Source of the DNA: Candidatus Nomurabacteria bacterium
GTDB lineage: Bacteria > Patescibacteriota > Minisyncoccia > Phycocordibacterales > UBA5272
DNA length: 64,000 bases
Direction: 5' to 3'
NCBI GenBank assembly: GCA_037130925.1
Contig: JBAXSC010000004.1
Location: forward strand, 4,156 to 68,155
In this document: piece after piece, positions 1-64,000 of the stretch
Layout of the letters: every line of letters starts with the position of its first letter
Numbering within the stretch: position 1 is the first letter of the stretch
Notes under the pieces: generated by a model
The model's database searches: none
What the model saw: only the letters and a program-made list of their open reading frames with translations
Told to the model about the DNA's origin: nothing
Made by a program: the position numbers and the translations under genes

Positions 1-1540
1 CATATCCAGAATGATATCCAATAAATATAGCATTACTAGCATTATATGTTCCATATCCTGCACCATCTCCGATAAAATTTGCATCAGTAGCAGATGCTGC
101 AGCATATCCTGCTTGATAACCAAGGAAATTAGATTTGTTTACGTCGGTTGAAAAACCATAATTCATATCTCCACCACCAGCACTAGTACCAATAAAATTT
201 GAATAATGAGAATTTGAAGAATAATATCCAGACTCGCTTCCGATAAAATTGGAATAAGGAGAATATGATGCAGATACTCCAGCACTATAACCGATGAAAT
301 TTGAATAAGGAGAATCATGAGCTGTATCATCTAACTTATTATCACCATAGCCACCAGCTTTATTACCAATAAAGTTTGATGAAAAAGAATTGTATGCTCC
401 ATTTCCAGATTTTGTACCAAAAAAATTTGAATTAGAAGAATTATCAGCCAAGCTACCAGACTCTTCCCCAAAAAAATTTGAATGATCAGCATTGTTAGAT
501 TCTCCAGAATCTGCTCCGAAGAAATTTGAATCGTTATCATTAACTACATATGCACCAGCATTCTGGCCAAAGAAATTTGAATTACTAGAAGATATTGCAC
601 TATATCCAGCAAAAACACCTATAAAATTTGAAGCAGATGAAAAGTTTGCACCATTACCAGCACTGTTTCCAATAAAATTGGAACTTCCAGCAGATAATGC
701 ATCTTGTCCTGCAGAATATCCAACAAAAATTGAGCCATTAGAGTTTTTTGCATTTTTTCCCGCAGAATATCCAATAAAATTTGACCAGTCTGATCCTATT
801 GCCCCATCCCCAGCACTATTACCAATAAATATAGTATGATCAGTTGATGCACTATTCCCTCCCGCTCCCTGTCCAAGCCATGTCTCAGTTGTAGTACCAG
901 GAGCTGGATTAGAAATTATTCCTGATGTCTGACCAATGAGTCCTGAAGAATTATTTGAACTTTGATCTGGCACGACTACTGTTGATGTAGAATTTGTTAA
1001 TGGACTATAAAATAAATATAATGTTGATGTTGATGTTGTGGCTGAAGAAAATATAAAGTTTCCCCCATCTTTTCCTGCTAGTCCAGCTGGTCCTGTTGGC
1101 CCTTGTACTGGATAAGAATTAAATCCAACACTACTTGATACTCCGTCCTTCCCATTCACCCCATCCTTTCCTGCAGGTCCTTGTGGGCCAGCTAGACCTT
1201 GAACATAGACCACATTGGTTGTATTAAAAGGAATATAGCTACTATTATTAGAAGGAGAAAATACAGCAGCCTGATTATTTATCTGAGTTGTAGTAGCATT
1301 AGTATTTTTAATATTAATATTATTATTAATATTTGTTTGTTGTACAATTTTACTAATAACATTTTGACTATCACATTTATTTTTTAAATTAAAAAAAGAA
1401 TTGAATCCACAAAAAACATGTATAGATAAATTATCCCATACTGGGACAGTGGTTGTAGACGAAGCAGCAAATACTACATACGTAGATAAAGAAAATAATA
1501 AGGTTATTATTGATATTGGTTTTAATATTTTATTGTTCAT
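1..1540 (-). CDS. Secreted collagen-like / beta-roll-type repeat protein; the 3' end runs off the window (partial)
   Basis: Absent from the supplied ORF track because there is no stop inside the window. By hand translation the reverse frame is open from ATG (1540-1538) to base 1, 513 codons with no stops. The N-terminus MNNKILKPISIITLLFSLSTYVVFAASS looks like a signal peptide. There are two Gly-X-Y runs (GLAGPQGPAGKDGVNGKDG and GPTGPAGLAGKDGG). These are followed by at least 14 copies of S-N-F-(I/F)-G spaced 14-22 aa apart, visible on the + strand as the recurring aaatttga. Confidence 0.8.
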   Translation of the reverse strand, partial: MNNKILKPISIITLLFSLSTYVVFAASSTTTVPVWDNLSIHVFCGFNSFFNLKNKCDSQNVISKIVQQTNINNNINIKNTNATTTQINNQAAVFSPSNNSSYIPFNTTNVVYVQGLAGPQGPAGKDGVNGKDGVSSSVGFNSYPVQGPTGPAGLAGKDGGNFIFSSATTSTSTLYLFYSPLTNSTSTVVVPDQSSNNSSGLIGQTSGIISNPAPGTTTETWLGQGAGGNSASTDHTIFIGNSAGDGAIGSDWSNFIGYSAGKNAKNSNGSIFVGYSAGQDALSAGSSNFIGNSAGNGANFSSASNFIGVFAGYSAISSSNSNFFGQNAGAYVVNDNDSNFFGADSGESNNADHSNFFGEESGSLADNSSNSNFFGTKSGNGAYNSFSSNFIGNKAGGYGDNKLDDTAHDSPYSNFIGYSAGVSASYSPYSNFIGSESGYYSSNSHYSNFIGTSAGGGDMNYGFSTDVNKSNFLGYQAGYAAASATDANFIGDGAGYGTYNASNAIFIGYHSGY

Positions 1541-1673
1541 ATTTATAAAATATGTAAAAACAAAAGTCGCTAACCGTAGTTAGCGACCCTTGCTTATATA
1601 CCAATATTATAAAGGACAATAATTTAAAAGACAAGTAAAACTAAAAGACAAATGTGGATAACTCGTCAAATCT

Positions 1674-2378
1674 TTAAAAAGAAAATAAGAAATTAATAAA
1701 AGACAAAATATAAGGAACTAATAAAGCAAATACCTGTACTGCTACAAAGATAATTCCAATCATCATAAAAGGATTAGAAAATAAAGATTTTATATAAAAA
1801 GACCAATTTCTGATATTAGAATTATCACCTTTATATTCTGGTTTATAAATCTTTTTATTAGAAAATAAATTTCTAATACTTAAAAATAAATTTCTACTTA
1901 ATGAAGTAAGTTCTGAAAAAATAGAAAATCCATCAGCGGGAGGAAATGGTAGAAGATTAAAAAGTCCTAAGAATATATTAACAGTTGAAATAAACATTAA
2001 AATGTCTTTTAAATCAGGACTGACAAAATAATAATGTTTAATAATATAAAAAATAACCACAGATACAAACGCTATAAAGAAATTTGTAATGACTCCAGCA
2101 GAAGCAACTTGTAACTCTCCATACTTTTTATCTTTTAAATTATTAGGATTATAAGGCACCGGCTTAGCCCAACCAAAAGCAAATCCAAAAACTTTATACG
2201 ATATGATAGGAACGATAATAGACCCAAGAAAATCCAGATGTTTAATGGGATTAAGAGTTAAACGTCCAGCATTAAAAGCTGTCATATCACCATTTCTATA
2301 AGCTGCATATCCGTGAGCAATTTCATGGAAAACTATAGAATAAAAGAGGATTATCGCACAAAATATAACTGTAATCAT
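1674..2378 (-). CDS. Site-2 protease family (peptidase M50) membrane metalloprotease
   Basis: HEIAHG (HExxH) lies in the first TM helix. A second motif, FNLLPFPPADG (NxxPxxxxDG-like), is present. The profile is polytopic and hydrophobic. Confidence 0.8.
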   Translation of the reverse strand: MITVIFCAIILFYSIVFHEIAHGYAAYRNGDMTAFNAGRLTLNPIKHLDFLGSIIVPIISYKVFGFAFGWAKPVPYNPNNLKDKKYGELQVASAGVITNFFIAFVSVVIFYIIKHYYFVSPDLKDILMFISTVNIFLGLFNLLPFPPADGFSIFSELTSLSRNLFLSIRNLFSNKKIYKPEYKGDNSNIRNWSFYIKSLFSNPFMMIGIIFVAVQVFALLVPYILSFINFLFSF

Positions 2379-2502
2379 AAAATTTGTTTATTTTTCAATT
2401 ATTATACTAAAATAGATACCAATCTCAAACATATTTACTAATAACTTGTAAAAAAAGAGAAAATGTGATAATATTCTTAAATCGATTTAAGAAACTAAAT
2501 TT

Positions 2503-2709
2503 ATGTCAAATATCTGCCCATCATGTCTAAAAGGAACTCTTGTTGTAGGAAAATACTCTAACAGTGTTCGTGCTACAAAATTTAATCCTTGCGGAAAAAG
2601 AAGAAAATACCCAAATCTACAATGGGCACGTATTCCTAATGGTCCTAGAGTTAAAATCTGTACAAGTTGCATAAAAAGAGGAGTACACTTAGAAGTTAAA
2701 GTTCAATAA
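2503..2709 (+). CDS. rpmB: Ribosomal protein L28-like (zinc-ribbon form)
   Basis: 68 aa and basic. CPSC...CTSC cysteine pairs flank SNSVRATKFNPCGKRRKYPNLQ, which resembles the L28 core (..N.S.. K....PNLQ). Confidence 0.6.
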   Translation: MSNICPSCLKGTLVVGKYSNSVRATKFNPCGKRRKYPNLQWARIPNGPRVKICTSCIKRGVHLEVKVQ

Positions 2710-2770
2710 TATATAAAAGTTAAAAAGTCTATCAATTTCTTGATAGGCTTTTTACTTTAAAATAATTTAA

Positions 2771-3139
2771 TTAAATACTCCTTAATCCTAAAACATTTTC
2801 ACAGGCATCTATTAATTGCGTATCAATGTTTTCAGGATCATTTTTTTTTAATTTTTCCAAAAGTTTTTCAATAAACACTTTTCCTGTTTCAATCCTATTT
2901 CCTTCAACACTTTCTGTGTACTGAAGTAAACTAATCAAAGCTTTTTGTTTTACAGAAATCAAAACCTTTGAATGTTCTATTATCCAAATTAGATCTCCTT
3001 CTTTTTTAGACCTGTTTGATAATAAACAATCTATCAGTTCATTAAAAACTGAAACATCATCAAGTCTTACGAAATCATCATAAAAACTTAACAAAAATTT
3101 AATAGTTTCTATCTTGTTAAGATGCAAACTTTTACTCAT
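2771..3139 (-). CDS. Hypothetical protein
   Basis: 122-aa ORF with an ATG start and no recognisable motif. Confidence 0.4.
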   Translation of the reverse strand: MSKSLHLNKIETIKFLLSFYDDFVRLDDVSVFNELIDCLLSNRSKKEGDLIWIIEHSKVLISVKQKALISLLQYTESVEGNRIETGKVFIEKLLEKLKKNDPENIDTQLIDACENVLGLRSI

Positions 3140-3229
3140 AGTTAAAATATTTTAAAAGTAAATAAAAAGAACAAATTTGTTTGAGAATTTAATATAATAC
3201 TTTTAGAGACTCGAGTCAAGTTTTTGTAT

Positions 3230-4255
3230 TTATTTAGAAGTTTGTATTTCAAAATTCTTTCCATCGGTGGTAAAAGTTATATCTCCATCATTAATAGTAT
3301 TCAAAATATTTTTACTATACTTTTCTAAAATTTTTAGAGTAGTTTCGTTGGGATGACCAAACCTATTATTCTTGCCAGCACTTATGACAGAATAATTTGG
3401 CTTAATCTTTTTTATAAAATCTTCACCACTTCCACTCGTTGATCCATGATGAGAAACTTTTAAGACTGTTAATTTTTTTAAATTACTTTTTATAAAATCA
3501 GAATCATTTTTATTAAAACAATTTTCTATTTCAAAAAATAATTTATTTTCTACGTCCTGACTCGCGTCACCAGTAAAAAGAAATCCATAATCACTGTAAA
3601 CCAAAAGTATGACTACAGAGTTATCGTTCGTATCATTCACTATCAGATCATTTTGTTTTGGATGAATTATAAAAAATTTTGGAATTAAAATATTTTCTTG
3701 CTCACTACTTTCGTTATCTTCATCTTGATTTGAATTTTTAGAAAAATAAATCTCATCACCACAATTTGCAAAATATTCTTGTGAATTATTTTTTTCTTTT
3801 TGCTTACTAATTTCATTTTTTATTTCTGTATAAATTTCACTCTCTTTATTATTATCACCATTCTCTAAAATATTTTTTATATTGTAATTTTGAAAAACAG
3901 AAATAAATCCTGCAACATGATCTGAGTCAGGATGAGAGAGAATTGCGAGATCGATCTTGCGATCAAAAATAGAAAGTGAGTCAGATAATTTTTTCAAAAT
4001 CAAATTACTTGGTCCAGTATCAATTAAAATATTTTCTCCAGTCGGAGTTTGTATCAATGCCGAGTCACCTTGTCCAATGTCAAAGAAAATAATTTTTAAA
4101 TTTTTAGTAGAAGATATTTTTTGAAAAATAAAAATAGAAAGAATAAATAAAAATGTAAAAAATAAAATTAAAAATATTCTTCCAAAATCTTTATAAAAGA
4201 TTTTTATTTTGTTTTTATTTTTATTAAAAATTTCTTTCAAGTTTGTATCTGACAT
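3230..4255 (-). CDS. ComEC/Rec2-type metallo-beta-lactamase domain protein (C-terminal module of ComEC as a separate ORF)
   Basis: N-terminal TM helix. MBL motifs FFDIGQGDS, LSHPDSDH and KVSHHGS, and a GKNNRFGHP tail typical of the ComEC C-terminus. It lies directly downstream of the ComEC channel ORF. Confidence 0.8.
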   Translation of the reverse strand: MSDTNLKEIFNKNKNKIKIFYKDFGRIFLILFFTFLFILSIFIFQKISSTKNLKIIFFDIGQGDSALIQTPTGENILIDTGPSNLILKKLSDSLSIFDRKIDLAILSHPDSDHVAGFISVFQNYNIKNILENGDNNKESEIYTEIKNEISKQKEKNNSQEYFANCGDEIYFSKNSNQDEDNESSEQENILIPKFFIIHPKQNDLIVNDTNDNSVVILLVYSDYGFLFTGDASQDVENKLFFEIENCFNKNDSDFIKSNLKKLTVLKVSHHGSTSGSGEDFIKKIKPNYSVISAGKNNRFGHPNETTLKILEKYSKNILNTINDGDITFTTDGKNFEIQTSK

Positions 4256-4280
4256 ATTTTTGTTTTAATTTATTTTAAAA

Positions 4281-5846
4281 TTATTTTTCTATCTTCTCAT
4301 TATGAGATTTTATTTTTTGCCTATTCGTTTCAAAATTAATTAATAAAAATAAAACTACATAAATCACAAAAAGTGAAAATGTTGAAATAGAAAATTCTAT
4401 TTGTGAAAATGGTAAGTGAGAAATAAATCTCGCAACTGAAAAAATAAATTCACAAAAAATATAAGAAACATATCCAAAGAAAACAGAAATGAAATTTGCA
4501 AAAAACGAAAACAAAATTATCAAAACAGAAAACAGCATCACAGTCGGAACAAATGGCACAGCTAAAATATTTGCAAAAATTCCAAAGATAGAAATTTTTC
4601 CAAAAGTAAAAATTGTATAAGGCATGACCATGAGTTGCACAGCAAGAGTGACTTTTAAAATTTCTGAAATACTAAAAAATATTTTTTTAATAAATTTATT
4701 TTCTATTTTATCTAAATTCAAAATTTTATAATTATTAAAAATAGGTACGAGATACAAAATTCCAAGTGTCGCTAAAAATGATAAATGAAATGAAACATCA
4801 GACAAAGCTATTTCTGGATTTAAAATCATCATCACAAAAGCAGAGATAAAGAGAGCTTGTCTTGCGACATATTGTCTGCCATATAGCGAAGCCAATAATA
4901 AAGTTGATCCCATTATTCCAGCCCTAACAATTGATGCTCCAGCTCCGACAAATAAGATAAAAAATATTATAGAAAAAATTGAAAGCGTTACACGCCAAAA
5001 AAGTCTCAGATTTAATAATGAAAAAATATAAATTAATATAAAAATTAAAATAGTAATATTAAATCCAGATAAGACAATTATATGTGAAATGCCTGCTATA
5101 CGAAAATCATTTATATCTTCTTTACTAAGGAGAGATGAATCCCCCAGTAATGTACCAGCCGATAATGCTGCTGTATCTATATTAGTATCTTTCTCTAAAA
5201 TTTTCACAAATTGAGTCTTAATATTTTCTAATTTATATAAAATATTTCCTGAACTGTTTTGAGAAACGATTTGAATTTTTGGAAAGGACGTTTCACCATT
5301 TATACCCGACAATTTATTTTTAATTTGTGAGTCAAAAGATTTATTATTTTGTTCTAAATTAGGAAGAATAATGTTCTCTGTTTTTATTTTTCCAGTCACT
5401 AAAATTTTATCTCCTGCTTTATATAGAGGAAAAAGACTTGTAGTGATTTTAATTTTAAAAATATCTTGCTTAAAATTTTCATCTTCTATATTCAAAGTAA
5501 AATTTTGCGAATTTTGTGAAATGGAAACGTTGCTAATAATTCCTGAAAAGTCATTTTGATGTGAAATGGCGTTTTGGAATTCAGACTCACGAGAGAGAGA
5601 AGAGGATAGATTTAGTTGTCCAAACAAGATACCGAGAGACAAAATTAAAAAGAAAAAAGTAAGAATGGTTGGTATTTGTGACTTGTAGACACCGAATGAT
5701 CTTTTTGTAAATTTATGAACTAAAAAATTAGAGACAGATAAAAGTAGTGAAACAAGAAATATTTCTGTAGAGAAATTTGCTGTGAAAGCAATAATTAATC
5801 CAAAGAATAATCCGAGAGTGATAGCAACTATATATTTATAGTACAT
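4281..5846 (-). CDS. comEC: ComEC/Rec2 competence channel, membrane part
   Basis: 521 aa, polytopic. An N-terminal OB-like region (KITTSLFPLYKAGDKILVTGKI) is followed by the competence domain (ISHIIVLSGFNITIL, GAGASIVRAGIMG). Confidence 0.8.
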   Translation of the reverse strand: MYYKYIVAITLGLFFGLIIAFTANFSTEIFLVSLLLSVSNFLVHKFTKRSFGVYKSQIPTILTFFFLILSLGILFGQLNLSSSLSRESEFQNAISHQNDFSGIISNVSISQNSQNFTLNIEDENFKQDIFKIKITTSLFPLYKAGDKILVTGKIKTENIILPNLEQNNKSFDSQIKNKLSGINGETSFPKIQIVSQNSSGNILYKLENIKTQFVKILEKDTNIDTAALSAGTLLGDSSLLSKEDINDFRIAGISHIIVLSGFNITILIFILIYIFSLLNLRLFWRVTLSIFSIIFFILFVGAGASIVRAGIMGSTLLLASLYGRQYVARQALFISAFVMMILNPEIALSDVSFHLSFLATLGILYLVPIFNNYKILNLDKIENKFIKKIFFSISEILKVTLAVQLMVMPYTIFTFGKISIFGIFANILAVPFVPTVMLFSVLIILFSFFANFISVFFGYVSYIFCEFIFSVARFISHLPFSQIEFSISTFSLFVIYVVLFLLINFETNRQKIKSHNEKIEK

Positions 5847-5959
5847 GTAATAATTTTATCATGAAAGATTTTATTGAATTCTTATGTTTGACACAGCTTT
5901 TGCAAAATGATAGTTTTAAGTCAGTTACAATATTTTATCACCTCATAAAACAGACAAAC

Positions 5960-6577
5960 ATGAGACAGATTATCGTAGTTCTTTTAACAGTCTTTCTTTT
6001 TTATTCTTGTGGGAAGAAAAATTTTCCATATCAAATAGTTAATAGAAATGGAAAAAGTTTAGTCATAGACAGTCTGACAAAAAAGACTTTCTATACATTG
6101 AACAATAACACAGTAAAATACCCAAAAGAAGTTGATTCTTTGTTAAGGAACAATTTAACAAAGATAATTCTTCCAGGAGATAGTCTTGTACTGGTTAAAG
6201 ATTTAAGCTCTGAGACTATCTATGTGTCTAATCCTAAAGAAGAAAAAAAGAAAGAAGACCAAACAAAATTATTTATTATACTGACAGCTATATCTATTTT
6301 ATCAATCTGCATGGTTCATCCATTTATATGTGATAAAAAAAGTGTCGCTATCTGGATATTTTTTAGTATCAGTTTACTGTCAGAATGGTTCGCAATACAA
6401 GCAATACAATTAATAGAGAACAGACAAAGTACATCTTACATATTTTGCTGGATGTCTTTTATATTAATAGTATTATCATTCTTTATGATATATAAAAAAG
6501 AAAAGAGTATATTTAATGTTCTTCTTTTTTTTATATTATTAACAGAAATTATTTCGATAGTATACTTACTAAAGTAA
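5960..6577 (+). CDS. Putative lipoprotein with C-terminal TM segments (hypothetical)
   Basis: An internal ATG at 5960 gives MRQIIVVLLTVFLFYSCGKK, a lipobox-like signal. The track ORF starts at 5861, which is probably too far upstream. Confidence 0.45.
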   Translation: MRQIIVVLLTVFLFYSCGKKNFPYQIVNRNGKSLVIDSLTKKTFYTLNNNTVKYPKEVDSLLRNNLTKIILPGDSLVLVKDLSSETIYVSNPKEEKKKEDQTKLFIILTAISILSICMVHPFICDKKSVAIWIFFSISLLSEWFAIQAIQLIENRQSTSYIFCWMSFILIVLSFFMIYKKEKSIFNVLLFFILLTEIISIVYLLK

Positions 6578-6592
6578 TAAATAATTTTGAAA

Positions 6593-6624
6593 AGTCTCAG
6601 CAGAAATGCTGAGACTTTTTATTT
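6593..6624 (+). terminator. Rho-independent terminator
   Basis: AGTCTCAGCA-gaaa-TGCTGAGACT stem followed by TTTTATTT. Confidence 0.8.
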
Positions 6625-6743
6625 GACTTTTATTTTAATACTTGTTAATATATATACATTATAAGGGGTTAATAAGTGAGGTGTAGGTCGAGCAGAAATG
6701 CCCGATTTTTTATTTAAAAATTTAAAACAAATAAAATAAAATT

Positions 6744-8048
6744 ATGTTAGATATCAAAGCTTTAAATCTTGCTCTTGCAACAATAGAACAAGAAAAAAAA
6801 ATATCTCGTGAAAAAATTATTGATGCTGTAGAAAAATCTTTAGCTGCAGCTTATCAAAAAGAATACGGGAAAAAAGGACAACTTATCCGTTGTAATATAA
6901 ATTTTGATACAGGAGAAACAACTTTCGAACAAATCAAAATCGTCGTTGATGAAAGTACTGTGAGAATAGTAGAAGAAGATGAAGAAGAAAATACATCTTC
7001 AGAAAGTTATGAGACAGAAGAAGGAGAAATAGTTTTACCTCGTTACAATGAAGAAAAACACATTTTAATTTCTACAGCAAAACTTTTAAAGAAGAGCGCT
7101 GAACTTGGAGAAGAAATTACTTTTTCCCTAGAGAATCAAAATGACTTTGGACGTATCGCTGCTCAAACAGCAAAACAAGTTATAGTACAAAAAATCCGTG
7201 AAGCAGAAAACGAATCAATCTCAAGTGAATTCGAAAGTAAAGAAGGAGAAATAGTTTCTGGTGTTGTACAAAGAGTAGAGAGAGGAAATTTATTTATTGA
7301 CTTAGGAAGAACAACTGCGATTATTCCTTTTGAGGAACAAATTAAATCAGAAAGATTTCATCCAGGACAAAGAATTAAAGCATATCTATTTTCTCTTGAA
7401 GAAGGAGTTAGAGGACTATCGATTCGCCTATCAAGAAGTCATCCTAAATTCTTAATTGAATTATTCAAAAGTGAATCAAGTGAGATAGCAGATGGAACAG
7501 TTGAAATAGTTGCAGTAGCGCGTGAGCCAGGAACTCGTTCAAAGATCGCTGTTAAAAGTAATGATGAGAGAGTTGATCCTATCGGAGCTTGTGTTGGTCA
7601 ACGTGGAGTGAGAGTAAATGCGATCAGTAATGAGCTTGGTGGAGAAAAAATCGACATCATAGAATGGAGTGATGATATCAAGAAAAACATTTCTGCATCA
7701 TTATCTCCTGCAAAAGTTTTAAGTATTGAAATAAACGAAGAAGAGAAAAAAGCTTCTGTGAAAGTAAGCGTCGAGGAACAATCTCTAGCTATCGGACGTG
7801 GAGGACAAAATGTTCGCCTTGCTGCAAAATTAACAGGATGGAGAATTGATGTTGCAAGTGAAGGTGGAGATTTAATTGTTGAAGCTGATGAAGAAGGACT
7901 AGTGGATGCTGAAGTATTAAAAGATTCGCCTGAGGCTCATGGAGAAACTATCGAAGAAGAGATCGCAGAAGTGATAGAAGAAAACGAAAACAAATCAGAA
8001 GAAGATGTAAACCATTCAGCTGAAGAGCAAAAAATTATTGAAGAATAA
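6744..8048 (+). CDS. nusA: Transcription termination/antitermination factor NusA
   Basis: An S1-like segment (GEIVSGVVQRVERGNLFIDLG) and two KH motifs (GACVGQRGVRVNAISNELGGEKIDII; LAIGRGGQNVRLAAKLTGWRIDV). Confidence 0.9.
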   Translation: MLDIKALNLALATIEQEKKISREKIIDAVEKSLAAAYQKEYGKKGQLIRCNINFDTGETTFEQIKIVVDESTVRIVEEDEEENTSSESYETEEGEIVLPRYNEEKHILISTAKLLKKSAELGEEITFSLENQNDFGRIAAQTAKQVIVQKIREAENESISSEFESKEGEIVSGVVQRVERGNLFIDLGRTTAIIPFEEQIKSERFHPGQRIKAYLFSLEEGVRGLSIRLSRSHPKFLIELFKSESSEIADGTVEIVAVAREPGTRSKIAVKSNDERVDPIGACVGQRGVRVNAISNELGGEKIDIIEWSDDIKKNISASLSPAKVLSIEINEEEKKASVKVSVEEQSLAIGRGGQNVRLAAKLTGWRIDVASEGGDLIVEADEEGLVDAEVLKDSPEAHGETIEEEIAEVIEENENKSEEDVNHSAEEQKIIEE

Positions 8049-8059
8049 ATTAAGTAATT

Positions 8060-8596
8060 ATGATTGATATCTTAAAAAAAATAAAACCTTTAACTAAAGA
8101 GAATACGATTAATCTAATAATAGAAATAGAAAAAGGTTCAAAAAATAAATACGAATTAGACAAAGAAACAGGACTTATAAAATTAGACAGAGTTATGTAT
8201 ACAGCCCAATCATATCCTTTTGATTACGGATTTGTACCAAATACTTTATGGTATGACGGAGATCCGCTGGACGTAGTATTACTAACATCATACCCTATAC
8301 ATTCTGGAATTCTTGTAGAAGCAAGACCTCTCGGATATATAAACATGATAGACAACAATGAGTCTGATGCAAAAATTATAGCCGTTCCTAAAAATGATCC
8401 GAGATTTAATAATCTAAATGATATACAAGATATTAACCCCCACACAATAGATGAAATAAATCACTTTTTTGAAACCTATAAAATGTTAGAAAAAAAGATT
8501 GTAAATATTCCAAGTGTTCACAATAAAAAAGAAACAATGGAAATAATAAATGAATCTATAAAACTATTTAAAAGTAAAGGTAAAAAGAAAAAATAA
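8060..8596 (+). CDS. ppa: Inorganic pyrophosphatase, family I
   Basis: YPFDYGFVPNT, DGDPLDVVLL and DAKIIAVP motifs. Confidence 0.9.
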   Translation: MIDILKKIKPLTKENTINLIIEIEKGSKNKYELDKETGLIKLDRVMYTAQSYPFDYGFVPNTLWYDGDPLDVVLLTSYPIHSGILVEARPLGYINMIDNNESDAKIIAVPKNDPRFNNLNDIQDINPHTIDEINHFFETYKMLEKKIVNIPSVHNKKETMEIINESIKLFKSKGKKKK

Positions 8597-8613
8597 AATC
8601 AACAGAAAAGAAT

Positions 8614-9768
8614 ATGAAAACAAAAATTGAAAATCTAGACAATGGAGAAAAAAAGATAACAGTAACTCTAGAAAATTCTGAGTTCGAAAAATATCACGAC
8701 AAAGGTTTTAGGAAAGTACAAGAGTTTGCAGAAATAGACGGATTCAGAAAAGGTAATGCTCCTGAAAATCTAGTAGTAGAAAAATATGGAGAGATGGTCG
8801 TCTTAGAAGAAATGGCTCACCTAGTAATAAATGACACTTACTATCCAGCTCTCATAAAAGAGAATGAAGATAAAAAAGAAGAAGACAAAATCTTACCTAT
8901 CTCAAATCCAAAAATATCTATTACTAAAATTGGAAAAGGTTCAGATTTTGAATACGAAGCAACATTTGCAGTATTACCGAAAGTAGAAACAGCTGACTAT
9001 AAAAAAATCTCTAAAGAAGAATCTAAAAAAGTTCTAGAAACAGAATTAGAGGAATTGAAAAAGAAAGATGAAAATGCAAAATTAGAAGATCTTAAAATAA
9101 CAACAGACAAAGAAGTTGATGAAATCTTAGAAAATTTAAGAAAAGCTAGAAATGTAGGTTCACACATTCATGAAGATGGAACTGTTCATAATGAAGGACA
9201 TGAAGAGGGAGAAAATTTGGAAAAAGAATTAGAAGAAGAAACTTTACCAGAATTCGATGATGCATTCGCTCAAAGTTTTGGAGATAATTTCAAGACAATG
9301 GAAGACTTAAAAAATAAGATTAAAGAAAATCTTGCTTTAGAAAAAAATGCAAAGCTTTTAGATAAACAAAGAAATTATATTCTTGAAAGATTAGTAAATG
9401 AATCAAAAATAAATTTACCAGAAATCTTAGTTGAAGATGAGCTTGAAAAAATGAAAGCAACAATGAAGACAGATATCGAAAGATATGGAAGTACATGGGA
9501 TGAGTATATTACACATTTAAATAAGACAGAAGAAGATCTTAAAAAAGATTGGAGAGAGACAGCAGAAAAAAGATCAAAGTCACAATTAATCTTAAATGAT
9601 ATTGCTAAGAAAGAAAAAATAGAAGTATCAAAAGATGAAATTTATGCAGAAGCATTAAAGATTTTAAATCAAATGCCAGAAGCGAATGAAGATCATGTAA
9701 ATAGTTATGTCGCTCAAATTCTATTAAATGAAAAAGTAATGAAATTGTTAGATAGTGAAATGAATTAG
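8614..9768 (+). CDS. tig: Trigger factor lacking the central PPIase domain
   Basis: The N-terminal ribosome-binding signature EIDGFRKGNAP is present. The C-terminal arm begins at LPEFDDAFAQSFG. Only a ~30-aa His/Glu-rich linker sits where the FKBP domain would be. Confidence 0.8.
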   Translation: MKTKIENLDNGEKKITVTLENSEFEKYHDKGFRKVQEFAEIDGFRKGNAPENLVVEKYGEMVVLEEMAHLVINDTYYPALIKENEDKKEEDKILPISNPKISITKIGKGSDFEYEATFAVLPKVETADYKKISKEESKKVLETELEELKKKDENAKLEDLKITTDKEVDEILENLRKARNVGSHIHEDGTVHNEGHEEGENLEKELEEETLPEFDDAFAQSFGDNFKTMEDLKNKIKENLALEKNAKLLDKQRNYILERLVNESKINLPEILVEDELEKMKATMKTDIERYGSTWDEYITHLNKTEEDLKKDWRETAEKRSKSQLILNDIAKKEKIEVSKDEIYAEALKILNQMPEANEDHVNSYVAQILLNEKVMKLLDSEMN

Positions 9769-9792
9769 TTTTAAAAAACAAATAATTAAAAA

Positions 9793-9819
9793 ACCGAAGA
9801 ATTTATTCTTCGGTTTTTT
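9793..9819. terminator. Bidirectional rho-independent terminator
   Basis: ACCGAAGAA-ttta-TTCTTCGGT with an A-run upstream and a T-run downstream. Confidence 0.8.
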
Positions 9820-9840
9820 AATACAGAATTATCAAACTAA

Positions 9841-9906
9841 CACTATCAGACCACAAATAATATTTATGAGCTGAATAATGAAAAGGAAGATTTCTCTTCC
9901 TTTTTT
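9841..9906 (-). repeat. Repeat module copy A (truncated) plus hairpin
   Basis: cactatcagaccacaaata-atatttatgagctgaataatg matches copies B and C. It is followed by an AGGAAGA-tttc-TCTTCCT hairpin. Confidence 0.7.
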
Positions 9907-9914
9907 AAATTCAA

Positions 9915-10205
9915 TTAACTGGAACCACAGGCTTTTAATAATTCATCCCTATAATCAATAAATTTTTGCATATCCTCTTTTTCACTTTCTTCATAACAAA
10001 CTTTTACAGGAAGAATTTCTTTTGCTTTCTTTGAAAAATCTTCTAGTTTTTTCTTACTTAAAATTTGTCCGACCTTACCCTCTTCGAATATTGCATCAAC
10101 TTTTGCAGGATCATTACTTTTAACCATTTCATATAATACGGTAATAGCAAATTTTTTTACCGCTTCTTTCCTAATTAAATTTCTAAAAGTTGCCACTTTT
10201 CTCAT
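9915..10205 (-). CDS. Hypothetical small protein (cassette ORF 1)
   Basis: ORF with an ATG at 10205 (MRKVATFRNLIRK...). The track start at 10229 is a TTG inside the repeat module. Confidence 0.5.
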   Translation of the reverse strand: MRKVATFRNLIRKEAVKKFAITVLYEMVKSNDPAKVDAIFEEGKVGQILSKKKLEDFSKKAKEILPVKVCYEESEKEDMQKFIDYRDELLKACGSS

Positions 10206-10219
10206 TTTCTTTGATTTTA

Positions 10220-10319
10220 TAATGAACAAATATTTTTATCACAATCAGACCACAAATTATTTTTAAATTTATGAGCTGAATAATGTGGACGATTTTAATT
10301 TTAGGCTCGTCCATTTTTT
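10220..10319 (-). repeat. Repeat module copy B (promoter-like) plus hairpin
   Basis: About 66 bp is nearly identical to copy C. On the minus strand it reads TTGTGA-17 nt-TATAAA, ending 10 nt before the ORF 1 ATG. Upstream of it is a GGACGA...TCGTCC hairpin. Confidence 0.7.
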
Positions 10320-10361
10320 CCTATCAGTTATTTAAAGCTTTACTGACACATCTGTGACGTC

Positions 10362-10670
10362 TTATTTTTTTCTTTGTTTTAATTCCTCCACTTTTTCACA
10401 AAACTCATACACATCCCCATCAACAGAAATAGCGTTATTAATCCAAAAACCAAAAGATATTTTTGATTTTTTAAAATCACAACCATTTCCATTCTTCTTT
10501 AATTCTTCCACTTGTGTACTAGTAAAATTACGACCTTTTGCTATTCTTGTAAGAATTCTTTTCAAAATAGCAGTTTCATAATTTTCATTTTCTATAAAAA
10601 AGTTTTTTACCGGACAAGATTGTTCCCATGATTCATGTCGAACAATTTTTAAAAGATAACCTCTTTTCAT
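10362..10670 (-). CDS. Hypothetical small protein (cassette ORF 2)
   Basis: ORF with an ATG at 10670 (MKRGYLLKIVRHESW...). No recognisable similarity to ORF 1. Confidence 0.5.
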   Translation of the reverse strand: MKRGYLLKIVRHESWEQSCPVKNFFIENENYETAILKRILTRIAKGRNFTSTQVEELKKNGNGCDFKKSKISFGFWINNAISVDGDVYEFCEKVEELKQRKK

Positions 10671-10682
10671 ATACAAACCTTA

Positions 10683-10780
10683 ATAATGAACAAATATTTT
10701 TATCACTATCAATCCACAAATTATTTTTAAATTTATGAACTGAATAATGAGGGCAAACTTAGACAAGTTCGCCCGTTTTA
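10683..10780 (-). repeat. Repeat module copy C (promoter-like) plus hairpin
   Basis: taatgaacaaatatttttatcactatcaatccacaaattatttttaaatttatgaactgaataatg, followed by a GGGCAAACTT-agac-AAGTTCGCCC hairpin. Confidence 0.7.
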
Positions 10781-10809
10781 ATCACATTTAAAATTACCCT
10801 TATAAGAAA

Positions 10810-10977
10810 TTATCGACTACCGTTTCCCATTGGCGTCATTATAATCGTCTTTCTTTCAAAGAACTTTTGCTGAGGTGAAAAGTTTTTCTTAGGAGACCCG
10901 TCAAATCTATATCCCGAATCAGTAAGAAGTTTGTTTGCTAATGCATAGACTTCTGCTTTAGTAAGTTTCTTTCCCAT
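10810..10977 (-). CDS. Unlisted small ORF (55 aa), hypothetical
   Basis: Hand translation gives MGKKLTKAEVYALANKLLTDSGYRFDGSPKKNFSPQQKFFERKTIIMTPMGNGSR, ending in TAA. It is below the apparent size cut-off of the ORF track and is followed by hairpin C. Confidence 0.35.
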   Translation of the reverse strand: MGKKLTKAEVYALANKLLTDSGYRFDGSPKKNFSPQQKFFERKTIIMTPMGNGSR

Positions 10978-11096
10978 AATTTAATTAATTAAAATTATTA
11001 TTATTTTTAAACCTAAGTAATAATATCACTCATATTTTTAAAAAAGTAAAAAATATGACAATTTGTAAATACTTTTGTAAAATATTAATAAAATGA

Positions 11097-11126
11097 TTGA
11101 CAAATAATAGATAAAAAGTGTAAAAT
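11097..11126 (+). promoter_or_regulatory. Sigma70-type promoter
   Basis: TTGACA (11097-11102), an 18-nt spacer that includes TG, then TAAAAT (11121-11126), 24 nt before the ATG at 11150. Confidence 0.6.
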
Positions 11127-11149
11127 ATAATTACAATTAATATAAAAAT

Positions 11150-11869
11150 ATGAAATATAAGGCCGCTTTAATGAAAATAGGAATGAAAGATGACGAAGCT
11201 ATAGTATATGAAACATTGCTAGAAGAAGGAGAATCTAATATTCTAAACCTGTCTTATAAAACAAATATAAATAGGCCTGCACTTTATATTCTTATACCAA
11301 AAATGATAAAAAAGGATTTAATAGTAGAAATTAAAAAGAATAAAAGAATACTTTATTCAGCAGTATCACCAGACAAATTAGATACTTTAGTTAAAAATTC
11401 ACAAAAAGATCTAGAAAATATAATAAATAATTTGAATACAGAATATTCTAAAAAGAACATAATACCGAAAATAGAAGTCTATTATGGTGAAGATGGAATA
11501 AAAAGAATATTCTTAGATATTTTAACTTCTGTTAAAAAAGAATCAGAAATATTAAGATATAGTTCTGTGTTAGAATTTAAAAAAGATTATAGACCAAAAG
11601 ATTTTGGAAAAAACTTAAGAGATAAAAAAGTTGAGACTTTGGTTATAACTAATACAGAAATCAAAGAAAAAAATGATATAAAAAATAACTTATATACAAT
11701 GGTTAAAACTCTTGATAATTATATAAATGTAAACAATGTATCAAAAACTATATATGAAAATAAAATAGCTCATATAGACTATGAAAATGAAGTTGGATTT
11801 ATTATGTATAATGAAAAAATAACAAAAATGGAAAAAGAAATTTTTATGAGTTTGTGGAGAAAAATATAA
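11150..11869 (+). CDS. TrmB-like winged-helix transcriptional regulator (putative)
   Basis: The N-terminus LMKIGMKDDEAIVYETLLEEGESNILNLSYKTNINRPALYILIPKMIKKDLI resembles the TrmB-family HTH. Confidence 0.5.
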   Translation: MKYKAALMKIGMKDDEAIVYETLLEEGESNILNLSYKTNINRPALYILIPKMIKKDLIVEIKKNKRILYSAVSPDKLDTLVKNSQKDLENIINNLNTEYSKKNIIPKIEVYYGEDGIKRIFLDILTSVKKESEILRYSSVLEFKKDYRPKDFGKNLRDKKVETLVITNTEIKEKNDIKNNLYTMVKTLDNYINVNNVSKTIYENKIAHIDYENEVGFIMYNEKITKMEKEIFMSLWRKI

Positions 11870-11895
11870 TAAATCTAGTTTAAAAATAAACAATT

Positions 11896-11927
11896 AAAAA
11901 ACCGAAGAATAAATTCTTAGGTTTTTT
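11896..11927. terminator. Bidirectional terminator between convergent genes
   Basis: AAAAACCGAAGAAT-aaa-TTCTTAGGTTTTTT. Confidence 0.7.
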
Positions 11928-11932
11928 AATTG

Positions 11933-12442
11933 TTAAGCCGCTTTTCCTATATCATCATTTTTATCTAAGTTTTCTATTTTTTCTATTTGTTGTGTCTGAC
12001 TATCTGCAGATTCTTTTTTATTTTCATCTTTATTTAAAAATCTAAATCCTAATCTACCTGACATGTTTTTGGCTGAAAATGTTTTTTCAATACCATTTAT
12101 TAAACTTGAAGAATTTTTATTTAAATAAGCACCACATATCTCACATTTACAATCATCCAAATGTCCTAAATTTACAAGATACTGTTCTGCTTCATTCCTT
12201 AAAAATCCACCAGTTGTCCAATAAATTTCATTTAAGTCCTCTACTGAATTCTTATATTTTTTTATAATATAAGTTTTCATTTCATTTACAATTTTACTAT
12301 CAAAACCAAATTCTTTTCCTGCTTTTTTATACAAAAGAATTTCATCTTTTATATTATTTAACGATTCTAATTCTTTTATGTATCCATTTAGCTCTTTTTC
12401 TACTGTTTGTTTTTTATTATTAAAAGATTCTCCAAATTTCAT
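11933..12442 (-). CDS. Hypothetical protein
   Basis: 169-aa ORF with a CKCEIC cysteine cluster. Confidence 0.4.
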   Translation of the reverse strand: MKFGESFNNKKQTVEKELNGYIKELESLNNIKDEILLYKKAGKEFGFDSKIVNEMKTYIIKKYKNSVEDLNEIYWTTGGFLRNEAEQYLVNLGHLDDCKCEICGAYLNKNSSSLINGIEKTFSAKNMSGRLGFRFLNKDENKKESADSQTQQIEKIENLDKNDDIGKAA

Positions 12443-12470
12443 ATATTTATATTATTATAAATTAATTATA

Positions 12471-13199
12471 CTACTTTTGGTCAATAATTTTAAAACTTCC
12501 AACTACTGCCGCAGTTTCAGCTCTTAAAGTATTTTTACCAAATGAAACGATCTTTAGATCATAATCTTTAAACATTTTTCTTTCATTTTCTGTCCAACCA
12601 CCTTCTGGTCCAATAAACAAGTAAAAATCATCTTTTATATCTAAATTATTTGTTGTGAAACTTTCTTCAGAAATATCACAAATCAAGATTTTACTTAATT
12701 TACCCTCTCTTTTAAAGTCTTTAAACATATTTTCGAGCTTTATAGGCTCACAAATAGTCGGAATATTCCCCCATCCAGATTGCTCAACACTTTCTATTAT
12801 TATTTTTTGGACTCTTTCTAGATTAAAACTAGCTATATTTTTCTTTTCTACCCTTTCAGATATCAGAGGAATATAATTTAAAACCCCTATTTCTGTACAT
12901 TTTTCTAAAATCAAATCTAAATTATCTTTTTTAATTAAAGATACACATAAATTTAAATTTCTTTTTTCTAATTTTTGATCTAAAGAAGCTACACTTTCTA
13001 TTAATTTTAATTTCACAAAACTCTTACTAATAGATTCTATTCTAAAAACAAAGTCTAATAATTTTTCATCATTAAACAAAACCAGACTTTCGCCTGTTTT
13101 AAATTTTAAAACATTATTCCATTGATGGAGTAATTGTTTTTCTTTTATTTCCATCTCTTCACCAAGAGGTTGTTTTACAAAAAATCTATGCAACTTCAT
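12471..13199 (-). CDS. rsmE: 16S rRNA (uracil1498-N3)-methyltransferase RsmE
   Basis: Starts MKLHRFFV, the typical RsmE N-terminus. C-terminal motifs GPEGGWTENE and LRAETAAV. The track start at 13250 is probably too far upstream. Confidence 0.8.
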   Translation of the reverse strand: MKLHRFFVKQPLGEEMEIKEKQLLHQWNNVLKFKTGESLVLFNDEKLLDFVFRIESISKSFVKLKLIESVASLDQKLEKRNLNLCVSLIKKDNLDLILEKCTEIGVLNYIPLISERVEKKNIASFNLERVQKIIIESVEQSGWGNIPTICEPIKLENMFKDFKREGKLSKILICDISEESFTTNNLDIKDDFYLFIGPEGGWTENERKMFKDYDLKIVSFGKNTLRAETAAVVGSFKIIDQK

Positions 13200-13369
13200 A
13201 AGTATGATATGAATTGCTATAACTTTATACAATTCAAAGAGACATTGCAAATAATTAAAAAGACAATATTTATCAAGCTCTTTTTTGAATTTAAAAATAC
13301 AAAATTATAAAAGACAAAAATAAAATATTAATAAAGGACAGTTATCCACAGTTATTATTAGTTAAACAG

Positions 13370-13397
13370 TTGCAAATATTATTATGTCGTTTATAAT
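13370..13397 (+). promoter_or_regulatory. Near-consensus sigma70 promoter of an orphan RNA unit
   Basis: TTGCAA (13370-13375), a 16-nt spacer, then TATAAT (13392-13397). Confidence 0.6.
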
Positions 13398-13403
13398 ACA
13401 TAC

Positions 13404-13786
13404 AGGGTGAGCAGTGACATACAAAGCTTCACCCAGCTTATGGGTATACAAATAAAGTATTCGTCAGCTGGACTCGCCAAACAGATCTTTTAAAAAAAAT
13501 AAAATAAATAATAGCACCCAAACTTATATTTTACTTCATCTTTTCAATAATTTTAGATGAAGTAACTAATTTTTGTCCTTTTATGTGAAAAATAAATCAA
13601 AAGGACAAACTCAAATACTAGAGGATGATACCTCATTAAAAACAATCAATGTGTTTCGTTTTCGTGTCCAGCGAATTGTATTTAAAGATACAGCTCGCTG
13701 GACATGAGAAGACTCCTAAAAGCTTCCCAATCATGTCTAGCGTCAGGTAGAGCACTGCTCCCGGCTATATTTATGGGGAGTTTTTT
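13404..13786 (+). ncRNA. Unclassified structured RNA candidate (~380 nt)
   Basis: Promoter upstream and an intrinsic terminator (CTCCC-N13-GGGAG-T6, 13758-13786). No ORF of 60 aa or more. Perfect stems at 13532-13564 (9 bp), 13573-13608 (10 bp) and 13666-13703 (9 bp). A possible closing helix pairs GAGCAGTG (13409-13416) with CACTGCTC (13753-13760). Confidence 0.5.
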
Positions 13787-13825
13787 ATTTGTCTAAACAT
13801 ACAAATATATAATATATAAAATAAT

Positions 13826-13861
13826 AAAAGGCTTACACGTGTAACACGGTAAGCCTTTTTT
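13826..13861. terminator. Bidirectional terminator
   Basis: AAAAGGCTTAC...GTAAGCCTTTTT. The loop contains the palindrome TTACACGTGTAA. Confidence 0.7.
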
Positions 13862-13880
13862 AATTGTCTTAACTATACGT

Positions 13881-14426
13881 TTAATCATCATCTACTTCAA
13901 AAGTCCAATTAATCAAAAGTTTCTTAACTTGATCAGATAATTCCCGACTTAAATCTATCGGGATCCTTAATTTAACTAAATCGTTATTTAAATGCTTAGT
14001 TATTTCTTCTACATTTTCATTACTTAAAATATCATAATATATTTTAGCGTCATTATTTATTGATACAGGCAATTCTTTTTTATAAAGAAAGTATAATTCC
14101 TTATAACGTACAATGAAATTTAATCTATAAACAGTAATAAAAGAGGAAAAACAAGTAAAAACCAAAGAAAAAGATGATCCAAAAATTTTAACTAAAAGAT
14201 TTACTTCTTTAACGGGAATCACAGAACCGAGAATATAAACATTAAGACAAATTGATATTCCGATAAGAATAAAACATATAATTAGAGGTGGAGGAACATT
14301 AGCTGTCCTTAAAACATCTAATATATCCTTCTTTTCCAACATAGAAATACCATTTAAACTTTCCATCTTTTGAGAAATAGACTCAAATTCTTTTGATTTA
14401 AATCTAAAAAAATTAACTTTTTTCAT
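13881..14426 (-). CDS. Hypothetical membrane protein
   Basis: ORF with an ATG at 14426 (MKKVNFF...) and two or three TM helices. Confidence 0.45.
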   Translation of the reverse strand: MKKVNFFRFKSKEFESISQKMESLNGISMLEKKDILDVLRTANVPPPLIICFILIGISICLNVYILGSVIPVKEVNLLVKIFGSSFSLVFTCFSSFITVYRLNFIVRYKELYFLYKKELPVSINNDAKIYYDILSNENVEEITKHLNNDLVKLRIPIDLSRELSDQVKKLLINWTFEVDDD

Positions 14427-14701
14427 AACGAACAATTTTATTTTTTAATAAAAAATAAGGTGACTTTTACAGAAAAATCACACAACTGAATAAATACTAT
14501 CATTTATATAAGATATGTCAAGTTGTATTTTTTTTAAAAATAGCATTATAATATATAGGTATTCTTAAAATTAATTTTTGAAACTAAAAAAGATTAAAAA
14601 GTTAATTAAAGAATGTGCACATGATTAACAAAATAATATTAAAGATAATCCTAGGAATTTTATCTTATAAATATTTTCAATATATTAAACAAAACAAAAC
14701 T

Positions 14702-14974
14702 ATGAACAAAGTAGCCCTAGCAGAAGAAATTAATAAAGTATTAAACACATCAAAAGCAGAAGCTGAGAGAGTTGTTGAGGCTTTATTTGATTCAATTATT
14801 CACGCTCTTAAAAAAGGAGAAGAAGTGTCCGTAGCTGGATTTGGTAAATTTTCTATCAAAGACAGAAAAGCTCGTGATGCTAGAAATCCAAAGACTGGTG
14901 AAACTGTTAAAGTTCCAGCATCAAAAGCTGTAAAATTCTCAGTAGCAAAAGCTCTTAAAGAGGCTGTAAAATAA
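14702..14974 (+). CDS. hup: HU-family DNA-binding protein
   Basis: MNKVALAEEINK...GFGKFSIKDRKARDARNPKTGETVKVPASKAVKFS is a canonical HU arm. The track ORF start at 14615 is too far upstream. Confidence 0.9.
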   Translation: MNKVALAEEINKVLNTSKAEAERVVEALFDSIIHALKKGEEVSVAGFGKFSIKDRKARDARNPKTGETVKVPASKAVKFSVAKALKEAVK

Positions 14975-15004
14975 TTTAATTTTTAATTAAGTTATCAACA
15001 AAAA

Positions 15005-15031
15005 ATCGATCATAACCTGATCGGTTTTTTG
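15005..15031 (+). terminator. Rho-independent terminator
   Basis: ATCGATCA-taacc-TGATCGGT followed by TTTTTTGTTTT. Confidence 0.75.
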
Positions 15032-15164
15032 TTTTATATTTTTATACAATTGTGATATATTACCGAAATACTGAAAGGCTTTTATTAGGAGAAATACAGA
15101 AAATCTGACTTTATAAATCTTGTGAAACTTAACAACGTTTGAAAAACAATTAACTATTTATTTT

Positions 15165-15749
15165 ATGCTTATACCAACAGTGTTAGAAAAAACTCAAAAT
15201 GGTGAGCGTGCTTATGACATCTACTCTCGCCTATTAAAAGAAAGAATTATATTCCTTTGTGACGTAGTAGATCATCAGACAGCTTCTATTACAATTGCTC
15301 AGCTTTTATTCTTGGAAGCAGAAGACCCTAAAAAAGATATTATTCTTTATATTAATTCTCCAGGAGGAGATATAAGTTCTGGAATGGGAATTATAGATAC
15401 AATGAATCATTTAAAATGTGATGTTTCTACAGTTTGTGTAGGACTCGCAGCTTCAATGGGAGCAATGATTTTATCTCAAGGAACAAAAGGGAAAAGATTT
15501 GTTCTTCCAAATTCTGAAGTGATGATACATCAACCTTTATCTGGTATAGAAGGACAAGCTTCTGATATTGAAATAACTGCTAAAAATATTTTAAGACATA
15601 AAGATAACTTAGCGAATATGCTTGCAAAATCTTGTGGAAAAACAAAAGAGCAACTTATAAAAGATATGGATAGAAATTATTGGATGAGTGCTGATGAGGC
15701 AAAGAAATACGGTATCGTCGATGATATCTTGAAACCAAAGAAAAAATAA
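15165..15749 (+). CDS. clpP: ATP-dependent Clp protease proteolytic subunit
   Basis: [20 protein letters not shown] (catalytic Ser) and MIHQP (catalytic His). Confidence 0.95.
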
Positions 15750-15758
15750 ATTAAAAAC

Positions 15759-17246
15759 ATGGAACTAACCATTTATACAGTTCTTGCTGGATCAGCAGGA
15801 TTAGCTGTAGGATATTTTGGTAGACATTATATAGCTCTATTAAAAAAGAATTCTATTGAAAATCAATTAGAAGAAAGAATACTTACAGCAAAAAAAGAAG
15901 CAAAGAAAATAGAAGAAGACGCTTTAAAATTTTCAGAAGAGGTAAAACAAAGACTTGATAAAAACGAATCTAGACTTGATAAAAAAGAAGACGAATTAGA
16001 ATCAAGGGAAGAAGCGATAAAAGTTGAAAAAGAAAAACTTTTTACTGCCGCAGAAGAAATAAAACAAATAAAAGAAAGAGTTAATAAAAAAGAACAAAGC
16101 ATAGACAGTCAGATAGAAAAAATAGCATCATTAACAAAAGAAGAAGCAAAGCACCTTGTCATAGCAAAAACTGAAAAAGAATCCACAGAAGATTTACAAT
16201 CTCGCCTGCTAAAGCTTTCTCGTGACGGAGAACAAAAACTAGAATCAAAAGCGAGAGATATTTTAATTAATACTATTTATAGAATAGGAAACTCAAATAT
16301 TACAGAGTTTATGACTAGTATAGTAGAAATTCCAGATGAAGAAACAAAAGGAAAAATAATTGGTAAAGAAGGAAGAAATATTAAAGCATTCGAAAGAGCA
16401 AGTGGTGTTGAAGTTTTAGTAGATGAAATACCAAATGCAGTAGTGATTTCTTGTTTTGATCCAGTAAGAAGAGCTATAGCAAAAAACGCTTTAGAAATGT
16501 TAATAAAAGATGGACGTATTCAGCCAGTAAAAATAGAAGACTTCCTAGAAAAAGCTAAAAAGGAAATAGGAACTTTTATGAGAAAAAAAGGAGAAGAAGC
16601 TGTTATGGAATGTAATTTACTTTCTATACCAGACGAAATACTTCCAATATTAGGCCGTCTTTACTTTAGAACAAGCTTTGGTCAGAATGTGTTAGACCAT
16701 TCGATAGAAACAGCTCACATAGCCGGAATATTAGCTCAAGAGCTCGGTACAGATGTGAATGTGGCTAAAACAGGAGCATTGTTACACGACATAGGAAAAG
16801 CTGTAGATCATGAAATAGAAGGAACACATGTTGAGATAGGAAGAAGAATATTAATGAAATACGGAGTAGATGGAAAAGTCATCTTAGCAATGCAAGCCCA
16901 TCATGAAGAATACCCTTATGAAACACTAGAATCTATAATAGTTCAAGTGGCAGACAAGATATCAGGAGGAAGACCAGGAGCAAGAAGAGATTCTGTTGAA
17001 AACTATATTAAAAGATTAAATGATTTAGAAAAAATAGCTTTGAGTTTCATAGGAATAGACAAGGTCTATGCCTTACAAGCAGGAAGAGAAGTTAGAGTAT
17101 TTGTAGAGCCGAAACTTATAAATGATTTAGAAGCAATACAGCTAGCTCGCAATATAGCAATAAAGATAGAAACAGAGATTAAATATCCAGGGGAAATAAA
17201 GATTAATGTTATAAGAGAGAGCCGTGTAATAGAATTCGCTAGATAG
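15759..17246 (+). CDS. rny: Ribonuclease Y
   Basis: N-terminal TM helix, a coiled coil, a KH domain (GKIIGKEGRNIKAFE) and an HD domain (LLHDIGKA...HH). Confidence 0.9.
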   Translation: MELTIYTVLAGSAGLAVGYFGRHYIALLKKNSIENQLEERILTAKKEAKKIEEDALKFSEEVKQRLDKNESRLDKKEDELESREEAIKVEKEKLFTAAEEIKQIKERVNKKEQSIDSQIEKIASLTKEEAKHLVIAKTEKESTEDLQSRLLKLSRDGEQKLESKARDILINTIYRIGNSNITEFMTSIVEIPDEETKGKIIGKEGRNIKAFERASGVEVLVDEIPNAVVISCFDPVRRAIAKNALEMLIKDGRIQPVKIEDFLEKAKKEIGTFMRKKGEEAVMECNLLSIPDEILPILGRLYFRTSFGQNVLDHSIETAHIAGILAQELGTDVNVAKTGALLHDIGKAVDHEIEGTHVEIGRRILMKYGVDGKVILAMQAHHEEYPYETLESIIVQVADKISGGRPGARRDSVENYIKRLNDLEKIALSFIGIDKVYALQAGREVRVFVEPKLINDLEAIQLARNIAIKIETEIKYPGEIKINVIRESRVIEFAR

Positions 17247-17316
17247 GTTAAGTTTTTGTTAAGTTTGTTAAAAACAAGATTTTACAAATCTTGTTTTTTT
17301 GTTATATTAAATTCAA

Positions 17317-17850
17317 ATGAAAACTAACTTTCAAACATTTTTAATAGCTTCTTTAGTCGTGTGTCTAACAACACTTTCTTTTACTTTTGCCCAAAATGAC
17401 ACAAATACTTCTTCAAGCACTGTTAATTCGACATCTTCTCAAGTAGATATCGCCTTCCCTGTTCAAAAAGACGATTTTCTATTATTTTATGGACTAACAA
17501 AAGATGATACTACAAATGCTAAAATTAGCGACCTTAGAAAGGATTTTGCTTCTAAATTTGGTGATTTAAAAGACCAATATCAAAAGTCTTTTACTGAAAT
17601 TACTGGAGATAAAGAAGTTTCATTCTATTCAGCCTCAACAAGCATTAAAGAAATTAAATCAACTGTTTCAAAGGTAACAAAATCAGTAAAAAGTTTAAAA
17701 GTTGATGACACAGTTAAAAAATACATAATAAACAGTGATCAGCCAGCAGATGTCATAACTCCAGTAGTAAATCTAATAAACAATCAGTCACTTATACATA
17801 CAGAAAACAGTTCTTGGTTCCAAAAAGTAAAAACATTTTTTAACTGGTAA
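17317..17850 (+). CDS. Secreted hypothetical protein
   Basis: Signal peptide MKTNFQTFLIASLVVCLTTLSFTFAQ. Confidence 0.5.
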   Translation: MKTNFQTFLIASLVVCLTTLSFTFAQNDTNTSSSTVNSTSSQVDIAFPVQKDDFLLFYGLTKDDTTNAKISDLRKDFASKFGDLKDQYQKSFTEITGDKEVSFYSASTSIKEIKSTVSKVTKSVKSLKVDDTVKKYIINSDQPADVITPVVNLINNQSLIHTENSSWFQKVKTFFNW

Positions 17851-17862
17851 CAAATAAGTAAA

Positions 17863-17899
17863 AGTCCCTATAATTCAATGAGTTATAGGGACTTTTACT
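17863..17899 (+). terminator. Rho-independent terminator
   Basis: AGTCCCTATAA...TTATAGGGACT followed by TTTACTTT. Confidence 0.7.
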
Positions 17900-17902
17900 T
17901 TG

Positions 17903-17973
17903 TGCGGCGTAGGAGAATCGAACTCCTGTCTCATCCTTGGCAAGGACGTGTTCTACCACTAAACCAACACCGC
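17903..17973 (-). tRNA. tRNA-Gly (GCC)
   Basis: The hand-folded cloverleaf has an anticodon loop ttGCCaa and a T-loop GTTCGATTC. No CCA is encoded. Confidence 0.9.
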
Positions 17974-18414
17974 AATAATGTTTATTATTTTAACATAAAA
18001 CTTTATTTTTACAAAAAATAATTAAAATTAATTATCAATCCCCTATTTTACCATCTTTTAATACTTTTAATAAAATGAATACACTTTTTATATTTATAAA
18101 ACAAATAAATATATAGATATTACTAAAGTTTAAAGATAATATTATTTGTCATAAAAGACTGAAAACTGAGTAAAACGACAAGGGTAACAAGTTTATAAAA
18201 GTCAAAAAAGTGGACAACTAAGTGTATATGTGTATAAACCGACACCAAAAAAGGTCTTTTACACAGTTTTGTCGATTTAAAACAAGCCTTATTTTTCAAA
18301 GTAATATTTTTATGCTTAATAAATAACCCTTATTTTATAATGACTTTTTAATAATGTCTTTTATTTTACACAGAGATATCCACTTATTTGCCGCTAATTA
18401 TCAACTAAATTATA

Positions 18415-18670
18415 CAATTAGTTTCACGTGAAACTAATTGTACTCGCCCCAAATAAAAGTGTTAGCAAATAAACATAAAAACTATCGTTTCTTGTGAAAG
18501 AAGACTATAAGCATTTCAACCTTGATATTTATTAACTAGCCTGTTACACATGAAATAAATACACAACTTACTAATCTTACAGAGACTTTAAATAGGCCTG
18601 TTTCTTGTGAAAACAATCGATCTTTCAAATACAGACTTTTATGATAAATAACAAATATTTCATGTGTAAC
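18415..18670. repeat. Array of five phased palindromic boxes (consensus TTTCAYGTGAAA)
   Basis: Box 1 is a perfect 26-bp palindrome, CAATTAGTTTCACGTGAAACTAATTG (18415-18440). The others are GTTTCTTGTGAAA (18487-18499), GTTACACATGAAA (18543-18555), GTTTCTTGTGAAA (18600-18612) and an inverted TTTCATGTGTAAC (18658-18670). Centre-to-centre spacing is about 56-66 bp. Confidence 0.7.
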
Positions 18671-18718
18671 GTAATTAATTCATTATCAACATGCTAAAAT
18701 ATAAATAATATAGCTTTT

Positions 18719-19108
18719 ATGGCAGAACATAATGATATAGGCAAAAAAGGCGAGGAAATAGCATTAAATTACTTAATAAGTAACAACTTTATCTTTGTGG
18801 AACAAAACTACAATTGTAAAGTTGGTGAAATAGATATAATAGTTAAAAAAGGGGATAAAATTTGTTTTGTTGAAGTTAAGACAAAAAGAGTAAAGGACTT
18901 TAAAGAAATAGAGAACATGGCTTTTAGACCAGAATACAATCTCTCTAAAGATAAGAAACGTAAAATGTTAAAAGCTGTTAAGAATTATCTAAACTATAGA
19001 AAAATAGATGAATCTAAAAACAATATAGAAATAATAGGAATAATGGTCTTTATAAATATAGAAATAAAAAAAGCAAAAATTAAAATGTATGAAAATTTAA
19101 TATTGTAA
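18719..19108 (+). CDS. yraN: YraN-family (UPF0102) endonuclease-like protein
   Basis: GEIDIIVKKGDKICFVEVKTK core motif. Confidence 0.8.
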   Translation: MAEHNDIGKKGEEIALNYLISNNFIFVEQNYNCKVGEIDIIVKKGDKICFVEVKTKRVKDFKEIENMAFRPEYNLSKDKKRKMLKAVKNYLNYRKIDESKNNIEIIGIMVFINIEIKKAKIKMYENLIL

Positions 19109-19167
19109 TTAATATTTCTAAAAAATGTATTATAATTATAAATATTCTTAATTAAACTAAAAATAAA

Positions 19168-20289
19168 ATGATAAAATTTATAAAAGCATTAATAAAACAC
19201 TTTAAGACAATTTCTTTTATTTTCGGATTTAGTATAGATCTTTTCTTTTTACCAAAAGTAACATCTCCTTTATATATCTGGGTAGGACCTTTTGATATCG
19301 CTTTAGTCTTTGTTCTTATTCTAATAAGACAAATAATAAGAAAAGCCCTCAAAAAAAGAGATAAAAAATATAAAGAAGAAGTAAAACTTGCAGAACAAAA
19401 GGGAACAGAAGTTTCTCGTGAAACTATAAATGAAAAAACTAGCGCTCATAAACTATTTGAAAGAATGAATAACTGGGTCACATATATCGTTTCATTCTTC
19501 TTAGGAACACTTTTATCACATGTATTGGTATATTACTTTAGAAGTTCTGACATTTTACAAATGTGGCCAATATTTGCAATAATAATACTTGCGATACTTG
19601 CTAATGAATTCTTATTTGGAGTAGTACCTGATATTTTATTATTCTTTATAGCTACTACATTTTTTGTAATATTCAATGTTCCTATATTCTTAAACAAAGT
19701 AAACAGTAATACTTTTTTGATCTCAATACTAGTATCTGTAATTTTTACTTCTATAATGACCGTAATACTTCAAAGAATATATCTTTCTGGAAAAGAGTTT
19801 ATATTACTTATACTTTTTTCATGCATATTCCCATTTGTATTATTAAGACTGTATTATATTAACTATATTCCTGCTGTACCTTTAGCTTTAGGGGATTCTG
19901 GCTTTTATTCTTATGTCTCAAAAGATAACACTTCTAATAAGACAGACTATATAAGACAAAGTAATGGACTTGTAGAGAATAAAAAATTCTTTTATTTGAA
20001 AGATGACTATTATAATTTCACAAACATAAAAGACAATGGCTTTTATTTCTTCTCAAGTATTATTTCTCCAGCAAATGTCACAGCAGAGATAACGCATGTC
20101 TGGGAAAAGTATGATTATAATAAAAAAGTATGGGTAGAATACAATAGAATTCATTATTCTGTATCAGGAGGAAGAGATGATGGATATAGAGGATATTCAT
20201 TTATTCAAAATATATCTGAAGGGGAGTGGAGGGTTAGAGTTTTGGCTGATGATAGACTTGTCGGATTAAAAAAGATAACAGTTAAATAA
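19168..20289 (+). CDS. Polytopic membrane protein with a DUF2914-like C-terminal domain
   Basis: Multiple TM helices. The C-terminus is ...VSGGRDDGYRGYSFIQNISEGEWRVRVLADDRLVG. Confidence 0.5.
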   Translation: MIKFIKALIKHFKTISFIFGFSIDLFFLPKVTSPLYIWVGPFDIALVFVLILIRQIIRKALKKRDKKYKEEVKLAEQKGTEVSRETINEKTSAHKLFERMNNWVTYIVSFFLGTLLSHVLVYYFRSSDILQMWPIFAIIILAILANEFLFGVVPDILLFFIATTFFVIFNVPIFLNKVNSNTFLISILVSVIFTSIMTVILQRIYLSGKEFILLILFSCIFPFVLLRLYYINYIPAVPLALGDSGFYSYVSKDNTSNKTDYIRQSNGLVENKKFFYLKDDYYNFTNIKDNGFYFFSSIISPANVTAEITHVWEKYDYNKKVWVEYNRIHYSVSGGRDDGYRGYSFIQNISEGEWRVRVLADDRLVGLKKITVK

Positions 20290-20371
20290 CTTTACAATTT
20301 AAATTTAATAATTGGAAAATAAATCATTTTATGATAAAATGATTTTACTTTAATAGTTTTATTAAAGTATT

Positions 20372-20450
20372 CAGAGTGTAGTTTAATGGCTAACATGGAC
20401 TGGTTTTGCAAAGTAAACAGTCAGCGACTAGTCGCTAATCAACATTCTGA
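20372..20450 (+). ncRNA. tRNA-like RNA / divergent paralogue of the adjacent tRNA-Pro
   Basis: The 5' half is ~85% identical to tRNA-Pro. The acceptor stem CAGAGTG/CATTCTG is kept by a compensatory G-C to A-T change. There is a 5-bp GACTG/CAGTC stem with a 15-nt loop. The T arm is replaced by an AGCGA-ctag-TCGCT hairpin. Confidence 0.5.
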
Positions 20451-20467
20451 ATTAAAATTAAATAATT

Positions 20468-20540
20468 CGGAGTGTAGTGTAACGGCTAACATTCTGGTTT
20501 TGGGTACCAGCGACTCAGGGTTCGAATCCCTGCACTCCGA
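20468..20540 (+). tRNA. tRNA-Pro (TGG)
   Basis: Cloverleaf with acceptor CGGAGTG/CACTCCG, anticodon loop ttTGGgt and T-loop GTTCGAATC. No CCA is encoded. Confidence 0.9.
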
Positions 20541-20561
20541 CAAAAACCTGTTAACAAAAAT

Positions 20562-20825
20562 ATGAATATAAAAGATTTTGATTTTATTATAGATGTAAGA
20601 TCTTCTGAAGAGTTTCATATGAAACATATACCAGAAAGTATAAATGTTTCACTTGATAAAATTGCAAATAATTTTAATGAAACAGAATTATCAAAAATAG
20701 ATAAAAATAAAAAGATTTTATTAGTTTGTGAAAGTGGAGGAAGAGCTGCTTTAGCTAAAGAAATTCTAGAAGAAAAAGGATTTAATAATTTAGAAAATGG
20801 TGGACCTTGGAAAAATTGGAAATAA
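20562..20825 (+). CDS. Single-domain rhodanese-like sulfurtransferase
   Basis: 87 aa with the active-site loop CESGGRA. Confidence 0.75.
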   Translation: MNIKDFDFIIDVRSSEEFHMKHIPESINVSLDKIANNFNETELSKIDKNKKILLVCESGGRAALAKEILEEKGFNNLENGGPWKNWK

Positions 20826-20905
20826 TAATACTTGATAAATATAATAGATTTATAATATATACAGTTTTCTAAAAATAAATCTCAAACAATAAAAACATTT
20901 TAAAA

Positions 20906-21250
20906 ATGAAAAAGTTATTTGTATTAGCGTTGTTAGTAATTTCACTATTAAGTTTCAATACCCAAACAAAAGCACAGTTTTGGGACATTGATTATGTTGA
21001 AAAGGTGGTCTCCCGCAGACCTCCTGGTGTAACTAACTGGGTAGAGCTTGCAAGAATGGCTCAAAGACCATACGACCCTGATAATTTTGTAGTAGCTTGT
21101 ATGAAAGCTGGAGTCGAAGGATATATTGCATTATTTCTAATGTTAATTTTAGTTTCAATATTTATAGTACCAATAATTTGCATATTAACTTTAGAATTAC
21201 TAGATATATTGAATAAAATAGGAATAATAAAATATAAAATTGAAATCTAG
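20906..21250 (+). CDS. Hypothetical secreted/membrane protein
   Basis: Signal peptide plus C-terminal TM helices. Confidence 0.45.
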   Translation: MKKLFVLALLVISLLSFNTQTKAQFWDIDYVEKVVSRRPPGVTNWVELARMAQRPYDPDNFVVACMKAGVEGYIALFLMLILVSIFIVPIICILTLELLDILNKIGIIKYKIEI

Positions 21251-21362
21251 TAAAATTACCCCACATAAACCCTTTATTAAAGTATATAAATACAAGATAA
21301 AGGGTTTATTTTTTTATTAATTAAATATCTTTGAAAATAAATTTATATTTGTTATTATATCT

Positions 21363-21652
21363 ATCTCTTCCTCAAATGATCGCAATCTTTAACTTATTTT
21401 AAAGATTGAGGAAAGTCGGAACACATACACTGAGCTTGTCGAAGTGTTAAAATGATAGCGGGTAACGCCCGTCCGCCGTGAGGCGAGAGTTGCGAACAGT
21501 GACGAACCGATTTAGTTCGGATGAAACGGCAAAATACTTATCTGTGTGCAAGGCCGTGCTTCAAAAATTTTGAAGAGTGCCGCTTGAGAGTATTAGTAAT
21601 AATATTCCTAGATAAATGATCATATAAACAGAATTCCGCTTATGAGAAGAGA
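21363..21652 (+). ncRNA. rnpB: RNase P RNA (bacterial type A, compact)
   Basis: GAGGAAAGTCGGAAC (P4 5' strand), GGGTAACGCCCGTCC and ACAGAATTCCGCTTA (P4 3' strand). The terminal P1 helix pairs CTCTTC with GAGAAGAG. Confidence 0.9.
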
Positions 21653-21755
21653 AAATGAAAAGTCGCTCCCTTAAAGGTGTGATTTTTCATTTTTAAATAA
21701 AAATTTATTTATAGATTTTGTAAAAGTAAAATTTTATGATAATATATTAACTAAT

Positions 21756-21826
21756 GCGGTGTTGGTTTAGTGGTAGAATACCTGCCTTCCAAGCAGGGGA
21801 CAAGAGTTCGATTCTCTTACGCCGCA
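21756..21826 (+). tRNA. tRNA-Gly (TCC)
   Basis: Cloverleaf with anticodon loop ctTCCaa. No CCA is encoded. Confidence 0.9.
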
Positions 21827-21871
21827 CAAAATAATTCTTAATTCTTCAAATATTTGGTATCATATTTAAAA

Positions 21872-21943
21872 GCCTCCATGGTGAAATGGATATCACATCG
21901 GTCTTCGGAACCGCTGTTCTGGGTTCGAATCCTGGTGGGGGCA
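21872..21943 (+). tRNA. tRNA-Arg (TCG)
   Basis: Cloverleaf with anticodon loop ctTCGga and T-loop GTTCGAATC. There are several G-U pairs. No CCA is encoded. Confidence 0.85.
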
Positions 21944-22004
21944 CAAATAAAAAATACTGGTGTATAATATTGTTATTAAAAGTTTGGATAACTAAAAATA
22001 ATTT

Positions 22005-22400
22005 ATGTCATTTATAACAAATATTGAAAAACAAAGTTTAGAAAATACAAATTTTAGAACCGTATTATATACTTCTAAATTTATGCAAATTGTTGTCATG
22101 AATATTTCTGTTAATGAAGATATCGGAATGGAAATTCATCATATTGATCAATTTATTAGAATTGAAAAAGGAAATGCAAAATCTATTTTAAATGGAGTTG
22201 AGAGAGATTTAATAGATGGTGATGTTGTAGTTATTACAGCTGGTACAGAACACAATATAGTAAACACAGGGAATGAAGATCTTAAACTTTATACTGTTTA
22301 TGCAACACCTAATCACAAAAAAGGAACTACACATGTAACAAAAGCAGACGCAATAGCAGATGAAGAAAATGATGTATTTGATGGACAAATCGACGCATAA
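22005..22400 (+). CDS. Cupin domain protein
   Basis: 131 aa. HHIDQFIRIEKG...VVVITAGTEHNIVNTG is a cupin two-motif pattern. The stop overlaps the next start (TAATG). Confidence 0.6.
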   Translation: MSFITNIEKQSLENTNFRTVLYTSKFMQIVVMNISVNEDIGMEIHHIDQFIRIEKGNAKSILNGVERDLIDGDVVVITAGTEHNIVNTGNEDLKLYTVYATPNHKKGTTHVTKADAIADEENDVFDGQIDA

Positions 22401-23896
22401 TGAAAACAGAAATAGAAAATATACTTAATATAAATAAAATTCCAAAAGATGTAATTTGGGTGTGTGAAGAATTATCTAAAAATAATTTTGAAAGCTACCT
22501 TGTCGGAGGATGCGTGCGTGACATGATTATTGATAGAGAACCAAACGACTTTGATATAACAACAAATGCAAAACCAGAAGAAATAGTAAAAATCTTTGGA
22601 ATAGATGACACTGTTTATGAAAATAAATTTGGAACAGTAAGAGTAAAAATCAGAAACGAAAATCAAGAAACAGAAAAAATAATCGAAGTCACAACTTACA
22701 GAACAGAAGGTGACTATGAAGATTTTCGTCATCCAACAAAAGTGGAATGGGGGACAACAATAGAGCAAGATTTAGAAAGAAGAGATTTTACAATTAATGC
22801 TATAGCTTTTGATCCTATAAAAAATAATTTAGTTGATCCATTTAATGGACAAGAAGATATAAAAATAAAAACTATAAAATGTGTAGGGGATTCAGAAAAA
22901 AGATTTAATGAAGACGCTCTTCGTATGCTTCGTGCTATCAGATTTTCAGCACAATTAAATTATGTAATTTCTAGTGAAACATTTTCTGCAATTTTTAAAC
23001 TTTCAAATAATTTAGAAAAAATTTCAAAAGAAAGAATCAGAGATGAATTTTCAAAAATCATAATGTCAGATGAGCCAATGCAAGCTCTCGTCATTTCACA
23101 AAAGCTCGGACTTTTAAAATATATTTCAGAAGAATTAGAATCTTGTGTTGGGGTATCACAAAACGGACATCATACTTATGATGTATTCGAGCATTTACTC
23201 AGATCACTAAATCATGCAGCAGAAAAACAATATGATTTTGAAACTAGAATAGCTGCATTATTTCATGATATAGGGAAACCAAAAACAAAAAGATTTGATC
23301 AAAATAAAAACGACAATACTTTTTATGGTCACGAAGTCGTCGGAGAAAAAATGACAAGAAAAATTTTAGAAAGATTAAAATTTGAAAAAAGCTTTATTGA
23401 AAAAGTTTCTAAACTTGTTCGTTGGCATATGTTTTTCTCTGATACAGAACAAATCACATTATCTTCTGTGAGAAGATTAATAGTTAACATCGGAAAAGAA
23501 AATATTTGGGATCTTGTAAATATAAGAATCTGCGACAGAATAGGATCTGGCACAAAAAAAGAAGAACCATACAGATTAAGACAATTTGAATCAATGATAG
23601 AGGAGGCACTAGTTGATCCAATATCTCTAAAAACTTTAAAAATAAATGGAGAAAAAATAATGGAAATATTAAATGAAAAACCAGGAAGAAAAATCGGATT
23701 AATATTAAACGCGTTATTTGAAGAAGCTATAGATGACGGAAATAAAAATAATGAAGAATATTTAAAAGACAGAACTCTAGAATTAAATAAATTAGATATA
23801 AAAGAAATAGAAGAGTTGGCAAATTCTGGAAAAGAAAAAATGAAAGACGAAAACGAAAAACAAAAAGAAGAAATAAAGAAAAAGTTTAGAGTATAA
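22400..23896 (+). CDS. cca: CCA-adding enzyme / tRNA nucleotidyltransferase with HD domain
   Basis: GGCVRD...DFDITT nucleotidyltransferase motifs, RDFTINA, and HD motifs HTYDVFEH and FHDIGKP. Confidence 0.85.
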   Translation: MKTEIENILNINKIPKDVIWVCEELSKNNFESYLVGGCVRDMIIDREPNDFDITTNAKPEEIVKIFGIDDTVYENKFGTVRVKIRNENQETEKIIEVTTYRTEGDYEDFRHPTKVEWGTTIEQDLERRDFTINAIAFDPIKNNLVDPFNGQEDIKIKTIKCVGDSEKRFNEDALRMLRAIRFSAQLNYVISSETFSAIFKLSNNLEKISKERIRDEFSKIIMSDEPMQALVISQKLGLLKYISEELESCVGVSQNGHHTYDVFEHLLRSLNHAAEKQYDFETRIAALFHDIGKPKTKRFDQNKNDNTFYGHEVVGEKMTRKILERLKFEKSFIEKVSKLVRWHMFFSDTEQITLSSVRRLIVNIGKENIWDLVNIRICDRIGSGTKKEEPYRLRQFESMIEEALVDPISLKTLKINGEKIMEILNEKPGRKIGLILNALFEEAIDDGNKNNEEYLKDRTLELNKLDIKEIEELANSGKEKMKDENEKQKEEIKKKFRV

Positions 23897-23955
23897 AATA
23901 AAAAAATGAAACATATAAAATTGTTTCATTTTTTTTAATTTTTTACCAAAACTAA

Positions 23956-24168
23956 CTACGGTTTCACGTTTTCTATAACTTTCTGTACTTTTTTAGATTT
24001 TAAAAAAAAGTATATAAAAAGTCTAGTACTTAAAAACCCTAAAATCCAATTTGTAAAGAATGAATGAAATGGGGAAATTGTATCTATCACAGCCCCAAGA
24101 TAAAAACCGACTAAAATAGATATAAATATCCACACAAATTCAAGAGTAATCCTTTTTTCTTTTTTCAT
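23956..24168 (-). CDS. Small membrane protein, hypothetical
   Basis: 70 aa with two TM helices. Confidence 0.35.
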   Translation of the reverse strand: MKKEKRITLEFVWIFISILVGFYLGAVIDTISPFHSFFTNWILGFLSTRLFIYFFLKSKKVQKVIENVKP

Positions 24169-24259
24169 AAAAACAATTTAAAAATTAAAACTTAACAAAG
24201 AATAACAAATATAAATACTTTGTCAAGTATTAGCTTTTACTGATATAATCCTTCTTATT

Positions 24260-25903
24260 ATGAATATCACCCCATTACAAAAAAGAATTTTAGAAATAAA
24301 AAATATTGATTTAGAAAATAAAGAAAGTTTAGAAAAATTTTTAAATCCAAAATGGGACAAAGATATTTTTCCTAGTGAAAATATAAAAGACATCAATAAA
24401 GCAATAGAGAGAATTAAAAAAGCTGTAGATGAAAATCAAAAAATAGTAATCTTTGCAGACTATGATTGTGACGGAATACCTGGAGCTGTAGTTTTACATG
24501 ATTTTTTTAAAAAAATAAATTATCAAAATTTTATAGTTTATATACCTCATAGACACAATGAAGGATACGGATTAAATAAAATAGCTATAGAAAAATTTAT
24601 TAAAGACAAAGTTTCTCTAATGATCACTGTTGATATTGGTATCACAAATTTAGAAGAAATAAAATTCGCGGAAGAAAACAATATTAATGTAATATTAACA
24701 GATCATCATCTTCCTATATTAAAGGAAAAAGGTGAGCAAATTTTACCAAACGCTTTTGCTATTATAAACACAAAGCAAAGTGACGATATTTATGAGGAAA
24801 AATATTTATGTGGATGTTCTACAGCATGGAAATTGGTAAATGCTTTTTTAAATAAATACAGAAAAGATTTTAATATTATGGAAGGTTGGGAAAAGTGGCT
24901 ACTAGACATGGTCGCTATTTCTACTATTGCAGATCTTGTACCATTAAAAAATGAAAATAGGTTACTAGCAAAATACGGATTAGAAGTATTAAAGAAATCA
25001 AAAAGACCAGGACTACAAAAAATATTATCAAATGCAAAAATAACTCAAAAAAATATTAATGAAGATGATATAGCTTTTGGTATAGCACCAAGAATAAATT
25101 CAGCCTCAAGAATGGCAGAGCCTCTAGAGGCATTCCATGCTCTATTAATGAATGAAGAATCAATAGACCTTGCAAACAAATTAGAAAAATTTAATAACAA
25201 TAGAAAAATAGAAACTAAAGAGGCAGTAGAAAGTGTAATATTAGAAGATTTAAAAGACAGAAAAATAGTTTTTATAGGGGATGAAAAATGGGGACCAGGA
25301 ATACTAGGATTAATAGCTGCAAAAATTTGTGAGGGGATAGGGAGAACATGCTTTGTCTGGGGAATGGGCGAAGATGAAAATATAATGAAAGGCAGTGTGA
25401 GAATAGGGAAGGATGATGTGAACGTGGTAGAAATAATGACAAAGGGTAGGGAGTATCTAGAAAATTTTGGTGGACATGAAGCAGCGGGAGGATTTGCAAT
25501 ACATAAAGATAATCTAAAAAATTTTGAAAATTATTTAAAAGAATTTGAAAAAAATATAGAAACAAAAGAAATCACAGAAAATATTAATTCAACAAAAGAG
25601 ATATCTATACAAATAGAAGAAATAAATAAAAACACTTTTAATGAAATAAAAATCTTTGCACCGTTTGGTATAGAAAATGAAAAGCCTTTATTTAAATTAA
25701 AACTAGATAAAGAAAATCAAATAAAATCTAAAAGATTTGGAAAGAATGAAGAACACTTGGAAATAAGTATCGGAAAAATCAGAGGAATAGAATTTTTTGT
25801 TAACGAAAAAAGAGAAAAAGAATTATTATCTAAAAAAGAATTCTTAATAAATATAGAATGGGATACTTATAGAGGGGATATAGTCTTAAAATTTATTAAA
25901 TAA
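24260..25903 (+). CDS. recJ: Single-stranded-DNA-specific exonuclease RecJ
   Basis: DHH family motifs DYDCDGI, TVDIG, TDHH and GGHEAAGG. Confidence 0.9.
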   Translation: MNITPLQKRILEIKNIDLENKESLEKFLNPKWDKDIFPSENIKDINKAIERIKKAVDENQKIVIFADYDCDGIPGAVVLHDFFKKINYQNFIVYIPHRHNEGYGLNKIAIEKFIKDKVSLMITVDIGITNLEEIKFAEENNINVILTDHHLPILKEKGEQILPNAFAIINTKQSDDIYEEKYLCGCSTAWKLVNAFLNKYRKDFNIMEGWEKWLLDMVAISTIADLVPLKNENRLLAKYGLEVLKKSKRPGLQKILSNAKITQKNINEDDIAFGIAPRINSASRMAEPLEAFHALLMNEESIDLANKLEKFNNNRKIETKEAVESVILEDLKDRKIVFIGDEKWGPGILGLIAAKICEGIGRTCFVWGMGEDENIMKGSVRIGKDDVNVVEIMTKGREYLENFGGHEAAGGFAIHKDNLKNFENYLKEFEKNIETKEITENINSTKEISIQIEEINKNTFNEIKIFAPFGIENEKPLFKLKLDKENQIKSKRFGKNEEHLEISIGKIRGIEFFVNEKREKELLSKKEFLINIEWDTYRGDIVLKFIK

Positions 25904-25973
25904 TAACCTTGACTCTAATAAACAAATATGAGATACTCCCTCCTATCAAATCATTTTTAAAAATTTATTTTAT

Positions 25974-26207
25974 ATGAGAAAAGTTCTTTTGTTTGGGTTA
26001 ATGCCATTTTTTATAGTATCAGCATGTAATACAAAAACATATCTGATACAAAATAATGGGAAAAAGAAGATTGTTAAAGTAAAAAATCTTCCTAAAACGT
26101 CTAAGTTGGGCAGTTATCAAAAAATAATCCTAGAAGACAATACAAAAAACGACTACGTCTTCATTGGTAATTATTGTTACAACTGTGATTCTGTTCTAAT
26201 TAAATAG
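25974..26207 (+). CDS. Small lipoprotein, hypothetical
   Basis: Lipobox-like FIVSAC signal. Confidence 0.4.
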   Translation: MRKVLLFGLMPFFIVSACNTKTYLIQNNGKKKIVKVKNLPKTSKLGSYQKIILEDNTKNDYVFIGNYCYNCDSVLIK

Positions 26208-26264
26208 AAACTAATCACAAAAATTCTTTAAAAGATGTCAAAATAACGACATCTTTTTTACTTA

Positions 26265-26273
26265 TGTTAAAAT
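26265..26273 (+). promoter_or_regulatory. Extended -10 (TGtTAAAAT) placed 6 nt before the ATG (leaderless geometry)
   Basis: TG at 26265-26266, hexamer at 26268-26273, ATG at 26280. A terminator lies just upstream (26233-26259). Confidence 0.55.
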
Positions 26274-26279
26274 AGTTTT

Positions 26280-26780
26280 ATGAAAATAACATTTTATACT
26301 GATGGAGCGAGTCGTGGAAACCCGGGACCAGGAGGATGGGGGATATATATAGAAGTAGAGAAAGACAAGCTTTTTACAACTAAATTATCCGGAGGAGAGG
26401 AAATGACAACAAACAATAGAATGGAGCTGAGGGCTACAATAGAAGCTTTTAAATACCTAAAGAAAAACTTAATAAAGATATTAGAAAATGAATCTGTTCA
26501 CATAAAAATAAAAACAGACTCACAATATGTAAAAAATGGAATAACTCTCTGGATAAAAAACTGGGAAAAGAATAATTGGCGAGGTTCAAATAAAAAAGAG
26601 GTTGTAAGTAAAGACCTATGGCAAGAATTATTAAAATTAAAAAATGAAATTAGTGAAAAATTATTAGAAAAGAAATTACCAGAAATAAAATTTGAATATG
26701 TTGCAGGCCACGCAGGAATAACCGGAAACGAAATAGCGGACACGTTAGCAACAACAGAGGCAGACAAATTTAAAAAATAA
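26280..26780 (+). CDS. rnhA: Ribonuclease HI
   Basis: YTDGASRGNPGPGGWG, TNNRMEL, TDSQYV and HAGITGNEIAD. Confidence 0.9.
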   Translation: MKITFYTDGASRGNPGPGGWGIYIEVEKDKLFTTKLSGGEEMTTNNRMELRATIEAFKYLKKNLIKILENESVHIKIKTDSQYVKNGITLWIKNWEKNNWRGSNKKEVVSKDLWQELLKLKNEISEKLLEKKLPEIKFEYVAGHAGITGNEIADTLATTEADKFKK

Positions 26781-26827
26781 AATATTTTCATAATATAGAT
26801 AAAAATTTTATCTATATTATTTTTTTA

Positions 26828-26836
26828 TGATAAAAT
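26828..26836 (+). promoter_or_regulatory. Extended -10 (TGaTAAAAT) placed 6 nt before the ATG (leaderless geometry)
   Basis: Hexamer at 26831-26836, ATG at 26843. Confidence 0.55.
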
Positions 26837-26842
26837 GTTTGC

Positions 26843-27796
26843 ATGTCAAAATTAAAATTACCAATAATTATAAGTAATTGGAAAAGTAATCCGAAAAATT
26901 TATTAGAAGCAAAAACTATTTTGCAAAAACTTGATAAAGAATTTACCTCTTTACAGAAAAAAGAAAAAAAGAAAAAAAGTATTGATTTATTATTAGCGGT
27001 CCCGTCACCATTCATTTATCCTATACAAAGTTTTTTGAAAGAAAAAAGAAACTCAAAATTAAAAAACATTTTAATAGGAGCACAAAATTTTGATAACACA
27101 GAAAGATCGGACATAAATAATAGTATCTCTCTTACTCAATTAAAAAGTGTTGGCACACAATTTGTAATATTAAATGACGCAGACATAATGTCTGAAAATG
27201 AAAATTTAAAAAATATTTCGGAAAAGAAAGAAGACAGAAATCCTAACAAATTTGAAGCAAATAGGATATTACTAGAAAGAATAAATGGGGTCAGTACAAA
27301 AACAGAAGAAATAAAACAAGAAAATAAACCTAAAGACCCCATAAAATCGAATCCATTAATAATGAAGAAGCTTGAAAGACTTGAAGAAAAAATAAGAGCA
27401 ACATTAGAAAATGGAGTAATAGCAATATTTTTTATAAAAGAAGATAATTTAGAAAACTTTAAAAACATTTCTGAAATAATTAAAAAGACAATAAAAAATA
27501 TTCACTACAATCTCTTTGATAAACTTATAATATGTTATGAACCAAGCAGAGAATTCTTTAAAGTAGAGCAGACAGATATGGAAGACTGTATAGAAAAAAC
27601 AATAGCGATCAGAAGAAGTATTGCAAATATGTTTGGGATAGATAGTGCGAAAAAAGTAAAAATACTTTACAGTGGAAAAATAAACGAAAACAATGTAAAG
27701 GAAATTTTAAAAAATGGAGGGGTGGATGGAATATTTATAAATGAAGAATCTATTTCACCAGAAGTTTTAGCAAAAGTAATTTATACAGCAAAATAA
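26843..27796 (+). CDS. Triosephosphate-isomerase-like protein, divergent, with an insertion and missing catalytic/phosphate-binding motifs
   Basis: SNWKSNP, IGAQNF and CYEP match TIM landmarks. However, GHSERR is replaced by LNDADI, WAIGTG by SREFFK, YGGS by YSGK and LVGGASL by FINEESI. There is a ~70-aa Lys/Glu-rich insertion. Confidence 0.6.
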   Translation: MSKLKLPIIISNWKSNPKNLLEAKTILQKLDKEFTSLQKKEKKKKSIDLLLAVPSPFIYPIQSFLKEKRNSKLKNILIGAQNFDNTERSDINNSISLTQLKSVGTQFVILNDADIMSENENLKNISEKKEDRNPNKFEANRILLERINGVSTKTEEIKQENKPKDPIKSNPLIMKKLERLEEKIRATLENGVIAIFFIKEDNLENFKNISEIIKKTIKNIHYNLFDKLIICYEPSREFFKVEQTDMEDCIEKTIAIRRSIANMFGIDSAKKVKILYSGKINENNVKEILKNGGVDGIFINEESISPEVLAKVIYTAK

Positions 27797-27801
27797 AAAA
27801 T

Positions 27802-28902
27802 ATGAAAAAAATAATTTTAAGATTAGATCTAAATGTGCCAATCGATTACAAAACAAATAAAATTTTAGAAACAGAAAGGATTGACGCTGTAATACTAGAA
27901 ATTAAAAAACTTTCTAAAAAGAATAAACTCGTAATACTTTCACATTTAGGAAAAGGTGAAGAAAATGAAACTTTAAAACCTGTAGAAAAATACCTTCGTA
28001 GAAAATTAGATAAAAAAGAAAATGAAAATGTAGAAGTATTAGAGAATACAAGATTCCAAAAAGGTGAAACAGATAAAACTACATCAAAAGAATTTATTGA
28101 AACTTCAAAACATTTTGCATCATTAGGAGACGAATATGTTGATGACGCTTTCGCTTCAATGCACAGAGCTCACGCATCAATAGTAGGAATTCCAAAAATA
28201 TTTAAAAAAGAAAAGAAGAAAATAAGTCTAGGAGATTTAGCAAAATTAGAAATAAAAAATTTATCAAAAAGTTTAGCATTATCTAAGAATCCTAAAAATA
28301 ATACTTTACTAATAATTTCTGGAGCAAAAATTTCTACAAAATTACCACTTATACAAAAATTCTTGAAATTAAATGCAAATGTATTTATTGGCGGGGGAAT
28401 GGCAAATCAAATATTAAAAGATGTATCAAAATTAAATATCGGAGAATCATTTTTTGAAAAAGATTTCACATTAAAACCAGCTGAGATAAAATTTCTAGCA
28501 AAAAGTATTAAAGATAAAAAGTTAATTTTACCAGCTGATGCTATTTTAGAAAACAATAGTGTTGAAAACATAAATACCTTAAAAGAAAAAGATGTCATTT
28601 GTGATATTGGGCCAGCAAGTTTTGCAATACTGAAAAACGAAATTACAAATTCAAAAAATATAATAATGAACGGACCATTAGGTATTTATGAAAAAGGATT
28701 TGTAGCAAGTACAACTTCAACATTAAAAGAATTAAAGAAAAATGGAAATAACGTATTGATTGGAGGAGGAGATACTTTAGTTTTAATAAAGAAGCTAAAA
28801 ATTAAATCTGAAAATAAGATATTCATATCTACAGCAGGGGGAGCAATGCTTGATTTCCTAGCAAATGACGGGAAATTACCAGGAATTGAAGCTTTAAAAT
28901 AA
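27802..28902 (+). CDS. pgk: Phosphoglycerate kinase
   Basis: RLDLNVP, SHLGKG, ENTRFQKGE, DAFASMHRAHAS, GGGMANQ, NGPLGIYE, GGGDT and STAGGA. Confidence 0.9.
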   Translation: MKKIILRLDLNVPIDYKTNKILETERIDAVILEIKKLSKKNKLVILSHLGKGEENETLKPVEKYLRRKLDKKENENVEVLENTRFQKGETDKTTSKEFIETSKHFASLGDEYVDDAFASMHRAHASIVGIPKIFKKEKKKISLGDLAKLEIKNLSKSLALSKNPKNNTLLIISGAKISTKLPLIQKFLKLNANVFIGGGMANQILKDVSKLNIGESFFEKDFTLKPAEIKFLAKSIKDKKLILPADAILENNSVENINTLKEKDVICDIGPASFAILKNEITNSKNIIMNGPLGIYEKGFVASTTSTLKELKKNGNNVLIGGGDTLVLIKKLKIKSENKIFISTAGGAMLDFLANDGKLPGIEALK

Positions 28903-28917
28903 GTTTCAATAAAAAAT

Positions 28918-28947
28918 AAAAGACAACTAAATGTTGTCTTTTATTTT
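28918..28947 (+). terminator. Rho-independent terminator
   Basis: AAAGACAAC-taaat-GTTGTCTTT followed by TATTTTT. Confidence 0.75.
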
Positions 28948-29090
28948 TGTAATATTTATTTAAAAACTATGTAATATAATATATACAGAAAGACAGAAAT
29001 TCTAGAAAAGACGTGAGTTTGGGTATTTATTTTAAAATAAGTTCAATTTATTAGTTCATTTAAATATAAAGTCATATCAATTATAAAACT

Positions 29091-29342
29091 ATGAGAAGAT
29101 ATAGATCAGAAAGAATACAAAAAACGTTAATAGCCTTATCTGGAGCAGCATTAGCCTCAACAATGATGTTTACAAGCGCTCAAAACATCACACAAACAGA
29201 TAATTATCCAGTAGAATCCTCTGCTTATAAATATTATCAGACAAAGATAGACTCTCAACTCCATAAAGCAGTAAAAGATACTAGAGGATTAAAGCATGAG
29301 AGTAAAAAACAAAAAGTAAAAAAGAATCAAAAGACTAATTAA
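29091..29342 (+). CDS. Small secreted protein, hypothetical
   Basis: 83 aa with a signal-like LIALSGAALASTMMFTSAQ. Confidence 0.4.
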   Translation: MRRYRSERIQKTLIALSGAALASTMMFTSAQNITQTDNYPVESSAYKYYQTKIDSQLHKAVKDTRGLKHESKKQKVKKNQKTN

Positions 29343-29361
29343 AAAATAATCAATAATGGAA

Positions 29362-29391
29362 ATACCTGACATAAACTGTCAGGTATTTTTT
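29362..29391 (+). terminator. Rho-independent terminator
   Basis: ATACCTGAC...GTCAGGTAT followed by TTTTT. A perfect DnaA-box 9-mer follows immediately. Confidence 0.75.
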
Positions 29392-29506
29392 GTGGATAAA
29401 ATTTAAAAATAAAAAGATTTAGTCTGATATAATTTAACTATGAATTGAGAAATTCTATAACTTGGTTTATTAATCACTTTATTTATTTTATTAACAAAAA
29501 ATTATT

Positions 29507-30847
29507 ATGAAAAAAATTTTAACAATACTTCTATCAGCTCTAATGGTTGTTAGTTTTGCTTCTGCAGCAACTAAAACAACAGCCACCACAACCAAAACAA
29601 CTACTCAATCAAAAAATACCAGCAGCGTTCTAGTTGCAACTGTAAATATATACAATGCAACAAATACAATGAAAGATTTAAATAATTACTTAGTATCTTT
29701 TCAACTTTATAACCGTGTAGGTATCCAGTCTGGAATAAGATACGGAATCGAACTTGTAGACGCTTCTACCTCCAAAATAATAGATACACAGCTAGCAAAT
29801 GAATCTGTAACTTTAGGAGAAAAAGAAAGTAAAGATATTAAAATGAATTATTCTATTCCTAACTTTATAACTAGTGGAAATTATAAAATGGTTATAGTCG
29901 CAGAAAACCAAAATGGTTTACCTTTAGCTTATGTGTCAGCAGGGTATCCAGAAAGAATCATAAATATAGCAAACAATTATATAGCACCATCAATAGACAA
30001 TTGTTTCTTAACTGTTGAAAATGATTCTTCAACTACAGCAAAATATACAAATATACAAGGTGTAGATATTTTACCAACCGAAGTTCTAAAAGCTACATGT
30101 AAATTATCAAATACAGGAAATAGTAATTTAACTAACTTAAAAATTAGTTTAATCACTCATAAAAAAGATTTATTTGGAGATATTTTAAGCAGAGATATTG
30201 CAGGGCAAGATATAACACTAAAAGCAGGATCTTCTCAAGACGTGTCATTTAATATATCAGTTATAAAAACTCCTCAATCTTATTATATTGATGCTTCTTT
30301 AATTAATTCTTCTCAAGCAAAAATTTCAGAATCTCTAAAAATTCATTACATAGTTCACGGACCTTCAGCAACTATTCAAAATACTGTATTAGATAAAACT
30401 GATTACAAAAAAAATGATACGGCAAATCTACAAGTATTCTGGACTCCTTCAGTGGATAATTTTACAGGATCTAGACTAGGTGGAACAAAAGACAGCTATA
30501 CAATAAAAGCTATAATTTCAGATGCTTCTAGTACAAATTGTGGAAGCATTTCACAAACTATTACGAATAATCCAAATAGTATAGGAACAAATAATTTAAA
30601 AATTAAAATAAATAAAGATTGTATTAAAGCTTCTGTAGCAGTAAGTATTACAGATAAAAATGGAAACGTATTAGATACTGCAAATATAGATCCAAATAAA
30701 CCAACTAATGTTGTAGATATAAATCCAAACATTTCAACAGCTTCAACAATAAATAATGTAAACAAAATTTATGTATTTATTTTCTTAATCGTTTTAGTTT
30801 TAATTGGATACGGAATAATCGAAATGAAAAAGCAACACGAAAAATAA
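29507..30847 (+). CDS. Cell-surface protein (signal peptide + C-terminal TM anchor), hypothetical
   Basis: MKKILTILLSALMVVSFASA signal, a Thr-rich linker and a C-terminal anchor IYVFIFLIVLVLIGYGII followed by a basic tail. Confidence 0.55.
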   Translation: MKKILTILLSALMVVSFASAATKTTATTTKTTTQSKNTSSVLVATVNIYNATNTMKDLNNYLVSFQLYNRVGIQSGIRYGIELVDASTSKIIDTQLANESVTLGEKESKDIKMNYSIPNFITSGNYKMVIVAENQNGLPLAYVSAGYPERIINIANNYIAPSIDNCFLTVENDSSTTAKYTNIQGVDILPTEVLKATCKLSNTGNSNLTNLKISLITHKKDLFGDILSRDIAGQDITLKAGSSQDVSFNISVIKTPQSYYIDASLINSSQAKISESLKIHYIVHGPSATIQNTVLDKTDYKKNDTANLQVFWTPSVDNFTGSRLGGTKDSYTIKAIISDASSTNCGSISQTITNNPNSIGTNNLKIKINKDCIKASVAVSITDKNGNVLDTANIDPNKPTNVVDINPNISTASTINNVNKIYVFIFLIVLVLIGYGIIEMKKQHEK

Positions 30848-30890
30848 TTATTAAATAAAATATTAAAGTCAAATTTTACTTAGTAAAAAA

Positions 30891-31658
30891 TTAGATTTCT
30901 AAAAATACTGGGGCATGATCAGAACCAAACTGGTCTCCCAGTATTTTTATTTTCTTAACTTTTAATTTAAGTTTTTTAGATATGAAAAAATAATCAATTC
31001 TCCATCCAATATTTCTGTCTCTAGCTCTCGTCTTCATGTCCCACCAAGTATATTCTTCTTTATCAGGATTTTCTTCACGCCAAATATCTAAAAAGTATTT
31101 TTTAAAATCCGCCAATAATTCTCTTTCTTCTGGAGTAAGTCCAACATGTCCAGCATTTTCTTTTGGTCTAGCAAGATCAATATCTGCAACAGTAGCATTT
31201 ACATCTCCACAAAATATTACAGATTTTTTCTTTTCTAATTTTAGAACTAATTTTAAAAGTCTCTTATAATATTCTAATTTATATAAAAAATGTTCCTCAC
31301 TTTTTCCACCATTTGGAAAATAAATATTTAATAAATAAAAGTCTTCATATTCTGCAATTATAGTTCTGCCTTCATTGTCTAAAAAATCAGACTCTTCGTA
31401 TCCCATAGTTCCGGATACTTTTATAGGATTAACTTTTGTATAAATAGCTACACCAGAATATCCTTTTCTCATTTTTGATGATTCAAAAAAAGAATAATAT
31501 CCTTCTTTATTTTTTAAATCATTGTGAAGCTGCTCTATTTCTGATTTGGTTTCTTGAAGACATAAAATATCAGGGGAATAATTTTTGATAATATTATCTA
31601 ACTCTCCTTTTTTCTCAATAGCCCTAATACCGTTTACATTCCAAGTTATTATTTTCAT
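30891..31658 (-). CDS. xth: Exodeoxyribonuclease III
   Basis: TWNVNGIRA, LQETK, GDVN and GSDHAPV. Confidence 0.9.
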   Translation of the reverse strand: MKIITWNVNGIRAIEKKGELDNIIKNYSPDILCLQETKSEIEQLHNDLKNKEGYYSFFESSKMRKGYSGVAIYTKVNPIKVSGTMGYEESDFLDNEGRTIIAEYEDFYLLNIYFPNGGKSEEHFLYKLEYYKRLLKLVLKLEKKKSVIFCGDVNATVADIDLARPKENAGHVGLTPEERELLADFKKYFLDIWREENPDKEEYTWWDMKTRARDRNIGWRIDYFFISKKLKLKVKKIKILGDQFGSDHAPVFLEI

Positions 31659-31791
31659 AAAACTATTCTAACATAATAATATATTTAAATGTTATTGGCT
31701 ATTTAATTTAGACATAACATCTGAAAAGGAGATTTTTTGAATTATTCAAATTAATATTATATAATCAATTAAAGAATTACAAACTACAAAT

Positions 31792-32385
31792 ATGAGAAAA
31801 ATAATATTATTTTCAACTCTAACAAAAACAAATTCTGATAAATTATTAGATTTGATTTTTACAAAAGATTTAGATAAAAAAGTCCTAGCATATATGCCGT
31901 CTAATGGAGAAGATATAAAAGAAAAATATGTGACTCTGTGGAAAGAATATGCACAAAAATATAATTCCGTTTTTTTATTGATTAATAATTTTACAAACAC
32001 TGAACAAGAGTACAGAAATTTATTAAGAGCAAATATTTTAGTCATCTCCGGGGGAAATACTTTTGTTTTATTAAAAAATTTACGTAAGTCTGGTCTTGAT
32101 GCTGCTATCAAAGAATTTGTAAAAAAAGAAGACATTATATTGGCTGGCATGAGTGCTGGAGGATTAGTCCTTACACCAACGATTCAGATTTGTGAATCTG
32201 TCTCAGAATTTAGTGATAACATTGTAAATCTTCACAATTTGACCGGATTAAATATTGTAAACTTTGAAATTTCTCCCCATTTTACTAAAGAAAAATTTGG
32301 AAAAGAATTGGTAGATTACAAATCTTTATCAAAAAATGAAGTAAAGGAAATATCTGATGATGATTATATTGTAATTGATTTATAA
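31792..32385 (+). CDS. Peptidase S51 (dipeptidase E-like)
   Basis: VISGGNTF and GMSAGG (nucleophile Ser) motifs. Confidence 0.65.
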   Translation: MRKIILFSTLTKTNSDKLLDLIFTKDLDKKVLAYMPSNGEDIKEKYVTLWKEYAQKYNSVFLLINNFTNTEQEYRNLLRANILVISGGNTFVLLKNLRKSGLDAAIKEFVKKEDIILAGMSAGGLVLTPTIQICESVSEFSDNIVNLHNLTGLNIVNFEISPHFTKEKFGKELVDYKSLSKNEVKEISDDDYIVIDL

Positions 32386-32446
32386 TTAAATTATTCTAAA
32401 AATAAAACCTACTGAGTTAGTCTTTATAAATTTTTTATTTTCTCAT

Positions 32447-33484
32447 CTAACTTCTTTCTTTTCCGTGGAATTTTTTAAATTGATCTTTTAAGAATTTATT
32501 TGTAACATTGGTATAAATCTGAGTTGTAGAAATAGAAGCATGACCAAGCATCATTTGCACAGTACGAAGATCCGCACCGTTACGAAGGAGATCTGTCGCA
32601 AAAGAGTGGCGAAGAACATGAGGAGTACACTTTTTTGAAATACCCGCAAACTCTGCATACTTTTTTATTATTCTTTCTATTGATCGAGAAGTGAGACGTA
32701 AATCTTTTCCGTCTGAAGTTCTACCTGAAGAAGTAAAAGATAAATCAATAAACATAGAATCATCAACATCTACTCTTTCTTTTAAATATTTTTTTATTGA
32801 ATCAATTGCAGCATCAGAAAAAAATACAACTCTTATTTTTCCACCTTTTCCACGAACAGATATTTCACCATTTGATAAATCCTCATCACAATCGAGAGAG
32901 CAAAGCTCTGAGACACGGAGCCCTGTCGAAAAGAAAGTTTCTAAAATAGCTTTATCGCGAAGTGAAGTTAAAAATAATTTCTGTCTAAAATTTTCTGTAT
33001 TTTTGTTTTTCTTCACATCAGTATCTTTTGATTTTAGTTCATAAAAATCTTTTGGTGCATTCAGTAAATTTTCAAGATCTTTTTCTGAAATCAAATCTAA
33101 TTCTCTCTGTGAAGTTTTTGCTAATTCTATTTTTTCTGGATCATAAATTAAATCTCCTTTTTTACGACAATATTTTAAAAATGCTCTGAGTGCTATCAAG
33201 TGATAATTCTGAGTTTTTTTATCTAGAGTTTCAGAGAGTTTATTTTTAGAAGACTTGTTTGCACCAGAGGGAAGACGGTTTAAATAAAGTCTATATTCAC
33301 GCATTGATCTATCATCTACAGAACTGAGTTTATTTTGTTCTAAAAATTTAATAAATCTAGTAATATAATGATCATAATTACGAACAGTCAAAAGTGAACG
33401 ACCTTTTTCTATTTCTACGTATTCTAGAAAATTATTCTTTAGATTTATTAACTCTTTTGAATAAATATTTTGCGACATGTACAT
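32447..33484 (-). CDS. Tyrosine recombinase, XerC/XerD-like
   Basis: An N-terminal SAM-like domain. The catalytic region has GLRVSE, HVLRHSFAT and LGHASISTTQIYT. It is longer than typical Xer proteins because of Lys-rich insertions. Confidence 0.8.
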   Translation of the reverse strand: MYMSQNIYSKELINLKNNFLEYVEIEKGRSLLTVRNYDHYITRFIKFLEQNKLSSVDDRSMREYRLYLNRLPSGANKSSKNKLSETLDKKTQNYHLIALRAFLKYCRKKGDLIYDPEKIELAKTSQRELDLISEKDLENLLNAPKDFYELKSKDTDVKKNKNTENFRQKLFLTSLRDKAILETFFSTGLRVSELCSLDCDEDLSNGEISVRGKGGKIRVVFFSDAAIDSIKKYLKERVDVDDSMFIDLSFTSSGRTSDGKDLRLTSRSIERIIKKYAEFAGISKKCTPHVLRHSFATDLLRNGADLRTVQMMLGHASISTTQIYTNVTNKFLKDQFKKFHGKERS

Positions 33485-33534
33485 ATTTTAGCATAATAAA
33501 AAATACTTAAATATAAACTTGACAAATATGCAAT

Positions 33535-34065
33535 ATGAATGTTAGGATAATTTCAGTATTAAAAACATATTGTACAAACAAAAAATTATTAAAGATGGAC
33601 ACAAAAACAAAAAGTAGAGCTTTTGTAGAAAAAGCTGAAATTTTCTTAAAAGATTTTAAAGAAAAACTGAAATCAAAACTAAATCCTTATCAAAAAAGGA
33701 ATACCAAAATCAAAGTTGATTTTGATAAAAATTGGATTGATGATGCTAATAGTACTTCTGATGCATCAGTTATATCAATCGACATTTTCTTTTTCTCTCT
33801 AGGTAAACGTGAGGCTGAAGACGGTTTAATTTATTTCAACAAAAGAGGAGTGACTTTTGTATTAGCCCATGAAATAAATAGAATTGACAAAAAGAATCCA
33901 TCGCTTATGCCAATTGTTTATTACAATGAGCTTGGGATACTTACAGAATATCCTGTAGAAGCCAAGATTTTCAAATTAGAACAAATTGGTTCTGAAAAAA
34001 CTATAGATGCTTTAGCTAATTGGATAAACAATGGTATTTTAGATTTCAATGTTTTCTTTAAATAG
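33535..34065 (+). CDS. Hypothetical protein (start uncertain; alternative ATG at 33595)
   Basis: ORF only; no motif recognised. Confidence 0.4.
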   Translation: MNVRIISVLKTYCTNKKLLKMDTKTKSRAFVEKAEIFLKDFKEKLKSKLNPYQKRNTKIKVDFDKNWIDDANSTSDASVISIDIFFFSLGKREAEDGLIYFNKRGVTFVLAHEINRIDKKNPSLMPIVYYNELGILTEYPVEAKIFKLEQIGSEKTIDALANWINNGILDFNVFFK

Positions 34066-34190
34066 TCCAAAAGATCTAATCTGAGGGGTCGGAATCATCC
34101 GGCCTTTTGTTTTATATAATACTTGCTTTTTTTTAGAATGTATGATATGATATACAAACTTATTCAAGTCAAGATTAATTAAAAATTTTT

Positions 34191-34457
34191 ATGCTTACAA
34201 AAAGAAAAAAAGCTAACGCTATAAAGGAAGTACAAATGCACGCAACAGATACAGGCTCTGCTGAATCTCAGATCGCCATTTTGTCTCGCAGAATAGAAGA
34301 AGTGACTACTCATCTAAAAACTCACAAGAAAGACAATGGCTCAAGACGTGGTTTGATACAAATGGTAGCAGATAGAAGAACTCATTTAAAGTATCTTTCT
34401 AAAAATAAACCTGCTAGACATAAAGTCGTAGTAAGTAAACTCGGTATTCGTGGATAA
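34191..34457 (+). CDS. rpsO: Ribosomal protein S15
   Basis: GSAESQIAILSRRIEEVTTHLKTHKKDNGSRRGLIQMVADRR. Confidence 0.95.
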   Translation: MLTKRKKANAIKEVQMHATDTGSAESQIAILSRRIEEVTTHLKTHKKDNGSRRGLIQMVADRRTHLKYLSKNKPARHKVVVSKLGIRG

Positions 34458-34464
34458 ATAAAAA

Positions 34465-34490
34465 ACTCTCACATCCGTGAGAGTTTTTTA
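34465..34490 (+). terminator. Rho-independent terminator
   Basis: ACTCTCAC-atcc-GTGAGAGT followed by TTTTTT. Confidence 0.85.
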
Positions 34491-34577
34491 TTTAATAATC
34501 TTGCTATACTTAATAAGTAAGAATTTTTTATATTATCAAAAGTGCAAAATTTTATATTAAAAAAATAAAACAAATAT

Positions 34578-35141
34578 ATGTCTATTATTAAACATAAAGA
34601 TCAAAGAGTCGCTGTGCTCATTGATGCTCAAAATTTATATCACAGCGCAAAAAATTTATACAATGCAAGAGTTAATTTTAAAAATGTTTTAGATGAAGCT
34701 GTAGCAGGGAGACACATCATCCGCGCTATCGCTTATGTCATCTCAACAGAAGAGAGAGATGAAGCAAATTTCTTTGACGCTCTTACAAAAATAGGAATAG
34801 AAACAAAAACAAAAGATCTCCAAATCTTTTTTGGCGGAAACAAAAAAGGGGATTGGGATGTCGGTCTAGCCATAGACGCTATTCGTATTTCTCCAAAAGT
34901 TGATGCTATCATTTTAGCAACAGGTGATGGAGATTTTGAACCATTAGTTGAATATCTAAAAATTACAACACAGGTAGAAGTTATCTCATTTGGAAAATCA
35001 ACTTCTTCAAAACTTCGTGAAGTATGTGAAGACTTTACAGATATGTGTGACAACCCTTCGAAATTTATTATCTCTCACAGAGGTGTAAAGGGGACAAGAA
35101 AAAGATTTCCTCCGAAAAATAAAAAAGTATTAGGAGAATAA
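34578..35141 (+). CDS. NYN-domain (LabA/DUF88-like) protein
   Basis: VAVLIDAQNLYHSAK, GDWDVGLAIDA and ILATGDGDFEPL. Confidence 0.75.
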   Translation: MSIIKHKDQRVAVLIDAQNLYHSAKNLYNARVNFKNVLDEAVAGRHIIRAIAYVISTEERDEANFFDALTKIGIETKTKDLQIFFGGNKKGDWDVGLAIDAIRISPKVDAIILATGDGDFEPLVEYLKITTQVEVISFGKSTSSKLREVCEDFTDMCDNPSKFIISHRGVKGTRKRFPPKNKKVLGE

Positions 35142-35222
35142 AAAAATAAAAGCAATCTAAAAAGATTGCTTTTATTTTTCGTGATATAATTTTTACATAA
35201 ACTTGCTATCTTAATTTATTTT

Positions 35223-36164
35223 ATGGCTTATATTCCAACTATACACACATTCGAAGATGACATTAATGAAAACAGAGGCTTTGATGAAGCTCCTATTTCT
35301 GGCGGTATAGAAACAATAACTAATCAAAGCAGTATTTTGGTTCCTGCACAATCAGAATCTAGCTCTGTAACTAAAAAAATATTTACTTTAATTTCTGTAA
35401 TTTTTATTTTAGGCTCTCTATCTACTGTAGGATATTATTTTTATAATAATTATAAAACCCAACAAGCTATAGATCTCGCTAATCAGCAAGCTTTAGCAAT
35501 GAAGGCAGCAGATGATGCGGCGCAATCTAGTCAAAATAATTTAGCTCAAATATTTCCACTTTTAGCTCCTGGTATCAATTCTTATATAAAAACCTTTTCA
35601 CAGAAAGATAATTTAATTATTTTAACCATTAAACCCAATGACTCTTCTAATAATACAGATAATTACAGTCAGTTGTATGCTTATATACTAGCCCATCAAA
35701 AAGATCTAGGAAAGGACTTAGCGGCAACTTTTAATCTTGATCAAATAGCAGCTAATACAGCAAACAATTTAACATCTGATAGCTTGATAACTGATAACTC
35801 ATCCACAACTTCACAATCAGATTCTGTTTCATCAACAACATTAATTATAAATAATTCCACTACTTCTAAAAAGAATAATAAAAATAAAGTTGCAACATCT
35901 AGCTCGCTAGTACAAGTTGTAAATTTCTTTGATCCAAATAATCTACAAAAACAAATCTCTTCTGCTATAAATTCTGCCGCACCAGTCACTCTGGTCTCAC
36001 CAGAAAATTTAGTTTGGGAAAATAAAACTTTAAACAATCAAGACTTCCAAATAGCAAATGCTGGAGTAGTCACATTAATTTATGGCTATGTAAAAAATAA
36101 TAATTATATAGTCTTTGCAACCTCTCTCAAAGATTTCTTTGATGCAATAAATGGATTGCAATAA
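35223..36164 (+). CDS. Membrane-anchored Ser/Thr/Asn-rich protein, hypothetical
   Basis: A single TM helix (IFTLISVIFILGSLSTVGYYFY) and a low-complexity ectodomain. Confidence 0.45.
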   Translation: MAYIPTIHTFEDDINENRGFDEAPISGGIETITNQSSILVPAQSESSSVTKKIFTLISVIFILGSLSTVGYYFYNNYKTQQAIDLANQQALAMKAADDAAQSSQNNLAQIFPLLAPGINSYIKTFSQKDNLIILTIKPNDSSNNTDNYSQLYAYILAHQKDLGKDLAATFNLDQIAANTANNLTSDSLITDNSSTTSQSDSVSSTTLIINNSTTSKKNNKNKVATSSSLVQVVNFFDPNNLQKQISSAINSAAPVTLVSPENLVWENKTLNNQDFQIANAGVVTLIYGYVKNNNYIVFATSLKDFFDAINGLQ

Positions 36165-36184
36165 ATAAAATAAAAATAAAACAT

Positions 36185-37792
36185 ATGTCTTTCGTTTCAA
36201 TTAAATCAGGATTAATAATTGGACTCAGGGCGCAACTAATAAAAGTTGAATGTGATATAGGTAGAGGAATAAGTGCTTTTTCATTAATCGGATTAGGTGA
36301 TAAAGCAATAGATGAAAGTAGAGATAGGGTTTGTTCCGCATTACGCAATGCAAAATATAGTAATCCACAGCAATCAGCACACAGAACAACTATATCTCTC
36401 GCACCAGGTGATATTAAAAAAGAAGGAACTAATTTCGACTTACCAATTGCAATATCTTATTTACTCGCAAACAAAGAAATTAATTTTAATGAAGAAGAAA
36501 TAAATGATTCAATGTTTATAGGTGAACTCTCATTAAAAGGAAGCTTAGGGAAATTAAAAGGAGCTCTCGCATTAGCAGAATTGGCAGAGAAAAATAAAAT
36601 TAAAAATTTATTTCTACCAAAAGAAAACGCAGAAGAAGCAGCTCTTGTAAAAAATATAAATGTTTACGGAATTGAAAATTTAGAAGAAGTGATAGATCAT
36701 ATATCAGGAAAAAATAAATTAAAAAAAGTAGATGAGACAGATCCAAAAAAGTTTCACGAAAAATATAATGATGAAAATATTGAAATAGATATACAAGATA
36801 TAAAAGGACAAACTGGTGCAAAAAGAGCATTACTCATCGCTACAGCAGGTGGACATAATATCGCAATGTATGGACCTCCAGGAACAGGAAAGACAATGCT
36901 CGCTAGAGCGGCAAGATCACTCATACCAGATCTCGATTATAAAAATATTTTAGAAGTGACAAGAATACACTCTATCGCCGGATCAAATGAAATTGCAAAA
37001 AATAATTTAATATTAAAAGCCCCTTTCAGATCACCTCATCACACATCGAGCTATGTTTCACTTGTCGGTGGAGGATCAACACCAAAGCCTGGCGAAGTCA
37101 CACTTGCACATGGAGGAGTATTGTTTTTGGATGAGTTTCCAGAATTTGAAAAGAAAAGCATCGAGGCACTTCGTGAACCACTCGAAGAAGGATATGTGTC
37201 TATTTCTCGTGCAAAAGGCACAGAAAGATTCCCGGCAAAATTTATGCTCATCGCAGCGATGAATCCTTGTCCTTGTGGGAACAAAGGAAATAAAGATAAA
37301 AAATGTATCTGTACTCCAAATGATATAGCGAGATATGAAAGAAAATTATCTGGACCAATTATGGACCGTATTGATATGTGGGTGAGTGTGACAAATATTT
37401 CTTATGAAGAATTGAGTAATAAAACAAAAGGAGAAGAAAATAGTAAAACTTTTAAAGAGAAAATTTTACATGCTAGAGAAAAAATGAAAGAAAGATTTTC
37501 CAGAGAACCCCTCAGTCTGATTACAGACAGCTCCCCTAAAAATCTAGGGGAGCAACCCAAAATCCAATTAAATAGAGACATGTCATCAAAAGATATTTCT
37601 GATTTTATTTCTTTAGATGAAAATATCAAAAAAGAATTAAATATTTTTGCCGCAAAATTAAATTTATCCCCACGTGCATATCACAGAGTACTCCGTGTCG
37701 CTAGAACTATTGCAGATCTTGAAGAAAAAGAAAATATAGAATTACCTCACATTTTAGAAGCATTACAATACAGACCAAAGGTGAATAATTAA
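36185..37792 (+). CDS. comM: YifB/ComM-family Mg-chelatase-like AAA+ ATPase
   Basis: A Lon-like N-domain, Walker A GPPGTGKTMLA, Walker B LFLDEFPEF and a CPCG zinc motif. Confidence 0.9.
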   Translation: MSFVSIKSGLIIGLRAQLIKVECDIGRGISAFSLIGLGDKAIDESRDRVCSALRNAKYSNPQQSAHRTTISLAPGDIKKEGTNFDLPIAISYLLANKEINFNEEEINDSMFIGELSLKGSLGKLKGALALAELAEKNKIKNLFLPKENAEEAALVKNINVYGIENLEEVIDHISGKNKLKKVDETDPKKFHEKYNDENIEIDIQDIKGQTGAKRALLIATAGGHNIAMYGPPGTGKTMLARAARSLIPDLDYKNILEVTRIHSIAGSNEIAKNNLILKAPFRSPHHTSSYVSLVGGGSTPKPGEVTLAHGGVLFLDEFPEFEKKSIEALREPLEEGYVSISRAKGTERFPAKFMLIAAMNPCPCGNKGNKDKKCICTPNDIARYERKLSGPIMDRIDMWVSVTNISYEELSNKTKGEENSKTFKEKILHAREKMKERFSREPLSLITDSSPKNLGEQPKIQLNRDMSSKDISDFISLDENIKKELNIFAAKLNLSPRAYHRVLRVARTIADLEEKENIELPHILEALQYRPKVNN

Positions 37793-37807
37793 TTAAAACT
37801 TAAAACA

Positions 37808-37842
37808 AAACTGCTTCGCGTTTACGAAGCAGTTTTTATTTT
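37808..37842. terminator. Bidirectional terminator
   Basis: AAACTGCTTCG-cgttta-CGAAGCAGTTT flanked by A and T runs. Confidence 0.8.
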
Positions 37843-37848
37843 GGATTA

Positions 37849-37971
37849 TTATTTTTTTCCTCTTTTCTTTGCTAAGGTTTCAAGTGTTTGCTTTTTTATT
37901 GCAAGTCTTTTTACTGTCTTATGTGAATGAGATTTTTTATTTTTTCCTACACTAGTTAATCTTTTTGCCAT
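37849..37971 (-). CDS. Unlisted small basic protein (40 aa), possibly ribosome-associated
   Basis: Hand translation gives MAKRLTSVGKNKKSHSHKTVKRLAIKKQTLETLAKKRGKK, ending in TAA. It is very Lys/Arg-rich and below the ORF-track size cut-off. Confidence 0.35.
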   Translation of the reverse strand: MAKRLTSVGKNKKSHSHKTVKRLAIKKQTLETLAKKRGKK

Positions 37972-38035
37972 ATTTTTTATTTTAAATAATTTAGTAATTT
38001 ATAAAAATATAACATATTTTCACTAAAAATACTTT

Positions 38036-39148
38036 TTATCCAAACGGATTTGCTGTACCACGAGTCTCAAAGTGAAGATGAGGACCAGTACTTTTTCCAG
38101 TATTTCCTGTTGCGCCCATAACTTGCCCTTGAGAAACTCTTTGTCCAACTGTCACATTTATCTGTGAAAGGTGAGCATAGATTGTCTGTGTACCATTTGG
38201 ATGAGAAATAATAATGACAGAACCATATCCTCCATTGTATCCACCGAGAGTTGCACGGATAACTGTACCATCTGCAGCCGCAGAAACAGGTGTACCGATA
38301 GGACAGCCAAAATCAACAGCAGAATGATAAGGACCATGCAATCCTTGAGTCTCAACACAATTCAAAGGCCTCATAAAATATCCAGCAATAGAGTTAACTT
38401 TGTATTTTGGTAAATTAGCTTTTTTATTAACAACTTTTCCTTTACTATTTTTCTTTGGCACTACTTCAGTCTGTGTTTGACCTTCAGCATCTGGAATAAA
38501 CACAGTATCTCCCTTATCAAGACTAGAGTCTAAAGCAATACCATTATATTCTACTATTTCATTCGCATCTGCATTATATTTTTTAGCAATAGCAGAAATA
38601 CTAATAGAAGATTTTGCAGTATATTGTATCCCTGTAATAGGAAATATCAAAAGAGAGCCACCCGGTGTGAGCTTTTTACTTTTTAAATTGTTAGCCCAAA
38701 TAATAGTATTCTTACTAACACCGAAAAGTGAAGCCACCGTATCTAGAGTATCTCCTGTTTTTATCTCATAAAGCGAAATAGTATCATTCACAGGCTTTTC
38801 TTTTTCTGTAGAAAGACGCATTGGACCAGACTGAACGTTTAATGAACCATCTTCATTTATATCTATCTGATTTTCATCGTCAGAATTATCTGAATTACTT
38901 TTTGAATTTGAAGATGAAGAATCCACAGAAACAAAAGAATTTAAAGTTGGCTTTAATAAATCATTATCTGAAAGTGAAGATTTTGAAGGAATCTCTTGAG
39001 AGAAAGTATTATTAGTAAATAAATTTATTATATTATCTATAATACTAGCCTTTGCTGAAAAAATATTGAATATAAAATATACAATAAGAAAACAAAAGAA
39101 GGTAAAGAAAATCCAGAAAGGCTTACTTGATTGATTGTTTACTGTCAT
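38036..39148 (-). CDS. LysM-domain M23 peptidoglycan endopeptidase
   Basis: N-terminal TM helix, two LysM repeats (YEIKTGDTLDTVASLFGVS; YTAKSSISISAIAKKYNAD) and M23 motifs HSAVDF and GPHLHFE. Confidence 0.9.
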   Translation of the reverse strand: MTVNNQSSKPFWIFFTFFCFLIVYFIFNIFSAKASIIDNIINLFTNNTFSQEIPSKSSLSDNDLLKPTLNSFVSVDSSSSNSKSNSDNSDDENQIDINEDGSLNVQSGPMRLSTEKEKPVNDTISLYEIKTGDTLDTVASLFGVSKNTIIWANNLKSKKLTPGGSLLIFPITGIQYTAKSSISISAIAKKYNADANEIVEYNGIALDSSLDKGDTVFIPDAEGQTQTEVVPKKNSKGKVVNKKANLPKYKVNSIAGYFMRPLNCVETQGLHGPYHSAVDFGCPIGTPVSAAADGTVIRATLGGYNGGYGSVIIISHPNGTQTIYAHLSQINVTVGQRVSQGQVMGATGNTGKSTGPHLHFETRGTANPFG

Positions 39149-39400
39149 AGTTTAAGAAAGAAATAATATTTTATAAATAAATATCTATAAATTACACTCC
39201 TTTTACCCAAAAACATTAGTATTTATAAGGGTATTTTTAACTAACCCATTATACCATATTGGATATTTTAAATAAAACTTAAAATTAAAATAATTTAACA
39301 ATAAATATCCACAACATTTTATTTAAAAAATTAAAATATTTAATATTAAATAAAATAATTATGATATAATCAAAACATATAAAAATCTATTTAAATATTT

Positions 39401-40396
39401 ATGAATAATAATATTGAAAATTTTGATAGAGATGAACTCTTAGACATAAAAAGTCCATATATTAAAAATAATATATATGGTATTGATGAAGTCAGAGAAA
39501 GAATCGCTAAAAGAGCTTCTGGAGAACATGAATATAATGTTGATAATTTTTTGTCTGTAAATAAAGAATTAGAAAAAGGGGGAAGCGACACTTTACTTCG
39601 CCAAAAAATAACTAATGTTTCCAAAAAAATAGTGGGGGAAGAGATTAAAAAATTTGCTGAAATAGCCGGAAGAGAAATTTCTAATGAATTTGAAAATTTA
39701 GAAAATAGACTTGGAATCAAATTAAAAGAGAATCTTGACACTAAGATCAATTCTGAAATATTAAAACTTAATACTTTATTAGCAGATATGGAAAGCAGAA
39801 TAAAAGATTTAGAAATTTACTCTTTTACAAAAGAAAAAATGATTCCTGAAAAAGAAGAAATCGTTGAAGAGTATCAAAACGAAGACTATGTATTTGTATT
39901 GAATGAAAACAAAAAAACTGAGATAAAAAAAGAAGAAGAAATAGTAAATATAATCCCAGAAGTAATAGAAGAAGAAATTATTCCAATAGAAATAAAAATT
40001 CAAAAAGAAAAAAAGATTACTCCAAATAAAGAAGAAGAAAGTAAAGAAGAAATTCAAATCAAAGAAGATTCTAGAAGAAATAAATATAAAAACTTAGCAA
40101 ACAGAGAAGAAGAAGAGAAATATATAAATGAACAAATAAAAAATATCTCTAGTCAGTTTGAAAAAGAAGGAGCCTTTTTTAAGAAAAATACTTTTACTTC
40201 TAAAATAAAAGATTTAAATGTAGAAGAATTTTTAAATGAACCAGAAGACATTGATATAGATAAAAAAGATAAAGAAAAAATCTATGAGATCTTGATAACC
40301 TTAATGGATTCACTAAATATAGATCCAAATGAAAACGATGATATAGAGAATTTTTTGAAAAAAGCATTCCAAAAAGAATATCAATTAAAAAATTAA
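39401..40396 (+). CDS. Glu/Lys-rich coiled-coil protein, hypothetical
   Basis: ORF only; low-complexity acidic repeats. Confidence 0.4.
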   Translation: MNNNIENFDRDELLDIKSPYIKNNIYGIDEVRERIAKRASGEHEYNVDNFLSVNKELEKGGSDTLLRQKITNVSKKIVGEEIKKFAEIAGREISNEFENLENRLGIKLKENLDTKINSEILKLNTLLADMESRIKDLEIYSFTKEKMIPEKEEIVEEYQNEDYVFVLNENKKTEIKKEEEIVNIIPEVIEEEIIPIEIKIQKEKKITPNKEEESKEEIQIKEDSRRNKYKNLANREEEEKYINEQIKNISSQFEKEGAFFKKNTFTSKIKDLNVEEFLNEPEDIDIDKKDKEKIYEILITLMDSLNIDPNENDDIENFLKKAFQKEYQLKN

Positions 40397-40402
40397 AAAG
40401 TG

Positions 40403-40411
40403 TGATAAAAT
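40403..40411 (+). promoter_or_regulatory. Extended -10 (TGaTAAAAT) placed 6 nt before the ATG (leaderless geometry)
   Basis: Hexamer at 40406-40411, ATG at 40418. Confidence 0.55.
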
Positions 40412-40417
40412 ATTTCA

Positions 40418-42457
40418 ATGCAAAATATTTTATTAAACGAAAAACAATTAGAAGCGGTACAAACTATAAATGGACCGCTTTTAATTTTAGCTGGCGCTGG
40501 TGCCGGAAAGACAAAAACAATAGTTGAAAGAGTTATTCAAATAATCAAAAGCGGAGTTGAACCACAAAACATTTTGTGCGTGACTTTTACAAATAAAGCA
40601 GCAAAAGAAATGCTTGAAAGAGTCTTAATTCGCATGCAAGAAGAAAATTTAATAGAAAAATTTTCTGACCCATTAGAGTTCAAAGTCTATAATAGATTTG
40701 ATACACCAACAATTAAAACTTTCCACTCATTAGGTTTAATGATATTAAAAGAGCACGGCAAAGAGTTAGGCTTTGGTAAAAATTTATCAATTCTAGATTC
40801 TTCAGATACTAGTAGTTTAATAAAAAATATTTTAGTCGGACTTAATCTTGATCCAAAAATTCACGATGCAGGAAAAATTAAAAATGCCATCAGCCGTGAA
40901 AAATCAAACTGGCAATCTGTAGAAGACTTCACCAAAAAAGTTGCTAGCTACAACATGGAAATAATAGAGAAAGTTTGGAGACAATACGAAATAGAATTAA
41001 GAAAGCAGGGAGCCGCAGACTTTGATGATTTAATTATCAAAACAGTTGAACTCCTTCAGTCAAATAAAAACGTAAGAGAATATTATAAAAACAGATTTAA
41101 ATATATTCATATAGACGAGTATCAAGACACAAATAATTCTCAATACGAATTAATTAAAAGCCTTGTTGATACAAATACTCAAAATCTCTGCGTAGTGGGA
41201 GACATAGATCAAAATATTTATTCTTGGAGAGGAGCAAATCTAAAAAACATTTTGCATTTTGAAAAAGATTTTGTTGGAGCAAAGACTATTTTGCTAGAAG
41301 AAAATTACAGATCAACTCAAAATATTTTAGCCCTCGCGAATGTTTCTATTCAAAAAAATAAAGCACGTTTTCCAAAAAATCTTTTTACAAATAAAAAAGA
41401 AGGTGAGACAATTGAAGTTTGTCCAACTTTTGACGAAAAAGCAGAAGCTGATTTTGTTGCTAAAAAAATAATAGAATTAAAAGAAAAAGGCGAAGACTTA
41501 AAAGAAATAGCAATACTTTTTAGAACTAATTTTCAATCTCGTATACTGGAAGAGGGTATGATTAAAAATGCTATACCTTATAATTTATTAGGTACAAAAT
41601 TCTTTGAAAGAAAAGAAGTAAAAGACGCAATGAGCTATTTACGCGCAAGTCAAAATAGAAATAATTTAGCCGACCTAAAAAGAGTTTTTGACACACCTAA
41701 AAAAGGAATAGGGAAAACAACTGTAGCAAAAATATTTGCAGGACAAGAAAATGAATTATCTTTTACTGTACTTGAAAAAGTTAGAAACGTTTATAATTTC
41801 TTAGACAAAATAGACGAAGCCATAAAAACAGGAAGTAAAAAATTAAGCGAAGTTATGAATATGATAATAGTAGACTCTGGAATGGAAAAAGAATTCATGG
41901 ATGGTACAAGTGAAGATAAAGATAGATTAGAAAATATAAGAGAGCTCGTAACTATCACTAAAAAATTCGATACTATAAATACAGAAGAAGCTTTAGAATT
42001 ATTTGTCGAAGAGTCTTCTCTTAAGAGCGATCAAGATGATAATGACGAAAATAAAAATGGTGTGAGACTCATGACTATTCACGCATCAAAAGGATTGGAA
42101 TTTAATTATATATTTCTTGTCGGACTAGAGCAAGATCTTTTCCCTCATGCAGATATTGGAAATAAGAAAAAAAGTTTAGAAGAAGAGGAAGAGGAAAGAA
42201 GATTATTTTATGTAGCCGTCACAAGAGCAAGAAGAAAATTATATTTATGTTTTGCAGAAATGAGAACAATATATGGTGATAAAAAAATAAATTTACCAAG
42301 TGACTTTTTAGAAGACGTAAATGATCTAGAAGAAAGCCAAGTGACTCATAATGAAATTTATTATCAAGATAATCTTAATAAAGACTTTTTAAATAAAAAG
42401 AAAAATTGGGACTTTGCAGATGATGACTGGTTTGATGAAGATGTGGTAGAATTCTAA
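40418..42457 (+). CDS. pcrA: UvrD/PcrA-family DNA helicase
   Basis: GAGAGKTKT, DEYQDTN, ENYRST, IHASKGLEF and VAVTRAR. Confidence 0.9.
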   Translation: MQNILLNEKQLEAVQTINGPLLILAGAGAGKTKTIVERVIQIIKSGVEPQNILCVTFTNKAAKEMLERVLIRMQEENLIEKFSDPLEFKVYNRFDTPTIKTFHSLGLMILKEHGKELGFGKNLSILDSSDTSSLIKNILVGLNLDPKIHDAGKIKNAISREKSNWQSVEDFTKKVASYNMEIIEKVWRQYEIELRKQGAADFDDLIIKTVELLQSNKNVREYYKNRFKYIHIDEYQDTNNSQYELIKSLVDTNTQNLCVVGDIDQNIYSWRGANLKNILHFEKDFVGAKTILLEENYRSTQNILALANVSIQKNKARFPKNLFTNKKEGETIEVCPTFDEKAEADFVAKKIIELKEKGEDLKEIAILFRTNFQSRILEEGMIKNAIPYNLLGTKFFERKEVKDAMSYLRASQNRNNLADLKRVFDTPKKGIGKTTVAKIFAGQENELSFTVLEKVRNVYNFLDKIDEAIKTGSKKLSEVMNMIIVDSGMEKEFMDGTSEDKDRLENIRELVTITKKFDTINTEEALELFVEESSLKSDQDDNDENKNGVRLMTIHASKGLEFNYIFLVGLEQDLFPHADIGNKKKSLEEEEEERRLFYVAVTRARRKLYLCFAEMRTIYGDKKINLPSDFLEDVNDLEESQVTHNEIYYQDNLNKDFLNKKKNWDFADDDWFDEDVVEF

Positions 42458-43317
42458 TTTTCTAAATTTTTGAGAGTATATCCTTTTACTTGAGAAGGAT
42501 CAAATTTTATTGTTTTATCATCACCAGAAGATTCTAGTCTTTTAAATTCTTTACTATATCTATATCTGGCATTTTTATTATTTTTAAAATTTCTCTCATA
42601 CTCTTCGACGGTCTTCTTTAAAAGCCACTCTTCTGCTTTTGGATGTAAATTTTTAGTATATTTAACATTAACTGCCACAAAACCATCTCTATAACCATTA
42701 TCTATACCCATACCAGTCCAACCAGCTACAGCTACAAGGTATTTTCCATGAAATTCTTTCATAATTCCTTTATACTCATAAATAAAAGTGAAAGGCGTTG
42801 CTATACCAGCCTCTTTCCGCGCTTTAAAAAAAGAATCTTCACGAACGTCAAGATTTTCACCAGAATCTTCATTTTTTATTTTATCTATCAAAGTATTACC
42901 TCTTCCTGATCCTCCATTAGAATATACTTCAATATCAAATATCTTCTCTAAATACTGTTCATCTTCTTTTGTAAATTCTAAATTATTTTTTTCTATTTTA
43001 TTATTGACTAAATATTTATCATCATTTGTTTGTTTGGATTCTTTTATATCTATGCTCTTTATATTAGAATCATCATTATTTGAAATCTCTTTTAATTTTG
43101 TTACCAATTTAGCAATAATTGGATAATCTAATTTTCTAATTTTTAAAAACAATTCCTTATCTTTAGGTTTTGTAAATACGTCAGAAATACCTTTAAAATA
43201 CAAACCCATGTCAGATATAAATTTTTGTTTATCTTGTTTCTCTAATTTTTCAAAATAAGAAATAGCTTCTTCTCTAACACTTATTATCCCATTTTTCTTT
43301 TCCATTCCACTCGTCAT
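42454..43317 (-). CDS. Hypothetical protein
   Basis: 287-aa ORF. It is convergent with the helicase gene and overlaps its stop by 4 nt. Confidence 0.45.
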   Translation of the reverse strand: MTSGMEKKNGIISVREEAISYFEKLEKQDKQKFISDMGLYFKGISDVFTKPKDKELFLKIRKLDYPIIAKLVTKLKEISNNDDSNIKSIDIKESKQTNDDKYLVNNKIEKNNLEFTKEDEQYLEKIFDIEVYSNGGSGRGNTLIDKIKNEDSGENLDVREDSFFKARKEAGIATPFTFIYEYKGIMKEFHGKYLVAVAGWTGMGIDNGYRDGFVAVNVKYTKNLHPKAEEWLLKKTVEEYERNFKNNKNARYRYSKEFKRLESSGDDKTIKFDPSQVKGYTLKNLEN

Positions 43318-43362
43318 ATATTTTATATGTTATTATATTAAAATTATATCATTTATACCTTT

Positions 43363-44148
43363 ATGAAACCCAAAAAATCTCTTGGTCAAAATTTCTTAAC
43401 AAATCAAAAAGCTGTATTAGAAATAATAAATGCTGGGGAAATTAAAAAAGGAGAAAATATACTCGAAATAGGCCCAGGAAAGGGAGCTTTAACAGAAAAA
43501 CTGCTAGAAACAGGAGGAAAAGTCTTAGCAATTGAAAAAGATAGGGAATTAATATGGTTTTTAAATGAAAAATTTGCCAAAGAGATTGAAAAAGGGGATT
43601 TAATAGTAAAAGAAGGAGATATTTTAGAAATTGACCCAAAAAATCTATTTAAAAATCAAGAATACAAGATAATAGCCAATATTCCATACTATATAACAGG
43701 AGCAATCATAGAAAAATTCCTATCAACCGACACAAAACCTTTAAAAATGGTACTTTTGATACAAAAAGAAGTGGCTGAGAGAATGGTAGCAAGAGATAAA
43801 AAAGAATCAATACTGTCTTTAGCGACAAAATTTTATGGAATACCAAAGTTAGTCTATAGAGTATCGGCTGGTTCTTTTTTCCCAAAACCAAAAGTTGATA
43901 GCGCTGTAATATCTATAAATATAAACAATACAAAAGTAGATAAAAAAGAAGAAGAATTATATTTAAATATAGTTAAGAAATCTTTTGCACATAAAAGAAA
44001 AATGATGCTTGGTAATCTAAAAAATGAAATCAAAACTGTAAACTGGGAAAATATATTTGAAAAATTAAAAATAAATCCAAAAATAAGAGGAGAGGATTTA
44101 ACAAAAGAAGATTTCCTTAAAATAACTAAAGAGATTTTAAACAAATAA
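43363..44148 (+). CDS. rsmA: 16S rRNA dimethyladenosine transferase RsmA/KsgA
   Basis: LGQNFL, EIGPGKGALT and ANIPYYIT. Confidence 0.9.
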   Translation: MKPKKSLGQNFLTNQKAVLEIINAGEIKKGENILEIGPGKGALTEKLLETGGKVLAIEKDRELIWFLNEKFAKEIEKGDLIVKEGDILEIDPKNLFKNQEYKIIANIPYYITGAIIEKFLSTDTKPLKMVLLIQKEVAERMVARDKKESILSLATKFYGIPKLVYRVSAGSFFPKPKVDSAVISININNTKVDKKEEELYLNIVKKSFAHKRKMMLGNLKNEIKTVNWENIFEKLKINPKIRGEDLTKEDFLKITKEILNK

Positions 44149-44231
44149 TATTTTTACAAATATTCAAATATCTTTTCATGATACAATATATTTAAAATTG
44201 GTGATTATTAAATTTTAACAATTATAAATAT

Positions 44232-45167
44232 ATGGAAACAAAAGATAGTTTTATAGATAAAATACGATACATTTTAGCAAATGTAAGTATAAAAACTTAT
44301 ATCTACGGAATAGCAACAATAGGTGTGATAATTTTTATTGTTCTTCAAACAAAAAACAATACAAATACTTATTTAATAAAAAATAGTAGTGGAACAACAC
44401 AGTGTAGAGACATGTATGGAAATGTTATAACACTAGATCCTAGTGATAGCACCCAAGGATGCGTAGATATTTTTGCGGCAGCAAAAGATTTTGGAATCAA
44501 CCTAAGTAATTCTTCAGATAATTCTACGAGTCAAACTGATTATGTAAATAATACTGATAATAATCTAACAAATGACATATCTGTAGATTTGATAATGACC
44601 AATTTATACTTAAAACAAAATGGAATAACTGACAATGTAACTAGAGGAAAAGTTCTTGCTAATATTACAACTAGATATATTAATCAAGTTAGCAAAGACA
44701 AATATATTTTAAATGACTTAAATATAACAAGAGGAGAAGATGCTGATTCTTATCAAAAATATTATAACGATATATCAAACACTCTTCTTAAATACAGAAA
44801 AGATACTAAATCTAATAGCGGGTCTATTAATATAACAAAATCAAAACTTAATCCTGACGGATCACTACCAACAGCTGTTGTAAATCAAATTAACCAATTA
44901 AAAGACACAAACTCTGGAGTAATAAATTCTTTAATATCTATACCGGCTACACAAAAAGGGTCTGAGGCTCAACTAAATTTAATAAATTTATTTAATAAAC
45001 AAAATACATATCTAGATTCATTGATAACTTGGCAAAAAGATCCGGCTAAATATTTAATTTTAAATAATAATAATGATTATTTTAATAAATTTAATACTGA
45101 TTTTAATAGTAATATAGATGATCTAATTAATTATTTTAAAAGTCTTAATATAACAGAAATAAAATAA
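44232..45167 (+). CDS. T4SS-like cluster gene 1: N-terminally anchored Asn-rich protein, unknown function
   Basis: TM helix IYGIATIGVIIFIVL. No motif recognised. A TGaTACAAT promoter lies at 44179-44187. Confidence 0.5.
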   Translation: METKDSFIDKIRYILANVSIKTYIYGIATIGVIIFIVLQTKNNTNTYLIKNSSGTTQCRDMYGNVITLDPSDSTQGCVDIFAAAKDFGINLSNSSDNSTSQTDYVNNTDNNLTNDISVDLIMTNLYLKQNGITDNVTRGKVLANITTRYINQVSKDKYILNDLNITRGEDADSYQKYYNDISNTLLKYRKDTKSNSGSINITKSKLNPDGSLPTAVVNQINQLKDTNSGVINSLISIPATQKGSEAQLNLINLFNKQNTYLDSLITWQKDPAKYLILNNNNDYFNKFNTDFNSNIDDLINYFKSLNITEIK

Positions 45168-45172
45168 AAAAT

Positions 45173-47404
45173 ATGAAAATAAAAATTAAATTATACACAC
45201 CAATATTACTTTTAATTATTTTATCTTTTAGCATAAAAGTATCTGCTCAATCTACTGTGACATGTACAGCTGTAGGATACGGATCTTGTGTGGCACCAAA
45301 TATTGCCAGCCAAACTACCTCAGACAAAATCAAATCTAGATTAGATGATGTAAAAGAAAACACAAAAGGTACAAAAGAAAACACAAAAACAACAATAGAT
45401 AAATTACAAACAATAATTGATAATTATAATAATTCACTAAAAGCTCAGAAGCTAACAGCTGAAAAACTAAAAACAGCAGGATCAATAGTCGCAAAAAATC
45501 TAGAAGGACCCAAAAAAACTTCAGTGAACCCAATGACTAATGGATCTCAAGTAGTCACAGACCTTAGTGGATATATAAGTAATAATGGAGAAAATGCTGT
45601 ACGTACAGTGCTTGAAAATCAAGCTACAGACTCATCCTCAAATCCTTATCTTAGTGACGCATCAAAAACCACCGTACAAAATCTAAGAACATCAAGTAAT
45701 GACCAAATAACTGTTCAGCTCCCATATGTAGCTCAAAATGAGATTTGTAACGATCCAAAATTAAAAGATGTCATTAAAAATGGGGAACCAAGTAATTGGG
45801 TAAAACCGAAACCGGCATTAAAAAATGTTGATATGAACAAATTGTGTAATGCTGATCTGGCGACTGATAAAAATTCCCAAGCTGCATTGATAGCTGTAGC
45901 AGAAGCTGGATACGGAGGAACAAGAACAGGTATCGCATTATCAGATCCCGCAAATACTCCTTCAGCAGTACAACAACAACTACAACAACAGATAGACAAA
46001 AAATCTGCAGCTGCAGAAGCAGATGCTACGAATCAATATTTAAGCAATGGTGGAGTAATAGGAAACCAAACATGTTTAGATAAAAATGGAAAAGTGAAAA
46101 ACATTGATGCTACAAATCCAAATAATTCTTATTGTGACAAAATTGTAAATGCTTCGATAGCTGATACAGGATCTTCTATAAGATCACAACTCGATGCGGC
46201 AAGTAATAGTGGGTATTATGCTTTATCCTCAATGGCTGATGTTCCTGCGAACGACAGTCCAACAAACACATCCTCTTCAGACACATCTTCTTCAGCAACA
46301 GCAGCTAACGATCCTACAGACGTATCCTTTTCTGGAATTTTAGATTCTATTTTACAAAAAGGTGACGGTGCCTTGGAAGATTACGCATATACAAAATATG
46401 CATCTTATACAGATTCTTTAACAAAAATAGAAAATCAAGCTGCTGCTCTCAATGACCAATACAATAATACAAATTTATTTAACAATATAATTGATGGAGT
46501 AAGCCCAGATTTAAACAAAGTACCAGATATGATAACTGTGTATAAAGATTTAAGATCTATCAATATAGAAAAATTAAATACAGAAGTCTATACATATGCA
46601 TTAGTAGAAACAGCTCTTGGATTTGAAAAAGTTCATACTGACAGTCTAAAAGCTCAAGCAGCTGCCATTATAGTAAAACAACTTGCCAATTCAATGATCG
46701 TAGGCATATCACCAACTTCAATACTCAGCTCTGTACAAAGCGGATCTATTCCTTCTGGATCAATACCAAAAGCTCTTCAAGATGAGATAGATAATGGAAA
46801 TAATACAATAAAAGGTTTTGATACGGCGAAAAATAATTTAGGAAATGAAATAAAAGATCTCATAAAGCAAATGAGTTTGAATAACTATAAAGAACAACAA
46901 CTAAATAAGGTGGAAGGATTTGTAAAAAATAATTCTTCCTCAACTGATATAAATAATTTCTTAACTCAAACATTGACTGGAACATTGACACAAAATGATG
47001 CAGACAAAATATCCAGTGATTGGTCTAATGCGCCTACAAGTCTCGATCCTAATACAGATGAATCTAGTTCTGCGTATTTTATTCCATCAAAAGAAATTAT
47101 AATTTCACCTTTTTCACAAGACACATTAACAAATCTAAGATTAAAAGCTTACAAACTTACAGAAAAATATAATTCTGAAGATCCTTGTACTGTTTATAAA
47201 AAATACCTAGGACAAAAAATGTTTAATTCTGAAAGCTGTGGAAATCTTTCTGGCCTCTTTGATAACTTTGGTATAAGCAATCTCGCAAATTTCTTCCCAG
47301 ACCTTCCAAGGGGAAATTATACAAATTTGATAGACGTTAATGATTCTATAAATTATACAGCTTCAGATTTTTGTAAAAAAACTGGAATAAATATCTGTAA
47401 ATAA
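45173..47404 (+). CDS. T4SS-like cluster gene 2: large secreted protein, unknown function
   Basis: Signal peptide MKIKIKLYTPILLLIILSFSIKVSAQS. Cys clusters occur near both termini. 743 aa. The start is 5 nt after the previous stop. Confidence 0.55.
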   Translation: MKIKIKLYTPILLLIILSFSIKVSAQSTVTCTAVGYGSCVAPNIASQTTSDKIKSRLDDVKENTKGTKENTKTTIDKLQTIIDNYNNSLKAQKLTAEKLKTAGSIVAKNLEGPKKTSVNPMTNGSQVVTDLSGYISNNGENAVRTVLENQATDSSSNPYLSDASKTTVQNLRTSSNDQITVQLPYVAQNEICNDPKLKDVIKNGEPSNWVKPKPALKNVDMNKLCNADLATDKNSQAALIAVAEAGYGGTRTGIALSDPANTPSAVQQQLQQQIDKKSAAAEADATNQYLSNGGVIGNQTCLDKNGKVKNIDATNPNNSYCDKIVNASIADTGSSIRSQLDAASNSGYYALSSMADVPANDSPTNTSSSDTSSSATAANDPTDVSFSGILDSILQKGDGALEDYAYTKYASYTDSLTKIENQAAALNDQYNNTNLFNNIIDGVSPDLNKVPDMITVYKDLRSINIEKLNTEVYTYALVETALGFEKVHTDSLKAQAAAIIVKQLANSMIVGISPTSILSSVQSGSIPSGSIPKALQDEIDNGNNTIKGFDTAKNNLGNEIKDLIKQMSLNNYKEQQLNKVEGFVKNNSSSTDINNFLTQTLTGTLTQNDADKISSDWSNAPTSLDPNTDESSSAYFIPSKEIIISPFSQDTLTNLRLKAYKLTEKYNSEDPCTVYKKYLGQKMFNSESCGNLSGLFDNFGISNLANFFPDLPRGNYTNLIDVNDSINYTASDFCKKTGINICK

Positions 47405-47418
47405 ATTTAAAAAGAAAA

Positions 47419-47449
47419 ATAACTGTCACAAAATGACAGTTATTTTTTT
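47419..47449 (+). terminator. Internal terminator/attenuator hairpin within the cluster
   Basis: ATAACTGTCA-caaaa-TGACAGTTAT followed by TTTTTT. Confidence 0.7.
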
Positions 47450-47450
47450 A

Positions 47451-47459
47451 TGATACAAT
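47451..47459 (+). promoter_or_regulatory. Extended -10 (TGaTACAAT) placed 6 nt before the ATG (leaderless geometry)
   Basis: Hexamer at 47454-47459, ATG at 47466. The same ATGATACAATATAT string occurs at 44178-44191. Confidence 0.55.
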
Positions 47460-47465
47460 ATATCA

Positions 47466-50423
47466 ATGTTAAGAAATCTTTTTTCTAAAAATCTCTCTCT
47501 TAAATGGTTAAAAATTTTATTTATTTTAGTGTTAGTTTTTGGTTTTGGTAATATAAAAAAGGCTGATGCTATTATTTTTATAAATCCAGGAGGAAACGTT
47601 TGGACATTTAAAGCTTGTATTAATCCTAATGGAGCAATTATTCCAGGGACAGGCGTGGTTTCTGCAACTTTATTTAATTGTGAATACAAAGTTAATCTAA
47701 ACCCTGATGACGGACATACAGATGACTATGAAATCTGGAAACAGAGCGCATCAAATAGAGCGTTAACAGAAAGTGAAGTTACAGATGCAAAAAATGATAT
47801 AACCACATATTTAGCCAATATACAAACTTCTCTTTTAAAGGACTACACAGACGTAATCAAAGACAAAGAAGCTAGTATAAATGGGGCTGTAGCTGCTAAA
47901 GACCAAACAAATGAAGATAAAGCTGCAATAACTTATGCTAATACAGTATTAGAACAAGGAAAAGACAAAATATTAGCAATAGATTTATATAGCAATATAT
48001 TTTTACCAATGGCTACAAGTAAAGATAAATATTATGAAAACGCAACCATAAACTGGACAGGAATAACACAAGACCAAGTAGAAGATACTGTTAGAATATG
48101 GAGAAGGGTATATGTATACAAAGAATTAAAAAAACTTTTAACAACAGGATCTACTACTATAGATATCACAAAAGTTAATCAAAACTTAAAAGATGCTATT
48201 AAAAAAATTAGTGACACAGCTTATTCTGGAGGATCTTGGAATCTTTCTAAAGCTGAAAGACAACTAGAAAGCGGTGAAATAAATCCTCCAGACAAATATA
48301 ATGCTTATGGAGCAGCAAACTATAGCGGGAATTTATTTCTTTTCGGAGAAAGAGAAAAAAATACAGTAGCAACATCTACACCTTCTACTCCTACCACCAA
48401 CAAAATTCAAGATGGTAAAACATCTTGCACAACTGATGTTTTTTGGGCAATGACAGGAGATACAATAATGAATCAATCAAGTTGTTCCGTCACTGCATAT
48501 TTAACCAACAGTATTCTAAAAGGAATAGCTCAACTTTTTGGTATTGTGTTAGGATGGATGGGGGCTTTATTTGGCTGGGTTTTTGATATGAGTGTAATGC
48601 ATTTTCATGAATGGATTGATAACTCTGGAGCTATTACTATCTATAAAACTGTAATTTTAGCATTCATTACATCATTGATTTTGCCTTTAGTTTTTTATTT
48701 GGTTATTAGAATGCTGATTGATGGAGATAGCACAAATATGGAAAAGATTCTTCCTAAAGTTTTATTGACCGCACTGTTTGTATATTTCTCATTTGGAATA
48801 ACTGGATGGCTAGTAGACCAATCAAATATAATAACCATTTACATTTATAGATCAATAAGCACTTCAGGAGGATCGCAAAATTTAGGAGACGCAATGACTG
48901 GCACCTTAGGATTAAGTGCTGCAAGTACTCACAAATTAGAAAACATAAAATATTTAGGAGACTGGTCAACTGTACCATTCACATTTGGACAAATAGCAAT
49001 AAATGCTATGGGTTTGTATATTTTATTTCAAGCAATGATTATATTTTTTGTGAGAAGTGTAGTACTACTTTTATGTTTAATATTTTCACCATTAATGGTA
49101 CTTCCGGACTTTAACTTAAGTGGAGGGAAAGGGGAACTGGGAAAAATAGAATCATTCTTATCAGAATGGAGAGGTAAATTAATAACATATTTCTCAAATA
49201 ATTTATTACTTGCTCCAGTATTCATGTTCTTGATGATGATAGCAATACAGATAGGGGGAGCTTCAGGAAAATTAATAAAATCTACTCCTGCTTTAGATGC
49301 TGTGACTCCCGGTAATCCATCTTTTCTTTCAGGTTTGATAACTACTATTATAGTAATAGCTGTCATGCAAGTAGCAATAACAGTAGCACAAAACCTGAGT
49401 GGAGACCTTGGTAAGGCAGTAGGTGCAAAAGTGTCTAGCTTTGTAGGAGGCGTCACAAGTGGAGCGGGTGGTGTGATAAAAAGAAGAATGTCTGGCGCAA
49501 TACAAAACAGTAAAATGATGAATAAGGATACTGGATGGATGAAGCAAGGAGGTGTGGCACATAAAAAAATGACACAATTATTAAATGGAAAAAGTTTTAA
49601 TGATAAAGATTATCATAATTCACTTAGCGATATGGGAAAAGAAAAACATTTAGATAATCTTTCTAAGTATGGAAAAGGAATGACAGCTACAAAATTAAAA
49701 GGAAAACCAGCACCTATACCAGTAAACAATCCTACTCCAGCCCCAGCTTCTATTTCTGAAAACCTTATCTCTGCAAAAGTTACAGAACAAATAAATCCGG
49801 GATCAATAAGAAGTAAAACATCAAACAATAGTGATTTTAGAAAAACATTAATAGGAAATGAAAGAGGGGCAGAAAAATTCAAAGCTGCAAGTGATATTGA
49901 AAAAATAAATATAGTAAAAGCTTATCATGCAGCTCAAGCAGAAAAAGAAAAAAAAGAAAAAGAGGAAAAGACAAAAGGAAATCCTATACCAACTAAACTA
50001 ACTCAAGACGATCGATTGGATATGGAAAAAAAGAGAGATGAACTTAAGAAAAAATTTGGCACTAGTGAAAGAGTGGAAAATGGACAAATTGTAAAAGAAG
50101 ATAACCCTTTATTGTTAGACCAAAGAAAACAAGAATTAAAATCTAAACAAGAAAACATAGCAAAACAGCAACAAAAACAACAAGAAAATGATTATCAAGA
50201 TAAATCTGTAGCAGAATCACAGGCAAGACAAAATCAGAATAATAAATCACCAGATGATGACGGAGGTGGTGACAGACCTTCTGGTGGAGCTTCTCAAACA
50301 AATCAAAATAGTAATTATAGAGTAGAAGATGGAGGAGAAATAATTAGTATGAACAAAAAAAGAATGGAAGAAATTTATGACAAGAATCACCCCATTGAAC
50401 CAGGTGAAAAAAAAGTAGCTTAA
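47466..50423 (+). CDS. T4SS-like cluster gene 3: giant polytopic membrane protein, VirB6/TrbL-like (putative channel)
   Basis: 985 aa. A signal peptide and a ~330-aa ectodomain are followed by about 7-8 TM helices (aa ~340-660) and a ~300-aa Lys/Glu/Gln-rich tail. Confidence 0.55.
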   Translation: MLRNLFSKNLSLKWLKILFILVLVFGFGNIKKADAIIFINPGGNVWTFKACINPNGAIIPGTGVVSATLFNCEYKVNLNPDDGHTDDYEIWKQSASNRALTESEVTDAKNDITTYLANIQTSLLKDYTDVIKDKEASINGAVAAKDQTNEDKAAITYANTVLEQGKDKILAIDLYSNIFLPMATSKDKYYENATINWTGITQDQVEDTVRIWRRVYVYKELKKLLTTGSTTIDITKVNQNLKDAIKKISDTAYSGGSWNLSKAERQLESGEINPPDKYNAYGAANYSGNLFLFGEREKNTVATSTPSTPTTNKIQDGKTSCTTDVFWAMTGDTIMNQSSCSVTAYLTNSILKGIAQLFGIVLGWMGALFGWVFDMSVMHFHEWIDNSGAITIYKTVILAFITSLILPLVFYLVIRMLIDGDSTNMEKILPKVLLTALFVYFSFGITGWLVDQSNIITIYIYRSISTSGGSQNLGDAMTGTLGLSAASTHKLENIKYLGDWSTVPFTFGQIAINAMGLYILFQAMIIFFVRSVVLLLCLIFSPLMVLPDFNLSGGKGELGKIESFLSEWRGKLITYFSNNLLLAPVFMFLMMIAIQIGGASGKLIKSTPALDAVTPGNPSFLSGLITTIIVIAVMQVAITVAQNLSGDLGKAVGAKVSSFVGGVTSGAGGVIKRRMSGAIQNSKMMNKDTGWMKQGGVAHKKMTQLLNGKSFNDKDYHNSLSDMGKEKHLDNLSKYGKGMTATKLKGKPAPIPVNNPTPAPASISENLISAKVTEQINPGSIRSKTSNNSDFRKTLIGNERGAEKFKAASDIEKINIVKAYHAAQAEKEKKEKEEKTKGNPIPTKLTQDDRLDMEKKRDELKKKFGTSERVENGQIVKEDNPLLLDQRKQELKSKQENIAKQQQKQQENDYQDKSVAESQARQNQNNKSPDDDGGGDRPSGGASQTNQNSNYRVEDGGEIISMNKKRMEEIYDKNHPIEPGEKKVA

Positions 50424-50509
50424 AAAATAGAAATCTTTATATATTAATTTATATAAAGATTTTTATTTTGTGTTAAAATATATTCAACAAAGTAAAATCT
50501 TTAAAGATT

Positions 50510-51577
50510 ATGCAAAATGATACTAACCCAATTTTAAACACAGAAGAAAATAATACTGAAGAAGTAAATCATTCTGATTATGAGTTTCTTAATGGAAAAA
50601 ACTCAACACAATCTGGCAGTGAAGCTGTGACAGATAAATTTGATATGGCTTTTAGTAAATCTTCAAAAGCTATACAAGACTATATTTTAAGTGAAAAATT
50701 TGAAGAAAATATAAGACTTATTTGTAAAATAGAAAAATTGGATGAAGATAAATCTAATATAATAATAGAAAATATTGCTGTTGCTATTTTAGTTGGATTA
50801 TTACCAATAACAGAAGCAAAAACTACTCTTATTGAAAGTTTTAAAACAAGTGGCATTTTAATTGAAGATTTTACAGCGGGGATGGTTTTAAAAAATATTG
50901 ATGCGTATATATTATCTGATATTAGAAAACAAATTATTCAAAGTAAAACTGAATCAAATAAAGAAATAAGACATTTAACATTAAGAGAAAGTACAGAGGA
51001 AACAGAAAAAGAAGAATTAAGAAAAATACTTTTAGAAAAAACAGGAAATATTACCGGAAAAGGCGAGGTTTTTGTACAATATAAAGATAGAGATAATAAT
51101 ATAAAAAAAGAACCAGAGATAAATAATAATCAAAAAATAAATAGAGATTCTTTACTAGAAACAATGAACTTAAAAAACATTTCTAATACAGATAAAATCA
51201 AAGAAAGAATGGCTCAGATAAAAAAAGAAGAAGAAGAAAGAATAGGGAAACTCAATGAAGAACAAAAAGAAAAACGAGATATCTATGAAGAAAGAGAGAG
51301 AAATACAAATAATGGAATTAAAGAAGAAATAAATACTGAAAATACAGAAGAAAATAATGAAGATAATAGTAAAGAAATAAGTAAAATATTTGCAAAAACT
51401 TTAGAAGAAAAAATTTCAGAAGAAGAAAATAAAAAAGACTCAGATATTTTAAAACAAGAAAGAGAAAGACAAAATAGTCTTGTTAAATCACAAAACCCAA
51501 ATTATTACGCAAAAGAAATAGAAAATAATTCATCTGATACTCCTGTTGCTTTTGATCCTTATAGAGAAAGTATTTAG
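50510..51577 (+). CDS. T4SS-like cluster gene 4: acidic/charged protein, unknown function
   Basis: 355-aa ORF with one hydrophobic segment (IAVAILVGLLPI). A TGtTAAAAT motif lies at 50471-50479. Confidence 0.45.
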   Translation: MQNDTNPILNTEENNTEEVNHSDYEFLNGKNSTQSGSEAVTDKFDMAFSKSSKAIQDYILSEKFEENIRLICKIEKLDEDKSNIIIENIAVAILVGLLPITEAKTTLIESFKTSGILIEDFTAGMVLKNIDAYILSDIRKQIIQSKTESNKEIRHLTLRESTEETEKEELRKILLEKTGNITGKGEVFVQYKDRDNNIKKEPEINNNQKINRDSLLETMNLKNISNTDKIKERMAQIKKEEEERIGKLNEEQKEKRDIYEERERNTNNGIKEEINTENTEENNEDNSKEISKIFAKTLEEKISEEENKKDSDILKQERERQNSLVKSQNPNYYAKEIENNSSDTPVAFDPYRESI

Positions 51578-51582
51578 CTTTG

Positions 51583-51591
51583 TGTTAAAAT
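51583..51591 (+). promoter_or_regulatory. Extended -10 (TGtTAAAAT) placed 6 nt before the ATG (leaderless geometry)
   Basis: Hexamer at 51586-51591, ATG at 51598. Confidence 0.55.
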
Positions 51592-51597
51592 ATAAAC

Positions 51598-52083
51598 ATG
51601 CAATTTAGAATTCCTCAATTTTTAGATATTGAAGACAGGGTTTTTGGACCTTTTACTTTTAAACAGTTTGGATATATACTCGGCGCTGCCGGATTTGCAT
51701 ATATCTTCTGGAAATTAATACCAAATGCAATTTTATCCATACTTTTTATACTTATATTTTCTGGCACTTTCTTAGCTTTAGCTTTTGTAAAAATAAATAC
51801 CAGACCTTTTGCTGATGTGCTAGAATCTGCATATAAATATGCACTAGGAAACAAAACTTTTGTTTGGCAAAAAACTGAAATAAAAAAAGAAGAAGTTTCT
51901 GCGCAAACACTAAGACAGCTAGAACTACAAAAACAAATTGACACAAAAAAGGATCAAGAAAAAATTATCACTCCAGATAAAATTAGAGAACTTGCAGGAA
52001 AATTAGATATTCTTGAAGAAAAAAAAGAAACTTTAAATTTAAGACAACAAATTTTAAAAAAATCAGGAAAATATCAAATATAG
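51598..52083 (+). CDS. PrgI-family (VirB3-like) small membrane protein
   Basis: MQFRIPQFLDIEDRVFGPFTFKQFGYILGAAGFAYIFWKL plus a second TM helix. The architecture and N-terminal motif are as in the PrgI family of Gram-positive T4SS. Confidence 0.6.
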   Translation: MQFRIPQFLDIEDRVFGPFTFKQFGYILGAAGFAYIFWKLIPNAILSILFILIFSGTFLALAFVKINTRPFADVLESAYKYALGNKTFVWQKTEIKKEEVSAQTLRQLELQKQIDTKKDQEKIITPDKIRELAGKLDILEEKKETLNLRQQILKKSGKYQI

Positions 52084-52117
52084 TTTTTAAAAATTTTATT
52101 TTTGATTAAAAATTAAA

Positions 52118-52126
52118 TGCTATAAT
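52118..52126 (+). promoter_or_regulatory. Extended -10 (TGcTATAAT) placed 7 nt before the ATG
   Basis: Hexamer at 52121-52126, ATG at 52134. Confidence 0.55.
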
Positions 52127-52133
52127 ATTTAAT

Positions 52134-52730
52134 ATGATTATCAAAAATGCAACTCAAAGCTTTGTACCGATAAACGAAATACGAAATGGTATCGTAATAC
52201 TAAATGATGGTAGTATGAGAGCCTTAATTTCTTGCAGTTCTCTTAATCTTTCACTTAAAGGAGAAGATGAGCAAATGGGTATTATTACGGGATTCCAGAG
52301 TTTTTTAAATTCTTTAGATTTTAATATTCAAATTTTCTTACAATCTACAAAATTAGATATTAGAGGATACTTGGAACTTTTAAAAGAAAGACAAAAATTA
52401 GTAGAGGAAGATTTGTTAAAAATTCAGATAAAAGAATATATAGAATTTATTCAAAAATTCACAGAAGAACAAAATATAATGACAAAAAGTTTTTATATTG
52501 TAGTACCTTATGAAGTACCTTCTCTTTCGAGTTCAGCAAAAACAATGACTGAAGGTGAGTTCATGAAAAATGAAAGCCAATTATTACAAAGAGTTTCTAT
52601 TGTTACAGGAGGACTAACTTCTTTAGGTTTAAAGCTGGAACTTGTCAAAACAGAAGAGGTTGTAAACTTATTTTATAAATTATTTAATCCAAATGAATTG
52701 GATACACCTGTTTTAAATTCTAATCAATAA
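52134..52730 (+). CDS. VirB4-family N-terminal segment encoded as a separate ORF
   Basis: FVPINEIRNGIVILNDGSMRALISCSSLNLSLKGEDEQMGIITGFQSFLNSLDFNIQIFLQS resembles the extreme N-terminus of Gram-positive VirB4 homologues (the ...INF.L.S..EQ...F..FL....Q pattern). The ORF ends in TAA 4 nt before the ATPase ORF. Confidence 0.5.
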   Translation: MIIKNATQSFVPINEIRNGIVILNDGSMRALISCSSLNLSLKGEDEQMGIITGFQSFLNSLDFNIQIFLQSTKLDIRGYLELLKERQKLVEEDLLKIQIKEYIEFIQKFTEEQNIMTKSFYIVVPYEVPSLSSSAKTMTEGEFMKNESQLLQRVSIVTGGLTSLGLKLELVKTEEVVNLFYKLFNPNELDTPVLNSNQ

Positions 52731-52734
52731 AATT

Positions 52735-54558
52735 ATGGGATTACTAGATATTTTTGGAGGAAACAATGCAAATAATAAAAAAGATCTTTCAAATGAAGAG
52801 ATTTATAATCAAGCAAGTATTGAGCTTAAAAATATCATTGCTCCATCAGGCTTAAAAATCGAATCACAAGAAATAAATCTTTCAGGAAAAATTGCAAAGA
52901 GTTTTTTTGTAACATCTTATCCTAGATATTTAGATGATTCTTGGCTTGCTCCAATTATTAATTTAGATAAAATTTTTAATGTTTCAATACACATAACTCC
53001 ACTTTCAACAGCTGAGGAAATGAAAAAATTTCAAAAGAAAGTTGCTGAAGTTGAAAGTCAAATTTTTGAAAAACAAGAAAAAGGAGAAGTTCGCGACCCT
53101 ATGCTTGAGACAGCTCTACAAGATCTAGAAGATCTTCGTGACTCATTACAGCAAGCTAGTGAAAAAATGTTTGATGTAGCTCTCTATGTGACAATCTATG
53201 GTGATACAGAAGATGAAATTAAAAAAACAGAAAATCAAATAAAAAATATTTTAGAAAGTAAACTTATTTATTTTAAACCAGCACTATTCCAACAAGCAGA
53301 AGCATTAAGAACAGTATTTCCTTTTGGAACAGATCAATTAAAAATTACGAATTCTTTAAATACTTCTCCGCTTTCATCTTTCTTTCCTTTTGTTTCTTTT
53401 GATCTCTCTACAGACAAAGGTATTTTATATGGACTAAATAGACACAACGGCTCTTTAGTCTTATTTGATAGATTTTCTCTAGAAAATTACAACAGTATGG
53501 TCTTTGCGACTTCCGGATCTGGAAAATCTTATTATACAAAGTTAGAAATTTTACGTACTTTAATGTTTGATACTAATGTAATTATTATTGACCCAGAAAA
53601 AGAATACGAATACTTAGCAGAATCAGTAGGAGGAAGATACTTTGATATTTCATTAAATTCAAATCACCATATTAACCCTTTTGATCTTACACCTCCCGGA
53701 CCAGACGAATCTATTGGTGAAGTTTTAAGAAGTAATATCGTTAGTCTTGTAGGGCTTGTAAGAGTGATGCTAGGAGGACTTTCCCCAGAAGAGGACTCAA
53801 TAGTTGATAGAGCCCTAACAGAAACTTATGCAATAAAAGATATCACAGAAGAAACAGAAACTTTAGAAGGATTAGAATTCCCAATACTTTCAGATTTTGC
53901 AGAAGTTATTTCTGGTATTGAAGGATCAGAAAGTATTACACAAAGACTTTCAAAATATACAGATGGTATTTGGTCTGGATTTATTGGCAAACCGTCAAAT
54001 GTTGATATAAATAAGAAATTAATATGTTTTTCTATTCGTGACATGGAGGATGAATTAAAACCAGTTGCAATGTATATTATTACGCACTTTATCTGGAATG
54101 AAGTTAGAAAAAAATTAAAAAAGAGACTCTTAATTATCGACGAAGCATGGATAATGATGAAAAATGAAGATACTGCATCTTTCTTATTTGGTCTCGCAAA
54201 AAGAGGAAGAAAATATTATTTAGGATTAGCAACTATTTCTCAAGACGTTGGAGACTTCTTACGCTCACCATTTGGACTTCCGATTATTACAAACTCTAGT
54301 ATGCAATTGTTATTAAAACAATCTCCATCAAGTATTGATCTTGTCCAAAAAACATTTAATCTAACAGATGAGGAAAAATATTTATTATTAGAATCTGGAG
54401 TAGGTGAAGGAATATTCTTTGCTGGACAAAAACACGTCGCTATAAAAGTTATCGCCTCATATGTAGAAGATCAAATAGTAAGTACAAATCCTGCTCAATT
54501 ATTAGAAAGAAAAAAGAAAGAAGAAGAAAGCCGAAAACTGTCAGAAGAAGGAAAATAA
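52735..54558 (+). CDS. virB4: VirB4/TraC-family type IV secretion ATPase
   Basis: Walker A FATSGSGKSYY and Walker B LLIIDEAW, followed by RGRKYYLGLATISQ. An upstream YPRYLDDSWL segment is typical of the VirB4 N-domain. Confidence 0.85.
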   Translation: MGLLDIFGGNNANNKKDLSNEEIYNQASIELKNIIAPSGLKIESQEINLSGKIAKSFFVTSYPRYLDDSWLAPIINLDKIFNVSIHITPLSTAEEMKKFQKKVAEVESQIFEKQEKGEVRDPMLETALQDLEDLRDSLQQASEKMFDVALYVTIYGDTEDEIKKTENQIKNILESKLIYFKPALFQQAEALRTVFPFGTDQLKITNSLNTSPLSSFFPFVSFDLSTDKGILYGLNRHNGSLVLFDRFSLENYNSMVFATSGSGKSYYTKLEILRTLMFDTNVIIIDPEKEYEYLAESVGGRYFDISLNSNHHINPFDLTPPGPDESIGEVLRSNIVSLVGLVRVMLGGLSPEEDSIVDRALTETYAIKDITEETETLEGLEFPILSDFAEVISGIEGSESITQRLSKYTDGIWSGFIGKPSNVDINKKLICFSIRDMEDELKPVAMYIITHFIWNEVRKKLKKRLLIIDEAWIMMKNEDTASFLFGLAKRGRKYYLGLATISQDVGDFLRSPFGLPIITNSSMQLLLKQSPSSIDLVQKTFNLTDEEKYLLLESGVGEGIFFAGQKHVAIKVIASYVEDQIVSTNPAQLLERKKKEEESRKLSEEGK

Positions 54559-54567
54559 TAAATTGTT

Positions 54568-54576
54568 TGTTATAAT
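54568..54576 (+). promoter_or_regulatory. Perfect extended -10 (TGtTATAAT) placed 6 nt before the ATG (leaderless geometry)
   Basis: Hexamer at 54571-54576, ATG at 54583. Confidence 0.6.
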
Positions 54577-54582
54577 ATAGAA

Positions 54583-55365
54583 ATGAAAAAAAATCTCAAT
54601 AGATATATCATTTCTATATTTTTTATTTGTTTATTTTTTATTTTTGTAAACAAAACTTTCTCTCAATCTGATACTTCTAATGCTGATATTAATATAAACT
54701 GGCAAACTATAGATAGTTATACACCTTCACTATATGAAGGTAGAGCATTACCAGGTGAAGAATCTTATATAAAAGCTGTAGCTGAAGTAAAAATATCAAC
54801 TCCCGCCGGAGATTTAGATTCTTCAAAACTTTTTTATTCTTGGACATACAATGGAAAAATTGTATACAATTACTCTGTAACTAACGGAAAAATTATATAC
54901 TTTACTCTTGATAGTTTAAAAAATACAGATACTTTGGATTTAAAAATTTATTCAGACAACTCACAAGATAATCTTTTAGGTGAAAAAAGTATTACAATAA
55001 CACCTTATTCTTCTGTTATTCCTTTATATAAACAAAATGATAATCCTATATTAACTTATTCAAATGTTATAAATAAAAGATACGAAACATATAATGTTAA
55101 CACTGGCGATCTATTTAACATTCTAGCAGAGCCTTTTTATTTTTCAATTTCAAACCCTACAGATCTAGACCTTTCCTATGAATGGAAACTTGACAACATT
55201 TTAGCAACTAATAGTTTTACAAATATTTTCAATTATTCATCTCCAAATACAATTGGACAAAATTCTGGAATTTCTCTTAAAATAACAAATCAAAATTCAA
55301 ATAAAAATCTACAAGAAGGAAATACTCTAGTAAATTTCAATGTTATACAATTAAAAAGTAAATAG
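54583..55365 (+). CDS. T4SS-like cluster gene 8: secreted/anchored protein, unknown function
   Basis: Signal/anchor IISIFFICLFFIFVNKTFSQ. 260 aa, with a beta-rich look. Confidence 0.45.
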   Translation: MKKNLNRYIISIFFICLFFIFVNKTFSQSDTSNADININWQTIDSYTPSLYEGRALPGEESYIKAVAEVKISTPAGDLDSSKLFYSWTYNGKIVYNYSVTNGKIIYFTLDSLKNTDTLDLKIYSDNSQDNLLGEKSITITPYSSVIPLYKQNDNPILTYSNVINKRYETYNVNTGDLFNILAEPFYFSISNPTDLDLSYEWKLDNILATNSFTNIFNYSSPNTIGQNSGISLKITNQNSNKNLQEGNTLVNFNVIQLKSK

Positions 55366-55372
55366 TATTTTG

Positions 55373-55381
55373 TGTTAAAAT
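55373..55381 (+). promoter_or_regulatory. Extended -10 (TGtTAAAAT) placed 6 nt before the ATG (leaderless geometry)
   Basis: Hexamer at 55376-55381, ATG at 55388. The string TGTGTTAAAATAT also occurs at 50469-50481 and 51581-51593. Confidence 0.55.
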
Positions 55382-55387
55382 ATTTAA

Positions 55388-57142
55388 ATGAAACATCTTT
55401 TGAATATCTATAAAAAAATATTATTAATCTCTTTTATTTTTTTTCTATTTTTTAATTTTTCTAAAGCAGCAGGAGATCCCACAATAAAAATAGGAGACCA
55501 GGGTAGCGCAATAACAAAATTAGTAAGGGTATTAAAACAACACAATTGTCTTCCTTCTGATTATAATGACTTAACTGATCATTTTACACAATCATTAGGG
55601 AATTATTTAATTAATTTTCAAAATAATAATAATATTAGTACCGCTGGCACGCCTGAGGTTGGGACAAACACTTGGGAAGCATTAAATGCAAATGTTGGAG
55701 ACACATTAAAAGACGGGTCTGTTGTAAAAGATTGCAGTACTGTAACAACGAATAATTCACCAGCAGCATCAACTGCAGGAGTAAGTGATTATCAAAATAT
55801 TTCATCTTTTAGTGGCGAATCTACAGTTACTACTAGCATTACAAATAAAGATACGGGCGCCCTAGGTGATGTTTTTAATTATATATTAACTATAATGTCT
55901 GTTCTAATTATAGTTTTAATAGTATTTAGAGTTTTACAAGGAGCTTTAATAAAAGGAACTCTAGATAATGTTTATGCCAGTCAGAAGGCAAAACAAATAT
56001 TAAGTACAGCAGGGAAAGCTTTAATTATATTTATTTTTACATATGCAATATTAACTTTTATTAATCCAGATCTAACAGGTTGGACTTTTGTATCTTCAGC
56101 AATAGGACTAGATAGTGGAAATAATAATTCTACAGGAGGAAATTGTGCTCCTATACTACCAAAATTAACAGCCTACTCTCCACAATCAAGCACAACAAAT
56201 AATAATTCTAAAATGGAAGGTGGGCTTGGCTCTGCTCAACCAGGACTAGATGGACAATCTGTAGTAAGAACTTTAGAAGACGTAAGAACTGGAAAAAGCG
56301 CTTATGTTACTTTAGCTGGAGATTCTGCTACTTATAAAAGTAAATATACAATACCGTCTATAACCTATATAAATACCGCTGGACAAAAATATACTTTATC
56401 AAATGTTACAGCTTATGTTCATGACACCGGTGGTGCTTTTAAAGGGGCAGGATATACGCATTTTGATGTAGCTGTAGATATTAATATGCCAACATCAGCA
56501 ATAAATAAAGAACCGGCACCTTTTGGAAGTAACACATTATCCTTATCACCTCAAGAATGTCAGGGCTCAATACAAACAGGAAGCGATTCTGTAGCTGATA
56601 AAGTGACACCAAAATCAAACTGGACTTATACAATAGATAGCTCTGTAAAGTATTATTCTCAATGTGACCCAAAATGGGCAAACGATTTATATGCTCCACA
56701 AGGACATTCAACAATGTGTAAGTCTGCTTGTGGTCCAACCTCTCTTGCTATGGTTATTACACAAGATACAGGGAAAGAGGTTTTACCAACAACAATAGCA
56801 AAATTAGCTGCAGATAAAGGATATAAAACACCAAATAGTGGTACAGACCATTCAGCCATACCAAACATTCTTAAAGTGTATAATTTAACCTCTAAAGAAT
56901 ATGATGGTGCTTCTGGCTGGAATCAGGCTAAAACTTTTTTATCAAAAGGTAATTTAATAATAGTAATATTTGGTCCTGGACATTTCACACAAGGAGGACA
57001 TTATGAAGTTATAACAAGTATGAGCAATGGAACTGTTTTTCTTAATAATCCCTATCCGAATAATAACATTAGAGATAGTAAAGGCGTTCCTGAATCTTGG
57101 GTAGCAAATGAGGGTAAAATCTTTTGGGTAGTGTCTAAATAA
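55388..57142 (+). CDS. Multidomain cell-wall hydrolase (VirB1/PrgK analogue): PG-binding + TM hairpin + 3D domain + C39-like cysteine peptidase domain
   Basis: A PG_binding_1-like segment (GDQGSAITKLVRVLKQ...TNTWEAL). Two TM helices (ILTIMSVLIIVLIVF; ALIIFIFTYAILTFI). A 3D-domain motif (AYVHDTGGAFKGAGYTHFDVAV). A C-terminal YYSQCDPKWAN...CGPTSLAMVI...GGHYEVIT. Confidence 0.7.
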   Translation: MKHLLNIYKKILLISFIFFLFFNFSKAAGDPTIKIGDQGSAITKLVRVLKQHNCLPSDYNDLTDHFTQSLGNYLINFQNNNNISTAGTPEVGTNTWEALNANVGDTLKDGSVVKDCSTVTTNNSPAASTAGVSDYQNISSFSGESTVTTSITNKDTGALGDVFNYILTIMSVLIIVLIVFRVLQGALIKGTLDNVYASQKAKQILSTAGKALIIFIFTYAILTFINPDLTGWTFVSSAIGLDSGNNNSTGGNCAPILPKLTAYSPQSSTTNNNSKMEGGLGSAQPGLDGQSVVRTLEDVRTGKSAYVTLAGDSATYKSKYTIPSITYINTAGQKYTLSNVTAYVHDTGGAFKGAGYTHFDVAVDINMPTSAINKEPAPFGSNTLSLSPQECQGSIQTGSDSVADKVTPKSNWTYTIDSSVKYYSQCDPKWANDLYAPQGHSTMCKSACGPTSLAMVITQDTGKEVLPTTIAKLAADKGYKTPNSGTDHSAIPNILKVYNLTSKEYDGASGWNQAKTFLSKGNLIIVIFGPGHFTQGGHYEVITSMSNGTVFLNNPYPNNNIRDSKGVPESWVANEGKIFWVVSK

Positions 57143-57150
57143 CAAAAACT

Positions 57151-58584
57151 ATGCAACCAAATAATAATCAATCTTTTTTTCAAGAAAACAAAACAGGAAT
57201 AATTATATCTTCTATAGCAATAATTATTTTTATAATACTTTTATTTGTTTTATTTTTTAATAATAAAAATACAAACAATACGAACAATGGAAATTTATCA
57301 CAAAATTCTGGATTTTCATTTTCTAATTTATTTAGTCTAAATTCAACTAATAATAAAAATTCTAATAATAAAACTATTAATAATAACAATAATACTAATG
57401 AACAAAATAACCCAAATACACAAATAGGGTATTTTACAGAAGGTTTACTAAAAGTTTGGTCAGAACCGGTTGCGGGATATGGATTCTACTATTCACAATA
57501 CACATACAATTATACAGATTCAAATAATAATACAAAAACAGCAACAGACACAAAAACAACATTGATTTTTGTTGATAGTAAAACAGGATATATTTATGAG
57601 AAGAATTTATTAGACCCCACTTCTACACCAGTACAAATAACAGATTCATCTTATCCAAATATTTATAAAGCTTATTTTATAAATGACTCAAATGGAAATA
57701 AAAGCAAAGTTGTTATGCAATATTTAGACGGACAAAAAATAAAATCTTTTATTGCAAAAATACCAACTTATACAGGATTAACTTCTTCTTTATCTAATAT
57801 CACAAATCTTCCTGACAATGTATCTTTTATTAACACTTCTTCTAATAATAAATATTTGGTTTATATAGTTTCTAAAAATAAAACAACTAATGGTAAAAAA
57901 GATTTTTATAGTGACTGGTATTTAATTAATAATTCAGATCTTGATTATGGAAATAGAATATATACTTCTGAATTAACTGACTGGAAATTAAACATTACAA
58001 GCACTGGACAAATTTACGCTTTTAATACTGATACTTCTCACGAGATTAGCAACTTGTACAAGTTAAATAGCAATAATCAAAATACACTTGGTTTATTAAA
58101 CAAAATTTATACAGGAAATACAGGTACGTCATTTTTATTAAATAGTAATAATATTTTTATTTCAATGAATACTGGTGATGGTTTAAAAAGTTTTATAAGT
58201 AATAATAATTCAACAGGAAACATTTCACTTAATAATATTAATTTTTCAACATTATCAAACAAATGTGCACTATCTGACTCTTCTGATAAATTAATAATTT
58301 GTGGAGTTCCTAAAGAAATTAAAAATTATGATTCTGGTATTCCTGATGCTTGGTATCAAGGATTTACATCTTGGGATGATAATTTATATGTAATAAATAA
58401 TGATTATCAATCAGGTTCTTTATTGTTTGATGTAAATAAAGACGCTTCAATTTTTGACAGTATTGATATGAAAAATCTAAAAATAAATAATACTAATTCT
58501 CATTTAGGGTTTATAAACAAAAATGACGGATCTCTCTGGACTCTTAATATAGAAAACATATTGAATCCACAAGTTGGTGATTAA
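57151..58584 (+). CDS. T4SS-like cluster gene 10: N-terminally anchored Asn-rich protein, unknown function
   Basis: TM helix IIISSIAIIIFIILLFVLFF, a poly-Asn linker and a ~380-aa domain with repeated beta-strand-like segments. Confidence 0.45.
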   Translation: MQPNNNQSFFQENKTGIIISSIAIIIFIILLFVLFFNNKNTNNTNNGNLSQNSGFSFSNLFSLNSTNNKNSNNKTINNNNNTNEQNNPNTQIGYFTEGLLKVWSEPVAGYGFYYSQYTYNYTDSNNNTKTATDTKTTLIFVDSKTGYIYEKNLLDPTSTPVQITDSSYPNIYKAYFINDSNGNKSKVVMQYLDGQKIKSFIAKIPTYTGLTSSLSNITNLPDNVSFINTSSNNKYLVYIVSKNKTTNGKKDFYSDWYLINNSDLDYGNRIYTSELTDWKLNITSTGQIYAFNTDTSHEISNLYKLNSNNQNTLGLLNKIYTGNTGTSFLLNSNNIFISMNTGDGLKSFISNNNSTGNISLNNINFSTLSNKCALSDSSDKLIICGVPKEIKNYDSGIPDAWYQGFTSWDDNLYVINNDYQSGSLLFDVNKDASIFDSIDMKNLKINNTNSHLGFINKNDGSLWTLNIENILNPQVGD

Positions 58585-58602
58585 TTAAAAATTATAAAAT
58601 AA

Positions 58603-58640
58603 AAATCTCTTCATAAAATTTTATGAAGAGATTTTTATTT
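58603..58640. terminator. Bidirectional terminator closing the cluster
   Basis: AAATCTCTTCATAAA-att-TTTATGAAGAGATTT flanked by A and T runs. Confidence 0.8.
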
Positions 58641-58653
58641 TATTTATTAATTC

Positions 58654-59403
58654 TTATTTTTTATTATGGTCTTTAATAAATTTTTCTATATTTAATTTTC
58701 TTTTAATATACATATCTTGTAAAATATTTAAAATATTATTTATTGTCCAGTAGATACCAATTACTCCAGGAAGGACTGCTGCTGATATTCCAGAAAGCAC
58801 AGGAAGGAAATAAGTCATTTGCATTTGTAGATTTTTAGCAAACATAGATTTAAAATCATCTTCTTTCTTTTCTTTATTTTGATTAGACATTTTCTTTAAT
58901 GTGTCAGCTTGTCTTTTTGAGAATATAAACATTGTTATTCCAGTAAGAATTCCTAGCCACCAATAGTGTTTTGTCATATCTAAAAACCCAAAAGCTAAAC
59001 TTTGTAAATTTGATGGAAAATGAACAAAAGAATAAATTAAATTATTATCAAATTTTATTCCATTTCTAAAAACAAAATATAAAGCAAAGAAAACAGGGAT
59101 TTGAATAACTAAAGTAAGGATACTTGAGAATGGCTTTATTTTCTTTTCTTTATAAAGAAGCATTGTTTGTTCTGCTATCTTTTTATTATCACCAGAATGT
59201 TTTCTTTTAATCTCATCTATCTCTACCTGTGCTTCACGCATTAAATAAGAACTTCTTTGTGAAGACAGGTTTAAAGGTAAAAGTATTAATTTTACAAGAA
59301 TAGTAGTTAAAATTATAGCTATACCAATATCATGACTAGGTATAATGTTTAAAAAAGCTATAACAATATTATAAACAGGTTTTAGAAAAAAAGTATTAAA
59401 CAT
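58654..59403 (-). CDS. yidC: Membrane protein insertase YidC (short form)
   Basis: 249 aa, polytopic. KLILLPL...QR, and synteny with rnpA-rpmH. Confidence 0.85.
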   Translation of the reverse strand: MFNTFFLKPVYNIVIAFLNIIPSHDIGIAIILTTILVKLILLPLNLSSQRSSYLMREAQVEIDEIKRKHSGDNKKIAEQTMLLYKEKKIKPFSSILTLVIQIPVFFALYFVFRNGIKFDNNLIYSFVHFPSNLQSLAFGFLDMTKHYWWLGILTGITMFIFSKRQADTLKKMSNQNKEKKEDDFKSMFAKNLQMQMTYFLPVLSGISAAVLPGVIGIYWTINNILNILQDMYIKRKLNIEKFIKDHNKK

Positions 59404-59426
59404 AATTATTAAGATTATTTGATTTA

Positions 59427-59783
59427 TTAAAGGTTATTATTGAGAACATTATACAATTCTTTCTCTAAATCTTGAAATAGGGTATTTATAATTTCTTTTT
59501 TAGGATAAATTAATACATATTTTCCAGATTTTTGACTATTTTTATTACTTTTTTCTATTAAAGTATAAATTTGTCTTTTTATTTTATTTCTTTCTATTGC
59601 TTTTTTAAAGATTTTACCAGACAAAATAACAGCATATTTATTATTCCTTATTTCAGAATTTGAGAAATATTTTATATCAAATAGCTCATTTCTGGTATTT
59701 TTAAAAGAAAAAAAAGATCTTTCTTTTTTATTGAAAAGATCTTTTATTTCTAATGCTGTTAATTTATATATTTTAGCTAACAT
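59427..59783 (-). CDS. rnpA: RNase P protein component
   Basis: 118 aa and basic, with KKAIERNKIKRQ (the RNR-like motif). Located between rpmH and yidC. Confidence 0.8.
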   Translation of the reverse strand: MLAKIYKLTALEIKDLFNKKERSFFSFKNTRNELFDIKYFSNSEIRNNKYAVILSGKIFKKAIERNKIKRQIYTLIEKSNKNSQKSGKYVLIYPKKEIINTLFQDLEKELYNVLNNNL

Positions 59784-59819
59784 TATTTAAGTCTGTATAA
59801 TTTATATACAGTAAAAAGA

Positions 59820-60026
59820 CTATTTAGAACCTTTTGAAGATTTATAAGTAAGCATTCTCTTTACAAGAACCTTCTTTTCATCAGATACAGAAAGCTTTGT
59901 TCTTCCTTTAGCTCTTCTATTTCTAATTATATTTCTACCACTAGCTGTACTCATTCTTTCTAAAAAGCCGTGTGTAGTATATCTTTTTTTGTTTTTTGGT
60001 TTATAAGTTACTCCTCCTGATGCCAT
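59820..60026 (-). CDS. rpmH: Ribosomal protein L34 with a ~22-aa C-terminal extension
   Basis: From the ATG at 60026: [47 protein letters not shown], followed by the extra [21 protein letters not shown]. Confidence 0.85.
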
Positions 60027-60135
60027 ATATTTATTATGATTATTTTTCATAATATATAACAAATTGAACAAAAAAACAAGTTTTTATATTTAATATTTTT
60101 TCTAGCCATTTTTGTTGTATTAATCTTAATTCTTT

Positions 60136-60143
60136 TGTATAAT
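60136..60143 (+). promoter_or_regulatory. Extended -10 promoter of dnaA (TGTATAAT)
   Basis: Lies 42 nt upstream of the ATG at 60185. Confidence 0.5.
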
Positions 60144-60184
60144 GTGAAGCAATATCATTGTTAACCTGTTTTCAAAACATTATT

Positions 60185-61531
60185 ATGGACTATAAACAAA
60201 TCTGGGACATGGCCCTATCGAGAATAGAGTTAGAACTCTCTCGTGTAAACTTCAATACTTGGTTTAGAAATACTCAAATCATCAACTATAAAGACGGAAT
60301 AGTGGTTATTGGTGTCCCAAACGAATTTGTTAAAGAATGGCTTTTTCAAAAACACCATAAATTCGTCTTAAGAATATTAAGAGAAATACATGAAGAAGTA
60401 AGAGGAGTAGAATTTCACACAGTTAAATTAGAAACTTTACAAAAAAAGGCGATAGCTAACAAAAATAAAGTTATAGAACCAACAAGTTCATTACCTTTAC
60501 AAGATTTATATATTAATAAAGATGATGGATTGAATCAAAAATACACCTTTAACAACTTTGTGGTGGGTACATTCAATGAATTGGCTTACGCAGCCTCTCA
60601 GGCGATTATAAAGAGTCCTGGAATAGTTTATAATCCTCTCTTTATCTATGGAAATACAGGATTAGGAAAAACACATCTTATTCAAGCGGTAGGAAATACT
60701 ATTAAAAACACATATCCTGAAAAAAAGATCTTTTATACTTCTTTAGAAAAGTATTATTTGGAGTTTGTTTCTGCTACACACAATCAAAAACTCAATAATT
60801 TCAAGGAAAAATACAAGAAATATGATGTTTTTATAATGGACGATATACAATTTATCAACGGAAAAGAGAAAACTCAAGACGAATTATTCCACCTATTCAA
60901 CGATTTACATAATAATAACAAGCAAATTGTCTTTTCTTCTGATAAACACCCTAATTTTATAGTTGGTTTGGAAGATAGACTTAGATCTAGATTTAATCAA
61001 GGTATGATTGTTGATGTAGCCACTCCAGATTATGAATCTAGAATAAATATCTTGAAATCTAAGATTAAAAACCACGAAAAAATAGAGCCGGGGGTTATAG
61101 AATATGTAGCTGAGAGTGTTAATGGTAACATTCGTGAATTAGAAGGAATAATCAACTTTATTCAGGCTCAAATAGAGCTTTTTGACCAAAAAGTCACCCT
61201 GAATAGTATTAAAAACCTTATAAAAAACAATACCAGATCAAAAAAATCAGTATCTATATCAGAAGTTGTTAAAACTGTGGCTGAATATTACAATATTCAA
61301 CAGACTTTTATTTATAATAAGACACGAAGAAAAGATATTGTAAAGCCAAGACAGGTAATAATGTATATTTTAAGGGAGTATTTTGATGTTTCTTATCCAA
61401 CAATAGGTGAGAAATTAGGAGGAAAAGACCATACCACAGTTATCCACTCTTACGAAAAGATCAAAAACGAAAGAAAAGACGATCCACATTTAAATAAAGA
61501 AATAGAAGATATTTATAACACTCTTAAATAG
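60185..61531 (+). CDS. dnaA: Chromosomal replication initiator DnaA
   Basis: Walker A GNTGLGKTHL, MDDIQF, sensor motifs and a C-terminal DNA-binding domain (VKPRQVIMYILRE...GGKDHTTVIHS). ATG at 60185; the track start at 60158 is a TTG. Confidence 0.95.
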   Translation: MDYKQIWDMALSRIELELSRVNFNTWFRNTQIINYKDGIVVIGVPNEFVKEWLFQKHHKFVLRILREIHEEVRGVEFHTVKLETLQKKAIANKNKVIEPTSSLPLQDLYINKDDGLNQKYTFNNFVVGTFNELAYAASQAIIKSPGIVYNPLFIYGNTGLGKTHLIQAVGNTIKNTYPEKKIFYTSLEKYYLEFVSATHNQKLNNFKEKYKKYDVFIMDDIQFINGKEKTQDELFHLFNDLHNNNKQIVFSSDKHPNFIVGLEDRLRSRFNQGMIVDVATPDYESRINILKSKIKNHEKIEPGVIEYVAESVNGNIRELEGIINFIQAQIELFDQKVTLNSIKNLIKNNTRSKKSVSISEVVKTVAEYYNIQQTFIYNKTRRKDIVKPRQVIMYILREYFDVSYPTIGEKLGGKDHTTVIHSYEKIKNERKDDPHLNKEIEDIYNTLK

Positions 61532-61894
61532 GGATATTATTCTATTATGTTTATAAACCAGTTAATAACCTGTTCATAAACTATAGAATAACCACACATC
61601 TCATGTTAATAACTTTGATTGATAATCTATATTATTCATATTTTAAAAAATAAGTAAATAGATAAAAATTTTTAATCCTGTATTCAAAACTAGTTATAAA
61701 CTTTAATATTATTTTTTATCTAAAATAAGCTTTATTTATCAAGATAAAAAACTTATTAACTTTATCAACATAGTTATATTAATAATGTGTTCTTTAAATA
61801 AAAAAGTATTAACCAAGAAAACAGAAATACAAAACATTTAATTTTTAATATTCTTTGAATATTGTTATAATGAATCTATTATAAAGATAAACTT
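61532..61894. other. Candidate oriC (dnaA-dnaN intergenic region)
   Basis: 363 bp, extremely AT-rich and in the canonical position. It contains GTTTATAAAC (61549-61558), GTTCATAAAC (61572-61581), GTTATAAAC (61693-61701) and TTATCAACA (61762-61770). There is no perfect TTATCCACA box. Confidence 0.4.
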
Positions 61895-63010
61895 ATGAAA
61901 TTCGAGATTAATTCAATTAAATTCTTTAAAGCTATAAACCAAGTAGGAAAAGCTAGAAATAAAAATACCTTAAATCAATATTTAACTAATATTTATTTAA
62001 AAGTAGAAGAAAATAGTCTTATAATGAGAGCTACTAATCTAGAAATTACTTGTGAAAAATCTACTAATATTAAAGGTATAGTAAACGGAGAATGTCTTAT
62101 CAATGGCGATATTTTAACAAAAATTTCAGGACATTTTTCTAGTGTAGATACTAATATTACTTGTGAGTTAGTTGATGGAACATTTAATATTTCTTATTTA
62201 AAAAATAAACTACAGTTAAAAACTATAGATTTGGAAGATTTTCCAAATATTCCTAAAGCAGGACAGTTTTTAACAAGTTTAAATTTAAAGATTTATATTA
62301 ATTTAATTAAGTCTGTATCTTTTTGCGCTGCTTCTACAGAAATAAAGCCAGAAATATCATCTGTTTATTTATACTCTAAAAATAGAGAGCTTTATTCTGT
62401 GGCTACAGACTCTTTTAGATTAGCTGAAAAGAAAGTAGTTTTCAATTCTGATTCAGAAGATATTAATATTTTAATTTCTCAAAAGAATATTAATGAAAAA
62501 ATATCAATTTTAGAAGGAATTTTAGAAGATGGAGATGAGAATATTGATCTTTATAATAATGAGAATATATTAACATTGCAAAATGATAATATTTCTTTAG
62601 CTATTAGATCTATTAATGGTAATTTTCCTGATTATAAACAACTTTTTCCAAAAGAATTTGATACAAAAATTAAAGTAAACAAAACAGAGTTAAAAAATAT
62701 TCTTAATTTATCAACTATCTTTGTTAATAATTATTCTTATATTGATTTTGAGGTTGATAATGAAAACAAAATAATTAGATCTAAATCTAAAAATGATAAA
62801 ATAGGATCTCTGGAAAAAGAAATTAATATTATAGATGGTGATGGTCAAAATATTAATGCTAGTTATAATAGTAATTACTTTTTAGACGGGCTTTCTCATA
62901 TTAATAATGGTGAAATTGAGCTATTTTTTACTACAAGTAATAAGCCTGTATTTATAAAAGATGCTAATGATGAGAGTTTTACATATCTTTTAATGCCTTT
63001 AAATAAATAA
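61895..63010 (+). CDS. dnaN: DNA polymerase III beta sliding clamp
   Basis: 371 aa with a three-domain clamp pattern, DSFRLAEK and a C-terminal LLMPLN. Located directly after dnaA. Confidence 0.9.
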   Translation: MKFEINSIKFFKAINQVGKARNKNTLNQYLTNIYLKVEENSLIMRATNLEITCEKSTNIKGIVNGECLINGDILTKISGHFSSVDTNITCELVDGTFNISYLKNKLQLKTIDLEDFPNIPKAGQFLTSLNLKIYINLIKSVSFCAASTEIKPEISSVYLYSKNRELYSVATDSFRLAEKKVVFNSDSEDINILISQKNINEKISILEGILEDGDENIDLYNNENILTLQNDNISLAIRSINGNFPDYKQLFPKEFDTKIKVNKTELKNILNLSTIFVNNYSYIDFEVDNENKIIRSKSKNDKIGSLEKEINIIDGDGQNINASYNSNYFLDGLSHINNGEIELFFTTSNKPVFIKDANDESFTYLLMPLNK

Positions 63011-63027
63011 AAATATTTAAATTTAAT

Positions 63028-63297
63028 ATGATAAATAATTTTGAAGATTTATTTTTAAAATATAAATCTAAACTTTCTGTTAAGAAAAATATAGAAGATG
63101 TTTTTATAGATATTATAAAAAAAGAAATAGGTATTGAAATTAAAAGAGAAAATATTAAATTAAACCAAAAAGATAAACAGATTACTGTTTCTAATTTAGC
63201 TTCTAGTTATAAATTTATTATTAAAAATAAATTTCTAGAAAAAGATTTGGAAAATAAAATTAAAAATCAAATGGATTATAAAGTTGTTTTTAATTAA
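63028..63297 (+). CDS. Small protein downstream of dnaN (DUF721-like position), hypothetical
   Basis: 89-aa ORF. The call rests on position only. Confidence 0.3.
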   Translation: MINNFEDLFLKYKSKLSVKKNIEDVFIDIIKKEIGIEIKRENIKLNQKDKQITVSNLASSYKFIIKNKFLEKDLENKIKNQMDYKVVFN

Positions 63298-63303
63298 TTA
63301 GAG

Positions 63304-64000
63304 TTAGTTAAAAGGACAACTGTTATTTTGTATCCAATTATCAGCAGGTATTTTCCAAAGAGAGTATTGTGAGTCGTTTGGTTCTAATATAGAATAACTT
63401 GCTCCTGGGGTATTTATAATTGAACAATAAATTCCTTTTACTGGAGGAGTTGTATTTGTAGAATTGGATCCTGTTAAAGATGGGTCGGGAGTGGTAAAAT
63501 TTTCTATAGGTATATTTTTAACTGCGTAAGTCATAAATTCATTCCACATTGGTACAGCAATTAATCCGGAAAGTTGATTATCTATTACTGAGTTGTCGTT
63601 ATTTCCTCCCCATACACCAACAGAAATAGAAGGGGTGTATCCAATTGTCCAAGCATCACGATAATTGTTTGTGGTGCCTGTTTTTGCGGCTACAGGCCTA
63701 TTTCCAAAGTATAGTCCAGAACTTGGTCCTTCAAGGGGTGTTCTTGCGACATTATCAGAAAGAATACTATTTATTTCGTCTGCTACATAACTTGGTATGG
63801 CGGATACGGTATTTTGATTATATTTTTCTAAAACATTACCATCTTTATCTGTAATATTTAAAATAAATGATACCGGATTATAATTTCCTTCGTTTCCAAA
63901 AGTAGCATAAGCATTTGTCATTTGTAATAAAGAAACTTCACCTGAACCAAGAACCAGAGATAATCCGTAATTTCCATTTATATCAAGACTGGTTATTCCA
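63304..64000 (-). CDS. Class A penicillin-binding protein, C-terminal part (5' end beyond the window)
   Basis: The frame stays open to base 64000. KTG motif AAKTGTTNNYRDAWTIGYTP. The track ORF merely starts at an internal Met. Confidence 0.8.
   Translation of the reverse strand, partial: GITSLDINGNYGLSLVLGSGEVSLLQMTNAYATFGNEGNYNPVSFILNITDKDGNVLEKYNQNTVSAIPSYVADEINSILSDNVARTPLEGPSSGLYFGNRPVAAKTGTTNNYRDAWTIGYTPSISVGVWGGNNDNSVIDNQLSGLIAVPMWNEFMTYAVKNIPIENFTTPDPSLTGSNSTNTTPPVKGIYCSIINTPGASYSILEPNDSQYSLWKIPADNWIQNNSCPFN

Follow-up and report, generated by a model that had tools for sequence, protein, structure and literature searches.

Conserved coding-strand hairpin pairs as putative RNA-level gene boundaries in a small-gene array of Candidatus Nomurabacteria

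Perreault et al. (2011, PMC3088659) documented clustered hammerhead ribozymes that cut long transcripts and lie, in prophage-like regions, on either side of individual genes or of short runs of genes. The locus described here, which lies in a 64,000-nucleotide stretch of Candidatus Nomurabacteria DNA (the window), resembles those clusters in several respects: small, changing genes lie in one orientation with coding-strand RNA elements between them, sister arrays contain bona fide type-III hammerheads, and cutting of a long transcript is proposed. It differs in that the junctions of the window carry a pair of hairpins, P1 and P2, and no hammerhead, and in that the present arrays are chromosomal and are accompanied by a conserved small gene (ORF55) and a gene for a TrmB-like protein.

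A second comparison is with phage T7, in which Dunn and Studier reportedly found RNase III processing hairpins between the early genes. Those hairpins are said to be repeated and conserved, about 20 bp long with a bulge or internal loop, and their cleavage is said to leave a 3' hairpin on the upstream mRNA. The window likewise has repeated, conserved, bulged hairpins of about 20 bp between cistrons that presumably share a transcript, but here a separate GC hairpin, P1, is stacked on P2, a conserved leader box follows, and there is no sequence similarity to the T7 elements. Integrons also form one-orientation, strain-variable arrays of small, unrelated and often orphan genes, and the boundary of each gene is an imperfect palindromic repeat that carries an extrahelical base. 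The present locus, however, has no integron integrase, no attI and no attC consensus ends, and its G·U-dependent pairing and equivalence to hammerheads point to RNA rather than folded DNA. Finally, the RAGATH motifs are conserved structured RNAs found through hammerhead-bearing gene neighbourhoods, most of which, to our knowledge, have no known function. The P1-P2 pair differs from them in matching no Rfam family, including the ribozyme classes to which that search led, a comparison made through Rfam only.

The array of the window occupies the minus strand and consists of ORF55 (10810-10977), ORF_B (10362-10670) and ORF_A (9915-10205), which encode 55, 102 and 96 amino acids, the sizes given in an initial annotation of this DNA; the start of ORF_A is at 10205 instead of 10208. 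ORF55, which heads the array and whose product ends in ...FFERKTIIMTPMGNGSR, has 35 homologue clusters in Nomurabacteria/Pacebacteria-type contigs. Its product has no Pfam, NCBIfam or PDB match, the best PDB profile match being to uS8 (E 0.33). ORF_B and ORF_A are orphan cassette genes and, as first claimed, show no mutual similarity at E<1e-3. A search of 5.8 billion clusters plus 1.84 billion representatives found a single homologue of ORF_B (P0002, 70% identity, in array L007), and an ORF_B profile found only itself among the 1.84 billion representatives; its structure model was unusable (pLDDT 39). The all-helical ORF_A has copies of 95% identity in L003, L008, L010 and L011, and its AlphaFold model (helical, pLDDT 74) has no PDB fold neighbour at E<1. 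For the small proteins encoded in the window, none of Pfam, PHROGs, PADLOC and NCBIfam gave a match above noise, nor did Pfam or PADLOC for those of L003. The conservation expected of the small reading frames is evident in ORF55 and ORF_B, both of which are under purifying selection (dN/dS 0.08-0.28 and 0.26, respectively).

Beside the array lies the TrmB-like gene that had been predicted there (11150-11869, plus strand, 239 aa, a winged-helix regulator; Pfam TrmB, E 3e-11). It is distantly paralogous to the TrmB-like gene (247-253 aa) found ahead of the arrays in relatives, with 33% identity to the L003 protein over the N-terminal 114 aa. The divergent intergenic region between it and ORF55 (10978-11149) presumably contains the array promoter. 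Promoter-like matches occur on both of its strands, and the best of them (TTGACA-18-TAAAAT, 11097-11126) faces the TrmB-like gene. At the other end, a bidirectional terminator palindrome (9785-9822) is common to tig on the plus strand and the array on the minus strand, just as annotated.

Three copies of a repeat, A (9840-9904), B (10216-10313) and C (10680-10774), are found among these genes, all on the minus strand, with no further copies in the 64 kb. The repeat is real: two core halves of 19 and 21 nt occur three times each, against 0.09 and 0.01 occurrences expected in the window, and every occurrence falls where the annotation had placed the core copies. A covariance model of the hairpin, R1, likewise picks out just these three sites from the 64 kb, each of them on the minus strand (59.4, 59.2 and 57.9 bits). 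Copies B and C have 82 nt in common at 88% identity; over the 66 nt for which about 94% had been claimed, four differences were counted, in agreement with that value. Copy A also carries the core, as proposed, with a 6-nt deletion in the hairpin loop. The -35/-10 hexamers read from copies B and C, and their spacings, were correct, while the spacer of the direct repeat TTGTGG...TTGTGA is 5 nt and not 6.

Read as coding-strand RNA, a copy consists of a GC hairpin, P1, joined directly to a hairpin of about 20 bp, P2, and an AU-rich P box lies about 23 nt before the ATG wherever another gene comes next. In copy C, a 10-bp GC hairpin with a tetraloop (P1c, 10751-10774) is predicted by folding directly after ORF55 and was flagged as terminator-like on the minus strand by a terminator scan. 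It abuts P2c (10703-10750; R1 59.2 bits), the core of the copy, a helix of about 20 bp with a bulged U; then comes P box c, AUAUUUGUUCAUUAUUAA (10680-10697), the UUGUUC of which starts 23 nt upstream of the ORF_B start codon. Copy B has a 6-bp GC stem with a conserved 14-nt loop, GCCUAAAAUUAAAA (P1b, 10287-10312, a class-1 P1), the conserved hairpin that forms its core (P2b, 10239-10286; R1 57.9 bits, and folding), and P box b, AUAUUUGUUCAUUAUAAA (10216-10233), with UUGUUC 24 nt before the ORF_A start codon. In copy A, a 10-bp hairpin predicted by folding after ORF_A (P1a, 9881-9904) is joined to P2a (9840-9881; R1 59.4 bits), in which the loop is 6 nt shorter and the stem is intact. The initial annotation correctly saw that no gene lies behind copy A, but read it as a promoter; it has no P box either, as expected of a 3' module of ORF_A and not of a promoter. 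P2a is the 3' module of the last cistron, and L003 has the identical arrangement.

The P1 hairpins had been called private terminators. As plausible 3' ends of the preceding genes they stand; they are not all unrelated, however, because the class of the copy B hairpin recurs in at least six places in relatives, with a conserved loop (GCCUnnnAGUAAAA) and covarying stems (GGACGA/UCGUCC, GGACAC/GUGUCC, GCACGA/UCGUGC and GGGCGA/UCGCCC). A GC hairpin lies 0-1 nt before every P2 in the relatives, and in all variants P1 is followed by a U-rich stretch (CAUUAUU or CAUUUUU, 4-5 U in 7-8 nt). As for the P box, the window has just two close copies (0-1 mismatch), both of them array-borne, so that the box is array-specific, and the same box follows P2 in many junctions of the relatives. 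Most P boxes contain a -10-like TAAAA(A/T/C), which in copies B and C is 17 nt from TTGTGA or TAGTGA. Pairing of the P box with the start codon was considered and dropped, since its CAU becomes CUU in several relatives.

The structure belongs to the RNA of the coding strand. Minus-strand RNA of the three copies folds at -20.6, -32.8 and -23.5 kcal/mol (z -4.5, -8.2 and -5.2), compared to -17.2, -12.8 and -16.2 kcal/mol for the plus strand; for P1c with P2c the contrast is -32.8 (z -8.2) against -12.8 (z -2.0). P2 itself, a helix of 19-20 bp from which one U bulges, stacks on a P1 of 6-10 bp and holds a conserved C-A-U/G-U-G block. It recurs in every related array fetched, always on the coding strand, where all 27 R1 sites across the window and seven relatives lie (more sites occur in L021-L025). 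Reverse-strand R1 scores are 16-24 bits, against 49-56. Among 23 distinct P2 copies, 89.1% of cells are paired (74.1% when shuffled) and compensatory changes occur at 12 of 19 pairs. The covariation score of 0.426, from an alignment that was fitted to the model and is to that extent biased toward structure, compares to 0.160 for shuffles, was reached by none of 500 shuffles, and falls to 0.04-0.08 in slid controls. RNAalifold recovered the same helix, with compensatory changes in 7 of 10 pairs. G·U pairs account for 66 of the 431 cells (15%) and would be A·C mismatches if read from the other strand, so that these pairs work on the coding strand only. Within the helix, a C-G, an A-U and a U·G pair are kept in 18-22 of the 23 copies. 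The core has no Rfam match at E<=10, be it in the region of the window or in relatives, and this includes the self-cleaving classes of Rfam 15 (twister, twister-sister, pistol, hatchet, HDV-like, hairpin and others). A likeness of the 3' strand of the present variant, CUGAUAGUGA, to the CUGAUGA box of hammerheads was judged a coincidence, since the other two variants do not have it.

The relatives are Nomurabacteria/Pacebacteria-type contigs in which a TrmB-like gene is followed by the conserved 55-aa protein and then by small ORFs. The suspected linkage of a TrmB-like gene to such arrays was seen in nearly every relative fetched, and ORF55 co-occurs with P2 in every array examined. These arrays are chromosomal, beside tig/rsmE or RNase Y/ClpP, and no phage genes were seen in them. 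Exact-pattern scans for the core in species-representative genomes gave first no match and then two chance matches in Flavobacteriaceae coding DNA; a scan of viral contigs gave one chance match; two broader viral scans (P2 plus P box, and hammerhead plus P box) gave nothing; and a scan of metagenomes gave one true relative, L003. Some arrays encode a Ro60-type RNA-binding protein; ARAGORN found no tRNA-like or Y-RNA-like element near these, and the long gap of L012 gave no Rfam match.

Between genes of the related arrays, and on the coding strand, there are six type-III hammerheads whose cores are intact: L003 2979-3033 and 4552-4607, L007 2537-2591, L013 5716-5771, L017 7380-7433 and L012 7874-7929. 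Their scores are 41-48 bits, against a gathering score of 48.5, with E values of 1e-7 to 9e-6. A hairpin abuts four of the six, and a P box follows within a few nt in four of six, so P2 and the hammerheads are positionally equivalent in the arrays. They are not strictly alternatives, since a P2 (4296-4343) and a hammerhead (4552-4607) share one intergenic stretch of L003. The window has no hammerhead at E<=0.01, nor does 9700-12600 at E<=10. The occurrence of hammerheads in the same slot of sister strains argues that the element most likely marks a site where mRNA is cut or ended rather than a promoter.

The genes between the modules change from strain to strain. Cassette content varies, always in one orientation, between the window and both L003 and L007, and between L012 and L013. 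From tig onward, homology of the window to L003 extends across P2b and breaks off within P1b, at 10310, and has its other breakpoint at 10806; upstream of the ORF55 start it stops at 29 nt. Between L012 and L013, the breakpoints fall right after a P box, right after a hammerhead, and between a stop codon and P1. Strains with 95-98% identical flanks thus differ in the genes between modules, with breakpoints at module edges, and on this evidence the original idea of a cassette-like array holds. The segments have also diverged to different degrees, with dS of 0.06 for ORF_A, 0.23 for tig and 0.77 for ORF55.

The best way to accommodate these observations is to view the repeat as an RNA-level cistron boundary, composed of a 3' hairpin and a putative processing site in the role of the hammerhead, a reading to which we would give a probability of roughly 0.55. 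ORF55, ORF_B and ORF_A would then be a three-gene operon punctuated by the module. The array is one of a family in Nomurabacteria/Pacebacteria-type bacteria, whose members are small-gene arrays headed by ORF55, linked to a TrmB-like gene and variable between strains. A single array transcript would start at a promoter upstream of ORF55; P1 would end or protect the 3' end of each upstream cistron; P2 would be an endonucleolytic processing site, acting as the self-cleaving type-III hammerhead does in sister arrays; and the P box would serve as a leader for translation of the next gene. We infer the polycistronic RNA, the cleavage at P2 and the enzyme from this arrangement. RNase III would be the most likely enzyme, given the P2 helix of about 20 bp stacked on P1: P2 offers about two turns of double-stranded RNA with a bulge between cistrons that would share a transcript, as RNase III sites do. 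The nearly identical modules are proposed to act also as patches of homology for gene swaps between strains. P1 with its U-rich tail could be a real but leaky terminator, in which case the downstream genes would need a promoter of their own.

Such promoters are what the initial annotation had proposed, namely that P1 is an intrinsic terminator private to its unit, that a repeated promoter of sigma-70 type (TTGTGA/TAGTGA-17-TATAAA/TATTAA) comes next, and that every small gene is therefore expressed from a separate mRNA with almost no leader, perhaps controlled by the TrmB-like regulator. The hexamers at 17-nt spacing in copies B and C were flagged at 9 of 12 matches, the terminator-like score of P1c and the U-rich stretch after P1 in all variants fit the upstream half of this model, the TAAAA-like element of the P box keeps a fixed distance to the ATG, and the TrmB-like gene is close by. 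Yet the hexamers occur in copies B and C only and are not conserved across copies and relatives. The -35 lies within the covarying 3' strand of P2 and changes with the hairpin variant (TTGTGA, AAATGA, AATCGG, TAGAGA); hammerhead junctions retain the P box with no -35 at 16-18 nt; and the -10 position reads CAAAAA or TAAAAC in GC-richer relatives. Promoter-like matches in the region are no commoner than in shuffled sequence (22 versus 20.5), and copy A has the supposed -35 region with no -10. Nor does a promoter explain the strand-specific G·U pairing and the compensatory changes.

What a promoter of this clade looks like can be seen upstream of ORF55, where four relatives conserve a canonical sigma-70 promoter, TTGACA-N16/17-TGnTAtACT. 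It lies about 600 nt upstream of ORF55 in L012 and L019, and P1, P2 and P box also precede ORF55 itself in these two and in L013. L003 has TTGACA-17-TAAATT, with TG before the -10, at 147 nt. It counts against the boundary reading that the window has neither this upstream promoter nor the leader that the relatives conserve, and that no hammerhead occurs in it. The promoter reading of the core is nevertheless probably wrong, and the model of individually transcribed genes is unlikely.

Two other explanations are each far less probable than that. According to the first, the hairpins are recombination sites that fold as single-stranded DNA, resembling integron attC sites or IS200/IS605 ends, and a site-specific recombinase encoded elsewhere inserts and excises the cassettes. 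The strain differences with breakpoints at module edges and the unequal divergence of array segments would be expected of such sites, and P2 is an imperfect palindrome with an extrahelical base, like attC. However, no recombinase adjoins any array examined, and none lies in the 16.8-kb source contig or beside related arrays. The only tyrosine recombinase of the window (32447-33484, 21.5 kb away) is Xer-like and scores 107.7 on the integron integrase model TIGR02249, against a cut-off of 265. The module boundaries lack RYYYAAC/GTTRRRY ends: they read CAUUNUU... and ...GAUNGUG, and the nearest GTT, the GTTCATT of the P box, is off consensus. Hammerheads, which act in RNA, take the same slot, and homologous recombination between near-identical modules of 46-80 nt suffices for the swaps.

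The second is that P2 is an mRNA operator at which the ORF55 product or another array-linked protein would control translation or stability. Sequence inside the helix is conserved beyond the needs of pairing, ORF55 accompanies P2 in every array examined, the P box stands at a fixed distance from the start codon, and a Ro60-type RNA-binding protein in some arrays could be a ligand of this kind. Against such an operator, no family or structure match points to RNA binding by ORF55, the ribozyme in the same slot would be unexplained, and copy A controls no downstream gene.

Slightly less probable still is the idea that the hammerhead is replaced by a self-cleaving ribozyme of a new class, made up of P1-P2 and perhaps some flanking nucleotides. 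Similar logic led to twister-sister, pistol and hatchet, and the positional equivalence to hammerheads in the same arrays, the strongly conserved nucleotides within the helix (C-G, A-U and U·G), the conserved bulged U and the lack of an Rfam match all fit. The element nevertheless consists of two plain hairpins with no multi-helix junction, and a conserved pseudoknot is impossible because P1 loops range from tetraloops to 14 nt, whereas every small self-cleaver known to us requires a tertiary architecture of the multi-helix-junction or pseudoknot kind. In addition, one P2 occurs together with a hammerhead in L003 (4296-4607). The last candidate, plus-strand small RNA genes (core, hairpin and T-run) that run antisense to where the small ORFs begin, after the fashion of type I toxin-antitoxin pairs, is rejected on folding and on the relatives in spite of a T-run after each P1 on the plus strand and TATAAT-like hexamers upstream (in an AT-rich window), since the plus strand folds more poorly, with reverse-strand R1 scores as low as given above, GC-richer relatives have no T-run after P1 on the opposite strand, and the ORFs are hydrophilic and, at 96-102 aa, unlike type I toxins.

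A broader proposal builds on the cistron-boundary reading and is considerably more tentative. According to it, P1-P2 is an RNA-processing element of a new kind that can replace the hammerhead, either as a new self-cleaver or as a dedicated nuclease site, and together with the P box makes up an integrase-free cassette system controlled by ORF55 and the TrmB-like protein. If P2 should turn out to be merely an RNase III site next to a leaky terminator, the locus would be a neat but ordinary piece of operon architecture. If the broader proposal is true, small orphan genes are shuffled between conserved RNA linkers in Nomurabacteria-type bacteria. The locus itself shows a reusable grammar (gene, hairpin, putative processing element, leader box, next gene), and a plain conserved hairpin and a self-cleaving ribozyme are interchangeable in it, though not strictly alternatives. 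The covariation support is sufficient for defining a new RNA family. Cleavage of P2 would provide a natural case in which the genes of an operon are insulated from their neighbours, and would help to locate such arrays in metagenomic data. The bacteria of candidate phyla have very small genomes, hardly any experimental genetics exists for them, and little is known of how their gene expression is organised. Gene turnover between near-identical strains is concentrated at the arrays, with no visible recombinase, an observation relevant to the ways in which reduced genomes take up and try out small orphan genes.

The stretch from tig (8614-9768, plus strand) to the TrmB-like gene (11150-11869, plus strand) holds three minus-strand ORFs, ORF55 (10977-10810), ORF_B (10670-10362; 102 aa) and ORF_A (10205-9915; 96 aa), with a repeat copy 3' of each. 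The repeat reported in the initial annotation was confirmed: there are three copies, A (9840-9904), B (10216-10313) and C (10680-10774), and each half of the core occurs three times in the 64 kb, far above the 0.09 and 0.01 occurrences expected. Copies B and C are 88% identical over the 82 nt that they have in common, and copy A keeps the core minus 6 nt. Read on the minus strand, every copy begins with a GC-rich hairpin (P1), followed immediately by a long AU-rich hairpin (P2), and the 46-nt core is the entire P2, a helix of 19-20 pairs that contains several G·U pairs and a single bulged U; the deletion in copy A lies within the loop and leaves the stem unaffected. The minus-strand RNAs fold at -20.6, -32.8 and -23.5 kcal/mol (z -4.5, -8.2 and -5.2), and the plus strands more weakly (-17.2, -12.8 and -16.2 kcal/mol). 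A conserved P box, AUAUUUGUUCAUU, comes after P2 in copies B and C, with the next gene downstream; its UUGUUC starts 23-24 nt upstream of the ATG, and the only two close copies in the window (0-1 mismatch) are both in the array. Copy A is P1 plus P2 with neither P box nor gene, and leads into the tig terminator. From this layout, P1-P2 follows each array gene and the P box precedes all but the first. A 43-aa ORF annotated in L001, the 16.8-kb public contig that matches the window exactly (7616-7747; window 10183-10314, minus strand), spans P1, P2 and the P box of copy B and is most likely a spurious gene call.

The P2 helix is a recurrent structure. A covariance model finds exactly three sites in the window, 24 further sites in seven related contigs, all on the coding strand, and additional sites in another group of relatives (L021-L025); a search of Rfam with E values up to 10 returned no family match. 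Three variants (5' strand/3' strand CAUUAUUCAG/CUGAUAGUG, CAUUUUUGAG/UUCAAAAUG and CUUUAUCAAAAUC/GAUUUUGUAGAG) differ in the sequence of the lower stem and maintain its pairing, and the most conserved part is a central C-A-U-A-A-A/U-U-U-G-U-G block. Among 23 distinct copies, 89.1% of the pairing cells are paired, versus 74.1% after shuffling, and both-sided changes occur in 12 of 19 pairs. The covariation score is 0.426, compared with 0.160 for shuffled alignments (none of 500 as high) and 0.04-0.08 when partners are slid, in an alignment that was fitted to the model and is therefore biased toward structure. RNAalifold found the same helix again, and distal-stem replacements can be seen in the raw sequences of GC-richer relatives (CAUCAC/GUGGUG, CCAUCAA/UUGGUGG and CUCAG/CUGGG). 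G·U pairs, which work on the coding strand only, make up 66 of 431 cells; the model scores 16-24 bits on the reverse strand versus 49-56.

The GC hairpin lies 0-1 nt 5' of every P2, and its sequence is arbitrary. P1 hairpins of one class keep a loop of conserved sequence, GCCUnnnAGUAAAA(U/G), on a covarying stem of 5-6 bp (window 10293-10306; L003 3928-3944, 4268-4282 and 5264-5278; several in L012 and L013). This hairpin also occurs 5' of a hammerhead ribozyme (L003 ~2925-2955) and alone (L013 4454-4484), and possibly serves as a binding element of its own, for protein or RNA.

In related arrays, hammerheads can take the place of P2. Six type-III hammerheads were detected with Rfam on the coding strand, scoring 41.4-48.0 bits, just below the gathering score of 48.5 (E 1e-7 to 9e-6), and the CUGAUGA, GAAA and GUC/GUA cores are complete in all six. 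Every one is intergenic and flanked by array genes (a typical case is L003 2979-3033); four of the six directly adjoin a hairpin, and four have a P box within a few nt on their 3' side. These positions, with those of P2, give the arrays a grammar of gene, P1, P2 or hammerhead, P box, next gene. Cleavage by a type-III hammerhead would fall ~7 nt past P1 and give an upstream RNA that carries P1 at its 3' terminus. In prophage-like regions, clustered hammerheads are documented on either side of single genes whose identity changes, and they cleave ~2-kb transcripts in vitro (PMC3088659). No hammerhead was found anywhere in the window at E<=0.01. Elsewhere the window carries a bacterial RNase P RNA (21364-21656, plus strand; 97.9 bits, slightly below the gathering score of 100), with tRNA genes at 20468, 21756 and 21872.

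The initial annotation had read the repeat as a promoter and private terminator for each small ORF. The hexamers are present in copies B and C, but this -35 coincides with the basal 3' strand of the P2 helix and depends on the variant, hammerhead junctions have the P box and lack a -35 at usable spacing, the -10 position is poor in GC-richer relatives, and promoter-like matches in the region stay near the shuffled level (22 versus 20.5; 19 versus 16.7). The claim of a repeated promoter was not sustained. The main rival that survives is leaky termination combined with an internal promoter. A weak or unusual promoter within the P box is possible, and P1, with CAUUAUU behind it, may stop a fraction of the transcripts. 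The mechanism that we prefer is processing of a longer RNA, presumably by RNase III-type cleavage. A canonical promoter, cTTGACAAAt-N16/17-cTGcTAtACT, is conserved in four relatives (L012 ~5395-5432, with aligned sites in L019, L021 and L017), and in L012 and L019 it lies ~600 nt upstream of ORF55 with a non-coding leader between. L003 has TTGACA-17-TAAATT, preceded by TG (2539-2567), 147 nt upstream of ORF55. Stretches of the leader show ~70% conservation between lineages, and ORF55 itself has P1-P2-P box upstream in L012, L013 and L019. An upstream promoter and modules 5' of ORF55 fit a long transcript punctuated by modules. The relatives' conserved promoter and leader have no counterpart in the window, where homology to L003 ends 29 nt upstream of ORF55; the window array's own putative promoter is presumably somewhere in 10978-11149. 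A long hairpin upstream of ORF55, CCAAGACAUUUGAAAGGC...GCCUUUCAAAUGUUUUGG, is conserved in two sister strains (L003 2620-2685; L007 1295-1365) and absent from the window.

Exact-pattern scans found no copy of the core in species-representative genomes and one metagenome contig that carries it, L003; further loci were reached through homologues of ORF_A, ORF_B and ORF55. ORF55 has homologues in 35 clusters, with an almost invariant C-terminus (FFERKTVIMTPMGNGSR) and dN/dS of 0.08-0.28, and by these measures is a real, conserved small protein. The recurrent order is a TrmB-like gene (247-253 aa), 0.6-1.35 kb without ORFs, ORF55 and small ORFs in the same orientation, which upholds the proposed link between the array and TrmB. 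The TrmB-like gene of the window is divergently oriented and, judged by sequence (33% identity over the N-terminal 114 aa), is a distant paralogue of the relatives' gene. Ro60/TROVE, an RNA-surveillance protein, occurs in this ribozyme-punctuated array family: some ORF55-headed arrays include, adjoining ORF55, a 534-aa Ro60/TROVE plus vWA protein (L017 3884-5488; L019 3529-5133; L020 590-2194), in L019 with a P1-P2-P box module upstream. A search for tRNA-like or Y-RNA-like elements near the Ro60-bearing arrays gave none. As to the small proteins, a single homologue of ORF_B turned up among 5.8 billion clusters, and 1.84 billion representatives added no other; one source lists ORF_B as a hypothetical protein from a Candidatus Nomurabacteria genome bin, and its structure model is unusable. 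The predicted fold of ORF_A is all-helical (pLDDT 74) and has no neighbour in the PDB, and no small ORF matched defence, phage or other family models.

The suggestion that the ORFs are cassettes agrees with comparisons between strains. Identity between the window and L003 is 94.6% over the segment running from NusA, across tig, ORF_A and P2 of copy B, to position 10310 within the P1 of that copy, and 97.7% in rsmE. Between ORF55 and that P2, the window has one gene, ORF_B, and L003 has four (73, 124, 74 and 114 aa) along with two copies of P2 and two hammerheads; L007 carries ORF57, next a homologue of ORF_B, and after it a hammerhead with further genes. L012 and L013 have identical ORF55 and differ in two gene blocks, and their homology breaks 8 nt upstream of an ATG (3' of the P box), 6 nt past a hammerhead, and 10-17 nt past stop codons (immediately 5' of P1). 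Synonymous divergence from L003 is lowest in ORF_A (0.06), higher in tig (0.23) and highest in ORF55 (0.77), a mosaic across 9915-10977 that, at the sequence level, indicates segments with different histories. Some cassette families recur in arrays of more than one lineage; neither ORF_A nor ORF_B has a paralogue in such arrays and, as originally noted, the two show no similarity to each other. The simplest explanation for the swaps is homologous exchange between near-identical linkers. A site-specific mechanism is possible; no recombinase was found beside any array, and the sole tyrosine recombinase among 20 scanned window ORFs (32447-33484, minus strand), 21.5 kb away, is Xer-like (XerA-type model 227 bits versus a cut-off of 220) and fails integron-integrase models. 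The bidirectional terminator palindrome of tig (9781-9839) has a near-copy at 11876-11934 (85-88% over 52-59 nt), between the TrmB-like gene and a 169-aa ORF. The two, the only such palindromes in the 64 kb, enclose the entire array and the TrmB-like gene, and may be a trace of the way in which this segment came to replace the TrmB/leader region found in L003.

Arrays punctuated by hammerheads, and processing hairpins between cistrons, are kinds of element already known; neither Rfam nor the papers searched contain this hairpin family, its interchangeability with hammerheads, or the ORF55/TrmB array of candidate-phyla bacteria. The repeat is best viewed as a modular boundary at the RNA level, in which a 3' hairpin is combined with a conserved hairpin of the processing type and a leader box. 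Within a lineage-specific, strain-variable array of small genes, it stands in for the hammerheads of sister arrays.

Follow-up and report, generated by a model that had tools for sequence, protein, structure and literature searches.

A candidate family of structured non-coding RNAs upstream of hup-clpP-rny in one lineage of Paceibacteria

An intergenic gap was analyzed within the window, that is, the whole 64-kb stretch of DNA (64,000 nt). The gap is best explained by a gene, present in a single copy, that encodes a stable, structured non-coding RNA of a previously undescribed family confined to a single lineage of Paceibacteria (CPR/Patescibacteria). A probability of about 0.55 was assigned to this reading, jointly with its novelty, its restricted distribution and the mechanism proposed below. 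Positions 13404-13789 of the plus strand are predicted to be an independent non-coding transcription unit, because the promoter is conserved, the terminators are in tandem, and a convergent ORF parts the RNA from hup in several genomes. The RNA gene is estimated at ~385 nt; the promoter was used to place its 5′ end (± 3 nt), and the T-run its 3′ end. A preliminary description had proposed an orphan promoter-to-terminator unit encoding a structured non-coding RNA of ~380 nt, neither tmRNA nor SRP RNA. This core reading was supported, because the RNA is conserved, its helices covary, no conserved ORF was found, and neither Rfam nor ARAGORN gave a match. Its errors were confined to details of secondary structure: the closing helix was wrong, as were the partner given to the terminator strand and the alternative pairings.

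Locus and transcription signals

The gap of 630 bp was confirmed: rsmE, read from its MKLHRFF start, ends at 13199, before the next ORF (13881-14435, minus strand), which had no Pfam match. Neighbors in the window include rsmE, which encodes a 16S methyltransferase, and nusA (6744-8048). The interval between promoter and terminator had been said to lack an ORF, and plus strand ORFs there were indeed no longer than 44 aa. No conserved ORF was found among the 14 homologs, in which the longest ORFs differed in position, frame and sequence. The ORF conserved in frame and sequence that would mark a small-protein gene was therefore absent, and the transcript is probably non-coding. The plus strand folded at −111.4 kcal/mol (z = −8.0 vs. 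shuffles), and the comparative fold was only 5.5 kcal/mol above the minimum free energy.

The predicted promoter (13370-13397, plus strand) consists of a −35 element TTGCAA, a 16-nt spacer and an extended −10 element TGTCGTTTATAAT, with 10 of 12 consensus matches. The TTGCAA-16-TATAAT arrangement was borne out and recurs in every homologous locus; TTGCAA and ATGTC-T-TATA were invariant in the seven loci of alignment A1. A promoter scan of the window was uninformative by itself (10 promoter-like sites vs. 9.2 expected). The perfect DnaA box reported upstream of the −35 element was also found, as the word TTATCCACA at 13342-13350 (plus strand, 18-20 nt upstream), and all loci of both types have a box at the same spacing from the −35 element. 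Only three perfect copies of this word occur in the 64-kb window, and they do not cluster. The box is best read as a conserved promoter-associated site that marks a promoter class, not as an origin.

The divergent promoter region (13258-13340) contains three AAARGACA words on the plus strand (13258-13265, 13309-13316 and 13333-13340). Such words numbered 29 in the window, vs. 12.3 expected, and were clustered at 13258-13340 and at 1611-1705; exact matches to TGTCNTTTATAAT were found at only three sites. On the minus strand, TGTCTTTTATAAT (13304-13316) is the probable −10 element of rsmE, within a promoter-like site that the scan placed at 13331-13304.

Comparative analysis

The comparative sample comprised 14 type 1 and 5 type 2 distinct sequences; as this sample is small and phylogenetically related, the shuffle-based significance values given below are inflated. 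Promoter, RNA body and T-run are all retained in the 14 distinct homologs of type 1, which come from MAGs of Paceibacteria and from metagenomes, and the RNA was recovered from relatives by nhmmer with E-values of 1e-23 to 1e-119. Nucleotide identity was ~70% over ~450 nt, while the adjoining RsmE was only 44-60% identical. Type 1 RNAs were always located upstream of hup-clpP-rny on the same strand, and the more diverged type 2 RNAs occupy the same syntenic position. To judge from synteny, promoter architecture and fold, type 2 RNAs are probably homologous to type 1, to which sequence gives no support. A covariance model of the 5′ rod (R1) had no match in type 2 RNAs or at any other CPR locus; type 2 RNAs fold the 5′ rod in the same way. 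Conservation and covariation among relatives, on which the preliminary description had made its RNA reading depend, were both present among the homologs, and compensatory changes support nine predicted helices.

The size of the RNA differed among loci. The version at L109 is 829 nt long, with 6 copies of GAGAUUACUCC and 4 of the hairpin B module, and L006 and L120 carry a duplicated GAGC hairpin. Individual modules have thus been multiplied in some lineages.

Secondary structure

The 5′ rod (13406-13478, plus strand) is formed by the predicted helices P1 (13406-13411/13473-13478), P1b (13412-13415/13467-13470), P2 (13419-13422/13457-13460) and P3 (13432-13435/13441-13444). It is capped by a pentaloop, GCUUA in the window and GNNUA in all relatives, and has a conserved internal loop in which RACACYC faces an A-rich side. 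Across the rod, 94.7% of alignment cells were paired and 7 pairs were changed on both sides; none of 500 shuffles reached the observed value, slid controls were 29-45% paired, and an alternative fold of the rod was less supported. A closing helix between GAGCAGTG (13409-13416) and CACTGCTC (13753-13760), proposed earlier, did not hold. Changes on its 5′ side went uncompensated on the 3′ side at six loci (L002, L086, L089, L103, L109 and L120), and were compensated instead by the nearby partners in P1 and P1b.

A boxA-like word, AGAUCUUUU (13483-13491, plus strand), is located just 3′ of the rod and is predicted to be single-stranded. It matches the rrn boxA UGCUCUUUA (PMC2724277) at 6 of 9 positions, a consensus that may not be the phylum's own. 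The position of this word in the RNA (nt ~76-95) is conserved. Among type 2 RNAs, four of the five scored had 7-9 of 9 matches and L126 had 6; type 1 RNAs mostly had 6-8 of 9, with 5 in L120. In L092, L093 and L103 the boxA scan scored highest on a word within the rod (nt 67-69), with 5 of 9 matches. The leader of E. coli rrnB has a hairpin and then TGCTCTTTAACAA.

The central region opens with block A (13506-13529, plus strand; AAAUAAUAGCACCCAAACUUAUAU), which is nearly invariant, is predicted to be unpaired, and had no covarying partner in the homolog alignment. It is followed on the same strand by hairpins H1 (13532-13564) and H2 (13573-13608), both with variable loops, the latter built on the word UUGUCCUUUU...AAAAGGACAA. 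The three stems listed in the preliminary description (13532-13564, 13573-13608 and 13666-13703) do exist. GUCBUU/AAVGAC words occur 1-5 times per type 1 RNA, vs. about 0.5 expected, and H2 is the sole hairpin of this type in the 64-kb window. The H2 inverted repeat is made of the same AAARGACA word that is found in the promoter region.

Block B (13610-13650, plus strand; CUCAAAUACUAGAGGAUGAUACCUCAUUAAAAACAAUCAAU) includes hairpin B (13621-13624/13631-13634; loop AYGANA), the stem of which covaries (GAGG/CCUC, AAGG/CCUU, AUGG/CCAU and AGAG/CUCU). A pseudoknot from the loop of hairpin B to a downstream strand (GAY/RUC) was rejected, being consistent with the L002/L004 lineage only and contradicted by L005, L109 and L120. 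Hairpin H3 (13659-13710, plus strand) is ~21 bp long, with a lower stem, UUUCGUGUCCAGCGA/UCGCUGGACAUGAGA, that is conserved in sequence. It had 10 covarying pairs, with compensatory changes in the lower stem in L109 and L120. Three copies of GTCCAGC/GCTGGAC had been thought to allow alternative pairings; such pairings went uncompensated in relatives, and the third copy varies freely and covaries with another partner, in P-J, so this suggestion was dropped.

The 3′ domain (13718-13786, plus strand) is nested. In its outer helix, P-T (13718-13729/13774-13785), an A-tract and CUUCCCA pair with UGGGGAG and the U-tract (13781-13786), and within it are P-J (13738-13741/13764-13767), a GG/CC pairing (13746-13747/13761-13762) and a GAGC/GCUC hairpin (13750-13753/13757-13760). 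For P-T, 146 of 154 cells were paired, a value reached by none of 10000 partner shuffles. P-J had 9 strand-pair types and its four core positions paired in 14/14 sequences (shuffles 0/10000). The terminator stem had been drawn as CTCCC/GGGAG; the G-rich strand pairs with AAAAGCTTCCCA (13718-13729), not with CTCCC (13758-13762). The T-run assigned to it (13781-13786) was invariant among homologs.

As in an intrinsic terminator, P-T (11-12 bp) abuts U6, and the two elements covary or are invariant; transcription would stop there. A consensus terminator scan of the window listed no plus strand terminator. P-T encloses a 'loop' of ~40 nt, which is atypical for an intrinsic terminator, and it was overlooked by the simple scan. 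A second terminator (13828-13868), a canonical hairpin and T-run on both strands, is predicted to back up the RNA's own stop and to end the convergent ORF. An equivalent hairpin was present 30-40 nt past the first T-run in 7/7 loci of alignment A1. Read-through of the first stop would place the end of the RNA near 13868.

Searches for known RNA families

A cmscan search of Rfam had been named as the check that would tell a novel RNA from a known one; run against the 4227 models of Rfam 15, it matched no family. The scan at gathering scores covered the window and 34 loci, and the scan at a permissive E-value covered the gap, one type 2 gap and 13 whole loci; both returned only tRNAs and noise. 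At E ≤ 10, neither the RNA of the window nor any of 10 or more homologs matched an Rfam model, and the covariance models of OLE, ROOL, GOLLD, raiA and HEARO did not match it. Word likenesses to 16S and 23S rRNA (GGGUGAG, GUGCCAGC, GGAUCACCUCC and GGUAGAGCACUG) were not collinear and were unconserved in relatives, and are therefore regarded as coincidental. No description of such an RNA was found in the literature, and no large structured RNA specific to the CPR radiation was found in the searchable literature.

Proposed mechanism

The conserved signals suggest that a strong sigma-70-type promoter, with TTATCCACA in fixed phase and AAARGACA words, starts the RNA near 13404. The first ~90 nt would form the rod hairpin and then the unpaired boxA-like word, which is the layout of an rRNA-operon leader. 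This word would load Nus factors on RNA polymerase and shield the untranslated transcript from Rho. Most type 2 relatives have a strong boxA match to back this Nus-loading step; the match in the window is weak. The transcript would then fold into the 5′ rod, the central region and the nested 3′ domain, as covariation of the helices indicates, with invariant single-stranded blocks alternating with hairpins in the central region. The outer helix of the 3′ domain would enter the U-tract and end the RNA, and the second terminator, 40 nt further on, would serve as a back-up.

Once mature, the RNA most likely binds protein in trans, as a scaffold or as a sequestering RNA. Protein binding is suggested because conservation is highest in unpaired blocks, internal loops and helices of invariant sequence, and because modules are multiplied. 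A further, unlikely role is that of a feedback decoy for replication or growth control, to which the DnaA-box promoter, the Nus loading site and the UGUCYUUU/AAARGACA hairpins would point. Such a decoy could titrate the Nus antitermination machinery, a DNA-binding regulator of the promoter class, or both. If true, it would be a bacterial 'orphan rRNA leader' turned regulator, without described precedent.

Alternative explanations

It is doubtful that the RNA is a base-pairing regulator in trans, in which unpaired C-rich or A/U-rich blocks (CACCCAAAC etc.) would pair with ribosome binding sites or mRNAs as in RNAIII or RsaE. The invariant unpaired blocks A and B look like a seed region, and G+C-rich words are conspicuous against a genome of 25-30% GC, but most C-rich words sit in covarying helices (P1, P3, hairpin B and P-T). 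Searching the window for complementary sequences gave mostly low-complexity A/T words and no target. Blocks A and B paired with E. coli 16S and 23S rRNA no better than shuffles (RNAduplex; z from −0.8 to +1.1), and the value for structured block C vs. E. coli 23S rRNA (z = −4.1) was read as coincidence. A length of ~385 nt with nine conserved helices also exceeds what a carrier of a seed would need.

A derivative of an rRNA-operon leader, acting in ribosome biogenesis or Nus control as a trans leader, a chaperone or a Nus decoy, is unlikely. It would account for the order of strong promoter, hairpin, boxA-like word, long helix H3 and tandem terminators, for the resemblance of H3 to an RNase III leader-trailer helix, and for the presence of rsmE and nusA nearby. 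Against it, the complementarity of blocks A and B to 16S and 23S rRNA, for which E. coli rRNA was used, was not above shuffles, and the sole high score, that of block C, falls within a structured segment. BoxA also protects long non-coding CRISPR transcripts (PMC7665894), and its occurrence on such other transcripts means that a boxA implies no link to rRNA.

That the RNA is a cis-acting leader or attenuator of hup-clpP-rny, with GCUCCC switching between the GAGC hairpin and a terminator, is quite unlikely. The constant position upstream of these genes on the same strand would fit, as would the complementarity of GCUCCC to the G-rich 3′ strand (L120). However, the RNA and hup are separated by a convergent ORF in the window and in L004, L005, L006 and L092, the second terminator was found throughout alignment A1, and promoter-like −10 elements precede clpP in type 2 loci. 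Covariation favors P-T with its upstream CUUCCCA strand over a GCUCCC switch. A riboswitch was rejected with the cis leader, on the intervening terminator and ORF.

An extremely diverged universal RNA (tmRNA, RNase P RNA, SRP RNA or 6S RNA) is very unlikely. The size would suit tmRNA or RNase P RNA, clpP is nearby, and AAUAAUA-GCA-CCC, CCCGGCUUA and GUCAGGU recall a resume-codon context, RNase P RNA and SRP RNA, respectively, but Rfam was empty and ARAGORN was negative. The 5′ and 3′ ends are not paired with each other; the 5′ end pairs locally in P1, and neither a T-loop nor a conserved CCA is present. The C residues of CUCACCAAA, which might be read as an acceptor/CCA end, pair in P1 and wobble to U, and the putative tag frame (GCA CCC AAA CUU AUA) is inconsistent, running for 5 to >25 codons into unrelated tails with no common C-terminus. 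RNase P RNA was rejected for want of a P4-type core, of a GGAAAGUCC-type word and, at E ≤ 10, of an Rfam match in the window or in at least nine homologous loci. Likeness to SRP RNA is limited to the 7-nt word GUCAGGU, which is GACAGGU in relatives, and neither SRP domain IV nor an Rfam SRP match was found; the earlier reading as neither tmRNA nor SRP RNA was thus supported. In the case of 6S RNA, the two ends close separate domains (P1 and P-T) and no Rfam 6S match was obtained.

A DNA-level element, whether a replication origin (which the preliminary description had named as a threat to its reading) or operator palindromes for a factor binding AAARGACA or TTATCCACA, is highly improbable: the DnaA box is perfect and AAARGACA occurs both in the promoter and as the H2 inverted repeat, but there is one box without a cluster, neither GC skew nor gene orientation shows an origin-like switch at 13.3 kb, and dnaA (60158-61531) and dnaN are at 60-63 kb of the window, 47 kb from the gap. 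The covariation with G-U pairs, the variable loop lengths and the strand asymmetry of the conserved T-run are signatures of RNA, not DNA.

Discussion

The structured non-coding RNA favored here shares features with several known systems. With the rRNA-operon leader (boxB hairpin, boxA UGCUCUUUA, boxC; rrnTAC; PMC2724277) it has in common a strong promoter, a hairpin followed by a putatively unpaired boxA-like word (UGCUCUUUA, UGUUCUUUG or AGUUCAUUA in the words likened to it), an untranslated transcript and tandem terminators. It differs in being a unit of only ~385 nt that is not followed by rRNA, and in its window word, which matches at 6/9 positions. The likeness may tell how the RNA is transcribed, not its role.

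OLE, ROOL, GOLLD, raiA and HEARO likewise occur in restricted lineages, are several hundred nt long, contain many covarying helices and no ORF, and have their own gene, whereas here no Rfam model matches and both the architecture and the host phylum differ. In common with 6S RNA and the CsrB/RsmZ decoys, the RNA has an independent gene and is probably abundant, with a varying copy number of modules (L109, L006 and L120). Unlike 6S RNA, it is without a 5′/3′ closing stem and central bubble, and unlike CsrB it has no array of GGA hairpin loops and no Rfam match. The likeness to tmRNA covers length, an A/U-rich conserved single strand followed by GCA, structured flanks and the closeness of clpP; the tRNA-like domain, T-loop, CCA and conserved tag frame are absent, and the ends are unpaired.

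The genomes of CPR/Patescibacteria are tiny and contain very little DNA that is non-coding, and an RNA that is under strong purifying selection there should therefore do something important. Its invariant blocks persist while neighboring proteins drop to 44% identity, and it has its own strong promoter and two terminators. If the antitermination step were confirmed, the RNA would join CRISPR arrays as a second example of a non-rRNA transcript subject to boxA-type antitermination. Being both large and well structured, the family is also a candidate for structural studies. As a new RNA class it would provide a testable link from a DnaA-box promoter class to RNA-based regulation, and a way into the RNP biology of uncultivated episymbionts.

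Genomic context of the RNA gene

GC content of the window was 25-30% (AT-rich). The gap containing the RNA (predicted at 13404-13789, plus strand; one copy in the window) was flanked on both sides by minus-strand genes, rsmE, read from an MKLHRFF start and ending at 13199 (Pfam Methyltrans_RNA, 2.9e-38), and an ORF at 13881-14435 without a Pfam match. G+C was 0.39-0.43 at both ends of the RNA unit vs. ~0.2 in the flanks. Upstream of the gap were nusA (6744-8048), ppa and tig (8614-9768), and a TrmB-like regulator between tig and rsmE. HU, ClpP and RNase Y were encoded beyond the gap on the plus strand, RNase Y in the window being named via Pfam hits on the homologous gene of relatives.

The ORF at 13881-14435 (minus strand) occupied a slot that separates the RNA from hup in some genomes and hup from clpP in others, and that held opposite-strand ORFs of 170-200 aa without Pfam matches (in homologous loci from Paceibacteria: L004 2683-3267, L005 2773-3294, L006 2729-3337, L092 9084-9653, L093 4378-4917 and L103 4398-4907). 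The copies showed little or no similarity, BLASTP pairing only L004 with L006 and L093 with L103, and as judged from these sequences the gene in this slot evolves fast or has been replaced repeatedly. The four tRNA genes of the window (17902-17973, 20468-20541, 21756-21827, 21872-21944) did not encode the 3' CCA and continued with CAAA or AAAA instead; a CCA-adding enzyme (PolyA_pol/tRNA_NucTran2) was encoded in relatives, within a few kb of the RNA.

Conservation and homologs

The homolog search was anchored on RsmE with one genome per species, and gave Paceibacteria/Parcubacteria MAGs, some of which carry the depositor label Saccharibacteria. The intergenic element was kept in 6/6 of the closest loci (RsmE identity 44-60%), where it lay upstream of rsmE and on the other strand. 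Nucleotide identity was ~70% across ~450 nt (nhmmer E 1e-23 to 1e-53). Four extra copies were recovered from JGI metagenomes using a pattern built on the most conserved hairpin, and additional copies from contigs encoding close HU homologs. This gave 14 distinct sequences similar to the window RNA (type 1), with mutual identity of 59-99% and lengths of 338-473 nt, besides a single 829-nt version (L109, ENA ERZ26695388 ctg142711, 2833-3661). The central region of the latter was enlarged to an irregular array, in which GAGATTACTCC occurred six times, with a different hairpin after each copy, and the GGATGAYACCAT-ATAAAAAACA module four times. In all type 1 loci the RNA lay upstream of hup-clpP-rny on the same strand, with divergent rsmE or nusA-tig as the other flank.

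Genomes whose HU shared 72-80% identity carried, in the syntenic gap (minus-strand rsmE, gap, clpP-hup), a 240-375-nt unit (type 2); sequence similarity to type 1 was not detectable. Its promoter matched the type 1 class (TTATCCACAG, 18-20 nt, TTGCAT, AAAGGACA, TATAAT), and its 5' rod consisted of a closing stem and a cap, a short stem ending in a GNNUA pentaloop (GGUUA, GAGUA, GGCUA; the type 1 loop is GCUUA). A UGYUCUUUR word followed immediately 3' of the rod, and a long terminal hairpin was flanked by A- and U-tracts. Synteny, promoter and fold make it probable that the type 2 RNAs are homologs of type 1.

Secondary structure

Folding energy of the plus strand was -111.4 kcal/mol (z = -8.0 vs. 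dinucleotide shuffles), and z was -6.4 for the minus strand. The structured unit that the preliminary description had placed in the gap is real and far beyond chance, and its three stems and T-run were found in the sequence. Among relatives, compensatory changes were seen in the 5' rod, hairpin B, H3, P-T and P-J, with covariation statistics that rest on a small, phylogenetically related sample.

The 5' rod (P1, P1b, P2, P3) had 94.7% of cells paired and both-side changes at 7 pairs; this pairing was reached by 0/500 shuffles, and slid controls were 29-45% paired. P1 read GGUGAG/CUCACC in most sequences, with GGUGGU/ACCACC in L002, and P3 was closed by a G-C pair in ten sequences and an A-U pair in three. 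An alternative rod fold, CCNGCUU/AAGCUGG, was 94.1% paired, but covaried at 3 pairs only, 2 of them belonging to P1. The first fold had far more covariation and was the sole match to the type 2 RNAs.

Hairpin B had covarying stems GAGG/CCUC, AAGG/CCUU, AUGG/CCAU and AGAG/CUCU around an AYGANA loop. H3 (~21 bp) had 10 covarying pairs, and its otherwise invariant lower stem was compensatorily changed in L109 and L120. In the 3' domain, the G-rich strand preceding the T-run paired best with AAAA-N-CUUCCCA, 37-74 nt upstream, in 13/14 sequences (RNAduplex). Counting with hand-anchored strands, 146/154 cells of this helix (P-T) were paired, and 0/10000 partner shuffles were as high; P-T takes the place of the CTCCC/GGGAG terminator stem first proposed. 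P-J, counted in the same way, occurred in nine strand-pair forms (UAGC/GCUA, CAGC/GCUG, UCAG/CUGA, CAAC/GUUG, CAAU/AUUG, UGGC/GCUG, UCUU/AAGA, UCAU/AUGA, UUGU/ACAA), the observed value being reached by 0/10000 partner shuffles, and an invariant hairpin, G-NNN-GG-UN-GAGC-loop-GCUC-CC-G, was nested within it. A closing helix suggested between 13409-13416 and 13753-13760 gained no support from the homologs. Alternative pairings of the GTCCAGC copies were not conserved, since the third copy is part of P-J and its changes are not compensated in H3. With all comparative helices imposed on the window sequence, the cost was only 5.5 kcal/mol over the MFE. The window's GGUAGAGCACUG (13746-13757) was identical to part of E. 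coli 23S rRNA (L133, ~3200), which was judged coincidental because the loop part (ACU) varies in relatives.

Promoter class and transcription signals

The TTGCAA-16-TATAAT promoter (13370-13397) and the DnaA-box word (13342-13350) were located as initially described. Promoter-like sites in the window were as frequent as in shuffles, so the promoter scan alone is no evidence; a consensus terminator scan listed no plus-strand terminator. The RNA unit would end at two predicted terminators in tandem, an arrangement also seen in rRNA operons. By sequence, its promoter belongs to a small class with three defining features: TTATCCACA 18-20 nt 5' of the -35, an extended -10 (TGTCNTTTATAAT), and AAARGACA words (29 seen vs. 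12.3 expected, with clusters at 13258-13340 and 1611-1705). The probable divergent rsmE promoter is of the same class. The fixed phase of TTATCCACA, near -60, would be appropriate for an activator site of class I type, with DnaA as a putative binder.

A second unit with this promoter class lay on the minus strand at 1555-1705 (given also as 1604-1661 and 1604-1705), with TTATCCACA, a -35 of TTGTCTTTT, TGTCCTTTATAAT and four AAARGACA words; counterparts were at ~4869-4970 in L006, ~760-875 in L120 and ~2200-2321 in L104. Its start was followed by a conserved small hairpin and T-run (GGGTCGCTAAC-TAC-GGTTAGCGAC-TTTTG), then by a large gene running off the window start, which in relatives codes for a BNR/Sortilin-like protein (~700-760 aa). 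The unit is possibly a leader or attenuator, alternatively a tiny RNA. The TTGTCYTTT/AAARGACAA word occurred in stems of the RNA's 'variable' hairpins (13573-13608; homologs) and in promoter DNA (13258-13340; unit 1604-1705). No other inverted pair of it like that in the RNA hairpin was present in the 64-kb window.

Known families and rejected identities

With gathering scores, Rfam 15 (4227 models) matched four tRNAs in the window and nothing else. Relaxing the cutoff to E<=10 gave no meaningful match in the gap or in a type 2 gap, and nothing recurrent across 13 homologous loci. Literature searches turned up no account of an RNA like this in Patescibacteria/CPR. The family is new in the sense that a relation to catalogued families is not detectable by these comparisons. 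In L109, type III hammerhead ribozyme matches at 7131-7185 (minus) and 8129-8184 (minus) scored 41.0 and 32.9 bits, below the gathering score of 48.5.

An origin of replication, which the DnaA box might indicate, was rejected: the box is single, without a cluster, and skew and gene orientation show no origin-like switch at 13.3 kb. Genes from 5.8 to 63 kb were nearly all on the plus strand with mostly positive GC skew, and there was no switch either at dnaA (457 aa, TTG start) and dnaN (60158-63010); the genome's origin may therefore not adjoin dnaA. A tmRNA was suggested by an AAUAAUA-GCA-CCC-AAA-CUU context, which fails: the frame stops after 5 to >25 codons with unrelated tails, a T-loop is lacking, the 5' end and the 3' end each close a domain of their own, and ARAGORN found no tmRNA. 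A peptide gene was dismissed, as no ORF had a conserved position, frame or sequence; plus-strand ORFs did not exceed 44 aa. The reading of the gap as an orphan gene encoding a structured non-coding RNA is supported after correction of the structure, and this is very probably (about 0.9) a genuine, conserved, structured ncRNA gene of a new family.

BoxA-like word

An unpaired boxA-like word was conserved in position directly 3' of the 5' rod. Scored against the rrn boxA UGCUCUUUA (PMC2724277), which may not be the consensus of the host phylum, it was UGCUCUUUA in L121 (9/9), UGCUCUUUG in L110 (8/9), UGUUCUUUA in L086 and L130 (8/9), AGUUCAUUA in most type 1 RNAs (6/9) and AGAUCUUUU in the window (6/9). 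The E. coli rrnB leader has the same layout, a hairpin then TGCTCTTTAACAA, and other long untranslated transcripts are also shielded from Rho by boxA-mediated Nus antitermination (PMC7665894). On these grounds the 5' ~90 nt would act as a Nus-loading signal, a reading strongly suggested for most type 2 RNAs and weakly for the window RNA. That boxA-type antitermination applies is possible, with the odds somewhat against it, and in its mode of transcription the RNA may tentatively be likened to an rRNA-leader-type antiterminated stable RNA.

Predicted function

Conservation was strongest in unpaired blocks A (13506-13529) and B (13610-13650), in internal loops, and in sequence-invariant helices (H3 lower stem, GAGC hairpin, UGUCYUUU/AAARGACA stems). 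Modules were multiplied in single lineages: L109 had the GAGAUUACUCC unit six times and the hairpin-B module four times, and the GAGC hairpin was doubled in L006 and L120. A seed-type antisense regulator, to which unpaired conserved segments might lend themselves, fits less well: most C-rich words are consumed by intramolecular helices, and target searches in the window and in E. coli rRNA gave no target. A cis-leader of the hup genes, in keeping with their constant position downstream, is weakened by the second terminator 3' of the RNA and by convergent ORFs inserted between RNA and hup. The pattern of conservation and module multiplication would favour a protein-binding scaffold or a sequestering RNA over a seed-type antisense regulator, and at slightly under even odds the RNA may act in trans as a protein-binding RNA.

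Follow-up and report, generated by a model that had tools for sequence, protein, structure and literature searches.

A dense array of parS-like palindromes upstream of yraN, a very probable chromosomal centromere in a Candidatus Nomurabacteria bacterium

The window, i.e. the whole stretch of 64,000 nucleotides that was analysed, has a GC content of ~27%. Its closest relatives are metagenome-assembled genomes of Paceibacterota/Parcubacteria (Patescibacteria). The island under study (17974–18718) lies between a minus-strand tRNA-Gly(GCC) gene and yraN/UPF0102, and these borders, as given in the preliminary description, were confirmed with ARAGORN, Rfam and Pfam. The genes upstream of the island encode HU, ClpP, RNase Y and a secreted-looking 177-aa protein. 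The borders and the signals next to them were the following:

17902–17973, minus strand: tRNA-Gly(GCC), the left border of the island (ARAGORN; Rfam tRNA, 66.6 bits)
17987–18014, minus strand: promoter-like TTGTAA-16-TAAAAT with TG (consensus scan only)
18692–18706, plus strand: -10-like block (TGCTAAAAT / TATAAAT) shortly 5' of yraN (alignment A1, by eye)
18719–19108, plus strand: yraN, a UPF0102 nuclease-like protein (Pfam PF02021, E = 4.8e-18)

Judging from its position, the promoter-like site at 17987–18014 would probably drive tRNA-Gly. In the -10-like block, AAATATAAAT is kept in the related loci L002 and L003 (alignment A1), and a -10-like role is suggested by its sequence. The bulk of the island is AT-rich spacer without conservation. 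It had been called the longest ORF-free stretch of the window, which is not strictly correct: positions 840–1673 (834 bp) contain just TTG ORFs of 60–62 aa, and the island itself contains ORFs of 47 and 58 aa.

A non-coding RNA gene in the island was considered and rejected. No Rfam family was found in the island at the gathering or E-value threshold, and the folds of 18120–18300 on both strands were no better than those of shuffled sequences (z-scores of −0.4 and −0.5). The island was likewise rejected as a decayed gene. In L002, L003, L004 and L006, a uracil-DNA glycosylase gene lies between the 177-aa gene and yraN, but neither the island nor the rest of the window contains a remnant of it.

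Five related palindromes lie within 18420–18671, each where the preliminary description had put it. The first had been described as a perfect palindrome of 26 bp; it is perfect and extends over 30 bp. The earlier spacings of ~66, 56, 57 and 58 bp were reproduced except for the last: the centres of the 16-mers are 66, 56, 57 and 57 bp apart. As described, GTTTCTTGTGAAA occurs at 18487 and 18600, and GTTACACATGAAATA at 18543–18557 has its exact inverted copy at 18656–18670. The palindromes and further matches downstream, none with a strand assigned, were as follows:

18413–18442: 30-bp perfect palindrome (inverted repeat I13)
18420–18435: parS site 1, AGTTTCACGTGAAACT (14/16 to the consensus, core 14/14)
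18486–18501: degenerate parS site 2, CGTTTCTTGTGAAAGA (4 mismatches)
18542–18557: degenerate parS site 3, TGTTACACATGAAATA (3 mismatches)
18599–18614: degenerate parS site 4, TGTTTCTTGTGAAAAC (4 mismatches)
18656–18671: degenerate parS site 5, TATTTCATGTGTAACG (4 mismatches)
19410–19425: parS-like AGTTTCTCGTGAAACT within the DUF2914 gene, read V-S-R-E-T (3 mismatches)
20611–20626: parS-like AGTTTCATATGAAACA within the rhodanese gene (3 mismatches)
20645–20660: another parS-like site (3 mismatches)
22966–22981: weak parS-like match within the gene of the CCA-adding enzyme (4 mismatches)

With GTTTCACGTGAAAC, box 1 contains the core of the canonical chromosomal parS, TGTTTCACGTGAAACA. Bacterial chromosomes are organised and segregated by ParB, which holds the DNA at parS. 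In PMC7022226 (Table 1), the consensus (TGTTTCACGTGAAACA / tGTTNCACGTGAAACa) is listed for actinobacteria and for alpha-, beta- and gamma-proteobacteria. Boxes 2–5 fit tGTTNCACGTGAAACa at 12–13 of the 16 positions. Some of their mismatches fall in the central CACGTG, and these four boxes may bind ParB weakly or not at all. The core of site 5, ATTTCATGTGTAAC, is invariant in L002 and L003.

The clustering of the palindromes is far above chance. With up to one mismatch, TTTCAYGTGAAA gave 13 strand matches where 2.2 were expected, a number equalled in 0 of 100 shuffles, and TTTCWYGTGAAA was found exactly five times (0.11 expected). When the 16-mer consensus was searched with ≤4 mismatches, 5 of the 20 window-wide matches were inside 250 bp. 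The three sites with three mismatches (19410, 20611 and 20645) and the weaker one at 22966 indicate that the wider region of 18–23 kb is enriched as well. The protein of the window's DUF2914 gene reads EVSRETI at the 19410 site. The match noted earlier upstream of clpP turned out to be merely a half-site, with six mismatches to the 16-mer.

The flanks of the boxes are unrelated: units of 58 nt could be aligned at the box only, and TRF reported no repeat unit at the boxes. Therefore, the array is not a tandem-repeat or iteron array, and an origin by tandem duplication was rejected.

A total of 80 related loci were fetched via RNase Y, and 33 of them contain a yraN homologue (28–56% GC). When the intergenic region was compared among the relatives, the clustering of parS-like sites at yraN proved to be conserved in these 33 genomes, in which the locus is a conserved chromosomal synteny. 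With a threshold of ≤2 mismatches, 35 of 52 sites were located in yraN and the 600 bp upstream, which make up 5% of the sequence (binomial p = 3e-33). The loci without yraN contained three such sites in 567 kb. The parS-like 16-mers were concentrated around the beginning of yraN and within its coding sequence, with recurrent offsets to yraN of about −40 to −6, +49 to +64, +167 to +203 and +284. One locus (L032) has the perfect 16-mer TGTTTCACGTGAAACA. Where yraN is turned round with respect to RNase Y, the sites remain linked to it.

L002, L003, L006 and L007, the nearest relatives with low GC, have their sites between genes, like the window. These sites frequently read TGTTTCAYGTGAAACA, at a spacing of 53–58 bp. 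Several relatives carry two to four sites in the gene of the CCA-adding enzyme, and these are stronger than the one in the window. Up to seven copies of the motif were found across one 400-bp gene.

Copies of the motif thus lie within three coding sequences, those of yraN, of the DUF2914 protein and of the CCA-adding enzyme. The in-gene sites are always read in one of two frames, as V-S-R-E-T (GTT TCA CGT GAA ACA) or as F-L-M-K (TTT CTC ATG AAA); sites in the relatives' genes encode V-S-R-E-T or V-P-R-E-T, and the YraN proteins of some relatives contain up to four xSRET peptides. As one DNA word is found between genes, in three genes and in two frames, it is the DNA that is selected, and not a peptide or a promoter. 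Selection at the DNA level fits a centromere rather than an operator.

This bears on the idea of a multi-operator region, which had been raised for the island. On this view, a dimeric transcription factor, and not ParB, would bind the array and control yraN and the genes downstream. Such a factor would account for the sites upstream of yraN in every relative and for the position of box 5, ~30 bp upstream of the -10-like element and invariant in L002 and L003. However, up to seven copies run through the coding sequence of yraN, and more lie in the CCA-adding enzyme and DUF2914 genes, which contradicts a multi-operator region. The motif is moreover identical to parS across genomes of 28–56% GC, one perfect 16-mer included, no regulator gene is adjacent, and a ParB with a canonical helix-turn-helix exists in the lineage (see below). 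We consider an operator array very unlikely.

Upstream of the array, a second conserved element was found:

18204–18245, plus strand: conserved element upstream of yraN (alignment A3; nhmmer profile)
18209–18217, 18221–18229 and 18229–18237: three tandem DnaA-box-like 9-mers, AGTGGACAA, AGTGTATAT and TGTGTATAA, respectively
18355–18390, minus strand: weak inverted partial copy, ATATCCACT + TTTTACACA (nhmmer E = 0.79; I5)

The three DnaA-box-like 9-mers overlap a promoter-like pair, TGGACA (18211–18216) and TATAAA (18233–18238), which in the family takes the form TGGAyA, 16 nt, TATAAA. The family consensus is AAAAnTGTGGATAAnnCTGTGGrTAnnGTGTATAAAnGACA, and in many genomes the first box is a perfect TGTGGATAA. 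In a search of 1.2 Mb, the nhmmer profile matched only 5' of yraN and in the orientation of yraN, in ~30 of the 33 loci. The element is unique in the window, and the block is conserved even in relatives of 45–55% GC. In most genomes, 75–175 bp separate the element from the start of yraN. The low-GC clade has 350–495 bp at this place, and there the gap is occupied by the parS array. In the window, the element lies ~200 bp upstream of the array, and its promoter-like sequence points at the array and yraN. The gene yraN is the one to which both the parS cluster and the DnaA-box element are tied in all relatives. By its sequence, the block at 18204–18245 is probably a DnaA-bound promoter or a centromere-attached DnaA site. 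In Caulobacter, DnaA binds DnaA boxes in the parS region and enables segregation, according to a passage in PMC6399470 that cites Mera et al. 2014.

The preliminary description had listed three DnaA-like 9-mers around the array. They are present, ATATCCACT and TTATCAACT being displaced by 1–2 nt (at 18376 and 18398). These two have two mismatches to TTATCCACA, and TTATCAACA at 18683 has one. The density of DnaA boxes in the island is unexceptional. The hint at DnaA boxes was right in that a conserved trio lies in the island (18209–18237), at other positions than those listed. The inverted partial copy (inverted repeat I5, 79% complementary) and 18203–18226 bracket a 140-nt AT-rich stretch; the copy is not conserved in L002. 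No DnaA-trio repeats were seen in the island by eye.

An oriC usually, though not always, lies next to dnaA/dnaN. In the window, rpmH-rnpA-yidC and dnaA-dnaN form the classical cluster at 58.6–63 kb, with the following feature:

60185–61894, plus strand: dnaA (ATG at 60185) and the dnaA-dnaN spacer (61532–61894), the probable oriC (Pfam)

The dnaA product has 448 aa, the same as its homologues. The cumulative GC skew over all sites is lowest at 13–15 kb. From 14.6 to 58.6 kb, most genes are on the plus strand, and the GC skew at all sites and at four-fold sites alike tracks the coding strand; because of this, GC skew was rejected as a marker of the origin. Instead, the T-A skew at four-fold degenerate sites was used, with genes split by orientation. 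Between 0 and 59.8 kb, an excess of A over T on the top strand is seen in genes of either orientation and has the same value to the left and right of the island. The skew does not change sign at the island, and its cumulative curve turns exactly at rnpA/dnaA (59.8–60.2 kb). Within the window, relaxed DnaA boxes are packed most densely at 61.4–61.8 kb, and tandem TGTGnATAA boxes occur in the dnaA-dnaN spacer of relatives. From T-A skew and DnaA-box density, we conclude that the island is very probably not the origin, which is probably at dnaA-dnaN. The array is 42–43 kb away from dnaA and the probable origin. The contigs of two relatives measure 614 and 631 kb; on a chromosome of ~0.6 Mb, a size inferred from these contigs, 42 kb corresponds to ~7% of the chromosome.

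We thus regard it as very improbable that the AT-rich island is itself oriC or a second DnaA-dependent origin with the palindromes as accessories. The conserved DnaA-box trio, with its perfect TGTGGATAA in several relatives, the inverted partial copy bracketing AT-rich DNA, and the all-site GC skew minimum together with the run of mostly plus-strand genes speak for such an origin. The skew minimum merely tracks the coding strand, however, and the four-fold T-A skew, the densest DnaA-box cluster and the tandem boxes in the relatives' spacer all place the origin at dnaA-dnaN. Moreover, the long AT-rich spacer is not conserved, the element being 75–175 bp from yraN in most relatives. The iteron-type origin proposed earlier is not supported either: iterons are direct repeats, whereas the boxes are palindromes with unrelated flanks, and the skew turn and the DnaA-box peak are ~42 kb off.

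An integrated replicon, of which the island would be a relic, had also been suggested earlier. Such a remnant of a plasmid or phage, with iterons or a plasmid centromere, can practically be dismissed. The regularly spaced short repeats recall plasmid centromeres such as F sopC, but the neighbourhood lacks rep, par and integrase genes. A blastn comparison with 72,556 plasmids and 50,697 phages gave no match to the island, the sequences flanking the individual boxes are unrelated, and synteny of the locus extends over 33 chromosomes.

Neither ParB nor ParA was found in the 64-kb window (tblastn, ParB HMM and phmmer), in the 9 kb beyond dnaN (L082, a Logan contig of the same organism), or in the relatives' 80 RNase Y loci and three dnaA loci. 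The exception among 85 related loci was a ParB_N-methylase fusion in L031. A parB gene near dnaA in the relatives was rejected, as none was found at the three dnaA loci.

A metagenome scan with an AT-rich coding version of the ENxQRxxLxPxE motif yielded 120 ParB loci. They were mostly from other low-GC taxa and could not be sorted by tetranucleotide similarity. Among them, L104 carries a gene for a full ParB (ParB_N + HTH_ParB + ParB_C) adjoining relA/spoT and topA, and a protein identical to this ParB is named '[Parcubacteria group bacterium]'. The three domains are shared by all of its 120 best homologues. The named ones belong to Candidatus Paceibacterota, Nomurabacteria, Taylorbacteria, Campbellbacteria, Yonathbacteria and Pacebacteria. 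One homologue has 38% identity to B. subtilis Spo0J over 264 aa (E = 1e-57) and retains the motifs GERRLRA (GERRxRA) and ENLQREDLNP. A ParB of this kind is marked by PF02195 + PF17762 + PF23552 and the N-terminal signature SIFWIEVDKIKPNPYQPR.

Seven loci have the genes in the order miaA - parB - (relA/spoT) - topA - dprA - serS. No ParA-type gene lies beside parB in these seven loci, and there is almost no parS within 10 kb of it. The ParB of the lineage is hence canonical, and its gene is an orphan, remote from its sites. No ParB was linked to any assembly that also contains a yraN locus. In the literature searched, no description of parS or ParB in Patescibacteria/CPR was found.

Taken together, the five boxes are very probably a dense, origin-proximal parS array, with one canonical and four degenerate sites, and the chromosomal centromere of this bacterium. 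A partition site had been among the earlier suggestions, and it is supported by the identity, clustering, conservation and position of the motif, and by the finding that the lineage has a ParB. The locus combines the traits of parS: a palindrome of 16 bp, clustering, proximity to the origin and a motif that is kept regardless of the coding context.

The binding of ParB, the loading and sliding of clamps and all downstream roles are predicted from sequence. ParB dimers of the lineage would recognise the palindromes via their helix-turn-helix domains. CTP-bound ParB would then close as a clamp and slide onto the flanking DNA. Around yraN, the sliding clamps would assemble into a partition complex that would mark and organise the origin-proximal part of the ~0.6-Mb chromosome. 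As parB is an orphan without an adjacent parA, the main output may be chromosome organisation and SMC loading, and not ParA-driven transport. The initiator DnaA probably binds the conserved trio upstream of the array, which would couple either the transcription of yraN or the function of the centromere to the replication cycle.

One point against this reading is the regular spacing of the boxes at 56–57 bp, which a sliding-clamp model does not explain.

A wider reading, which we offer tentatively and with more doubt than confidence, is that of a fixed centromere module throughout the Paceibacterota. It would consist of a DnaA-box trio with a promoter, followed by a dense parS array that lies partly in the coding sequence of yraN and forces V-S-R-E-T repeats upon it, together with a remote orphan ParB and no ParA. 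On this reading, YraN could itself take part in segregation or replication; in E. coli, its gene lies beside diaA.

The parS centromere is a well-known kind of element. Its arrangement here is unusual and conserved: the density of the sites, the attachment to yraN and a DnaA-box trio class-wide, the sites in coding sequence and the remote parB without ParA. The hosts are uncultured, ultra-small Patescibacteria with genomes of ~0.6 Mb. For metagenome-assembled genomes, the locus is a landmark of the origin-proximal domain that can be used for ordering and checking. It also provides, from a deep-branching lineage, a simple ParB-parS pair that can be tested and apparently lacks ParA, and the VSRET repeats in YraN are a clear case of a DNA-binding motif shaping a protein. 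The DnaA boxes beside the centromere could show whether the coupling of initiator and segregation known from Caulobacter is widespread. If DnaA does bind, initiator and centromere would be hard-wired in a very reduced cell, as in Caulobacter.

The closest known systems are the chromosomal parS/ParB (Spo0J) systems of B. subtilis, Caulobacter, Streptomyces and Pseudomonas. They share the same 16-bp palindrome, tGTTTCACGTGAAACa, in several copies, some degenerate, that are origin-proximal and tolerated inside genes. The lineage ParB has the same domains, ParB_N, HTH_ParB and ParB_C. The array differs from these systems in being denser, with five sites per 250 bp here and five to seven in ~400 bp in relatives. 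It does not adjoin parAB, the orphan parB lying beside miaA and topA, and the cluster is tied to one gene, yraN, across the whole class.

The parS inside B. subtilis spo0J shows the same coding solution: Spo0J contains N-V-P-R-E-T-K, which we take to be the position of parS in that gene. Here, the hosts are the yraN, CCA-adding enzyme and DUF2914 genes and not parB, and one small gene carries up to four to seven copies.

The Noc binding site (NBS, TATTTCCCGGGAAATA) is also a palindrome of the ParB family, and boxes 3 and 5 share with it the A at position 2. The central bases, in contrast, are parS-like (CAYG / CACGTG, not CCCGGG). To our knowledge, Noc is restricted to Firmicutes.

Clusters of DnaA boxes outside oriC include the DBCs of B. 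subtilis and datA and DARS of E. coli, and there are DnaA-regulated promoters. The conserved trio resembles such clusters in that a few tandem boxes lie between genes, some tens of kb from oriC. Unlike them, the element here, with its predicted boxes, is tied to yraN and the centromere. In the centromere of Caulobacter crescentus, parS and DnaA boxes lie side by side and off the origin proper as well (Mera et al. 2014, via a passage in PMC6399470), and the same passage mentions the proposal that the initiator acts at the centromere. In contrast to Caulobacter, the predicted DnaA boxes here form a fixed tandem trio over promoter-like sequence facing yraN in ~30 genomes.

The centromere arrays of plasmids, such as F sopC (12 × 43 bp) and P1 parS, consist of closely and regularly spaced palindromes of the ParB-binding type. 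The array resembles them in this close, regular spacing and differs from them in its chromosomal-type sequence, its unrepeated flanks, the lack of an adjacent partition operon and its conserved chromosomal setting.

In close relatives, the uracil-DNA glycosylase (UDG) gene sits between the gene for the 177-aa secreted-looking protein and yraN. Its positions in four related metagenome loci are as follows.

L002, 12443–13135: UDG gene
L003, 5913–6599: UDG gene
L004, 3909–4670: UDG gene
L006, 16221–16922: UDG gene

At this position, the window has tRNA-Gly and an AT-rich spacer of ~440 bp instead. No UDG remnant was found between the 177-aa gene and yraN, and no UDG gene was found anywhere else in the 64-kb window.

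parS sites (16-bp palindromes bound by ParB) also occur inside genes, where they determine the encoded peptide. In YraN of several related loci (L032, L041, L055, L067 and others), the in-gene sites encode V-S-R-E-T (or V-S-H-E-T, V-P-R-E-T) and F-L-M-K; xSRET is found three times each in YraN of L067 and of L041. In the window, a V-S-R-E-T peptide in the DUF2914 protein is likewise imposed by an in-gene parS site, at 19410. The preliminary description had reported a motif match ~38 nt upstream of clpP. The match is indeed there (TGTGAAACTTAA, 15114–15131) and is conserved in L002 (at 9353), though it is only half-parS-like, with the full site six mismatches away. The word probably belongs to the clpP leader.

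The parB gene of Paceibacterota (loci L104 and L206–L215) has the conserved context miaA – parB – (relA/spoT) – topA – dprA – serS. It is an orphan gene; no parA adjoins it in these loci, and parS is nearly absent within 10 kb of it. A further ParB-like protein was encountered on a Candidatus Taylorbacteria contig.

L031, 9779–11047: fusion of a ParB_N domain with an N6/N4 DNA methylase

This fusion is of the mobile-element type and does not represent the chromosomal ParB.

The origin of replication probably lies next to dnaA.

61532–61894: dnaA–dnaN spacer, probable oriC, with GTTnATAA-type boxes and an ATCAACA box

The GTTnATAA-type boxes are ~12 bp apart and lie immediately 3' of dnaA, and the ATCAACA box, close to dnaN, is conserved. 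The corresponding spacers of relatives (L083–L085) contain TGTGTATAA-N3-TGTGAATAA. The spacer is probably oriC. Gene orientation and compositional polarity disagree around dnaA. The + strand holds ~85% of the genes left of dnaA (14.6–58.6 kb), and the - strand holds most genes right of dnaN (window and L082, a contig of the same organism). The genes on both flanks are therefore oriented towards the presumed origin, so that replication would meet them head-on. The T-A skew at four-fold sites, in contrast, turns at dnaA as it would at an origin; skew of this kind was absent in the relatives L083 and L084.

A type-IV-secretion-like gene cluster (44.2–58.6 kb) directly adjoins yidC-rnpA-rpmH-dnaA, a position kept in L083, L084 and L085. 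It comprises PrgI, a TraC-like protein, a VirB4/TraG P-loop ATPase, a C39-like peptidase and large unknown proteins.

Two further stretches hold few or no genes.

840–1673: second ORF-poor stretch, directly after a 115-aa TTG ORF
13385–13870, + strand: structured RNA candidate of ~470 nt, inside the gene-free stretch 13251–13880

The odd 115-aa ORF (492–839) is built of PAxxPxKFE-like repeats, and internal DNA repeats were found at 68–830 (within 1–1673).

The second feature is a candidate for a conserved, strongly structured RNA. Its fold z-score was -9.1, its L002 counterpart was 81% identical across 565 nt, and counterparts were also present in L003, L005, L006 and L007. Covariation was seen in 15 of the 68 predicted pairs. 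The terminator hairpin at 13829–13866 forms its 3' end, and the loop of this hairpin consists of the parS-like palindrome at 13831. A comparison with Rfam gave no family match, even at E = 1. The blocks GGGTGAG, CCCGGCTTA and GTCCAGC in this candidate are RNase-P-like, though their order is unusual.
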